Source: Octopus sinensis | Lineage: Eukaryota | Reading direction: 5' to 3' | Length of the DNA stretch: 64,000 nucleotides | Assembly: GCF_006345805.1 (NCBI RefSeq) | Contig: NC_043000.1 | Span: forward strand, 9,734,001-9,798,000 | Part shown: positions 1 through 64,000 of the stretch, in pieces | Layout: every line of letters begins with the position of its first letter | How positions within the stretch are numbered: the stretch's first letter is position 1 | Position numbers and translations under genes: made by a program | Notes under the pieces: generated by a model | Seen by the model: only the letters and a program-made list of their open reading frames with translations | What the model was told of the DNA's origin: nothing | Database searches by the model: none

Positions 1-1188
1 ATTGAGATGCATAGTTAAATCGGCTGAAAATGCTAATTTCCAGAGCCATTCACTGTCTTTGAGCAACACCTGTGAATGGTTTTTCTCATTTAAAAATATT
101 TCAATTTCAGTTCGAAGCTCAAAAAATCTAGCCAGAATTTTTCCATAGCTAAGCCATCTTACTGAAGTATAGTAAGGTAGGTCTGGAAACTCAGCATTCA
201 TTTCCTCCAAGAAATCACGAAATTGGCGATGTTTGAGTCCATGAGATCTTATGTAGTTAACAGTGGAAATCACAGGATCTAATACAGATGATAAATCAAG
301 ATGCTTTCCACACAGTGCTTGCTGATGAAGAATACAATGCAATATCAAAGGTTTCAATCCACCGGAATTCTCAATTACTTTGTTAATTTGCCCAACTAAG
401 CCCTTTTTGGTTCCACACATATTTCTGCCACCATCTGTTGTTATGCATTTTAGTTTTTTCCATTCCAAATTATACTCAGCCACTGACTTTTCCACTTCTC
501 TAAAAATATCTATGCCTGTTGTTGTTCCATGCATGCTGTGCACAGATACAAGTTCCTCAGTAATCTCAAAATTGGCATTTATTCCTCTGATGAACAATAA
601 CAATTGGGATGTGTCTGATACATCAATTGACTCATCAAGTGCAACAGAAAAGCATACAAACTTGCTGGCTTTGTCTTTTAGCTGTGATTTAATATTTCTT
701 TCAATATGTTCAACCCTACGAGCAACAGTGTTCGCAGAAAGACTAATTGCGGAAAATAAATCTACGTTTTCTGGACACATTTCCTTAGCTACCTCATTCA
801 AGCACTTTTTAATAAGTTCACCATCTGTAAATGGCTTACCTTTCTTCGCCAAAAGGTTAGCAACATGGAAGCTTGCTCTTGTTGCTCTCTCTTTTTCTAC
901 AGCCTTCTTCTTGAAAACAAACTGTATTGATGATAAATTCTTCTTTAATTTGTCAAATTTCTCTTTACGTAGCTGTCCAATGAATTGGTAGTACTGTGAT
1001 GAATGCTTTTTTTCATAATGTCTCCGAATGTTGTACTCTTTAAGTACTGCAATTGTGTCGGTGCATATAACGCATAGTGCCTTGTTGTTTGACTCTATGA
1101 CAAAATAGTCTATGTTCCATTGTTCCTTAAAAACTCTACACTCAGAGTCGATTTTTCGTTTTCTTCCTTGAGCTAACATTTTTACCAT
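1..1188 (-). CDS. hAT-superfamily transposase (GTF2IRD2/EPM2AIP1/SPIN-like), N-terminal 396 codons; continues beyond the window start
   Basis: Manual translation from ATG at 1188 reads MVKMLAQGRKRKIDSECRVFKEQW...ALCVICTDTIAVLKEYNIRRHYEKKH (N-terminal zinc finger)...KGKPFTDGELIK...SLSANTVARR...FSVALDESIDVSDTSQL (first catalytic D)...CITTDGGRNMCG (second D)...HCILHQQALC (CxxH)...VRWLS...DLTMHLN. I saw no stop, and the frame is consistent to position 1. It is absent from the ORF track because its stop lies outside the window. Confidence 0.93.
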   Translation of the reverse strand, partial: MVKMLAQGRKRKIDSECRVFKEQWNIDYFVIESNNKALCVICTDTIAVLKEYNIRRHYEKKHSSQYYQFIGQLRKEKFDKLKKNLSSIQFVFKKKAVEKERATRASFHVANLLAKKGKPFTDGELIKKCLNEVAKEMCPENVDLFSAISLSANTVARRVEHIERNIKSQLKDKASKFVCFSVALDESIDVSDTSQLLLFIRGINANFEITEELVSVHSMHGTTTGIDIFREVEKSVAEYNLEWKKLKCITTDGGRNMCGTKKGLVGQINKVIENSGGLKPLILHCILHQQALCGKHLDLSSVLDPVISTVNYIRSHGLKHRQFRDFLEEMNAEFPDLPYYTSVRWLSYGKILARFFELRTEIEIFLNEKNHSQVLLKDSEWLWKLAFSADLTMHLN

Positions 1189-2023
1189 GGGTCGACAGAT
1201 TTTGCTCGACGATATATGTAAAAGGACGAAACAAGTAAAAACAATATTCACAGGTCACTCGATACGTGCATTCACTTCGGCAGCGACGACGACAAATGAC
1301 TCACACTTGTGCACAACGAAAACGCCAAGTCTGTGCTGACTGACGGAATGCGCATCGAACTTTACTCCACGCTGATTGGCGACTGCACCAGGATTAGAAA
1401 CCACCACACAACGTCAGGCTCAACCCTCTCTATTCATCGCTCGTGAGATGTAGGTAACATCGATAAATCGATATTTGTCTTCTTTTATTATACTAGGCAC
1501 GGGACTTTTATTAACGTCATACTTGTCGTATCTGCTCTCTCGACAGTTGACGGAATAGGTTGACTTTTCTGCGACATCAATAAAGCTAGAAATTGAATCT
1601 CTGCTTCATTGTAAGCAGCACCATCCATCTCACTGACAATCGCCTATTATCTAAGATGAATGATAGGTAGCTCCATAGCGAAGTTAATTCATTTTATGGT
1701 GGTTCTGATGGGTCAGTTAAAACGGGGGGAGTGGAAAAGAACCTATATTTACACTAAAGTTTAGTGTATAAATTTTTAATTCGCCGGCGCAATTTAAAGA
1801 CATTAATTGATGGCAAATCAATTAGCGTCGTCTTGCGTCTATTTGCTGTACTATATTTGTCAAACGTATTAAAAGGGGTGTAAAGTATATTTGTTATTGT
1901 ATGATTTCGGCAAGGCTTGCTTTTCGACATTTGTTTTATAATTTTGGAGGACAGCTCGGCGGGCCGGATTAAAAACCTTGGCGGGCCGAATCCGGCCCGC
2001 GGGCCGTACTTTGGAGACCCCTG
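1..2023 (-). mobile_element. hAT DNA transposon (Charlie/Buster/SPIN type), 5' end
   Basis: The minus strand starts CAGGGGTCTCCAAAGTACGGCCCGCGGGCCGGATTCGGCCCGCC, a typical hAT terminus with GGCCCGC subterminal repeats. It is flanked by the 8-bp CTCTAGAG (2024-2031), matching the NTCTAGAN target preference of this group. Confidence 0.9.
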
Positions 2024-2876
2024 CTCTAGAGTATCTAAGGCGCTAGTATTTCATTTATCATTGTGTATCATATTCACGTGTTTCGTAGCTCTTCCACTTA
2101 ATTTATTTCATCTTGTTTCCAACACTTGTTCTTACAATGTTTGATACTGAAAAACTTTTCGGTAATCCACGCCAGAGTTTAGTCACCTATGCTCTTTATT
2201 AATCAGGTACTTCATTTTGAGAAATTTTGTCTTTATATTATTTAAGCTTCAGTAGATTTGAACAATACGTCTAGAACTATTAGCTTTCCTTCTTTGAGCG
2301 TTTTCTTTTCCTCGTTGAGAGAGTAGCTAAATCTTAAACATTAGACCATCACAGAAACGGTTCAGATCAGCATAAAATATTTGGGATATTTAGTTACACA
2401 GTTTAACGTTATCATCTTGCTGTTTATCTTTCGTATAATATTTATCTTCCGTCTAATCGTGCCGTTCATCCTTTCAGGATTGATAGCTTGCCGAACAGGC
2501 GGTGAAGTGATTGAATCGTTAAAGCGACGGATTAATTATCTTGTGGTATTCGTTTCAACTTGTTGCGCTCTCAGCACAAATCTCACCGAGGTCAGCTTTC
2601 CCTGGAAACAGATGCGCTCTGCTTGGCTTAGACGTCCGAAACTCGCCCTATTCCACGAGAATCTATGGGCTCAAGGAAGAGTAGAAATGAAAGCAGTTAA
2701 AGAATATCTTTCCTCGTTTATCACGAGTGTTTAGTTCCAACGGAACACCGTGTTGAACGGATCAGTTATAAAATACATGGTAAAATAGGTTTCATTCCTA
2801 GATATCAAGTTGTCGTCCTAATTTATCCAAATAAGACCTCCGATCAGTTTTTAAGTACACATAATGATATTGTTTA

Positions 2877-3283
2877 AAGGCGGCGAGCTGGCAGAAACGT
2901 TAGCACGCTTGGCGAAATCCTTAGCAGTATTTCGTCTGCCGTTACCTTCTGAGTTCAAATTCCGCCGAGGTCGACTTTGCCTTTCATCCTTTCGGGATCG
3001 ATTAAATAAGTACCTGTTACGCACTGGAGTCGATATAATCGTCTTAATCCGTTTGTCTGTCCTTGTTTGTCTCCTCTGTGTTTATCCCCTTGTGGGTAAT
3101 AAAAAAATAGGCATTTCGTCTGCCACTACGTTCTGAGTTCAAGTTCCGGCGAAGTCGACTTTGTCTTTCATCCTTTCAGGGTCAATAAATTAAGTACCAG
3201 TTATGTACTGGGGTCGATGTAATCGACTTAATGTCCTTGTTTGTCCTCTCTATGTTTAGCCCCTTGTGGGCAATAAAAAAATA
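2877..3283 (+). mobile_element. SINE family N (tRNA-like head, Nin/Deu-like core, LINE-like tail), dimer
   Basis: Head GGCGGCGAGCTGGCAGAAACG with B box GAGTTCAAATTC, core GCCTTTCATCCTTTCGGGGTCGATAAATTAAGTACC, tail TTTAGCCCCTTGTGGG..ATAAA. The second unit restarts at GGCATTTCGTC. Probable 15-bp TSD ATAATGATA(T/G)TGTTT at 2861-2875 and 3284-3298. Confidence 0.85.
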
Positions 3284-3329
3284 ATAATGATAGTGTTTCA
3301 TGGCTAGAATAATATTTAGAGTAACATCT

Positions 3330-3520
3330 TAAATCAGTTTCAAATTTTGTTACAAGACCAGAAATTACATCGACCCCAAACCTCAATTGGTTCTTATTTT
3401 ATCGCTCTCGAAAGGATGAAAGGCAAAGATCAACTTCAACAGTATTTGAAATCAGAACGTAAAGACGGACGAAATGTTGCTAAGCATTTTGCTCGGCGTG
3501 CCACAATTCCGCCAGTTTAC
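3330..3520 (-). mobile_element. SINE family N, degenerate copy
   Basis: Reverse complement of the core (GAAAGGATGAAAGGCAAAG) and the head. Confidence 0.7.
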
Positions 3521-4627
3521 CATCTTCGGAGTAAAATTTAATATTAAAAAAAAAGACATTCTTCTATTCACTGGTGGTATGTTGAAGAGTATATGCAGCT
3601 AAATTCGTATAAAATACACACAGACTCGCTGCACAGGATATAAACACGAGCGATAGTCACTATATTTCGGGCAAATGAGTATTGTGAATGGTTACTGAGA
3701 CATGCTTTCGTTATCCAATCAAAATCCTTGACTGATTACCGACCCGTGTTATCATAGATCAATTCGTGATAAGCGTAACATGGTTTACAAGTGAGTGTGC
3801 CATGATTCCCTTGTGCCTTGGTACTCTGTATCAGTGTTGAATGAATCAGTGATAAACGGGAATAGATCTTCTGAGAGTGATAAAGTTGACAATATTCCTT
3901 GCTCCAAAACCGTGTCTTTTACCAATGATTAGACACGTTTATTCCAAAGCTAGAACTGATTCATTCTGTCTATTTTCCTCAACATCAAATCCCCAACTCA
4001 TCTTCAGTTCAGAATATTACATTTTCCACTTCAATTCAAATTGATTCCCAGAACTATGATAAGATGTCTTAACAAAACCAAACAAATAAAAACAGAAAAT
4101 TCGAAGCTATACGATCAAGGCAGAAACTAAAACATCAAACTAATATTTGAAGGGTTTTTTTCTGGCTGCTCTCTTCCTTATATTCTTCATTATTTTTAAT
4201 TACTGTATAATATGTCAATCTAAACATTTTTTTTTATATATATTTTTATTAAATTCTTTACATCACTCTCTTCGTTTTCCCTAGTCATAAAAAAAAGCAA
4301 AAATACCTTTCATCACTTCTATATTGACAGAGTCTCTCTGGGGATTCACTTAATGATTCCTCTCAACAGATTGTTGATCAACCTTACTGAACTAAACTAC
4401 TATTATTCAAGCTACAGGAATCATCAGTCAAAGAGAGAGCGTTTACGTAGTCACTTGGCCTGCTAGAAGTAGCAGTCAAATATCTCTCAAATCACACCTT
4501 ACTCTATTCAAAAGAAAGGGAATATTGGACAATGTATCCGTAGATGAATTATGCCTGTAAAAACGCGGAATAGTTGCAGTGGGAAAGCATAGACCATTAG
4601 TATTTGCTTCTTATCGCAAAAACCCTG

Positions 4628-4787
4628 GCATGGCTGTGTGGTAAGAGGTTTCTTTCCCAACCACATGGTTCCGGGTTCAATTCCACTGCGTGGCATCTTG
4701 GGCGAGTATGTCCTCTACAATAGCCTCGGGTCAAACAAAGCCTTGTGAGTAGATTTGATAGACCGAAACTGAAAGAAGACTGTCGAA
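4628..4787 (+). mobile_element. SINE family B, 5' part
   Basis: GGCTGTGTGGTAAG...GGTTCCGGGTTCAATTCCACTGCGTGGCATCTTGGGCGAG matches the full copies at 18224, 51895 and 53530. Confidence 0.75.
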
Positions 4788-4893
4788 TGACAATTGATGA
4801 AGGATCCTTTATCTGTGTTTACCTGTCCTGTTTTCCATTTTCTCGTTGTTTACGTACTTCATGTTATTTGTGACGTTCTGTACCTACATATAC

Positions 4894-4932
<39 letters not shown>

Positions 4933-4981
4933 TATATACATATATATATACATACATATATATATACATATATATATATAC

Positions 4982-5059
<78 letters not shown>

Positions 5060-5700
5060 GTACACACACACACACACACACACATACATATATTATATAT
5101 TATTTATTATCCAATTGAACGCGACGCATCCATTTCCAAGCTTAACTTCACCGTTTTGATGCGACTCTCCATTCTATACTGTTTTCTTCCTCCATCTTTC
5201 TCTAATTCCGTTTTTCTCTCCCTTCCTCTTTCACCGTTTTCTATCTGTCCATCTCTCCCTCCTCTCTCTTTCTCTTTCTCTCTCTCGTTGCTCACATGTG
5301 ACCATCGTCCATCTTTCTTCTCCCTACGTGACCTTCTAACTTTTCTCTTTTCAAAAAAAAAAAAAAAAAGTTTCTCCCAGCGTTCACTGTTTTCTCTCGT
5401 TCTGGTCTAAAGATCCTCCATGTTTGTTTTCGTTCGGTTTCCTTGTATGTCTCCATTGTCATGTTTTTATTCCCGACTTTGACTCTCCATAAATCCTAAA
5501 TTTTATTTTAGAATTTATGGGACCGACTGTCTTTGAAGATGCATATTGTCATTGAATACTCGAAATGAGAAGTAGATAGACAGCCGACAACTGATGAAGG
5601 GTCCTTTCTCTGTGTTTACTTGTCCTTTTCCCCATTTTTTCTCGTTGTTTACGTATTTCATGTTATTTGCACCGTTGGTGACGTCACGTTCAGTACCCAT
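4788..5700 (+). mobile_element. Probable Penelope-like pseudo-LTR remnant (about 100-bp direct repeat) bounded by (TA)n
   Basis: GACAA(T/C)TGATGAAGG.TCCTTT..CTGTGTTTAC.TGTCC occurs at about 4788 and 5586, each followed by (TA)n. There is a degenerate hammerhead-like TTGAAGA...CGAAA near 5533-5566. The family assignment is an inference. Confidence 0.45.
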
Positions 5701-5707
5701 ATATGCA

Positions 5708-5753
<46 letters not shown>

Positions 5754-5757
5754 TATA

Positions 5758-5819
<62 letters not shown>

Positions 5820-5919
5820 TTGTATATATTATATATATATAATATATATATATAACATATATATATATGTATTATATATATAACACACGCGCGCGCACAC
5901 ACAAACACACACACACACC

Positions 5920-5954
<35 letters not shown>

Positions 5955-6070
5955 CATATATATTATATATATATATATACATATATATTATACATATACA
6001 TATATATATATATTCACACATATATATGTATATGTTTGTGTCGTGTGTGTACATGTTAGGAGAGAGCGAG

Positions 6071-6129
<59 letters not shown>

Positions 6130-6130
6130 A
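5700..6130. repeat. (TA)n, (CA)n and (GA)n microsatellite cluster
   Basis: Directly visible. Confidence 0.95.
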
Positions 6131-7473
6131 AGGGGAAGAGAGAAAAAAAAGAAAGTTTAGAAGATAATAAACATGGCTAAGATTTGTTTGGAAGAAGACG
6201 GATAAAGGTTAAAGGAAGAATGAAATATGGTCAGGATATTTTATCAGAGATTGTAGAGAGATATAAGAGGGGGAGTGTAAAGTGGTGGGAGAATAAAAGA
6301 ACGGATTGGGAGATTCCGAACGAAGCAAATGTCAGGAAGCTAAGGCGTGGTTGATAGGAATAGTCGTATTCGAGTTGCATGCGGAGGTTATCAATGTGAG
6401 TATCGGCAAAGTTTATAAATATCTGGAGTGAACATAAAATGACTGACCATCAGTATTTGAAAGAATGAAGTAGTATAATTTTTAGAAGAATATTTCTCTG
6501 AACATTTATTAAAATGTGGAATCCAGTTTTAGGGACTATATTCGTTCTTTGGTGCTGGTCTTAATACAGTGGTCGGTTTAACACCGCGGGCTAGTTCTTG
6601 GGTGATTTTAACGCAGTTCACTCTAACAAGTATTCGGGCTATTTCTCAATCCAAGGACAACTTCTTTCCTTCCTTTCAGAGATCCTGAAAAGAGACTGGA
6701 TCTGTTCTTTCTTTCTGACGCCTATCCTTCAATTTCCCTGAAAGTGATCTCCACTATCTTAGAAACGGAAAGATATTGGATATTTCACTGTTAAAACAAT
6801 ACACTACTAAATGGATTGGATTGCTTGTCAAACCGGGATTGTCGCCCCCGTTTCTATTTTATTTCACTGCTTTCTTACATCAACTGAAAAAAGGCACACT
6901 CAAAGTTATAATTAATTTATGATTAAGGAATCTATAATTTTATGATTATATGTATTACTGAGTAAGTCTATCATGTAGCAACATTTAAAATTTATCTAGC
7001 AACATGGCCCTTTTGCCTATTTTATCAACCCACCAAACCACCTTTGTTCTCTGTCCTCCTTCGTTTCGGGATGACCAAGTTTTCAGGGTTTAGTTGGATT
7101 AAGTAATTTTGTGTAAGTTATGCAGAGATTGCATAGGAATATTTGATTTTAGCACCTAAGTGATCACCTAATTTGTCTAGGGCTTAGCGCCGCGTCTGGT
7201 TCAACCAGCAATCCAACTTTGACTATACCCTCGCTTTAGTGGTTTATTGATTTACATTGGAAATCCAATGTCTTTTCGCGGTGCACATTTCTATTTTCAA
7301 GATTTCTGAAAGGAAGGAACTTGCCCTCAGGTAGAGACCAAATACTAATCACAGAGGGAACTCTGTGTACGGCATCTAAGGGCCATTTAAACTAAGCAAA
7401 GTATTAAGGCTGCTACCCGAGAACAGAAGCAATCCCTCAAGCGAGATCCGTACATTTTATATATCAACCAGAT

Positions 7474-7707
7474 AAGGGCAGCGATCTGGCAGAAACGTTA
7501 GCACGCCGGGCAAAATGCGTAGCCGTATTTCGTCTGCCGTTACGTTCTGAGATCAAATTCCGCCGAGGTCGACTTTGCCTTTCGTCCTTTCGTGGTCGAT
7601 AAATTAAATACCAGTTACGCACTGGGGTCGATATAATCGACTTAATCCGTTTGTCTGTCCTTGTTTGTCCTCTCTGTGTTTAGCCCCTTGTGGGTAGTAA
7701 AGAAATA
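7474..7707 (+). mobile_element. SINE family N monomer flanked by an about 100-bp direct duplication
   Basis: Full head, core and tail. The flanks 7371-7473 and 7708-7819 share AGCAAAGTATTAAGGCT.CTACCCGAGA.CAGAAGCAATCCCTCAA.CGAGATCCGTACATTTTATA.ATCAACCAGAT. Confidence 0.85.
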
Positions 7708-9017
7708 GGTATCTAATGGCCTGTTAGCGGTATTAAACCGAGCAAAGTATTAAGGCTACTACCCGAGAGCAGAAGCAATCCCTCAAACGAGATCCGTACA
7801 TTTTATACATCAACCAGATTTCACTCACAAGGCTTTGATCGACCCGTGGCTGTAACAGAAGTCATATTCTTGGGGTGTCGCGTATAATGACACCTGCTCG
7901 GTGTACACAAGGGGTCGCACGGGAAATGAAATTGCACCAAAAGAAGTTAACAGTAAGAATTAGTATCTACTTTATTTAATGACAATATTAAGAGACAATT
8001 TTTTCCAAAAAACCTGAAAAAGATTATCCCAGGTTTCATGTGCAAAGTTGAACTTATGATCCACTAAAAAAGAAAATAAAAATCCTGAATTTGCGCTGTT
8101 GAAATTGGGCTGCTACTAATATGTCAATACAACTATTGTGTCATGAAATACGATACTTTCCACTAGATCAATGCTATAAAAATAAATGAATTTCATTCAT
8201 GTGCTAATTAATTCGTATGAGTTGTCTCCCATGCTCTACACACACTAAAACTATTAGCACGGTCGAGAAATGTCTCGCTAACTCCAAAATTAACATTATT
8301 TATTTACATATTCATGAGTATTTAATTGATATTAATTACATTGAAGTAAAAAGAAAAAAATTCCTTCACTTTAATGGGACAAATAATAAACATTGACCAG
8401 AATATTTACCCTCACGATTCCGATATTTTATTTAAAATAGATTTTGCGATCTGCTTTCTTTTATAGCATCACATTGCTTTATCGTCAATACAACAAAAAG
8501 ATTTTGCATCTTGTCAATATATAACTAAGTTTATAAATATTTGATCTTCCCACGTAAGCATTTTAATGTAAATTTATCACTCTTTCTTAGCTTACAGATG
8601 TCTATAACGAAATGTCTTATTTACACAGGACAGCGGAACTAGTATCAAGGCTAAAGAAAATACACGTAACTTGTGTCTTTAGTTTACAAGTTAATATTTC
8701 AGTTGATTTGTCATCGATGTCAGTTTTCCAAGTAAAGACACATAGAAACACACGTGCACACACACACAAGAATTTGGACCTAGAGATCTCCATTTCCAGC
8801 GACTTCGAGGGTCACCTCCGAGTGGTGTCAGGCGTCAACGAAGGGCCCTCGACTACAACAAGACAACCAAAGTTTTTTTTTTCCCAAGGTCTGGGGGTCT
8901 CCCGCCCCTAAGCCCTAGACCATCACCTAATCACCCTTACCCATCTTGTTGCTTAACAACATCAACAACGTACACACGAACACACAAACATACATGCACA
9001 CGTTTATACACGCACAT

Positions 9018-10165
9018 GGAGGCGCAATGGCCCAGTGGTTAGGGCAGCGGACTCGCGGTCGTAGGATCGCGGTTTCGATTCCCAGACCGGGCGTTGTGAG
9101 TGTTTATTGAGCGAAAACACCTAAAGCTCCACGAGGCTCCGGCAGGGGATGGTGGTGATCCCTGCTGTACTCTTTCACCACAACTTTCTCTCACTCTTAC
9201 TTTCTGTTTCTGTTGTACCTGTATTTCAAAGGGCCGGCCTTGTCACTCTCTGTGTCACGCTGAATATCCCCGAGAACTACGTTAAGGGTACACGTGTCTG
9301 TGGAGTGCTCAGCCACTTACACGTTAATTTCACGAGCAGGCTGTTCCGTTGATTCGGATCAACCGGAACCCTCATCGTCGTAACCGACGGAGTGCTTCCC
9401 CCCCAAAAGACTTTAAATATTCCCACAGGGAGTTTTTTGTCTTAGCAAATTACTTAGATAATCTTAGTTGATAGAAGTTTTTCAGCTCACTATATAACAT
9501 ATGTGGAGGCACATGGCCTAGTGGTTAGAGCAGCGGACTCGCGGTTGAGGAATAGCGTGTTCGAATTTCAGACCGGGCGATGTGTGTATTTATGAGCGAA
9601 ACACCTAAGCTCCACGCGGCTCCGGCAGACGGTAATGGCGAACTTCTGCTGACTCTTTCGCCACAACTTTCTCTCATTCTTTCCTCCTGCATCTTGCAGC
9701 TCACTTGCGACGGACCGGCGTCCCGTCCAGGTGGGGAACCTATGCGCCAAGGAAACCGGGAAACCGGCCCTTATGAGCCTGACATGGCTCGAGAAGGAAC
9801 ATTTGTGGAGGTACATGGTTTAGTGGTTAGAGCAGCGGACTCGCGGTCGAGGGATCGCAGGTTCGAATCTCGGACCGGGCGATGTCTGTATTTATGAGCG
9901 AAACACATAAGCTCCACGCGGCTCCGGCAGAAGGTAATGGTGAACCTCTGCTGACTCTTTCGCCACCGGAAACCGGGAAACCGGGCCTTATGAGCCAGGC
10001 ATTGCTTGAGAGGGAACAAACAATATAACATATGGTGGAGGTGCGTAACTTAGTGTTTAGGGTGTTGGAATCATGATCGTACGATTATGGTCTCGATTCC
10101 TGGACGGAGCGACGCATTGTGTTCTTGAGCAAAACTCTTTATTTCGCGTTGCACCAGTCCACCAG
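9018..10165 (+). mobile_element. Cluster of four tRNA(Arg)-like SINEs (family A, resembling octopus OR-type SINEs): about 9018-9400, 9505-9800, 9806-10020, 10036-10165
   Basis: Each starts GGAGGCGC..TGGCC.AGTGGTTAG.GCAGCGGACTCGCGGTCG (A box, TCG anticodon-like loop) with a B box GGTTTCGATTCC/GTTCGAATC, then continues into a non-tRNA body. Confidence 0.85.
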
Positions 10166-10309
10166 TGAGGGAATGAGGCTACATACTATCTTATGACAAG
10201 TCTTAGTACTTAGCTTTCTTCAGTTGTTGCTGTCTCCGATCTCTGAAGCAATTATGATTATGTTAATTTATAATGAATAATGGAATAAATATATTTTATC
10301 TTTTGTTCT

Positions 10310-10700
10310 TTATCTTTTACAGGCTTCAGTCATTAGACTGTAGCCGTGCTGGGACACCGCCCAGAAAGTTTATGTCGAACATATCAACCCTCGTACATAC
10401 GTTTCAAGTTGGATATTTATTCTATCGGTCCCTGTTACCGAACTGCTACGTTATGAGGAATGCAAACAAGCTAACACCAGTAGTCAAGTGGCAGAGGAAA
10501 CAAGCACAAACACAAAACAGCCTCCCCACACATATACGAAGAGCTTCTGCACAGTTTCCGTATACAAAATTCAATCACAAGGCATTAGTCAACCCAGGTA
10601 TTTTATAGAAGATACTTACCCAAAGTATTATGCAGTGGGATTGAACACGAAACCACGTGGCTAAGAAGCTCGCTTTGCAACCACACAGGCATGCCTTCAC
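10310..10700 (-). mobile_element. SINE family B, diverged full-length copy
   Basis: Reverse-complement match to the 18224-18655 copy at head, body and tail. Confidence 0.7.
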
Positions 10701-11039
10701 CTAAATAAATAACAAAATCTTCTCAATTCGCCCCGGGTTGTTCTAGTTTTTCTTTCCTCTTCATAATGTTTTGCTGTCATTGATTCATATTATATTTGAC
10801 ATTTGTATAGAAAACTTCCACGTAGTTTGTTTTCATTTGTTCCGCTTTTGATTCTGACTCTGATGCGATGATTTCTGCTTCACCTCACCTAATACTGAAC
10901 CGGAGGCAAATCTACATTTTCAATAACATAATTCACTTTCGCGTCTTATTTGTTCCTAGCTTATTATCAAAGTGATCGGATAATATATTCCTTTGCTGTG
11001 AGTCTCTCACTATCCTCCCCCATTCTCTCTCGATATTCA

Positions 11040-11040
<1 letters not shown>

Positions 11041-11119
<79 letters not shown>

Positions 11120-11192
11120 CATCCATCCATCCACACACCCACCCATCCATCCATCCATCCATCCATCCATCCATCCATCAATCCATCCATCC

Positions 11193-11228
<36 letters not shown>
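11041..11228. repeat. (ATCT)n/(ATCC)n microsatellite
   Basis: Directly visible. Confidence 0.95.
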
Positions 11229-11229
<1 letters not shown>

Positions 11230-11233
11230 GTCT

Positions 11234-11538
11234 AGTTTTGTCTAGCGAATGTTTTAAAAAAAGATGGGTGAATGTAGCAAGAATGGCACGTATGAATGAC
11301 GAAGCCACCTTGAGCATAGTCCTATGAACCCAGAAATCGAAAACAGAGAGTTGCTTATTTGCAAAAAAAAAAAAAAAAAAAAAGAAATATAAAATGTGAC
11401 TTCATTGACCGAGGTTACCGTGGTCTTTTCCGTAGGCTTTTCTTTCCACGGGTAAACCTCACCTGTCCTCCCCTTTACACTTCATATTGACATTTCTGTG
11501 ATAACGATCCCTATTGATCAATTTTTTTTTCCTCTCCC

Positions 11539-11571
<33 letters not shown>

Positions 11572-11630
11572 CCCCTTTTTTTGTCCTCTTTCTCTCCTTT
11601 TACGATCCCTTTTGATCGAAACCCCCCTTT

Positions 11631-11670
<40 letters not shown>

Positions 11671-11740
11671 CTTCAAAAGAAAAGCTCTACCTTGTAATTT
11701 GTTCTATCTGTGTGCAGCCCTGTGTGGCTAATAAAGAAAC
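11234..11740 (+). mobile_element. 5'-truncated Tx1/L1-like LINE 3' end inserted in (ATCT)n
   Basis: Encodes [30 protein letters not shown], then a 3' UTR ending CAGCCCTGTGTGGCTAATAAAGAAAC. Near-identical to 20424-21052 but with a different 5' truncation point. The clade call rests on resemblance of the ORF2 C-terminus. Confidence 0.7.
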
Positions 11741-11965
<225 letters not shown>

Positions 11966-12769
11966 TTTCTGAATTAGGCTCAATGAAAGCAATTCCAATT
12001 ACGTGTTCTGTGCATGATCCAGAACACGTGATGTATAGAAGAATAGATGAATAGATGAATGTGTAACGCATTTGCTGACGGCTTTTCAACAGTCAATTCA
12101 AGTTGATGACTGATCACTTTTCAGGAGATTTGTGAATATTTCTGTTGATATATTGTCACGCTGCTACCGTACTACAGTTGTTTGAAAAATAAGCAACATG
12201 AAACTCAGCGTGCTAATTCAAAGATTTTTTATACTTTTAATACGGTACACACATTCTTCTTTATCTTTCGAATACCTTTTCCTTATTTGCAAAAATAAAT
12301 TTTCAACTATCCATATATTGCTCGTCAGTTTATAGAGAATTTTCCACGTGGGAATTACAAAAGCCGAAAGTGGAACAGCAACCCATGAGATTTTCTGCAA
12401 AGACTGCCTTCACGTCATACAATTAAAAAGGTGTAAATTAAGTGACGAATTAAAATGATCAAGAAAATGAAGTAAAAGACATTTGCTCAATAAGAGGAAT
12501 ACAGATATTACCAAGAAAAAGGTAAGTTCGGCTCCTGATGTCGTAAAGAAAAAGCGCTGCAATTCTTGGAGTCTGGCTATCACAATATGATAAAAAGGAT
12601 AAGTTTAAAAAATAGTCATCTAATACTTAAAACAACTTTCATGATGCACAAGAAAACGATGAAAAAATATCAAAAGCTTCAAATGTTTTCATGTTTCCGA
12701 GACAAAACCCCAAAATGTGTACGATACCAAGAGATATTGAGAAATCTTCAAACAATATTAGCAAAAACG

Positions 12770-13380
12770 AAGGCGGCGAGCTGGCAGAAACATTAGCACG
12801 CCGGGCGAAATGCTAAGCGGTATTTTGTCTGCCGTTACGTTCTGAGTTCAAATTCCACCGAGGTCGACTTTGCCTTTCATCCTTTCGGGGTCGATTAAAT
12901 AAGTACCAGTTACGCACTGGGGTCGATATAATCGACTTAATCCGTTTGTCAGTCCTTGTTTGTCCTCTGTATTTAGCCCCTTGTGGGTAGTAAAGAAATA
13001 GGTATTTCCTCTTCTTTACGTTCTGAGTTCAAAATCCACCGAGGTCGACTTTGCCTTTCATCCTTTCTGGGTCGATAAATTAAGTACCAGTTGCGTACTG
13101 GGGTAGATCTAATTGACTGGCCTCCTCTCCAAAAATTTCGGACCTTGTGCCTAGAGTAGAAAAAAATATTTGCAAATATGAAGGCGGCGAGCTGGCAGAA
13201 TCGTTTGAACGCCCGGCAAAATGCTTAGTGGCATTTCGCACGTCTTCAGGTTCAAATTCCGACTTTGCCTTCCACCCCTTCGGGTTCAATGAAATAAATA
13301 CCAGTTGAACACTGGGATCGTTGTAATTGACTTAGCACCTCTCCCGAAATTACTGATCTTGTGCCAAAAATTCGAAACCA
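12770..13380 (+). mobile_element. SINE family N dimer (about 12770-13165) plus adjacent monomer (about 13181-13380)
   Basis: The first unit ends AAAGAAATA and joins GGTATTTCC. The second unit and the next monomer end in an alternative tail (CCTCTCC..AAATT...CTTGTGCC.A.A.T.GAAA). Confidence 0.85.
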
Positions 13381-15614
13381 TTATTACCAATAGCAGTAAG
13401 AAATCCAAATCTAGTAGCTAGCATGCTATTAATGTAGCTACAAAATATAGCTACTGATGCAAAAATAGACGACAGAAGATAGAGGAGAAATTTTAAAAGT
13501 CATGAAGAGAATTTTCTCGCCAACTCAAAATGTAGATTAATAAATCATGGAAAAATTAAGTTAAGTAGAGCCAGTAAAAGTAGTTTAAATTTCCATCGTT
13601 TTCAGCATTAAACAAATCTATTCTTTTCTAATTTGTAATAATAATTTATCATTTATTAACTGATTCTCTAACATAGATAAATGACTGAAATTTTATAGTT
13701 TTATAGAGTAGAGTTCTTCGCGTATGTAACTAAATTCATTTAATCTAAAGTCTTTATAATTCAGTGGAGGTTATAATATTCCAATTAGTGATTTCGAAAT
13801 TATTGTTATGCACATATCTTTGATACTTACGATAATTATTTTTTTTGACAGTTAATCGCAATGGCCAGAAATTGTTAATAATTAACTGTAATGGCCAGAA
13901 ATTGTTTTGCACAATGGGTCAGAAGTGTACGAGTTGGTAAGATCGTATAAATTAGACATACTTCGGAAGAATTTCCGATCTACAGACTTTGGTCTTTACT
14001 CTGATGGTGCAGATTCATTTTGTGAAGTATAAATGGCCACAGAAAGGATGCTATATGGGAGAAATTTATTAATATATTCAGAAGATTAGATAAAATTATT
14101 GCAGTAGATACGAATATCAGCATATTTAATTTTTTCATATAAATTAGGATTTAGATACTGGTAAATGCTGCCACTATAGTGAACACAAGTGTAAACTGCA
14201 GTACATCAATATATATTCTAATCAACCCACAGTGTTCCTAAAACCTTCATTAGTAACATAAGTAAGCATATTTTCAACAGATCTTCTGATAACTATTCCT
14301 GTAGCAATGATATTCATTATTTCATTGAAAGACAGTAACTTCAAAAATACAGAATAAGGAAAAATATATGTTTACGTAGAAACCGGAGACGAAATTGTAG
14401 TGTGATGGAGGAAGAAGACAACAGAAAAAAGAAGCAAACGGGAGAAAGAAATACAAAGACCTTACCTGTTGACCTGGGTGGGATGAGCGATCACTGTCAA
14501 GAAATAAACACGTCCTTGCACGCTGCTGTCTCTTCTCGAACTGCCCGCACGTGCTTCGTGTCCACGCATGCCCCGTGGCTGTTCTACAGGCCCCTGCAGT
14601 CTTCACTTCCGTCTACCTCATCTGCAATCCTCTCCACCAACATCACATAGCTCATCACAGCCCATAACACCACTAACACCACAGAAATATTGTATAGTAT
14701 AATGCACTTGTAGTTCAAATGATAGTTCTTATGTTGCAATCTTATACGTAAGCATTTCTGGTAGCTTATTGATCTTTAATAGAAATAACAGTCAAAGGAA
14801 TTATAGTTTTACCAAAATCTTCATTGCGACCGTTGCTAGTATGAAAAGAATCCGTTTCTGTATAAACACACATAACTTTCCTTCTATATGTAACTAGAAC
14901 ATTCTTAGTATCTTCTTTATCGGGTTAAGATCTCCTTTGTACATAAAAATGAAGTAAAAAAAAGTTATTTACGGCCTATTGAAAATCCTTTTAAAAGAGT
15001 CTCGCAAAGCATCTATATGTTCTAACACCCAGAAAAAGTACTGACACAGCTCAGTATACAAATACGTATGGAGCTAAAAGATTATAACATCAATAATTAT
15101 GAGACCAATTAATATATTGGAGAACATGTGTTCCTATTGTTAACTGCGCCAGAAAGTATTATCTTTGACTCTCGGTCAAATATAGCATTTTACTACAATC
15201 ACTTGCAGTTTAATAATTGCACAGACACACACACACACGCACATCATGTATGTTTGTGTGTATGTGTATGCATGTTATATATACATATATGTTGTATATA
15301 TGTTTATATATGTATACGGATATATACTTTTTGTGCGCGTATAAGCACACACACCCACCCATTCACACACACGCGCGCACATGCACACACATGCACACGT
15401 GCTTGTGTATATTCACACATATACATACTTATATGGTGACAGTCGACTCGTAATCAAACAAGACCACATCCGAAACACTGACGATGTCTCATTTGGTTTT
15501 CAAGGCTTGCAAGGGGACTTATGAATCATTCCACGCCGACTACAAGTCAGCTCTGCGGCAGCAGCCCGACCGTCTAGATGCCGAACAAACCCACTGTCCG
15601 ACCCACACGTTCTC

Positions 15615-15847
15615 ATTTCTTTACTACCCACAAGGGGCTAAACACAGAGGAGACAAACAAGGACAGACAAACGGATTAAGTCGATTATACCAACCGCAGT
15701 TGCGTAACTGGTACTTATTTAATCGACCTCGAAAGGATGAAAGGCAAAGTTGACCTCGGCGGAATATGAACTCAGAACGTAACAGCAGACGAAATACCGC
15801 TAAGTATTTCGCCCGGCGTGCTAACGATTCTGCCAGCTCACCGCCTT
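15615..15847 (-). mobile_element. SINE family N monomer
   Basis: Reverse complement of the full head, core and tail. Confidence 0.85.
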
Positions 15848-15879
15848 CTGTTAGACAACACACACCAGATATCATGCTA

Positions 15880-16300
15880 GATATCATATTGGTAGACGGG
15901 AGCCTCTCTGTGACCTCACTTGTGGCTGAGTAGGCTGCTTTTGAGGGAGCAGGACAACTACAATGGCTACACAAAAGAGACTCTTTTGTGCCCTTCTCAG
16001 GTAAAGGGTTCACATCCCTCATATATTTCCCAGCACGTTTCAAAGCAGTGTATGCAACCCCATACTTTAACACGAGTCGCGATCAGATCCCTCCACAGCT
16101 CCCTATCTGATACAAGAGCTTCCCTGGTGTTAGTATTGATATCGATCTTTTTATGTGTGTCTTCAAGACAGTCTTTGATACGCTTGCATAGCTTGCACTA
16201 GGGAGGTTTTACTTGCCCCGGATCACTGTGTAGTACTTGTTTTGGCATTCAGGAATTCTCTACACATACAAGATGACCAAACCATCTAAGTTGGTGTTTT
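15880..16300 (-). mobile_element. RTE-clade LINE C-terminal fragment, degenerate
   Basis: The minus strand reads ...KQVL...CKRIKDCLEDTHKKIDINTNTREALVSDRELWRDLI, resembling the RTE ORF C-terminus (KR.KD.L...DR..WR). Confidence 0.55.
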
Positions 16301-16349
16301 CATAATCATGGACACAATACATATATACATACATACATACATGCATACA

Positions 16350-16695
16350 TGAGACCCCCTGTGGTCATGACGGACCGTGGGATTGCACCTAGAAAGTTAT
16401 CCTCCCAGACACAAGTTCGGGCAAGGTTGTTTATGGAAGACCAGCAGTCGACCATGCATACCGGCCTCCCCATGCATACCGGCCTCCACGCCACCAGTGT
16501 TATCCAAGGGAAAGGCAAAAGCCGATACAGCTTGGCACCAGTGACGTCGCAACTCATTTTACAGCTGAGTGAACTGGAACAACGTGAAATAAAGTGTCTT
16601 GCTCAAGAGCACAACACGCAGCCCGGTCCGGGATTCGAACTCACAAACTCACGATCGTAAGCTCGACGCTCTAACCACTGAGCCATGCGCCTTCA
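16350..16695 (-). mobile_element. SINE family A variant
   Basis: tRNA-like head at about 16620-16695 (reverse of GAAGGCGCATGGCTCAGTGGTTAGAGCG...GAGTTCGAATCCC). The same body and tail occur at 29390-29713. Confidence 0.85.
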
Positions 16696-16759
16696 CAATA
16701 CATACATACATACATACATACATACATACATACATACATACATACATACATACATACAT

Positions 16760-17420
16760 AGAGCTGTCATAGTAATTTGGGATAGAGAAGAGAAACTGTG
16801 TGCAGCTTCCCAGCGGATGTTAACATAAAGCTGAAGATCAGCGAAAAAGAGAATACGTACGCTGAACTATTGAGAAATGTGCAATTACTCTACCCAGATT
16901 ACAAGTTCGGGTTTATACCTGTAATTACTGGAGTACTAGGATATGTAACACACTGCCTAAATACCAATCATGAGAAATTAGGCTTCTAAAAACGAGAAAG
17001 GAAGAAACTGATTCGAAAACTACAGATCCAGTCCGTAAATGGAACTGCAAAAATCTGTAAGACTTTCCAGAAGTTTATCATTTATGTATATATGAGAATA
17101 GTGGAGGCGCGTGGCTTAGTGGTTAGGGTGTCAGCACCATGATCGTAAGATTGTGGTTTCGATTCCTGGACCAGGCGACGCGTTGTGTTCTTGAACAAAA
17201 CACTTCATTTCACGTTGCTCCACTCCACTCAGCTGGCAAAAATGAGTGACGCTGAGATGGACTGGCGTCTCGTCCAGCTGGGGAACACATAAGCCAAAGA
17301 AACCGGGAAACCGGGCCCATGAGCCTGGCTAGGCTTTAAAAGGGCGCATTTATTTATTTTTTTATATGAGCGTGTCTAGACATGCAACTATATTCATGAG
17401 AATATATATATAAAACAAAA
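16760..17420 (+). mobile_element. R4/Dong-like non-LTR retrotransposon 3' end (restriction-like endonuclease) inserted in (CATA)n
   Basis: Reads RAVIVIWDREEKL/CSFPADVNIKLKISEKENTYAELLRNVQLLYPDYKFGFIPVITGVLG...RKLQIQSVNGTAKICKTF, matching the RLE pattern RPD.V.WD...P.D.NI..K..EK...Y..L...P+++G.LG. (CATA)n lies on both sides (16698-16760 and 17421-17478). Confidence 0.7.
17102..17360 (+). mobile_element. SINE family A nested in the R4/Dong 3' UTR
   Basis: GGAGGCGCGTGGCTTAGTGGTTAGGG...GGTTTCGATTCC head, with tail GGCTTTAAAAGGGCGCA(TTTA)n. TATATGAG occurs on both sides as a probable TSD. Confidence 0.85.
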
Positions 17421-18223
17421 CATACATACATACATACATACATACATACATACATACATACATACATACATACATACAATCGCTTACGCATGCTTATTAC
17501 GCATAAACACATTTATATCTAGATGTTAGCATGCACACAAACACGCAGATAATACATTATTAATTGATCAGTTTGTCAGTCTTTCACGACAGAATTCGTC
17601 CTATTCAATTACTTCTCCCTCCAGAAACTCACTGAAATGTCATTGACCAGACAACAGCTAGTAGTCGCACTACGATGTGTGTGTGTGTGTGTGTGTGTGT
17701 TGTGTGTGTGTGTCTACGTTTGTGTGTCTTCATACACGCGCGTGTCCTGATAAAGTGGGCGTCTGAAAGTAAAACAATATCTAATCCGGGGAAACATTTT
17801 CGGATTCAAGAAATCTTTGTATGAAATTGTATGACGTGTTTGTTTGTTTGTTTGCTTGTGTGTGTGTGTGTGTGCGCGCGCATATTTATGACCTAGTGGT
17901 TAGTGTGTTGCACTCACGATCGTGAGATTGTCGTTTCAATTCCCAGATCGGGCGGTGTGTTGGTTCTTGAGCAAAACTCTTCATTTCAGGTTGCTCTTTG
18001 ATTATTTCGACGTAAAAGAACTGTTGCTATGATCGAGCAGGTGAGTTCCACACCTGCGTTTTTTTACTGGTTCCCTCTTTTATCTCTTTTCCCCCGTTCT
18101 TTCTTCTCTTCCCTGGACTTTTCTTTGCATATCCGACGAAGGACGATGTCCAGAATATCTTACTTTTAGTCTACAAATTATTTCTATCTTATAGCTCTTT
18201 CCGTTTTTGAGCATAATATTAAC

Positions 18224-18655
18224 AGGAGTGGCTGTGTGGTAAGTAGCTTGCTTACGAACTATATGGTTCCGGGTTCAGTCCCACTGCATGGCACTTTGGG
18301 CAAGTGTCTTCTACTATAGCCTCGGGCCAACCAAAGCCTTGTGAGTGGATTTGGTAGACGGAAACTGAAAGAAGCCCGTCGTATGTATATGTAAATATAT
18401 ATATATATATGTGTGTATGTGTGTGTGTGTGTGTGTGTGTTTGTGTGTCTGTGTTTGTCCCCCAACGTCGCTTGACAACCGATGCTGGTGTGTTTATGTC
18501 CCCGTAACTTAGCGGTTCGGCAAAAGAGATCGATGGAATAAGTACTAGGCTTACAAAGAATAAGTCCTGGGGTCGATTTGCTCGACTAAAGGCGGTACTC
18601 CAGCATGGCCGCAGTCAAATGACTGAAACAAATAAAAGAGTAAAGGAGTAAGAGT
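18224..18655 (+). mobile_element. SINE family B, full length with internal (TA)n(TG)n microsatellite
   Basis: A box TGGCTGTGTGG, B-like GGTTCAGTCC, CTTTGGGCAAGTG, an internal microsatellite after GAAGCCCGTCG, and tail ATGACTGAAACAA.TAAAAGAGTAAA. Confidence 0.88.
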
Positions 18656-18709
18656 TCCTGGGACTTTAGTTGATTTTTTGTATTCGATTTTGTCTTTTGT
18701 TATTAATAT

Positions 18710-19225
18710 GCTATATATATATATAATATAATATATATATATATATAATATAATGTAAATATAATAGAATATAATATAATATAAATAATATAATATAATA
18801 TAATGTAATATATATAATATAATATAATATAATGTAATATAATATAAGATAATGATAATAAATATAATTAATATATATAATATAATATAATAATATAATT
18901 AATATAATAAATATATATAAATAATATAATATAATGTAATATAAATATAATATAATATAATAAATATTAAGTATAATAATAAATATAATATAATATAATA
19001 TAATATAAATAATATAATATAATATAATATAATATAAATAATGTTAATATAATGTAATATAATATATAATATATATTATATAAATATAATATAATATAAT
19101 ATAATATAATATAATTATAATGTAATATAATATAATATATATAATAATATAATATAATATAATGTAATAAAATATAATATAAATTAATATAATATAATAT
19201 AATATAATGTAATATAAATTATAAA
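18710..19225. repeat. Degenerate (ATATA)n AT-only low-complexity array
   Basis: Directly visible. Confidence 0.9.
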
Positions 19226-19875
19226 ACAAAACAGTCTTTGAATTGGATCAGAATACCCGTGTTCAGTTGACTGTTGGATGAAGACCTCAGCATGTTGACT
19301 CCGCCAACGTCAGTCTGATGTGGATGCCGTGAATTTGAACTTGAGATCATATTGGTCTGATAGACCTATTCCTGTCACATTGGCTCCACATGAACAGGGT
19401 GCAGTTTTTATATTTCTAGCCAGGCATAGCTAAGTCGATTACATCGATTCTCAATGTTAAATGGTATTTATTTTATCGACTTCAAAAGGATGAAAGGCAA
19501 AGTTGACCTTCGGCGAACTTTGAACCCAGAACGAAATATGCTAAACATTTCACCCGGTATGCTAGCGATTCTGTCAGCTGCCAGTTTTTGAATTATATAA
19601 ACAAAACCTTGTTTCGCTTTGTTTTCGACCTGCACTCTGTGACATAACCAATTGTGGATTCCAGCCAAAACATACGTGACCCGTATGTTTTGAGTTCATG
19701 TCACGGTTTCCCTTCAGTCATACGAGAAAACGCATGAAGTTCTAAATGCTGGTGACTCGTCGTGCAATTTGAACTTGAATACCACTGTATGTATGCATGT
19801 GTGCGTGTGTGCACGCGGGTATCAGTATCTATTTTTTTCTGTCAGCTCAGAGCTGCGGCCTTGCTGATGCACCGA

Positions 19876-20041
19876 GCACACACACACCATACACACACAC
19901 ACACACACCAAACACACACACACACACCATACACACACACACACACCATACACACCACACACACCATACACACACACCATACACACACACACACACCATA
20001 CACACACACACACACCATACACACACACACACACCATACAC

Positions 20042-20079
<38 letters not shown>

Positions 20080-20207
20080 GCACACACACACACACACGCA
20101 CATATGTATATATACATCTATATGTATGCGTATAAATACATAGATACATTCACACACGCACACATATACATAGATCATAAATATATATTTATCTGACTGT
20201 CTGCTTG

Positions 20208-20295
<88 letters not shown>

Positions 20296-20372
20296 CCTAT
20301 CTATCTATCTATCATCATCAATCAATCAATCTATCTATCTATCTATCATCTATCTATTATCTATCTATCTTA

Positions 20373-20407
<35 letters not shown>

Positions 20408-20423
20408 TATCTCTATCTATCTA
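19876..20423. repeat. (CA)n with periodic CCAT interruptions, then (ATCT)n
   Basis: Directly visible. Confidence 0.9.
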
Positions 20424-20948
20424 TTCCAATCAAGCATAAGGCGAAAGAATGTATCTGGTGGAGCGTCTGAAAGGATTGGAGACAAACACTTTCCTCTCTG
20501 GTCAATCTCTCATCAACTTCTTCAAGTACCACTTGAAAAGGAAAGTGAGAGTAGAGAGGAAAGTTTTGTCTAGCGAATGTTTTAAAAAAAGATGGGTGAA
20601 TGTAGCAAGAATGGCACGTATGAATGACGAAGCCACCTTGAGCATAGTCCTATGAACCCAGAAATCGAAACAGGGAGTTGCTTATTGCAAAAAAAAAAAA
20701 AAAAAGAAAAAAGAAATAATAAAATGTGACTTCATTGACCGAGGTTACCGTGGTCTTTTCCGTAGGCTTTTCTTTCCACGGGTAAACCTCACCGTCCTCC
20801 CTTTACACTTCATATTGACATTTCTGTGATAACGATCCCTATTGATCAATTTTTTTTTTTTTTTTTTTTTTCCTCTCCCCCTTTTTTAACCCCCCTTTTT
20901 TTGTCCTCTTTCTCTCCTTTTACGATCCCTTTTGATCGAAACTCCCCT

Positions 20949-20983
<35 letters not shown>

Positions 20984-21052
20984 CTCAAAAGAAAAGCTCT
21001 ACCTTGTAATTTGTTCTATCTGTGTGCAGCCCTGTGTGGCTAATAAAGAAAC
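20424..21052 (+). mobile_element. 5'-truncated Tx1/L1-like LINE 3' end inserted in (ATCT)n
   Basis: Reads [70 protein letters not shown] (stop 20653-20655). AK..IW..R is typical of the L1/Tx1 ORF2 end. The 3' end is the same as in the 11234 copy, and (ATCT)n lies on both sides. Confidence 0.72.
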
Positions 21053-24640
<3,588 letters not shown>

Positions 24641-24848
24641 ACAATAATGTTGAGGGCTACCGTACGAGTAAAATATAAGGAAAGAAAATCTGAAAAGGCA
24701 GGAGTCTTTTAGAAGTATCTATTAACTTTAGTTAAATACTTTTAAAAGACTCCTGTATATTCAGTTTCTTTTCCTTTTGGAATTTAACTGTCCTCTCTAG
24801 CGTGCAAGGAATCCTATGATGGATGCCTCTTGCGTGTTTAAATGTATA

Positions 24849-24924
<76 letters not shown>

Positions 24925-25486
24925 AATGAACACACTCATGAAAAGGAAGTAAATCAGTGTATGACATGCGTCCAAGGAAGATAACTCGAGTTGTCTTCAT
25001 ATAAATTACGTGTGAGTAAATAGTGGCAATCAGATATGATAACGGAGTAACATCATCTCTTGTTCCAACGAGTTGAACAGTGTATTTGATATACTACTAA
25101 ATGATGGTGACTCATTGTGTGTGCCTCGGTGTTATAGAAGAAGGATACTTTCGATAATGTAGTCCTGCATATCCCTAAAATGTTGAAATGACTACGGATG
25201 GTTGCAGCGAATTACATTGTGAGTCTGCTCGAACAAGACTGACTATGAGATAAAGAAAACAGTACTTTCCCATTTGTACTTGGTTCAATATTTTTTATTT
25301 ATTAAAGAATTAGCAAATAAACTTGATATTTGATTCAATTTCCTGTCTATTTACTTCTCCATGATGTTGTAAATGGTATTCTAAAAGTCTGTCGGGGGAA
25401 ATAGTTTCTGTACGTTCTTAAATAAAAAAAAAAGCTGGCTTTCGATAATAGGGAAGTGCCTGAAACATGTACATTGATATGATGTG

Positions 25487-25517
<31 letters not shown>

Positions 25518-26645
25518 TGTATGTATGTATGTATGTATGAATGTATGTATGTATGTATGTATGTATGTATGTATGTATGTATGTATGTATGTATGTATGT
25601 ATCTATGGGTGTATGATAGCTATAAATAAATATAGATATATACACATATATCCGCATGTATCTAAATGTGTATATGTATATATATATATAAATATGTATA
25701 TATATACTTATTGTATTATATTAAACTTTTTTAATATATTTTTGATAGTTACTTATTTAAAAAAAAAATAAATATTAAAAAATTAAAAGTTTAAAAATTT
25801 ATAAATTTAAAATTTAAAAATATAAAAAAATATAAAAATTTATAAATATAAATTAAAAATTTTTAATTTAAATAATTAATTTTATATTTTATGTATTTTG
25901 TATATTATATTAATTATATCTATTTTATATTTTGGTTTATGTGTTTCACTGTTTGATTAGTGGTTTTATCTCTAATTTAATTGATATATATATATATATA
26001 TATCTATCTATCTATATATATATATTATATATATATATATATATACATCAAGCCTAATTGTGTTTATCTACACCTCTTTCTCTGTATATGTGTGTGTGTG
26101 AGTGAATGTGTGTGTGTATGCGTGTGTGTGTGGTCTAGATGGTTGGGCGTTGTACCCATGATCGTAAGATTGTGGTTTCAATTCCTAGATCTGGTGATAC
26201 TTTGTGTTCTTGGGCAAAACACTTCATTTCACGTTGTTCAAGTCCACTCAACAAGTATAAATGAGTAATGCCGCGATACATCGGCGTCCCCATAACCCCC
26301 ACAGAATCAGGGAATCCAGCCATATGAGTCTATGATTCGAGAACGTGTGTGTGTGTGCGCGTGTGTGTATGTGTTTGTGCTTGTGTGTGTGTGTGTATGT
26401 GTGTGTGTCTATGTGTATGTGTGTTTGTGTTTCCCCACCCGGTTCTGCTTGACAACTGGTGTTGGTGTGTGTTCGTTCCTGTAACTTAGCGGTTCGGTGC
26501 ATGAGCTAATAGAATAAGTACCTTTAAAAACACTTACTGGGATCAATCACTACAACAAATGAGTTGTTGCAATAAAACATGGTGCATCAGATTATGAATG
26601 TTCTCATCACATCAGAGACCTGATCCGAATGCTTGTAACAAAGAA

Positions 26646-27196
26646 TTGGGTTGTCCGGAAAATTCGTGCCGATTTTTAAAGGAAAGAAAAAAATTAAATA
26701 CTTGCCATTACAATTTTAATCAACCAAATATGAATCATTTTGTTGCACAATACGTCTCCATCTTTCCTTTAACTTGAAAATACCCTCTTCCCAGAATTGA
26801 GGTGGTTTCATGGCAAATAATTCATCAAAGTATCTTTTTACGTCATGTAAGGAATTGAAATTTTTACCATTAAGACTATTCTGCAGAGACCTGAATAAGT
26901 GGTAATCCGAAGGAGCAATATCTAGTGAATATGGAGAGTGGGGTAACACATCCCAGCCGAACTGCAGCAATTTTTGTCTGGTTCCCAAAGCATCAAGTGC
27001 CGAAAATGAACTTTCTTATCTTCCATTTTAAAAGGTTACAGAATTAACTCAGATTATAGGAACATAAATCTTCTTCCACGAAAAGATAGCTTAAACTGTG
27101 CTCTAAATGGAGGTGTAGTCAAATTCTATTTTATGGACTCAACCATGTTGAAGGTTAAGCTGCTATAAATCGAAACGAATTTTCTGGACAACCCAA
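26646..27196 (-). mobile_element. Internally deleted mariner transposon with both TIRs
   Basis: TIRs TTGGGTTGTCCGGAAAATTCGTGCCGATTT (from 26646) and AAATCGAAACGAATTTTCTGGACAACCCAA (to 27196, followed by TA). The N-terminus MEDKKVHFRHLMLW (ATG 27026) is fused to the C-terminus GWDVLPHSPYSLDIAPSDYHLFRSLQNSL...GIFKLKERWRRIVQQNDSYLVD* (YSPDLAPSDY motif). Confidence 0.92.
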
Positions 27197-27869
27197 TAGA
27201 TTAAGTGCAGAAAGCACACGAGGACTAGTATCGTGGTTTGTGTGTCTGCCACCCAGTGCATCCATTAAGTTTACTGTCTCCGGCTCCTCTTTATTCAGCA
27301 AAACCCAAAGTGCCTCACCCGGAGCACACTGCTCTCTCACCTTCACTAGCTACGCAACTACCAAGGATGAGGTACTTGTGTTAAACCGGGTATCGTATTA
27401 ACTCTACCACCCAAGTACAGGTACAGTTCATTTGAAGGTTGTAGATGCTATCTACCCAAATTTAGCTAAAAAGCTTGAGTCGTCTCAAGCTATGGTTATA
27501 GTTTCTGTTCAGCCTGAGGTCGGCCCCTATCATGCAGAAGTATGATCACGTGGATTTTAGGCATGACCATCTTGTCCTGTTAGGTGCTTGTAGGATTAAA
27601 TTGTCTAATGTGTATTTTTCTTTTCTCCTTCCTTTTTTTTTTACGACAGTAGAATGTGATTTGAGGGCTGATTTCCTAGCGTGTTCGGGCGACCTTGTAG
27701 TTCCTTCTTCGTTCGATATGTCAGAAAATACGCGTGCAAGGGGATCGAAACCTGAATTAGGAAGTTGCAAAATAAGATTTTAAATTAAACGTCCATTCTT
27801 GCGCCCATGTTTATAAATGCGCAAAATAATTTGCATAAGTACCATGTATTATTAGATGCTTTACAATAT

Positions 27870-28183
27870 TTTTTTTTATGCGCCCTTTTCAAGCCTAGCC
27901 AGGCTCATGGGTCCGGTTTCCCGGTTTCTTTGGCGTATGTGTCCCCCCCCCCCCAGCTGGACGGGACGCCAGTCCATCTCAGCGTTACACAAGAAACAGG
28001 AAGAAAGAGTGAGAGAAATTTGGGGGCGAAAGAGTACAACAGGGGTCGCCACCATCCACTGCCTGAGCCTCGTGGTGCTTTAGGTGTTTTCGCTCAATAA
28101 ACACAGAACGCCCGGTCTGGGAATCGAAACCGCGATCCTCTGACCGCGAGTCCGCTGCCCTAACCACTGGGCCATTGCGCCTC
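27870..28183 (-). mobile_element. SINE family A
   Basis: Reverse of the GGAGGCGCAATGGCCCAGTGGTTAGGGCAGCGGACTCGCGG head. Confidence 0.85.
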
Positions 28184-28500
28184 CTTTACAATGTTTAGAA
28201 GTCATAAATTTCTCATAGACCTTTGTGCCATCTCAAATTGTAGAGAGGAGAAAAAAAGAAAAGGAATTAATTTTAAAGGAGGGGATTTGTTGGATTCCAA
28301 ATAGTTTTCATACAGTTTATAACAAAGCTCAATTAATTTTTTGCAATTATTCTTGTGATCGGCGTACATAAACTACATAAGGTGGCCGGTCACGTAGGTC
28401 AGATTTAAAAACGATCGAATCATCACACCATTAGAATTGTTGTGAGTCTATTTTGGGCTCTTTGAGCATAATTACCAGAAGACAAAAGTTTGAAGTTATA

Positions 28501-28747
28501 CTCTTTTACTCTTTTGCTTGTTTCAGTCTTGTGACTGTGGCCATGCTGGAGCACTGCATTTAGTCGAGTAAATCGACCCCAGGACTTATTCTTTGGAAGC
28601 CTAGTACTTATTCTATCGGTCTCTTTTGCCGAACCGCTAAGTTAACGTAAACACACCAGCATCGGTTGTCAAGCGATGTTGGGGGGACAAACACAGACAT
28701 ACAAACACATACACACACATACACACACACACACACACACATGCATA

Positions 28748-28833
<86 letters not shown>

Positions 28834-29005
28834 TACATATATACGACGGGCTTCTTTTAGTTTCCGTCTACGAAATCTACTCACAAGGCTTTGGTCAGCC
28901 CGAGACTATAGTAGAAGATACTTGCCCAAGGTTCCACGCAGTGGGACTGAACCCGGAACCATGTGGTTCGTAAGCAAGCTACTTACACACAGCCGCTCCT
29001 ACGCC
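28501..29005 (-). mobile_element. SINE family B, full length with expanded internal microsatellite
   Basis: Reverse-complement match to the 18224 copy. Confidence 0.88.
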
Positions 29006-29389
29006 TGCTCATCCTATAATTATCCTCTTTTAACCTATGGAACCTCTTTGATGAATTCTGTTGCAATTAAGGAATCCACTAAAGAAAGTTCATTTAGTGT
29101 AGTCACGAAATTTCGTATGATATTTTTTGGGGGTGATAATTCAACTAAAATTGAACCAGAGCCTACCAAGGGACCTTTATGTAGTTCCTGTCATTTTAAA
29201 ATAGCTTCCAAATTCTATCATATTGTGATCATATTGTCATCGTAAACCAGAGACACATTAGACTATGTAGTTATAGATTTAGGAAAGTACGTGATAGTTA
29301 CGGCCAGCATACCTTTGATTGTAGGTCTGCTGCCTAAGTTGGACTGATCTAGAGTTAAACGACAACCAGGAATGAAGTATAAATATTTC

Positions 29390-29713
29390 GAGACCCCCTT
29401 CGGTCATGACGGACCGTGGGATTACACCTAGAAAGTTACCTTCCCAGGCACAAGTCCGGGCAAGGTTGTTTTGGGAGATCAGCAGTCGCCCACGCATACC
29501 GGTCTCCCCTCTCCAGTGTTATCCAAGGGAAAAGTAACAGCCGATGCAGCTTGGCACCTGTGATGCAACTCATTTCTACAGCTGAGTGAACTGGAGCAAC
29601 GTGAAATAAAGTGTCTTGCTCAAGAACACATCACGCAGCCCGGTCCGGGATTCGAACTCACAACTTCACGATCGTAAGCTCGACGCTCTAACCACTGAGC
29701 CATACGCCTTCAC
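29390..29713 (-). mobile_element. SINE family A variant
   Basis: Same structure as 16350-16695. Confidence 0.85.
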
Positions 29714-32295
29714 GCAGTATAAATATATATGTTTATATTTCCTTCATTAAACCAGTAGCTCACAAACGCTATGATGTGGACCTTTAAAAATGTAATTTAT
29801 GCTTTGGAAAAAAAACACGTAATTCATAATTGTGTGTATACACAAGCATAAAACAATGGAAAAAATAAACTTTTAAGCAATGCTGGTGGGAAATTAGTAG
29901 AAATATGATGTCAGCAAATGCAAACAAGAAAAGAGATATTGTATTACCATACACAGGTTATTCAATATTTCGGAAAAGATATAATTTTTCAAATAAAAGA
30001 GAAAAATCGAAGAGCTCAGAAAAAAGTAATTGCCAGTGGTGCGTTTTCCCTTATTTTTAACAACTAGAAATACGATTAATAAAAGAAAGGAAATAAATAA
30101 TTATCTATATATATTTTTTCTAAGCAGTTAACGTCGAAGTAGTTTTATTTTTAAATTTCCATGTGAAGTACGCCAGTAATTCTTCATTTGATTTCCTGTG
30201 CGCAACGAAGCGTAAAAAATACAATACAAAACTAAGAACGTTGAGAAGCACTGCTTTCAGTAGACTATATTTTCTGCTGATATACAAAGTGATGTTATTC
30301 GCACTGGCATTGACTGTAAATATTGACAAATATATCATGTTTAAAAATTGCAAGAAATACGAGCATATCTTTTATTTACAACAGAATTAGAAGGAAAAAT
30401 TGAGAGGTGATAATGTAATGATTGATCCTTTCTCCACTGCGTATGTAATCCGTGCTTTAATTTTCGTTGGAGAAATTTATTTTCCGTTTGCATAACTAAT
30501 GCCTGAAATGAAAGTGTGTCATTTACGTTTAGTCCCAGATCAGCAATGATCGAGCTGATCTGTAACCAAATGCATTCCATCCGTGACCATCCTGTCTCCT
30601 TACTGTCTCCGGCTCCTCTTTATTCAGCAAAACCCAAAGTACCTCAACCGGAGCATACCGCTCTCTACCAGGGATCAGGTGCTTGTATTAAACCGGGTAA
30701 CGTATTAACTCTGCCACCCAGGTACAGGTACAGTTCATTTGTAGAGGTATCTATGACTAAATGATCAAATGTATCCTTATTTCAAGTGGTAGGGTGTAAT
30801 ATGAAGGAGATCTGGCTGATATTTCTTGTAGGTCGAGTTACTACATAAAGGTCTAATCGTTGGATCGAGATAAACGAGTTATGACTTAATGTGCTTCAGT
30901 GTCGGAGTGAGTTCATAACATTACTTGGTCCTTGAATATTGAAGGAATATATTCCCTACAATATAGCAGGTGCAATATCTTTTGATACATCAGGGTCCCT
31001 TCTATAGTATTTAGATCTGAAGAAAGGGGCTGAACCCATCACTTTCGTACAGATCCCTCTCCAAGATTGGTGGCATTGTTGTCGCTTACGTTTATCTTAA
31101 ACTGTAGTAAGTTGATGACTAAAGGAAAGACAGCTGCAGTGAGGGATTTCCCTGAGGGATGGTGTTCAGGGAAGAAAAGAATGAACGTAGGGGTTAGTGC
31201 AGGCCCTGAAGAGTCGGACTCAACGTAGGCAATAAAAATAGAAGAGGCGAATGAAATAAGTATGCCGAGTAGAAGAAGCACAAGATCAACTAGCTCCGAC
31301 GGACAGAGGGCATTTCAGTGATAACAGAAAAGGTAGTGAGAGAAGACATCACGCCTGTGGGCTAGAGGCCAGAGGCCAGAGCGTATCTGCAAAAGATTTC
31401 ATACTGATTAGTTGAGTGTCTGTTCTGTGGGAGTTGTCTAGGATATTTTGAAGTTTTCCTGAGTCACCATAACATTATTTTGATATTTTGCAATATTAAA
31501 TTTGTAATGATATCTCAATTTTGATAATAGTGTATGTCGGTATAGGAAAATTGTACGAGGCAACAACAGTACAGTTGGAAATACCTAGAAGTAGTGAATT
31601 TACGGACAAAGACATCAAGATCTTCGAAGCAGAAGCCTTTAAAGAAGGCAGATTTAATATCTGGTATTCAGATCAATTTTAATTTTAATACATAATTTGC
31701 ATATAAGCTTGTTGTTTTTGGTTAGCACCAGACCAAATACGATCCAAAATACCTATGATTAAAGGCTTTTAAGCCAATAGCCTCACATCTTTTTAGGGCT
31801 ATCAAAACTTGCATTACGTAATCTTTTCCCTTTTTAAAGGTAATTGGGAGTGTTTTAGGAGAATTTTTACCATTTTTAACTGACGTTGTGTCCTCGCTGA
31901 GACTTTTGTCAATATATATTTTTAAAAAATCAGCAGTAAATGTAACTGAGATGGTAGTTAATGATTTGAGAGTGCTTACATGCTTTTAAATGGAAGTTAA
32001 TGTCACACATCATAAAGATATTTAGAGTTGATAAATGAATTTAAAGCATCTTGGGATATAGGGAAGTTATGCCTGTAATCATGTTGTTCAGCTAGTTACC
32101 CCGAAAAAATGATACACAATCTTCATAGAAAAAAATATTTGTTGCATTCGTTGTGTGTGAATCATAAGGAAAATTTTTCTGCTCTTCTCTAATTTTTTTT
32201 CCTTGTGTGACGCTTGCATTACTTTTAGCTTTCATTTTAGTTGCCAGGTTGAGATGACTCTTAATTAATTCGGGAAAAAAGGTGTGGTACTCCTT

Positions 32296-32409
<114 letters not shown>

Positions 32410-33164
32410 AATTGCGAAAACGTTGCCAAGTATTTTGTATGAAAAGACACATCAGCATTTATTATTAATCTTAAGTTGCAGGCATGAAAATTTTGTTTTT
32501 ATTTGTCAGTAGGAGAATGGTCAGGAATCAAAAGCTCTATTTTGGTAGGCTTTGTATTGGTAGGCTTTGTAAATGCAGGAACACCTACGATGCCAATACA
32601 GGACGTCTTTCTGGATTGTGTATGTATATACGTACATACACATACATATATACACCCACAAATACAAACATACTTCCACATACACAGCTATGAAAGCACA
32701 TCGTGGATGCACCTTCCCAATTATACAGACATTTTTCTGGGATAGGATATGTTTACGATAGGTAAACAGATAAACTAGTTTTCAGTGTTGGAGTATTTCT
32801 TACCAAGGCTTAAAAAGGAAACTGAGTTGCTATGTTAAGAATGGGGAATGCTAGGAGTGTATTATCAACTAAGAATTGTAATTATTTATTTAATACTTTG
32901 GTGTACATCTGAGGCGCTTTTCAATTGGAATATGTTATAAGCTACGCATTGCAAAGGAGTATCTATATTTTTGTAGTTTTATGACGGTGCTGATGAGCAT
33001 GTAAAGTAGGAAAGGTTCGAAACAAATATAAAGATTACAGGATAGCGGTGTCCGCTGGTAGCTCCATGATGTAGAGATAATCATCTTAGACCTTACCAAG
33101 TTCATAATCATAGGGCACAACCATATATGTGGAAGAGAGCTCTGCCATTATATGACCTTAATGT

Positions 33165-33452
33165 TTGTTCCTTCTCGAGCCACGCCTGGCTCATAAGGGT
33201 CGGTTTCCCGGTTTCCTTAGCGTATAGGTTCCTCACCTGGACGGGACGCCGGTCAGTCGCAGGTGAGCTGCAAGATGCAGAAGGAAAGAGTGGGAGAAAG
33301 TTGTGGCGAAAGAGTCAGCAGAAGTTCTGCCGGGGCAACGTGGAGCTTAGGTGTTTCGCTCATAAACACACACAACACTCGGTATGAGATTCGAACCCGC
33401 AATCCCTCGACTGCGAGTCCGCTGCTCTAACTACTAGGCCATGTGCCTTCAC
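33165..33452 (-). mobile_element. SINE family A
   Basis: Reverse match to the 9505-9800 copy. ATGACCTTA occurs on both sides as a probable TSD. Confidence 0.85.
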
Positions 33453-33859
33453 ATGACCTTACTAATAAGAGATGACATGCTGGAATATCATTGGTCACAG
33501 CATACCACTAACAAATGCAGTTCATGTATTGATGGTATCACGTATCTAAGGTAACTTGGTAGAAACGGTCAAAGGCATTGTAGATGTGAAATTGAACGCT
33601 GTAGATATTGCTCAACTGAGGTGGTCCCAGGTGAAAGACGTCACAGTTCATTATATCTCGGATAAAAATTTTGAAACAGATGTGCGAGGAAGACTTTAAT
33701 GTAGTTTTAGAAGGTAAGGCACAGTAGATGAAAGGCAGGAGAAGGAGAAACGCATATATCAGCAAGTTCTGAAAGGTTAGGGTATAAAAGAGAGGTATTG
33801 TGGCTAACATTAGAGGTGACAAAGAGATGAAACCATACATCTTACAGGTTGAATGTATA

Positions 33860-34075
33860 TTGGGTTCGAATTTTGTCAGAAAGCCAGTAAGTTTGGGTGA
33901 GGGATCAAGTCGATTACATCGACTTCAGTGCTCAATTGGTACTTATTTTATCGACCCCGAAAGGATGAAAGGCAAAGTCGGCCTCGGCGGAATTTGAACT
34001 CAGAACGTAAAAACAGACGAAATGCCGTTAAGCATTTTGCCCGGCGTCCTAAAGTTTCTGCCAGTTTGCCACCAA
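33860..34075 (-). mobile_element. SINE family N (alternative tail)
   Basis: Core and head in reverse. AGGTTGAAT.TATATT is repeated on both sides. Confidence 0.8.
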
Positions 34076-35124
34076 AGGTTGAATATATATTAATCAGTCG
34101 AATGTTTTTCTTTACGTCAATGATACTGGAATTTACATCAGTGCGTGCTCCAATACGTCAGGAAACTACTAGTATAAGAGATGAGAAACAGATGGGACCC
34201 ACAAGTTAAGATTTATCTTGGCGGTTCTCATGACAGATAAGATCAAATACCCGTTAATATCAAGCAACAACCTTACATTCAAAGGGAGAAGAGAGAGGTT
34301 ACTTATGATATCGAAGAGTAAGACATGGATATATCTGGCTCTAGAAAAACCGTAATGGTGATTAGTGGGGAGTGAATGAAACTCTATATAATGAATGAGA
34401 TGATTAGCATTTTCCAGATGCTTGAGGTGAGAATTATATTTTGGCATTTTGCAAGGTCAGAAACGTTGTTCGTTTTGGGAAAAGGACACTCTGCATTTTC
34501 CTTTGATTATGATAAAATGTACGGGGAGATAGACTAAATAGCTTAATAAAGGTATGAACTAACTGCAGACTGTATTGCTTGAGGGACCGGTCCCTTTATT
34601 GGACTGAAATGATAAAAGTTGTTGTCAACCCCAATCCAGCAGACGTATGATAAAGAGGCGGGACCTTAGCAAGGACATCATTTTTGTTTTGCATATTAGA
34701 GACTAGATTGTTTATTTTTATCCTTTTTCATTATGTTAGAATGTAATTAGAGAGAGAGATTTAGCTAGTATTTTTGGCAGGTTGAGCGGCCACATTGAGA
34801 CTTCCTTGTTGGTTGGAAGTTTTCTCAAATAATATCTGTGTTTAATGGTTTAGTGGTGGTTGAGAACTTAGAAGGAGTTTTTATTGGATGTATGCAGTGT
34901 GGAGTCGGAAGTAAGTTAGTTTGCAAATATTATACATTTATCAGCGAAGACACAATTAATCGAACTGACTTATTTGAAAATGGGGAGGTGGCAGACACCT
35001 ACTTAGCATAAGGTCACAAAGCTTGAACTGTAATTTAGAATGAAAGTGAACTTGTAGAACGTATGATACACGAAGGCAGTAATTGATGTTAATTGTCATC
35101 CTACAGGCTTTGTGGTGATAAGTT

Positions 35125-35541
35125 GTGACCCCCTTCGGTCATGAATAACCATGGGATTGCACCTAGAAAGTTACTCTCCGAGGCACAAGTCTAGGCAATG
35201 TTGTTTATGGAAGACCAGTAGTCGACCACGCATATTATGGAAGACCAGTAGTCGACCACGCCACTGATGTTATCCAAGGGAATGGCAAAGGCCGATACAG
35301 CGTGACACAGACTGTGACAAGGCTGGCCCTTTGAAATACAGGTACAACAGAAATAGGAAGATAGAGTGAGAGAAAGTTGTGGTGAAAGAGTACAGCATTG
35401 TTCACCACCGCCCACTCCTGGGATCTCGTGGAGCTTTAGGTGTTTCCGCTTAATAAACACTCACAATGCCCGGTCTGGGAATCGAAACCGCGATCATATG
35501 ACCGCGAGTCCGCTGCCTTAACCACTGGGCCATTACGCCTC
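35125..35541 (-). mobile_element. Chimeric SINE family A copy
   Basis: The head and body match the 9018 copy and the tail matches the 16350 copy. TGGTGATAAGT occurs on both sides as a probable TSD. Confidence 0.8.
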
Positions 35542-35944
35542 AACGTGGTGATAAGTAAACGCTTCTTAATTCGTGTTTGTGGGTCACTTTCTCTAGGTGC
35601 TGCATAGACTCTTCTCTTCTTTTATTCTTGTAGGATACCAGGGAGGATATGACTCGGGAGGTGGTTAGAATTGCGGTTTTAGGTTATATAAGATATAACT
35701 CAGACATTCATGGGAAAATATTTAAGATGATATGGATGATAATAGTTTCCACCACCTTAAAGAAGCTGGATATTAAAAAAAACAAGATTTAGTAGAATTA
35801 ATGCGATTACATTTTATTAGGGATGCATATTTTCACATTTAGTGGTATCAGTTCAAATTTATTGAAAGGAATATTTATGGGGACACGGCTAATAAATTCA
35901 AGATTACACTAAGATATCGAAGACAAAAATATACTGAGTATATT

Positions 35945-36340
35945 GGTTTCAAATCTTGGTACAAGGCCAGCAATTTCGGGGGAAGAATACGTCAATTACA
36001 ACGACCCCGGTCCTCTGGTGGTACGTGTCTTATCGACGCCGAAAGGATGAAAGGCAAAGTCGACCTTGGCGGAATTTGAACTCAGATCATAGAGGCGGAC
36101 GAAATACCTATTTCTTTACTACCCACAAGTGGCTAAACACAGAGGGGACAAACAAGGACAGACAAACAGATTAAGTCGATTATATCGACCCCAGTGCGTA
36201 ACCGATACTTATTTAATCGACCCCGAAACGATGAAAGGCAAAGTCGACCTCGGCGGAATTTGAACTCAGAACGTAATGGTAACCGAAATACCACTAAGCA
36301 TGTTGCCCGGCATGCTAACGACTCTGCCAGTTTGCTGCCT
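35945..36340 (-). mobile_element. SINE family N dimer
   Basis: The minus-strand junction at about 36109 reads AAAGAAATA|GGTATTTCGTC. Confidence 0.85.
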
Positions 36341-37169
36341 TATTCTGAGTAACAATATTGAAGTTTAGTAACTGGAGATGCGTCATAGTTTCATACACAA
36401 TGAACGGTTAAGATTAGATTAAAGCAGAGTCAAGAAGATTTTTGTATACTTAAAATTTTTTTGCAAAGACTGCACTAAAATCCGACATCAATTTCCGCTG
36501 GAGAACTGTTTACATAACTATTTGTCATGAAGAGAAGCAGTGAGAGAATTTATAAATATTGGAGAAAATAGGAATGCATGAATAAAAATCGCTTGTTTTC
36601 AACGATGGAGATGAAACCCCATAGATATCAGAGATCTCCTGTAGACAGTGTATATGCTTATGCAACAAACCAAAAGATATACAATTAAATTTGCAAATAT
36701 ATTTCCAATTGTTACGTTCCATTGATTTCATCTCGATTTTAGCTCCAAAATAGAGTGCTTGAAGATCGGTTCGACATATACAGTTGCGATTCTTTTGAAA
36801 AGTTATTTTAGATCTTGTAATATCTCCCTATTTCTCGCTGTATTTCCAACAACGGTTTTTTATCGGAGATTTTAATGAAGGCTGGCTTTCAGAATTGAAA
36901 TTGCCTAAAGTTTGTACAGTAACAATTTTTTGTCTTAATACATGGTTTTAGTTTTTGGCATGAGGACAACAAATTTAGTATGTGTGGGTATGTGGATTAC
37001 ATCACCCCCAGTGTTCAAATGTACTTTATTTTACCGTTACCGAAGGGATCAAAGGTAAAGTCGACCTCAGGGGAATCTGAACTCAGAACGCAAAGAGCCA
37101 GAAGAAATACCCATACAGTTAACAATTCTCCCTGCTCACCACCTTTTTTATATTTTAACTATTCATCTC

Positions 37170-37418
37170 ATACGCCCTTTTTAAAGCCTAGCCAGACTCA
37201 TGGGCCCGGTTTCCCGGTTTCTGTGGCGTATGTGTTCCCCAGCTGGATGGGACGCCAGTCCATCGCAGCATTACTCATTTTTGCCAGTTGACTGGACTGG
37301 AGCAACGTGAAATGAAGTGTTTTGCTCAAGAACACAACGTGTCACCCCGTCCAGGAATCGAAACCAGAATCTTACGATCATGATGTTGACATACTAACCA
37401 CTAAGCCACGCGCCTCCA
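37170..37418 (-). mobile_element. SINE family A
   Basis: Reverse match to 17102-17360. TTTTAACTATT occurs on both sides. Confidence 0.85.
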
Positions 37419-37814
37419 CGTTTTAACTATTACAAGCATCAAATCACAACAGATCAAAGTTTATCAATATCTTTGTAATATCTTTTCTATATGAAGTCCA
37501 ACCATATTTGATGTGTCTCGTCATTTAATATTCTCATCAGTATTCTTTAAACAAATAATGTATCCTTTATTAAATAAGATCATGGCACTGAATGTTAGAC
37601 GAGTAATTTCGTTTCTAAATTATTCTATCTTTGGCTCAGAGAAACTGTTGACATTTTCTTACGCGCACTTCAGAAAACTTTCAGATCTATGAGCAACCTT
37701 TGTCTTTTCAACTTGCCACGACATTCAATTTACGAGTATGGAGAGTTTTTCTTTAAGCATTTTAGGTGCTTCGCTTGTATATAAATGGAGTACAATAATT
37801 TCTTACGCTTCAGA

Positions 37815-38630
<816 letters not shown>

Positions 38631-39091
38631 TAGAGCCGGAAATCGAACTAACGACCTTACGATCTTGAGCCGAATATCTTAGCCACTAAACCACGCGCCT
38701 TTAGCTCGACCAGAAAATTGCCTATAGCCAACTCCTATTTGCTTGGATTTCATCTCCCTTCCTTCAATGTTAAATTTTAGACATCTGGTCCAGTCTGAGC
38801 TGTAATTGTCTGTATATATGATACGCCTTTTTGACATATTCTTATCGACTATACAATACGTAATGGATACATGTATTATTTTATGTTTTGAATTTTATTT
38901 GCTTCAGTCATTGGACAGCAGCCATACTAGGGCACTACCTTGAAGGGTTTAGTTAAAAAGATTAACCCCAGTGCTTATTTTTAAGTCTGGTACTTATTCT
39001 ATCGATTTTTGCGGAACCGCTAAGTTACAGTGAGGTAATCAAACCAACAGCCGATGTCAAGCGTCGGTGTCGACACAATGGAACAAGCAGT

Positions 39092-39158
<67 letters not shown>

Positions 39159-39162
<4 letters not shown>

Positions 39163-39600
39163 TATGAAAGAATGGAGTTGAACGACTAGTTAACAAATAT
39201 CCTTTATTCTCGACATATGTTTCGAAAGCTGCATACTTTTAGCTGACCGCTCTCAAGGAGCCCATGGGCTCCTTGAGAGCGGTCAGCTAAAAGTTTTTTG
39301 TGCATTTTGATGTCGACATAAGTTCCTTGATTTCCTGATGAGAAATCTACATAATGTACTCCTTATTCTTCGGAATTAGGAATATGCAGCCTTCGAAACA
39401 TATGTCGAGAATAAAGGATATTTGTTAACTAGTCGTTTCAACTCATTCATTCATATACTTATAATTTTAAAATAAACATACCAAATTTCCGCACGAAGAC
39501 ACGTAGTCTATGCCCTAGGGACGTAGCTTCAACCGTGTTCTTTCTGATGTGAATTTGCTACCCAGTATCGGTTATCTCTCGAATTATCCTAATAGATAAT
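39159..39600 (+). mobile_element. Penelope-type fold-back element (about 75-bp inverted arms, internal 60-bp palindrome, hammerhead)
   Basis: Arms at 39159-39235 and 39383-39459. The segment 39484-39578 matches 52860-52950 in reverse. Confidence 0.65.
39331..39410 (+). ncRNA. Type I hammerhead ribozyme motif with extended loop II
   Basis: TTTC-CTGATGA(39335-39341)-GAA...TTC-GAAA(39395-39398)-CATATG-TC^-GAGA. Core boxes intact, palindromic stem III, GUC cleavage triplet, weak stem I. Confidence 0.6.
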
Positions 39601-39650
39601 TCATTTATATATCATAATATCTATACATTAATATATATATTAATTTATAT

Positions 39651-39681
<31 letters not shown>

Positions 39682-40369
39682 TATACGACGGGCTTCTTTC
39701 AGCTTTAGTCAACCAAATCCACTCACAAGGCTTTGGTCTGCCTTGGACTATAGTAGAAGACAATTGCCTTCGGTGCCACGTGGTGGTACTGAACCCGGAA
39801 CTATGTGGTTGGGAAGCAACCTTCTTATTCAGCAGTCACGTCTGCGCCTAGAAGCAAATAAACATTTTGATGAAACACTGGCTGAAGTTTAAGACAGTTT
39901 TCCCTTCTTCAATATTTAATGAATGCATCACAGCCATACGAAAACTATTAAATCCTGGGTTTTATCGGCTGCCAAGTCTTTCATACGCTTGAATGTATTC
40001 CTCTTAAATAAAGACTATTTGATTTGTAATATTCTACAGCAACTGATATATCTTTACGCGTTCAGGTGGTGGAACATTTTTCATAAATATAATGGTCGTT
40101 TGAGCAGAAATTAAGAAATTAAGACACATAATTTTCAGTACTCTATTTAATAGGTGCTATTATTATATATGTCATTACAAAAACATTGAAACATTTCCAT
40201 TACTCCAAAATGTATGTAACTACTTTCTCACAATACAGCATGTAAATGCAGGCGATTTCCTTATGGAAATTCCCATTAACATGAATTCGGCATATAAACT
40301 GTGTAGTAGTTTATAGGAAATACAGGAATTAAGAAGCCAACAATAACATCCATCCACCCATCCATTCGT

Positions 40370-40437
40370 ACATATGTACATACATACATACATACATACA
40401 TACATACATAATAAATAATCTTTAATTATGTATGTCT

Positions 40438-40478
<41 letters not shown>

Positions 40479-40825
40479 TATATATATATACACATATATA
40501 TATAATATATATATGTGAGTGTATATATATATATGCATATATATGTACATATATTTATGAGTGTATATATATATATATATATGTATGCACATATATGTAC
40601 ATATATATATATGTACATATATGTGCATACATATAATATATATATATATATATGTATGTATGCACATATATGTACATATATATATATATGGGTATGGACG
40701 TATTGGGGTATAACTCAAGGTAAAAATAGTGAGCGAGGTAAACCACATTATTAACGAGCAAACAGGTAAGAATAAGTACTGAGACTTTTTACTAATTCAT
40801 TTGAACTAAATCTACGTAACAGTGC

Positions 40826-40873
<48 letters not shown>

Positions 40874-40940
40874 GTATGTATATATATATATATGTAGGTA
40901 TATATATATATATATGTATATATATATGTATAATATAATA
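40370..40940. repeat. (CATA)n and (TA)n-rich microsatellites
   Basis: Directly visible. Confidence 0.9.
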
Positions 40941-41632
40941 TATTAGCTGTAATTCTAATGAGGTTATAAACATAACTATACAAATTGCCAAGTTTTTCTA
41001 CTCTACTTTTGTCGTTATCGTTATAGCAGACTACTGTTATTGTTATGTATGCCATTGAGTCTGATGGCGGTTATGACGTGTACATTTATCGACACTACAG
41101 GTTAAGACGGAATGAAATTCTCCATTGAATGGAACCATCAGTAATAAAATTACCGCTGAAGAATAGATCTTCCATTTTATAATTTTGTTTTCCATATTTA
41201 TTTTCGAAAATTGATTTGGCCCTACATTTATTTATTTATTTATTTTTTAAAACAAAATTACACTTAATCACTAAAAATGTTTCTGTATTTATTGTATAGA
41301 AAATACTCCATGCATACATATGTGCAGAGGTGACTAGCGGTATGCCTATACCTAAACGTATACATTTTATGATTTTTCTGTTTGTAAGTAACTCGTGGAG
41401 ATTCGATTGCATATGTTTCTGCATTTTTAAAAAATATAACTTTCAAGGCACCTAATGATATAGAGAACGTTTCTGTTTCATATCCCACTCACATTCTAGA
41501 TATCATCATTTCTAAGTTTTATCTCCCTTGTATTAACTGTCCACTAGAGGACACCATCTATATTTGGATAGTTCATCTATAATTTCGTTTAGAGATATAT
41601 TGTAATCACTTGAAATTGATTTGCCAATTATT

Positions 41633-41635
<3 letters not shown>

Positions 41636-41700
<65 letters not shown>

Positions 41701-41720
41701 CGTTATTGCTATTATAATTA
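41636..41720. repeat. (ATT)n microsatellite
   Basis: Directly visible. Confidence 0.95.
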
Positions 41721-42379
41721 TGGTACTTGTATTATTATATTAACCCGATGTCTCTCAGAGAGTTTTCGTTGTGTGTGTAAGTGCGTGTATATATATATAG
41801 ATATATATATATATATATAATATATATATATATATAATATATAAAGTCTATGCGTGTGTATGTGTGTGGGTATCTGAGTGTGTGGTTGTGTGTTATTGAA
41901 GCATATTTACAAAACAAGGTGCATGTTCACTAGAAAAATTTTGTTTTGTTATTCTAGTCAAGAGCTCATTACACATTTCTTTTATTGTTTTTCAATAAAA
42001 TGAACAAGAAAAGTTCGTCAGGAATCTTTTAATATTTTGGCTTACTCCTTCAGTATTTCTATAAAGCCACAGAGTATTGAACATGAAAATTATCAGAGCC
42101 CACAAATCTTGGGGGCTGGAATATAGTGGATTAAATTGGCCTCAGCACTTGAATGGTACTTATTTTATCGCTGCCGGAAATATGAAAGGCAAAGTAAAGT
42201 TCGGGACCATTTGAACTTAGAAATGAAAAGGGTCGTAATTAAATACCTCAGATCATTTTATCCAACGATAAACTAATTCATCGTCCATCCATCAACTTTA
42301 GTATTATTATATATATATATAATATAATTACAGAAACAGTGGTCATATTTTAAAGTGTTGCCTTCCATTAACTGTAATC

Positions 42380-42830
42380 TGTCTGTTGGTTATGGCAAAA
42401 GTGATTTCTTTGGTGAACACGATTGAAAGGACTGAGGATAGACACTTTCCTCTTCCCCCAAGACATGAATGAATTTTTCAAGTTACATTTGAATACGAAG
42501 GTGTTGTCCTTCAGTAAATTTGTTGAAAAGTGGTTGAGAATGGCTAGCATGACTAAAGTGAAAGGACCTGTGCTCAGTATGTGCTTATGGGCCAAGACAT
42601 ATTTGAGTCAGAGCACTTATTCTTGACAATCAGCTTAATCCTAGATTTACAACTTTCGCTGATTAGCCCTTAGTGTTGGTCTTTCTCTTGGGGCTTGCCT
42701 CATACATGTGTATAATTCGTAGATTGTTACATGTTTTCATTTTATACGATTTCTGTATCAACCTCCACTCTCTTTATATTAGTCCCGTAATATCCCCTCA
42801 ATTGTAAACCTTGTGGCAATAACAAACAAA
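42380..42830 (+). mobile_element. Diverged Tx1/L1-like LINE 3' end, related to 20424-21052, followed by (ATT)n
   Basis: MAKVI..RLKGLRIDTFLFPQDMNEFFKLHLNTKVLSFSKFVEKWLRMASMTKV aligns by eye with RLKGLETNTFLSGQSLINFFKYHLKRK...[20 protein letters not shown]. The 3' end is CCTTGTGGCAATAA. Confidence 0.65.
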
Positions 42831-45716
42831 ACATTATTGTTATCATTATTATTATTATTATTATCATTATTATTATTGTTAGTTCGCTAGTATTCTCGAG
42901 AGATGCCTTGATGTGTTAATATTCATGAGCTAATGCTACAGGCCATGCATGGCCAGTGACACCATCATATTATATACTCTGACAAAATTAGGTCTTGCGA
43001 CCGCCCACCTTTGAACGGCGTCAAGGGAAATATTTAAATATCGAAATCAAATATATTTGTATCAAATATAGACTCCTTATCGATCAAGAACCATCTGCTA
43101 TTCCTTAACGTTGCACAAATTCCACAGGAATCTTGACAGTTATGTGTGTTCAAGACTAGTGATTAATCGTAGAACACGTGAATGGAGCAAATTTTATTTT
43201 GTCTCCCTTCCCCACCCTTCTTCATAAATATATACCAGTTGACCTTCTCCTCATTTGTGCATCTGTCTCTGTCCACAGGGTGTTTCAAGTTCATCCGCCG
43301 ATTATCGAGTGAGATATTAGTTTTAGGTAACATGTCTATCGCTTAATGCCAGAATAAATGACATATATACACGAGACTACCATAAACATACATACAGAAA
43401 GAGAGGGAGAGAGAGAGTTTGGGAGGGAGAGATAAAGATAGAAAGAGAGAGAGAGGGAGGGAGAGAGAGAGAGTGCCGAATTCTCTTGGTTACATTTTAA
43501 TGTACACTCCTTCCTTGGAAGGGAACGATAAATTAAAAATGAAAATTGACACGATTCGCACACAGAATACAAAACTGTGATTGGCATACATGAATAATAA
43601 TATACAACTGATAATGCATACATTGGTGATAATGAACGAAATACAAGTAACTCAGACGGTTGTAAGTCCGTTTACATTAACACCCACTCATAGATATACA
43701 CTACGGAACAAAAATGTATTCATAAAAGTATGTTTGTCTTTGTCAATAAGTATGTATTTAAGGGTGTCTTTTGGTTCATCTAACAATATACATAAACCAG
43801 GAAATGTATATAGCCAAGAAAAAAATATCTTATAATTTGACGTGTGACTGTTCCGTAAATACCTAATAATTTTAAGTGTTTTTTATTACATGTTTTTTTT
43901 TTCATTAAACAAACCAAAGTATGTGTATGGAAGAAAAGAATGGGGCGATTAAAGTTTTTTTTTAAATAAACTATTAAAGAATTTAGCATGTCTTCATTTG
44001 AGAAAATTATAAATGCTCTTTAGTTCTTTTTTTTATTGAATAAAACTTAATCGAAAAATCGCAGTTTTTAAAGATCTTGTATTGAATATAACTGCAGTGA
44101 AGATTGCGAATCAGAACGTATATGAATGTGTGTGTGTGAATCTGTGTGTCACTGTGTTTGACAAAATCCATATGAAATGTATATCGAGTGAATAATGCCA
44201 GCTGAATTGAGAAAAAAAAAACAAACAAAATAAAAAAATAAACAAATATAATGTCGGAAATCCTTAGTTTGAATAATAAAAGTCTATTGAAAATAAAATA
44301 TTTAAGTATGCTGGATTAAATATATTGAGCTGAATAGTGATAATTTTGTTTAGAAAACTGGAAACAATGTTTTGTTGATGGTGAAGAAGATAAAAGCGAA
44401 CATTCGAAGCAACAAAAATTGATTTAACAACAGCAAAAAAGAATATAATTGGTATTCAAATATATTAGAAATACAATGGTCGTATTAGAATTGAAACTGA
44501 ATAGAAAATACTAAATATACGCTCAAGGAAACGCATCTTGATTAGCTGTTAGATAATATGAAATACATAATCTGAAAATGAAACGCATGACTTATAAATT
44601 TACTGTGTAATAAAAACTTAAAACTGTACAATATGATTACAAGTTATCATTGGTTAAATATCACTTGAGTTTAAACAAGTAATTACCAAATTACAATGTT
44701 TTAGCAACAGTACAACGTCAAACCCTTACAGAGGAGAGGTGTAGGTAGTCGAATCGATCTAGTGTACGATTGGTGTATAATCTATTAATCTTGGTGGGAT
44801 GAAAGCCAAAACCAGCCTCACCAGGGTTTAAACTGAAAACATAGAGGCCCGGAATTAAATGTTGAAAGTCATTTACTCCGGTTCCTCTGTATTTTTCCTT
44901 TGTAAATCCCACCTCCCAACTAACCGCAGTGTTCAAATATTGAAGATAAAAATACACGTCACTGAATTCTCTATTTCTATAGACACCATGTCAAAAATAC
45001 AACAGACAAATACCTGAAAATCGAAACAAGTATATTCATTGAAGATTTGTTTTGACAGCAAAAGAAATTAATTATTCATTGCAGTAACAGAGGTAACAAT
45101 GTAACAATACATACACATACACATATATACATACATGCATACATATACACATATATATAATTCTCATGTGTGTGTATGTACGTATACATATATCTATGTA
45201 CACATATGCATATATAAGGCATTTTATTACCATCTCATTGCGGGCGTTTCGTTGTATCACTACGTAGACACTCAACACCACGTGCCTCTGTCCTTTCGAT
45301 TGATTGGAATAGGTACCAGAAAGGTGCCTTCACTAAAAAACATCTTGTAGATGCTTTATCTACAGCGATTTAAATAAATAATTTTGATGCAAAGTTCTAA
45401 TACACCAACTAACACATAGACACATATATCTATATCGGCAAATACATTGACATCTATTTGTGTGTCACCAAGCTCATATGTAAGTATATAAGTTGAAACG
45501 TTGTATACTCAGAGGTATATGATTGCAGAGTCTAACCAAAAACTGTTTTACACAGAAATATTAAATGGCGCCAATTGAAACACGTTAGTAGTCTGAATCA
45601 GTGGATTCGTAGACAATCTTTTTCATCATTGTGAAATTCTACATTTCTCAATTGCTCTAACGAAATTCATTATCGATATTTAATTATTACTTCCAGTTCA
45701 TTTAATATCGTTAATA

Positions 45717-45750
45717 TATATAAAGACTGGTTTGAGATTAACCTGACATT
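45717..45750 (+). promoter_or_regulatory. Putative TATA box and initiator-like element
   Basis: TATATAAAG at 45717-45725, ACATT about 29 nt downstream, CCAAT near 45570, and a GTAAGT donor at 45857. These are motif matches only, in AT-rich DNA. Confidence 0.3.
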
Positions 45751-46506
45751 ACACCCCAGACAGACACATTCAGAGGAACACTGGATTTAAAATATAATTT
45801 CTTTCAAGCTTCTTTTTGAAATCCAAAGAAACGAATCAGGGATCATTTATATATTTGTAAGTTTGATATTATTCGAGGCAAATAATTATCATGTACCTTT
45901 GTTTTATAAATAATAGTTGAAATCAAAATATTATTTGCCATTCTTCATTCTTCGCATGCAATCTATGCAAAATGATTAAAATAAAATTCGTTCTATAAAG
46001 AAATACAAGAAAAAACATTGAACAGAAACTAAAAGCAAATGGTCTATAAGAGAGAGAATCAAATATGCTGGTGTATAAATATATGCATAGAACTACAAAA
46101 CTACAGTCCTACAAATACTTGAATTAGCGTGACAGGAAGATACAGAATACAAACTTTACGTTTCATACATCCAAACATATAGAGACATATAAACATAGAC
46201 ACACAGTATTTTTGTTTGTGTACATTGCTATACTTGGGGTAATTTTCTGTTTGTTAAATAGTTTTCACAACTCCGATGTAAACATATACCTTCATAATGT
46301 ATATGAAAGGAAAAGTTTGACTCTGTTTGCATACCTTTTTATGGAAGTATATTTTCACCCAGAAAATATAATATTCCTTCATAGCACATATGACCGTGTC
46401 TTACATCTAACCATACTATTTTGCTCAATATTGGCAAGAAAATCAGGAAAGATATTTTTTTACGTATAGTCTTGAAAGAGCAAAGAATAGTTTTGAACAG
46501 TAAAGC

Positions 46507-46870
46507 ATGGTCAGAAGTGAGACTTATACATGGTAGCTTTCTTCTTTATATTTAATTCCCTTGTCCTTTTTATTGTAAAATTGTGCGTTCAGTAAAAACA
46601 GAGTTTAGTGGTGTTTCATCATATAAGCGTAATCATTATAACCATCATTCTAATCCCCGTTTCCCTTCCCGCCCATCTTTTCTTCCTCCTCCTTCTCATC
46701 ATCATTATCATCATCGCCTATGTATATTATTTTACCAATAAGTAAATAAATATGTATATTTTCTTACAAAAATCCTATTATAAGACACACACATACACAA
46801 ATAAAAAATTTCGGTCGAAATCATTAAACTCTACCATGCCCTCAAGTTGTCTTTCTTCCAATTGTTACTT

Positions 46871-46904
<34 letters not shown>

Positions 46905-47241
46905 CATGAGAATTTTAACCTGTTGCATTGCGAGAAATGAGAAAATACGTAAATATTTCTCAAATAAAAATTTTAAAGCGTGATCGATATTTAATTCCTG
47001 TTTTAAGAGCTCCTTTCTAGTCTGTCAGTCATCGATTATTGATAACTTATAATAAAAGTAGATCTAAAAGAAAATGTGTGTGTTTTTTTAAAGTTTTTTA
47101 AGTTTGTATTTTGAAAAATTTGATCTCTGGTCGCCATCGTTGCCATACTTATGTTCTTATTTCACAGTGGTTCAGGAATTGCCAAAAGAAAAACGGAAAT
47201 CTCTAAAGACTGTTAAACCCATAAAGTTAGGAATGGCATAA
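46507..47241 (+). CDS. Speculative spliced 27-aa micropeptide MVRMVQELPKEKRKSLKTVKPIKLGMA (46507-46516 joined to 47168-47241)
   Basis: Acceptor TTTTTTTACGTATAG (46469), ATG 46507, donor GTGAGA 46517, acceptor TTCTTATTTCACAG (47167), phase-compatible join, TAA 47239-47241, AATAAA 47450. No homology recognised. Confidence 0.25.
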
Positions 47242-48074
47242 CATGTACAGTATGGAAGCGAAAAATCATATGTTGCTAAAGCAACACGCAGGTTAAGGTT
47301 AACGTTCTGGTTAAGTATTGCACCACGTAAAATGTGGTAAAACTATTGAAGTAACAGGACTTTCGAATTGGAAGATGTGGTCATGAGAGTATAAATGGTT
47401 TAAATATTAATTAGCATAGTGGCTAAAGAAAGACAGGAACATAGACGGAAATAAATATTATACAAGCCTCATCATATTATACAAAAAATCCAACATAGAG
47501 AACAGCTATGAACGGTATTCATTTTACGTAATACATCTTAAATCCAATAATACAACTCAGAGTACATATTCTACACAGTCTCCTCACAAAGCTGTTACAT
47601 AAATTACACTCAGTATATTCTATAGTATAGAGTTTATACAACCACTTCCAAATACTATAATACAACTTATACAATACCTTATACAATTCCTAATACTAGA
47701 ACACAACTTACTATATGTATTATTCGCAATTACCTCTCAGCACTAGAATACAAAATGCACATCATATACACTATACAATCACCGAAAAATACTGCAATAC
47801 AGCTTACATACTATATATATACAATACACAATCACTTTCAAATAATATGACAATTTTTCAACAAGCAAGACAAGCATTAAATCAAGACATGACACGAGAA
47901 AACAAATACCTAAACAAAAATAAAATAAAAATAAAAAACAGCATAATATTAGATTCAACAAAAACACAATCCCACTCCCTCAAGTCACAGTTGTGCACAT
48001 CTCAAGAACACGTATGTGCAATGGTGGTGCAGTGTATGTTTCGCATGAAAAATACTATACTGACTAAAAAAAAA

Positions 48075-48083
48075 ATAATAATA

Positions 48084-48120
<37 letters not shown>

Positions 48121-48140
48121 TAACAGTAATAATAATAATA

Positions 48141-48178
<38 letters not shown>

Positions 48179-48202
48179 GTAATAATAATAATAATAATAA
48201 CA

Positions 48203-48293
<91 letters not shown>

Positions 48294-48415
48294 TAATAAT
48301 AATAATAGTAATAATAATATAATAATAATAATAATAACAATAACAGTAATAATAATAATATAATAATAATAATAATGATATCATTGTTATTATTAATATT
48401 ATTATTATTATTATA
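48075..48415. repeat. Long (AAT)n microsatellite with a short inverted (ATT)n end
   Basis: Directly visible. Confidence 0.95.
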
Positions 48416-48792
48416 ATATCATGCAGATAAATTAAAATGAAAAATGAAACAAACAACGGGATTCATCTAAGAATATTTATGCATTCATTGTTAAGGGGGG
48501 AAAAATAAACATACTAGAAAGTAAAGAAATATAAATAAATCCATGGAAATAATGTCTAACATCAAAGTATTACAATGTGGTGATTAAATAAATATATTCA
48601 CCAGCAATTCTCAAATTGCAAGTCTGGCAAAGTGATATTCTTGTTTTTGGTTATTTTTTTTGTTTTGTTTTGTTTTTGAGAAATCAAATATAATGTCATT
48701 ATAAAATATCAAATCATCGACGTCGTTCTTATTTTATGATTTCAACAATTACTGCTTTCATTATTTATATAAATCATCAACAAACACACACA

Positions 48793-48835
<43 letters not shown>

Positions 48836-49114
48836 GCATAAAGGCATGTACACATGCAGGCATCCTGGCAGACACACAGAGGCATACATAGCTGAGCACA
48901 CTGACACATGTACACTCACACACACACACACACACACATGCTCAAACATACTCGCACTCTCCGTTACTCAAAATATATGTGTGAAAATATATATATAACC
49001 GCAACTGTGTTCGTGTGCATTTAGAAGGGACAGAGAGAAGGTGGGTAAGGCAGGTCAGAAAAACAACAATAAAGTAACAGAAAAAGAACAATATTCACAG
49101 GGGCATATTTCACC

Positions 49115-51115
<2,001 letters not shown>

Positions 51116-51396
51116 GTAAATATAAGTAGATTGACTGACAAGAGAGTAGGGATATATGGGAATGAATGATGTGACTAAAAGAAATGGAATATATTTTTTT
51201 ACATGTGACTTTGAATAAGCAACATAAAAACCGTTTTGTTTTCTCTACAAAAATTATAATTTTGTTTCACACCTTTTTTTCCTTCTTTCATTTAATATTT
51301 TTTTCTTTCTCTGCTTTCTCTCCCTCTCCCTCCCTTTCATTTTGCACTTTCTCTTTCTCTCTCTTTTAGTTCATTGTTTACTTGACTTTCACTGCG

Positions 51397-51645
51397 TTAA
51401 ACCATTGGCTTAAATTCGCCGTCTTCTCGCTCTTCGTGTTTGTGTTGTTTTTCTCGGCGGGCAACTACGACAGGAACCGGGGAGTGATGTACGATGTAGT
51501 CGCTTACACTCCCCAAGATGGTTCTTCTTATTTTCCCTTGACCACGTGTTCCAGTTAAAACGTACGTTGCTTTTACTTCATCAATCATCGTAATGACGCC
51601 ATGACCTGGTTTTGAGCAATTCACAACCCGAAATTTTCCATTGAT
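51397..51645 (-). CDS. Universal stress protein (UspA domain), terminal coding exon
   Basis: Acceptor CTTTTGCAG, then INGKFRVVNCSKPGHGVITMIDEVKATYVLTGTRGQGKIRRTILGSVSDYIVHHSPVPVVVARREKQHKHEEREDGEFKPMV*. Contains the USP ATP-binding motif G-2x-G-9x-G-S and HHSPVPVVV. Confidence 0.93.
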   Translation of the reverse strand: MNGKFRVVNCSKPGHGVITMIDEVKATYVLTGTRGQGKIRRTILGSVSDYIVHHSPVPVVVARREKQHKHEEREDGEFKPMV

Positions 51646-51789
51646 CTGCAAAAGCGAATGCAAATATTTCAGTTAGAATATACATAGATACATACATACA
51701 TACAGACAGACAGACACACAGACAGACAGACAGACATACATACATACATACATACATACATACATACATACATACATACATGCATACAT

Positions 51790-51824
<35 letters not shown>

Positions 51825-51894
51825 TACATACATACACACAAACACACAGACACACACACGGTTACAACTGTATGTCTGTGCGTATGTGTGTATA

Positions 51895-52297
51895 GGCGCA
51901 GGATTGGCTGTGTGGCAAGTAGCTTGCTTACCAACCACAAGGTTCCGGGTTCAGTCCCACTGCGTGGCACCTTGGGCAAGTGTCTTCTACTATAGCCTCG
52001 GGCCGACCAAAGCCTTGTGAGTGGATTTGGTGGACGGAAACTGAAAGAAGCCCGTCGCATATGTGTATATATATATGTATGTGTGTGTATATGTTTGTGT
52101 GTCTGCGTTTGTCCCCCCAACATCGTTTGACAACCGATGCTGGTGTGTTTACGTCCCTGTAACTTAGCGGTTCGGCAAAAGAGGCCGATAGAATAAGTAC
52201 TAGGCTTACAAAGAACAAGTTCTGGGGTCGATTTGCTCGAGTGAAGGCGGTGCTCCAACATGGTCAAATGACTGAAACAAATAAAAGAGTAAAGAGA
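51895..52297 (+). mobile_element. SINE family B in the USP intron
   Basis: Full head, body and tail. The flanking CACACACGG.TACAACTGTATGTCTGTG.GTATGTGTGTA is duplicated at about 51853-51892 and 52300-52338. Confidence 0.88.
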
Positions 52298-52342
52298 GCA
52301 CACACGGGTACAACTGTATGTCTGTGAGTATGTGTGTACATA

Positions 52343-52386
<44 letters not shown>

Positions 52387-52400
52387 TATATTATTTACTG

Positions 52401-52780
52401 GGAGATGGATTAAGTATTAGAACTTTATTGGGTACAACATATGTTTCGACCCCTCAGTCTTTTAGCTCTTATTCATTTCCTAACTTGATAGACATAGAAC
52501 AAGCCAGCTGACACTAAAAATCTGTTCTGAGACATCTTTATCAATGTACCTGATGAGACCCAGACTGAGGGGTCGAAACATATGTTGTACACAATAAAGT
52601 TCTAATACTGAATCCATCTCCTATTAATTAATACTGTTACCCTAACTGCCACTGCTGAGTTCCTGAAGTAGATTCAATGGAAGTGTACCACAACTGCAGA
52701 TGACTACAGGTAGTCTAAACTGTGCCGGTGTTCAACATTTAATCAACACTAATCAACTTATACTTATTTGTTCAAATTAT
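52401..52780 (+). mobile_element. Penelope-type fold-back element (60-bp inverted arms plus hammerhead) in the USP intron
   Basis: Arms 52401-52460 and 52562-52621 (2 mismatches by eye). Flanked by (CA)n upstream and (TA)n downstream. Confidence 0.7.
52545..52591 (+). ncRNA. Minimal type I hammerhead ribozyme
   Basis: TGTAC-CTGATGA-GACCC-AGACTGAG-GGGTC-GAAA-CATATG-TT^-GTACA. Stem I TGTAC/GTACA, stem II GACCC/GGGTC, palindromic stem III, GUU cleavage triplet. Confidence 0.8.
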
Positions 52781-53494
52781 TCATTATATATATATATATA
52801 TATATATTTCGATAGGTGAATGAATTATCCTATGTTGGCCGTCAACATGGAAAATTCGATGAACCGATACCAGGGTAGCAAATTCACGTCAGAAACACGG
52901 TTGAAGCGACCTGTCCAAGGGTAGAAACTCCGGGTTCATGTGCAGAAATTATATATATATGTTGTTGTTGTTTTGTCTCATTTGGTCTAAAGTCGTATGA
53001 CAACCACCGTTATATATATTTTGTTTATTCATTCCCTCTCTCTCTTTCGGAGAGGCACAAGCACCTACACGCACATATACACACACGGCAGTAACTTCCA
53101 CCTACCGAATTCAATCACAAAGCTCCGGTGAGCTCGGGGCTATAGTGAAAGGCACCTACCCAAAGTGCCACGCAGTGGGACTGAACCCGAAACCACATAG
53201 CTAGGAAGCAAGCTCCCTACTGTTTTCAATTTTGTTTTCGTCTCTTGTATTTACATCCGTCTTGTGCGTTCACATTCCTGTCTTCTACCAAGAAATCTAA
53301 TGCTTACAGCTTAGTTTTTTTCTTGGGGCTGGCCGAGTTGGAGCAAATATCAGAATTGAACAGCCGAAATTTGCTATGATGATTCGGTGTCTGACTGAAG
53401 ATTGAAGGGTTCGAATGATTTGTCTGTGTTCCGTGTTCGTCCCTTCCTGTATTTCACGTTCATTATATATAAAAACATTCATTCTATATATATA

Positions 53495-53529
<35 letters not shown>

Positions 53530-53532
<3 letters not shown>

Positions 53533-53940
53533 AGTGGCTGTGTGGTAAGTAGCTTGCTTACGAACCACATGGTTTCGGGTTCAGTCCCACTGCATGGTAC
53601 CTTGGGTAAGTGTCTTCTACTATAGCCTCGGGCCAACCAAAGCCTTGTGAGTGGATTTGGTAGACGGAATGTGAAAGAAGCCGTCGTATATATGTATATG
53701 TATATATACATATGTGTGTGTGTGTGTGTGTCTGTTTTTGTCTCCTCCGCCAACATCGCTTGACAACCGATGCTGGTGTGTTTACGTCCCTGTAACTTAG
53801 CGGTTCGGCAAAAGAGCCCAATAGAATAAGTACTAGGCTTACAATGAATAAGTCCTGGGGTCGATTTGCTCGACTAAAGGCGATGCTCCAGCATGGCTAC
53901 AGTCAAATGACTGAAACAAGTAAAAGAGTAAAAGAGTAAA
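53530..53940 (+). mobile_element. SINE family B
   Basis: Full-length match to the 18224 copy. A reversed head fragment also lies at about 53085-53215. Confidence 0.88.
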
Positions 53941-55129
53941 TGAACGTGCACGCACAGATATACTTCCAGGCTTACGTGCGTTCGCGACTATTTACACACA
54001 CAAACGCACGCAATACACTCATACACAAACATTTCCGCGAACAGTTCGATGCAATCTGCACAAACTTTTGGAAATTTCTGTTCAGTACTCCTCCTCCTCC
54101 GTTACTCATAAATGGAAAGAAAAATCATTTTCTTCTTCGCAATGACGCTCTCTCGTTCTCAGTGATCATCATTATGGCTTCCGTGAAGCCAGACATGTCT
54201 AGCGGCGACTTGCTGTCATATTTCACGTGGGAGTAACTTGACACTTAGACAAATTGCTCTTGAGATTAGTAAAGTCTTAAACTGTGCCTGGTACGAGAAT
54301 CTTCTATTAAAACCTCACCCTTTCACACTGCCTGAGCTTCTTATCATATTCTCATTTTTCATTATTTTCTAACTTTGTCATTTTTCATTTATACCTTTTC
54401 GTTTCTCCATCGCTAATTGCTAATTTCTCAGTTGTCACTATCTTCTACCTGTTCCTTCCTCCTCTCATTCCTCCCTTCATTCCTCCTATCACGTTCATAA
54501 GTGCCCTAACTCATAACCACACTAACTTCTCTTAACGTCTTTTTGCTTAGTGTCTCCCGTTTTCTTTCTGACAATACACTCTACTCCCCCCTTTCACCTT
54601 CCCAACCTCTCCTGTTAACGGCGTAACACTACTGTCTCTGTACTGAGAATCTTCTGTCTAAGTTCGACTATGACCAACATCTCACTTACGTCCTTCGCTC
54701 CCGGTGGAGCACATGCTATCAATGACCTCACCCCTCTGTCCTCGAATCTGGGCTGTATGTTTCCCTGAGAGACGGCCTTCCTCTGCCAGATGTTGATTTC
54801 GAATCTTCATCGATGCTTCTGCAAATTTGCTTTTTTAAAGGTAGGAGTGTTAATCATATGCAAACCCATTTTAACATCTGGGAAGAGGTGATCCGTATTA
54901 GTCTAACCTCTATATTTTAACCTTTCCAGCATGGACGGTCTTATCAGAAGCTTGCACTCCACTGACATTGCTCTCTGGTTTATGGAGGCACACAAAGCAT
55001 CACACCGCAACAAAAACAGGACTTTGTGGTGGTATGACCAACAAGCTTCCCTAATTTTTTTTATTTGACCGGGAGATTTCTACCAATCACTTTTATTCGA
55101 GTGTGAACTGAAAGGGGTTCTGTCATACC

Positions 55130-55362
55130 TATTTTTTTACTACCCACAAGGGGCTAAACACAGAGGGGACAAACAAGGACAGACAAACGGATTAAGTCGA
55201 TTATATCGACCCCAGTGCTCAACTGGTACTTATTTTATCGACCCCGAAAGGATGAAAGGCAAAGTCGACCTCGACGGAATTTGAACTCAGAAGGTAGCGG
55301 CAGACGGAATACGGCGACGCATTTCGCCCGGCGTGCTAACGTTTCTGCCAGCTCGCCGCCTT
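55130..55362 (-). mobile_element. SINE family N monomer with 15-bp TSD
   Basis: GGGTTCTGTCATACC at 55115-55129 and 55365-55379 (GGTATGACAGAACCC on the element strand). Confidence 0.9.
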
Positions 55363-55989
55363 TAGGGTTCTGTCATACCACCACTCCAATAACTCTGGCG
55401 AGCGCTAAAATGCCTGTCATCTCCCACTAACTCTGTTACGTTCATTAATAATGTACCCGTTGCAATTCATTCTTTTCAGAACAAATTAATCTTCGCTTCA
55501 CACGCAATGCGCATGCAGTCTAGATACTTCAGACAACTTACGATCTTCTTTCACGAAGAGAGACATGGATATAACCATCTCCAATGGGGATATAAGAATC
55601 AACATTCTTTCGTCAATGCTCTCACACATACATAACATCACTGAAACTAAATCGCAAGCAAATAATTAATTTGAAACCGATATTTTGACTCCAAACTATA
55701 ATCTTTAATAACTTAATCAGAAGAAAGGCGACTCTTCTGTAACAGAAAATATTTCAGACCCACGCAGTTGCAAAGTGTATGCACATACTCGATCACACGC
55801 AGATGAATATCCAAATATCTTAAACCGTAGCCGAAAGAAAGTAATTTAACTGGAGTGGAATGGCACCGAGTCATTCACGAACATACTATAACTCATGCTT
55901 TACAGCCTCGTTGTGATTTATTGTGCTGTCTTCTCATAATACGACATTCACTTCTTTTCACTGTTTATAAGTACATATCTAGTGTCATT

Positions 55990-56718
55990 GAAGGGAGTGG
56001 GTAAATCAATTACATTGACCACCCTACTAGTGTTCAACTGGGCGGTACTTATTTTATCGACCCCAAACGGATGAAAGGCAAAATCAACCTCGGTGGAATT
56101 TGAACTCAGAACATAAAGACGGACAAAATACCTATTTCTTTACTAACCACAAGGGACTAAACATAGAGAGGACAAACAAGGACAGACAAACGGATTAAGT
56201 CGATTATATCGACCCAAGTGCGTAACTGGTACTTATTTAATCGACCCCGAAAGGATGAAAGGCAAAGTCGACCTCGGCGGAATTTGAACTCAGAACATAA
56301 AGACGGACAAAATACCTATTTCTTTACTACCCACAAGGGGCTAAACATAGAGAGGACAAACAAGGACAGACAAACGGATTAAGTCGATTATATCGACCCC
56401 AGTGCGTAACTGGTACTTATTTAATCAACCCCGAAAGGATGAAAGGCAAAGTCGACCTCGGCGGAATTTGAACTCAGAACGTAGCAGCAGACGGAATATC
56501 TATTTCTTTACTACACACAAGGGGACAAACAAGGACAGACAAACGGATTAAGTCAATTACATCGACCCCAGTGCGTAACTGGTACTTAATTTATCGACCC
56601 CGAAAGGATGAAAGGCAAAGTCGACCTCGGCGGAATTTGAACTCAGAACGTAACGGCGTACGAAATACCGCTGAGCATTTCACTCGGCGTGCTAACGATT
56701 CTGCCAGCTCACCGCCTT
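55990..56718 (-). mobile_element. SINE family N tandem tetramer (period about 184 bp)
   Basis: One head at about 56660-56718, with three internal junctions of the type AAAGAAATA|G(G/A)TATT near 56131, 56315 and 56500. Confidence 0.88.
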
Positions 56719-56887
56719 ATTTAGAGTCAAATTATTGAAATTACAGAATTGTGTAAGAAATTTAGAATATCCTTATCTCCAAAATGCTAAATTTAAGTAC
56801 AAATTTGTCATCGTACAAGAAAGGTTTCGGGAATATATAATGGTAAAATAAGCATTAGAATTTTAATAAAATTGTTTTGAATCTTAC

Positions 56888-56979
56888 CTTTAATTTCTGC
56901 ATCATCTCCTCGTAATGTCTACGGACATCCATGGAATGCGATTCTATCTTTTTGCTCAAATCCTGTATTACACCTGGAC
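56888..56979 (-). CDS. Universal stress protein, penultimate coding exon (92 bp); upstream exons not found in the window
   Basis: Acceptor TTTGCTTTTCAATAG, then xPGVIQDLSKKIESHSMDVRRHYEEMMQKLK, then donor AG|GTAAGA. The phase-0 end joins in frame to the 51645 exon and fits the helical middle of a USP domain. Confidence 0.8.
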
Positions 56980-57079
56980 CTATTGAAAAGCAAATATGTT
57001 TGGTTTAAAATCTAGCTGTGTCGTTCGTTTGCTTAAAAAAACTTTATTTGAAAGTTAAATATCATTAAAAATACTTATA

Positions 57080-57325
57080 CAAACACTGTATATCGGATCG
57101 GTTACACTCTAAGAAGAATTCCAACCAGCATTGCTAGACGAGTGTTAAATGGTAACCTAAAGGAAAAGCGTTAAAGTTGGACGACCTCAGAAGATCTGGA
57201 AGGATGCGTGGAGGATGAAGCGAAAGCAATTGATCTCTCTTGTTTGGAAATCAAGAAGTTAGCCCAAGATCGAGTCCCCTGGCATGAAATTGTCGAGGTT
57301 TATGCTCTTTAAGGAATAATGTGAA
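57080..57325 (+). mobile_element. RTE-clade LINE 3' end
   Basis: Reads IGYTLRR..SIARRVLNGNLKEKR/VGRPQKIWK..VEDEAKAIDLSCLEIKKLAQDRVPWHEIVE, the typical RTE C-terminus. Confidence 0.7.
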
Positions 57326-57424
57326 CTAACTATAACTAACTAATGTTAAATAGCCATGAAGACAACGTAATAAGTGTTTAAATAATAGCTGTAGTATAAT
57401 TCTGTGTAAATATTTACTACATTT

Positions 57425-57924
57425 ACATGTGTGCCAGCAGGACAATGCTCCCTCGAACTCGCCCAGGGTCACTATGGACCTCCCGCGACAGCACAACAGC
57501 AGAACGACGCCGTGGCCGGCTCTCAGCCCGGATTTGAACCCAACTGAACACCTGTGGGATGAAATCCAGAGATGGCTGAACCAGGTGGTCCCAAGGCCGA
57601 CAACTCGTGTGGAAGTGGCAGCATCTTTTCTCAGGGTGTGGGCACAGGTGCCAATGGCTTTTGTGAACCGCTTCATGCACTCCATGTACCGACGATGTAT
57701 GGTGTTTTGAACACACAGGGAGGGCAGACACAGTCTTGAACATGTCACGCCCTACAATCTTGATGTGCTGGATCCGCCCACAACCAGAACACATGGCAAC
57801 GACACATAGACTATGCATCCTAGAAATTGACTTAATCCGATTTATCAAAATTTATCTCTGACATAATGAAATTAAAACATATTTCACAGTGACACACGTC
57901 TCGCGTTTCTTTTGTGGTTCAGTG
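57425..57924 (+). mobile_element. Tc1-family transposon 3' fragment
   Basis: QQDNAP...WPALSPDLNPTEHLWD (DD34E second D and E)...SMYRRC. The terminus ...TTCTTTTGTGGTTCAGTG is followed by TA. Confidence 0.88.
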
Positions 57925-58329
57925 TATAATATGATACGGAACTGGAAGAAACTGTGCTGAATTTTAAATATCCAAAGTAGGAGACTGGCTTGTTTTATGT
58001 GGAACAAGTTCTCAATAAATTTCCGGATTTGCATATGTGATAAAAATATAAAATTTTGAATTCACAGACCATGAAAACGAAAGCTATATCCTATAAATTA
58101 GCTAAAGAAGAAAAAAAAAAGAAAGACCTGCCCATGTAGGTTGACAATTAAAAAGTGCTTGCATCAATTAACTTAATGAAATTTAGCAAATAAAGTAAAT
58201 AGAAATATTAAAATGAAAAAATCAATTGCAGAAATTTACTTACAAAATACATTAGGTTGATCGCACTAAAATTAATTATAATGCAATCCGGTTAATTGAT
58301 CACGTAAAATTAATTATACTCAAATATAA

Positions 58330-58765
58330 TTTATCTTTTACTTGTTTCAGTCATTGGACTGCAGCCATACTAGAGCATTGCCTTGAAGATTTTAGCCAAA
58401 CAATTCAGCCTCAGTACTTATTTGAAGCCTGGTATTTATTTTGTCGCTTTCTTTTTGCCGAACCGCTAGTTTTCAGGCAGGTAAACAAACCAACACCGGT
58501 TTTCAAGTGGTGGTGGTGGTGGTGGGGACAAACATAAGCACACATCACACATACAATCTCTCCCTCTCACACACAGAGTCTCTCTCTCACATACATACAC
58601 ACACACGCATATACAACGGGCTTCCATACAGTTTCCGTCTGCCAGAGTCATTCACAAAGCATTGGTCGGTCCGGGGCTAAAGCAGAAGATACTCGTTGAA
58701 GTGCTGCTCAGTTGGATTGAGTTCGAAACCACGTGATTGTCTGCGTGCTTCTTAACCACACAGTC
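58330..58765 (-). mobile_element. SINE family B, diverged
   Basis: Reverse match with internal microsatellite. Confidence 0.75.
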
Positions 58766-58781
58766 GATAACTTAAAGGAGG

Positions 58782-58815
58782 ATTTCACGTTTCGAGCGGA
58801 GCTCTTCGTCAGAAA
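58782..58815 (-). ncRNA. Penelope-type minimal hammerhead motif, probably inactive
   Basis: The minus strand reads TTT-CTGACGA-A-GAGC-TCC-GCTC-GAAA-CG-TG-AAA. The cleavage triplet is GUG, which is not NUH. Confidence 0.55.
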
Positions 58816-58889
58816 CATAGAAAAAGGAAAGGTCCAAGGAAGGGAAGACGGAGAAAGGAAATCGCCAACGATACACACGTGGGCACACA

Positions 58890-58939
<50 letters not shown>

Positions 58940-59849
58940 ATACACACACACATATACATACATTTATATATATGCATACATATATTTAATTCCAGGTATT
59001 TTTGCATTAGACGTGCCATTCACAAAATCTTGTGGGCCGCTGTTTACCGATGATTCTAGATCCCTCAATCTTTATATCGCGCTCTCTCTCTCTCTCCCAT
59101 CATAAAAAGAAAGGACATATTCGATATTACAGTGCTGGGTAATATTATACTTGAAAACAAACCGATTGGTTTACGAATGGGACGCCTTTGCTCACAGGTA
59201 TTCTCAATCAAGGATGACTTCAGGCGAAACTACAGCAAAAACAACAACAACTACAACTAGCATTTGCTTTGTCATATTATTAACAATCAACTGTTTCAAG
59301 ACGAATTCCATTAACTATTCAGCTATTTACTTCATTCATCAACTCCATACATTAAGCTTCCTACGACAATTCATTTAAATATACCCCCAGGCGTGACTAG
59401 GAGCGAGTGTAATCCTATCCATGTTACGTACATTATATCACATCTATGTTCTTCTTTTCTGCTACCGCTGGCACACCGTTTATTGGCAAAATCAAAAGGA
59501 AAACGTCCATTATCTTTTACAGGTGTGATTCTAAACGGATATGCATTAATTAAGAATTTGCTGTCGGCGAATAGGCACATCGAGAAAGAATATCTGCTAA
59601 TTAACTACGTCCATACAATAGAACGTTTTACCGGTCCCGTCGTCTCGAAATGATAAACATATCTGTCAGACAAGCTATAATTCAACAAGTACGTCAACAT
59701 GTACATACAGGAAAAGAATAACATTATCCACACTCCGTCTCTCTCTTTCTCTTTCTCTCTCCCTCCACACACGCACATCTTAAAGTGTCGATATAGTTTT
59801 TCAAGTGATATTAACCAGACTGCGAAGCAGCAAGCCTGTAGAATCATCA

Positions 59850-61058
59850 AGCGCGCTGGACAAGATGCTTAACGGCATTTCTTTCAGCGTTACGTTCCGT
59901 GTTCAAATTACGCCGACGTCGACTTTGTATTTTCATTATTTCAGTGTCGATAAAGTAAGTGCCAGTTGAGTACTGGGGTGAATGTAATCGACTTAGCCCC
60001 TCCCCCGAAATTGCTGGCCTTGTGCCAAAATTTGAAACTGAGGAGGCGGCGAGCTGGTAGAATAGTTAGCGTACCGGACAAGATGCTTAGCGGCATTTCT
60101 TTCAGTATTACGTTCCGAGTTCAAGTTACGCCGACGTCGCCTTTGCATTTTCATCCTTCCGGGATCGATAAAAGAACCAGTTGAGCACTGGCATCAGTGT
60201 AATTGGCTAGCCCTTTCCTCCTAAAGAATAGTAATTCAATTGTTCAACACTTGAGCAGAACAATATAAAAATATATTACATCAAGTATACAAATGAAATC
60301 AGGTCAGAACATATATGTATCATGTTAGTACATATCAATGCAGGAATTGCTCCCTTTGTAAGTATGTGGTTTCCAATTCAGGCCCACTGCGCGAACTCTT
60401 GGGTATAGTTCTGGCCGACCTTGTACCTGGGCCCTTGGCCCTCATCACCGCCCAACAACCAGTGTTGGTTATTTACATCTCCTTAACTTAGAGGTTCGGT
60501 AAAAATAAACCGATAGAATAAGAACTTGACTGAAAAAATAAATGATGAAAGGTAAAGTTGACCTTGGCGGAATTTGAACTCAGAACGCAAAGACAGACGA
60601 AATACTGCTAAGCATTTCGCCCGGCTTGCTAACGTTTCTGCCAGCTCGCCGCCTTATAATCTTTTCTACTCTAGGTACAAGGTCCGAAATTTCTGGGGAA
60701 GGGGCCAGTCGATTAGATCGACCTCAATACGCAACATGTACTTAATTTATCAACCCCGAAAGGATGAAAGGCAAAGTCGACCTCGGCGGAATTTGAACTC
60801 AGAAGGTAGCGGCAAACGAAATACCTATTTGTTTACTACCCACAAGGGGCTAAACACAGAGAGGACAAACAAAGACGACAAACGGATTAAGTCGATTATA
60901 TCGACCCAGTGCGTAACTGGTACTTATTTAATCGACCCGAAAGGATAAAAGTGTAAGGCAAGTCGACCTCGGCGGAATTGAACTCAGAACGTAGCGGCAG
61001 ATGAAATACCGCTAAGCATTTCGCCCGGCGTGCTAACGGTTCTGTCAGCTCACCGCCT
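59850..61058. mobile_element. SINE cluster: two plus-strand N copies (about 59850-60220), a B fragment (about 60345-60530), and minus-strand N copies including a dimer (about 60545-61058)
   Basis: Head, core and tail motifs as above. Junction AAACAAATA|GGTATTTCG near 60826. Confidence 0.8.
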
Positions 61059-61064
61059 TAATTG

Positions 61065-62185
61065 TCTCACAAATAGAATATTGACACTGCAGAAACTACT
61101 TGAAGGTGTCAGATCAAAAGATTTGAAAGCTGTACTAACTTTCATTAACTTCAAACAGGATTATGACTCCATCCATAGAGGAAAGCCTATGTCAATCCTA
61201 GTTGCATATGACACACCTGATGCCATACTTTCTGCTACAAATGTACTCTACATAAATATGGAAGCGCAAGTTCTCTCTTCTAATGGTAATAACCTAGGTT
61301 TTTGAAATCCTAGCCGGTATCTTTCATGGAGAGACATTGCACTGTATTTTTTCTTAACTGCTCTGGACTATGCTACGAGGGAAGCCATAATTAATGAACA
61401 AATTTTCCGTTTCACAGTGACAAAAGCAGAAGAAAACGAAACCTACCAACTGTAATATGTGATACACATTTTGCTGATGACAGCTCTATTATGACGTACT
61501 ATTGGTGAAGCTCAAGAACTACTTCATAAAGTCGAATTCTCTGTGAGGATAATTTGTCTACGCATAAATGTTACCAAGACAGAGAAAATATCGGTAAACC
61601 AAAAGGATGGAAATCTTCTCACATTGGATTATGGAATAATAAATCGAGTTGATGATTTTCTGTATTTTGGCAGCTGAATAAGTTCATCAAAAAAGGACAT
61701 TGATATTAGAATTACCAAAGCCTGGGCTGCAATGAACAGAATGGAAAAGATATGGAAAAATCCCAAAATTAAAATATCATTCTTCAGAACATCTTTTGAG
61801 CCAGTGTTGTTGTATGGATCAGGTATATGGACGCTGATACAAGCACTTGAGAAGAAGTGCATACATTAAAAAGTGCTTGGGGTGTACAAAATGTAAAGAG
61901 GCGTCAACGTATTACAAATGAAAGTTTATACGGAAACATACCCTAGATAACGTCTACAATTTCTCAAAGACGATTACAATTTGCAGGATATTGCTGGAGA
62001 AGTAAGCAGGAAGTTATACACAAGATGCTATTGTTGGAACCAACTCACGGGAGACGTAGTGGAGGAAGACCTGCTCGGACAGTCATCGATCAACTCTCAG
62101 ACGTTGAAAACTTCAGTAAGGAATAGTTGCCACGAGCAATGGAAAATAGGGAATTGTGGAAGGCACTTGTCGAAAATATTCTGTG
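61065..62185 (+). mobile_element. RTE-clade LINE reverse transcriptase fragment (frameshifted)
   Basis: ILTLQKLLEGVRSKDLKAVLTFINFKQDYDSIHRGK (FIDFKKAFDS-like), GIFHGD (GVLQGD-like), HFADD, DDFLYFGS, RLQFAGYCWR and GRRSGGRPA occur in order. Confidence 0.85.
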
Positions 62186-62630
62186 ATCACAAAAATATGT
62201 GTACATGTATGAAAATAGTATGTATGTATACGTCTATATATATATATGTATGTGTGTGTGTGTGTGTGTGTATACGACTATATATATCAGAAAGAAGTGT
62301 TATAACACTATTCCACATATACAAAAACAGCCATACCAACATACCTCCATCATCAGCTGCCCTGCGGATATCATTATGGTCTCGACATCTGGGCATTACC
62401 ATTCAATCTGGCGGTGTCAGCAGCACTAAAATAAGTATTGTATGGGAACAAACATACTAAAGAAACCACAACTTTCAAACACAACACATTTACCCTATGT
62501 ACAACAGAATCTGTAAATAAATTCAATAAGTATATATAGGGAGAATTCACATATAAAAAACAAAAGACGAAGACAGGTGGTGTAGACAACAAACAGATAT
62601 ATTAGTATAACGCTCGGCAAGTGAAAAAGT

Positions 62631-62666
62631 CTTTAACGTTTCGAGCCTACGCTCTTCTACAGAAAG
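62631..62666 (-). ncRNA. Penelope-type minimal hammerhead motif with variant core, inside a probable pseudo-LTR remnant (about 62300-62730)
   Basis: The minus strand reads CTTT-CTGTAGA-A-GAGC-GTAG-GCTC-GAAA-CG-TT^-AAAG. Stems I and II pair, but the core is CUGUAGA rather than CUGANGA. Confidence 0.5.
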
Positions 62667-63437
62667 AAACACAGAACGAAACAAGGAGAGAAAATAAAGA
62701 ATGTATAGTAGTTAGTGATCTATCATAGGCGTCTGCAAAGTTGTGAGCTAAATTGTACTAAAAACCAATGGTTAACCTGAGGTAAGTTATGGCAGAAAAC
62801 TATTAAATCGAACCTTGAACTACGTAGTTAAAAACGAACTTCTGAACCACACAATCACGCCTGTGTCATATGACTAAATCATTCAAATAACTTTAGCTCA
62901 TGTCAAATACAAAGTCTAGCAAGGTTACATTTTATGTCTATGTGAATAACACCAAATCCCACTTATCTTGTTTAATAATCTAAATATTTTTCTGTTTGAA
63001 AAACAGTACAGATTTTAAAGACATAAAAATCTTGATATTTAAAGCAGCTCCATTGTTACAAAATTATCTGACTTAGAACAGGCATAGTGATCTCATTGTT
63101 GTTATTTATCAAGATTTCCTAGATTTCTACTTTTATTTCATTTTTTAATCTCCAACGGTTTGTTTTTACAAAGTTCAAAGAGACTTGTTTTAAACATAGA
63201 CGGAACAATATTTTTATACACATAATGCCTTCTGTGTACTTTTATTACCCCTGGTGAAATATCTCATTAGTTACTTTAATTGTCATTATTGCAGACATCA
63301 AACAGTTAGAGGACACACATACACACATAAAACGAGGGAGGCTAATATGCGATCACTCTAACTGACATATTTAGCAACAAAATCTCACTGAAAATAATAA
63401 CCACTATCTTAAAGAATACACTGAAGGATGTGGTTAC

Positions 63438-63441
63438 ATAT

Positions 63442-63506
<65 letters not shown>

Positions 63507-63652
63507 ATACATACATATATATATATATATATATTACATACATAATATATTATATACATACATATATATATATATATATACTACATACATATATATATAT
63601 ACATACATATATATATATATATATACATACATATATATAATATTCTATATAC

Positions 63653-63698
<46 letters not shown>

Positions 63699-63803
63699 CA
63701 TACATAACAATATATATATATATATACATACATACATACATATATATTACATATATATACATACATACAGATATCTATATATATACATACATATATATAT
63801 AAT

Positions 63804-63836
<33 letters not shown>

Positions 63837-64000
63837 TATATATACATTATTACATACATATATATATATATATATACATACATACATACATATATATATA
63901 TATATAACAAATACATATATATATATATACATACATCAATATATATATATACATATATATATACATACATATATATATATATATACATACATACATATAT
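63438..64000. repeat. (TA)n/(CATA)n compound microsatellite
   Basis: Directly visible. Confidence 0.95.

Follow-up and report, generated by a model that had tools for sequence, protein, structure and literature searches.

The window analysed here is a stretch of 64,000 nucleotides of the Octopus sinensis genome (C4:9734001-9798000). On its minus strand, at 55990-56718, a short repeat termed SINE N forms a tetramer with a 184-bp period, in which a single unit with a head is followed by two young units and an old one, all three headless. An earlier note on this DNA had described such arrays in the same way, as one complete head with headless 184-bp units, often ending in an older alternative tail. 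The question raised by this locus is how such an array is built. In the reading that we hold with good confidence, SINE copies are nicked at position 50 by the enzyme of a Tx1-type LINE, and new SINE RNA is reverse-transcribed there. The features of the window are collected in Table 1.

Table 1. SINE N units, joints and related LINE copies in the window
Feature	Positions	Strand	Description
Dimer, position-50 joint	2877..3283	+	a single 16-bp duplication starting ATAATGAT encloses the whole dimer
Monomer	7475..7707	+	about 100-bp duplication, 7371-7473 and 7708-7819
Tx1-like LINE, sister family, 5′-truncated	11229..11741	+	inside a (TATC)n run; tail homologous to SINE tail
Dimer, N unit and old-tail (O1) unit, position-50 joint	12770..13165	+	end approximate
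(TATC)n-landing Tx1-like LINE, second copy	20425..21053	+	
Dimer, N unit and old-tail unit, position-50 joint	35915..36341	-	end approximate
Dimer of second class, position-17 joint (AGAAAC)	38216..38633	+	217-bp period
Monomer, unique site	55130..55362	-	15-bp duplication GGTATGACAGAACCC at 55115-55129 and 55365-55379
Array unit 4	55990..56132	-	headless remainder of older SINE copy, decayed alternative tail
Array unit 3	56133..56316	-	headless, 184 bp, N tail
Array unit 2	56317..56500	-	headless, 184 bp, N tail, begins GATAT at consensus position 50
Array unit 1	56501..56718	-	sole complete head (positions 1-49 = 56670-56718) ahead of the body; 15-bp deletion in the N tail
B-box-like GTTCAAATTC	56633..56642	-	consensus 77-86; recurs in each array unit
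A-box-like TGGCAGAA	56699..56706	-	consensus 13-20, unit 1 only; motif match, putative
Dimer, N unit and old-tail (O1) unit, position-50 joint	60660..61059	-	end approximate

The consensus of SINE N is 233 bp long and its tail ends AAAGAAATA. Motif matches predict an A-box-like sequence at consensus 13-20 and a B-box-like sequence at 77-86, and GGTAT at position 50 falls between the two. The exact 24-mer tail is found 54,934 times in the whole 2.72-Gb genome, the reversed-pattern control not once. With this copy number and a length of 233 bp, SINE N has the size and abundance of a SINE2 (100-600 bp, dispersed, high copy, without ORF-sized length) and is a candidate tRNA-derived SINE with a putative A/B-box head. 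An Rfam search with the SINE gave no match at E ≤ 10, and folds of the tail and head were not better than those of shuffled sequences (head fold z = −1.19). The octopus tRNA-derived SINEs OK, OR1 and OR2 (Ohshima and Okada 1994), of which OR1 and OR2 are CORE-SINEs, are presumably of the same taxon and kind.

The window holds 14 matches to the SINE tail with at most 3 mismatches, against 0.01 expected; two of them are tails of a different LINE. All 12 junctions named in the earlier note read as claimed, within 1-2 bases. At nine of these the tail is followed by GGTAT or a one-base variant, seven times at position 50 of a SINE head (3110, 13001, 36108, 56132, 56316, 56500 and 60825) and twice in unique DNA. 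The junctions at 15614 and 38441, formerly taken as exceptions that made GGTAT a mere preference, are instead both of an AGAA class joined at SINE position 17. The motif belongs to the target, as had been claimed: upstream copies of the duplications start with it (at 7708 the upstream copy begins GGCAT, its start being imperfect), and the proposed check for empty sites is borne out by contigs of run X19 that lack the SINE and have a single target copy. Thus the monomer at 55130-55362 is missing from one X19 contig, where the duplicated flank is single-copy. Long target duplications are rare around SINE monomers; one of about 100 bp is that at 7475..7707 and another, of about 250 bp, is at locus L361.

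Units 3 and 4 of the tetramer have four private bases in common (positions 57, 61, 65 and 69) and none later. In unit 3 these lie within the first 20 bp (56297-56316), which is likely a target duplication, and the restriction of sharing to these positions indicates that unit 3 likely inserted into the old unit 4, the likely original target. An outer target duplication around the tetramer was looked for and none was found. Contigs of four runs break within the tetramer. At 13181 and 60655 another SINE head directly follows an old-tail dimer, as if the upstream duplication of an earlier copy had been reused as a target.

Across the genome, the exact tail runs on into GGTAT in 29,173 of 54,934 cases; the base after that is A, C or G in 3,257, hence tail plus GGTATT is present 25,916 times. 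TATA followed by C, G or T comes after 6,003 tails and CGTATT after 225. From fetched loci 480 distinct tails were collected, 187 of them from loci unselected for the downstream base (the beginning of chromosome C1, a block of C4 surrounding the window, and loci retrieved for two further LINEs). Among these 187 junctions, 91 run into SINE sequence, 78 at position 50 and five at position 17, and 96 run into other DNA, a few diverged in-SINE joins below the score cut-off being counted as unique flanks. The unique flanks read TATAT in 25, GGTA in 14, GGTAT in 7 and AGAAA in 5. GGTAT is enriched 91-fold over local background at unique sites, but it is not the general preference that had been proposed: alone it is too weak, with 7 of 96 unique flanks against 25 for TATAT. 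In one 264-kb block GGTAT plus A, C or G occurs at about 886 per Mb and SINE position 50 at about 220 per Mb; when scaled up, a rough estimate is that a tail is present at about 0.14% of the former sites and at 3-4% of the latter. Five bases therefore do not explain self-targeting, the gap per site being 20- to 30-fold on this rough scale, and more than five bases are probably recognised at position 50.

Among 140 full-head copies in unique DNA, target duplications of 12-24 bp were called in 90, flanks made of simple repeats being left aside; they begin at the base right after the tail end. No strong preference upstream of the nick was found in these calls beyond few G at −1 (5/90). The dinucleotide that follows the tail falls into discrete groups (GG 24, TA 37 and AG 19 versus GA 5, TG 1 and AA 2; p = 8e-14). 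The landing classes GG, TA and AGAA are separate, and each is tied to SINE sub-lineages. GG- and TA-landing copies have the same tail and the same age (3.1% vs 3.4%; p = 0.89), yet differ at body columns 127, 130, 131 and 143 (p from 2e-5 to 2e-7). Bodies inserted at position 50 match the GG-landing lineages and differ from the TA-landing ones. AGAA-landing copies match position-17 units and have a tail variant of their own at columns 221 and 223.

The two truncated LINEs of the window sit in (TATC)n and have a tail related to the SINE tail. Longer copies of this family encode RT and zf-RVT, and nearly all of 30 loci (L121-L150) show the (TATC)n landing; the flank duplication of the copy at 11229 is apparently longer than 100 bp. 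Sister families were found by translated search of fetched loci, and one member (L014) lands in the SINE. All 30 best hits for this LINE and all 30 pattern-selected loci, seven of which overlap the best-hit set, have it at SINE position 50; in each set one locus carries an additional short duplication where LINE and SINE meet. Genome-wide, 138 of its 156 exact tails are at position 50, where Kojima's definition of target specificity asks for more than 20% of flanks in one repeat. All 20 full-length copies fetched, 5.3-5.4 kb long, show the order SINE 1-65, LINE, SINE 50-end. Similarity among them is 99.85% at the LINE ends and 88.6% in the SINE on either side, a difference indicating that the SINE copies were pre-existing targets. 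None of these 20 LINEs (L181-L200) is truncated, and in several the 1134-aa ORF2 is unbroken; 5′ truncation thus seems rare in this family, among top hits chosen by identity.

ORF2, 1134 aa from stop to stop, contains Exo_endo_phos (APE), RVT_1 and zf-RVT domains, and ORF1 a CCHC knuckle. The closest solved structure to the LINE protein is human L1 ORF2p (E = 2e-64). Among 48 homologues the sole clade-named one is 'Transposon TX1 149 kDa protein' (E = 2e-90); the LINE is here called Tx1-like, as a putative member of that clade. The tail of SINE N has 36-39 of 50 bases in common with those of three Tx1-like LINE families (scores 50-60 against a shuffled maximum of 26). The suggested link with the Tx1 clade is supported: the SINE base in question is also the landing site of a Tx1-like LINE whose tail is related. 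Older LINE copies, 83-93% identical to the young LINE over matched pieces, are at position 50 in six of six cases. The lineage thus reaches back far enough to have been present during the SINE burst, and we infer that it supplied the enzyme for the SINE. The exact young subfamily is a candidate mobiliser only, as three properties differ. Its youngest copies are 0.4% apart and the SINE burst about 3.4%; its tail ends AAATT and that of the SINE AAATA; and it uses CGTAT heads in more than half of 100 listed junctions, whereas the SINE is at CGTATT 225 times against 25,916 for GGTATT, about what point mutation would give. A young CGTAGCC head had been considered as escaping targeting; for the LINE this is ruled out, the head being present in more than half of the listed junctions. 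A search for a LINE with a tail closer to that of the SINE gave only three copies of the same family.

In 14 of the 20 full-length copies the upstream and downstream 16-mers are not identical; the differences partly follow lineage, and three related copies have the same change in common. From these changes the LINE RNA likely carries target-like sequence at its 5′ end. LINE distance and position-50 allele showed no overall structure (p = 0.71), and the groups defined by shared LINE variants were uniform for the allele in 6 of 6. Loci L155, L164 and L217 have a private deletion and substitution in common in the first 27 bases of the downstream SINE, and the outer flanks of the two that were checked differ; the shared changes may be 3′ sequence carried by LINE RNA. 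A third young Tx1-like family (L116:5986-6500 (-); L251-L280), with copies 99-100% identical, lands mostly at ACATGGAGGAAA in another repeat, where the main landing motif was also read as ACATGGAGGAAAGCACC. A further diverged Tx1-like 3′ end at L231:1000-1850 has a different tail, followed by ATT repeats.

Among 139 unselected SINE elements there are 77 monomers, 47 dimers, 8 trimers and 4 tetramers; arrays of 5, 8 and 10 units occur once each. The dimers to tetramers described earlier are thus present and longer arrays as well. The suggestion that each insertion regenerates a promoter-bearing unit fails, for there is one head per array, often that of the old target, and the added units are without an A box. 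Each array keeps one A box and B box and no promoter is gained. An older head or tail directly upstream was flagged in 7 of 100 first units, the other 93 being without a duplicated head, and the 5′ join is thus usually seamless. The young G45 head allele is present in 24 of 96 first units and in 30 of 65 GG monomers (p = 0.007), frequencies from which about half of the heads would come from the new copy and about half from the target. An earlier contrast of head types (7/46 vs 34/58, p = 7e-6) was inflated by the TA lineage and is set aside.

The colonisation of older copies in place is supported, young bodies lying between heads and terminal units that are old. Old-tail terminal units are 9-13% diverged from the N consensus and the preceding units 3-5%; for O1 targets (n = 24) the figures are 9.4% for the terminal and 3.6% for the upstream units. 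The O1 terminal units are about as far from the O1 consensus as O1 monomers (9.3% vs 11.8%, 29 vs 16 copies, p = 0.30). Heads of old-tail dimers are 10.3% diverged, those of GG monomers 5.6% (p = 0.0005) and those of N-N dimers 5.8%. GGTAT is read in 23 of 29 colonised O1 copies and in 6 of 16 free ones (p = 0.009). Arrays mostly grew in place.

Local tandem duplication of one SINE by slippage or unequal crossover, with chance microhomology at the bounds, we regard as a very improbable account of the arrays. It is favoured by 49 of 197 adjacent pairs, mostly in long arrays, that have at least two private bases in common beyond position 80 and are likely local duplicates, and by identical units in some long arrays. 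However, 148 of the 197 pairs are without such sharing, so the test by which local duplication was to refute the proposal goes against it for the smaller part of the pairs only. In these 148 pairs private bases are shared at 16-20% at positions 52-80 (shuffled 3-5%) and at about 5% beyond, the latter figure being itself lowered by splitting off the 49. Young bodies are found on old targets of other subfamilies, the LINE uses the same base, and the 91-fold enrichment of GGTAT extends to unique sites; all three speak against duplication as the source. Tandem duplication explains array lengthening, not origin, and is refuted as a general origin. Some of the 49 duplicate-like pairs could stem from the rare long target duplications. 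In the 5-10-unit arrays at L079 (C1:8970108-8971807), L375, L237 and L239 the internal units are near-identical, towards minisatellites. Loci L045 and L047 (C1:21698419 and 22579250) have identical SINE arrays and flanks 0.9 Mb apart, which is a segmental duplication or an assembly duplicate. It is also improbable, though less so, that a few master loci gave rise to dimers and arrays by read-through transcription and movement of the whole unit. A single duplication often encloses an entire array, but this is equally expected from the original insertion. The units of N-N pairs are close in age (3.1% vs 3.6%), and TTTT lies within 10 bases at only 22 of 208 junctions, hence read-through is possible and Pol III termination at the junction was rejected. 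On the other side, the divergence of old-tail terminal units is the same as that of free old copies, the heads they carry are old, and the targets are of several tail types (137 N, 24 O1, 7 O2 and 29 other).

A different alternative concerns the choice of site. Several Tx1 enzymes, specific for position 50, position 17 and TA repeats, may each have mobilised a separate set of SINE lineages, extra RNA bases playing no part; we give this a substantial chance, somewhat below even. Three tail-related Tx1-like families have three targets, (TATC)n, SINE position 50 and the motif in the other repeat, the tail variant of the AGAA class is its own, and according to Kojima (2015, PMC4494074) target choice is set mainly by the endonuclease. 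Against it, the GG and TA lineages have different bodies in spite of equal tail and age, and no LINE on (TA)n or position 17 was present among the fetched loci. The first downstream base also counts against it. The two copies of the duplication mismatch at +1 in 10 of 67 GG and TA cases versus 23 of 737 at +2 to +12 (p = 1.6e-4); five of the 90 duplication calls were dropped for more than 2 mismatches in the first five bases, and many loci were selected on downstream bases, where the direction of change is not independent. An overwritten first downstream base hints at priming by an RNA tag. At L038, with A upstream and G downstream, the X19 contig without the SINE realigns from +2, not +1, which fits a G added with the insertion, in one case and with nine letters between not displayed. 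We give about equal weight for and against the idea that the SINE RNA overruns its tail by a few bases of the parent flank, that this tag pairs with the nicked target, and that a lineage so keeps its landing class. Read-through pairing in R1Bm is said to be a precedent; a literature search gave nothing relevant on it.

Sequence comparison favours, short of proof, a specific nick supplemented by pairing of the RNA with its target. For the arrays, the preferred course would be that a Tx1-type LINE enzyme cuts position 50 of an existing SINE copy, new SINE RNA is reverse-transcribed into it, and the 5′ part of the new copy pairs with the matching head of the target, likely leaving one head. Such a homology-based 5′ join would be like that proposed for R2. 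Each event would add one 184-bp headless unit, and a minority of units in long arrays would arise by later local duplication. More tentatively, and with doubts that slightly outweigh our support, the system may be a closed loop in which the LINE targets its own parasite SINE and landing choice is inherited, outside the enzyme, through landing-site bases of the RNA. If so, one self-insertion would found a lineage homing to SINE heads (GGTAT at 50, AGAAAC at 17), a copy in a TA repeat would found a TA-landing lineage, half of the SINE output would rewrite old copies and spare new DNA, and LINE landing would split the A and B boxes of the SINE.

This is a natural system in which tens of thousands of events unite a SINE, its likely LINE partner and a target. 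The shares of endonuclease and RNA-target pairing can be tested here because SINE lineages that are alike in tail and age differ in where they land. Insertion is a route from SINE to tandem array, and dating of SINEs in this genome is biased since many copies are chimeras of old head and young body. The LINE, apparently an intact and recently active APE element with about 90% site fidelity, could be useful for targeted-insertion work.

A literature search found no SINE-targeting Tx1 in octopus, with Repbase, Dfam, subscription papers and supplements outside its scope, and the available text of PMC4758252, PMC5786205, PMC3747384, PMC4824008 and PMC5804259 describes no SINE self-targeting system. 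An octopus repeat annotation reports active L1-Tx1 and mostly unclassified SINEs (PMC13282606). Alu has a self-insertion hotspot at position 133 with 15,759 sense events (Levy, Schwartz and Ast, PMC2836564). The likeness lies in sense insertion at one base of own copies, partly explained by RNA-to-target pairing. Alu is poly(A)-based and uses L1, whereas the octopus SINE is without poly(A), some 40-50% of its junctions are of this type, and insertion of the LINE, too, is restricted to this site. The Alu events are reportedly a small share of all Alu. At the 5′ junction of R2 the cDNA pairs with the upstream target (PMC6895275), and a target-homologous RNA 5′ end giving a precise join is again similar; on the octopus side this likeness is seen in the 14 of 20 LINE copies with an upstream 16-mer unlike the downstream one. 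R2 has a restriction-like endonuclease and inserts in rDNA; in octopus the LINE is of the APE type and the SINE is dispersed. Squamate SINE-derived satellites are tandem SINE portions at many loci, homogenised when long (PMC10702118), and are in this respect like the octopus arrays. They are attributed mainly to unequal recombination, while the octopus unit boundary is a retrotransposon landing site. Closest are the crocodilian Tx1-Mar LINEs and SINEU, which have a preferred site in an abundant repeat common to both; 90% of SINEU-3 are flanked by Mariner-N4, and tandem SINE insertions arise (PMC4494074). Both systems pair a Tx1 LINE with a SINE at one preferred site in an abundant repeat. In the crocodilian tandems whole units are joined with a duplication between them, whereas the octopus joins are seamless and the units headless, and the octopus SINE, unlike SINEU, shares a LINE-type tail. 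Thus the type of system, a target-specific Tx1 with a passenger SINE, is known; the target of Tx1-Mar and SINEU is a third element, and what is new in octopus is that the target is the SINE itself.
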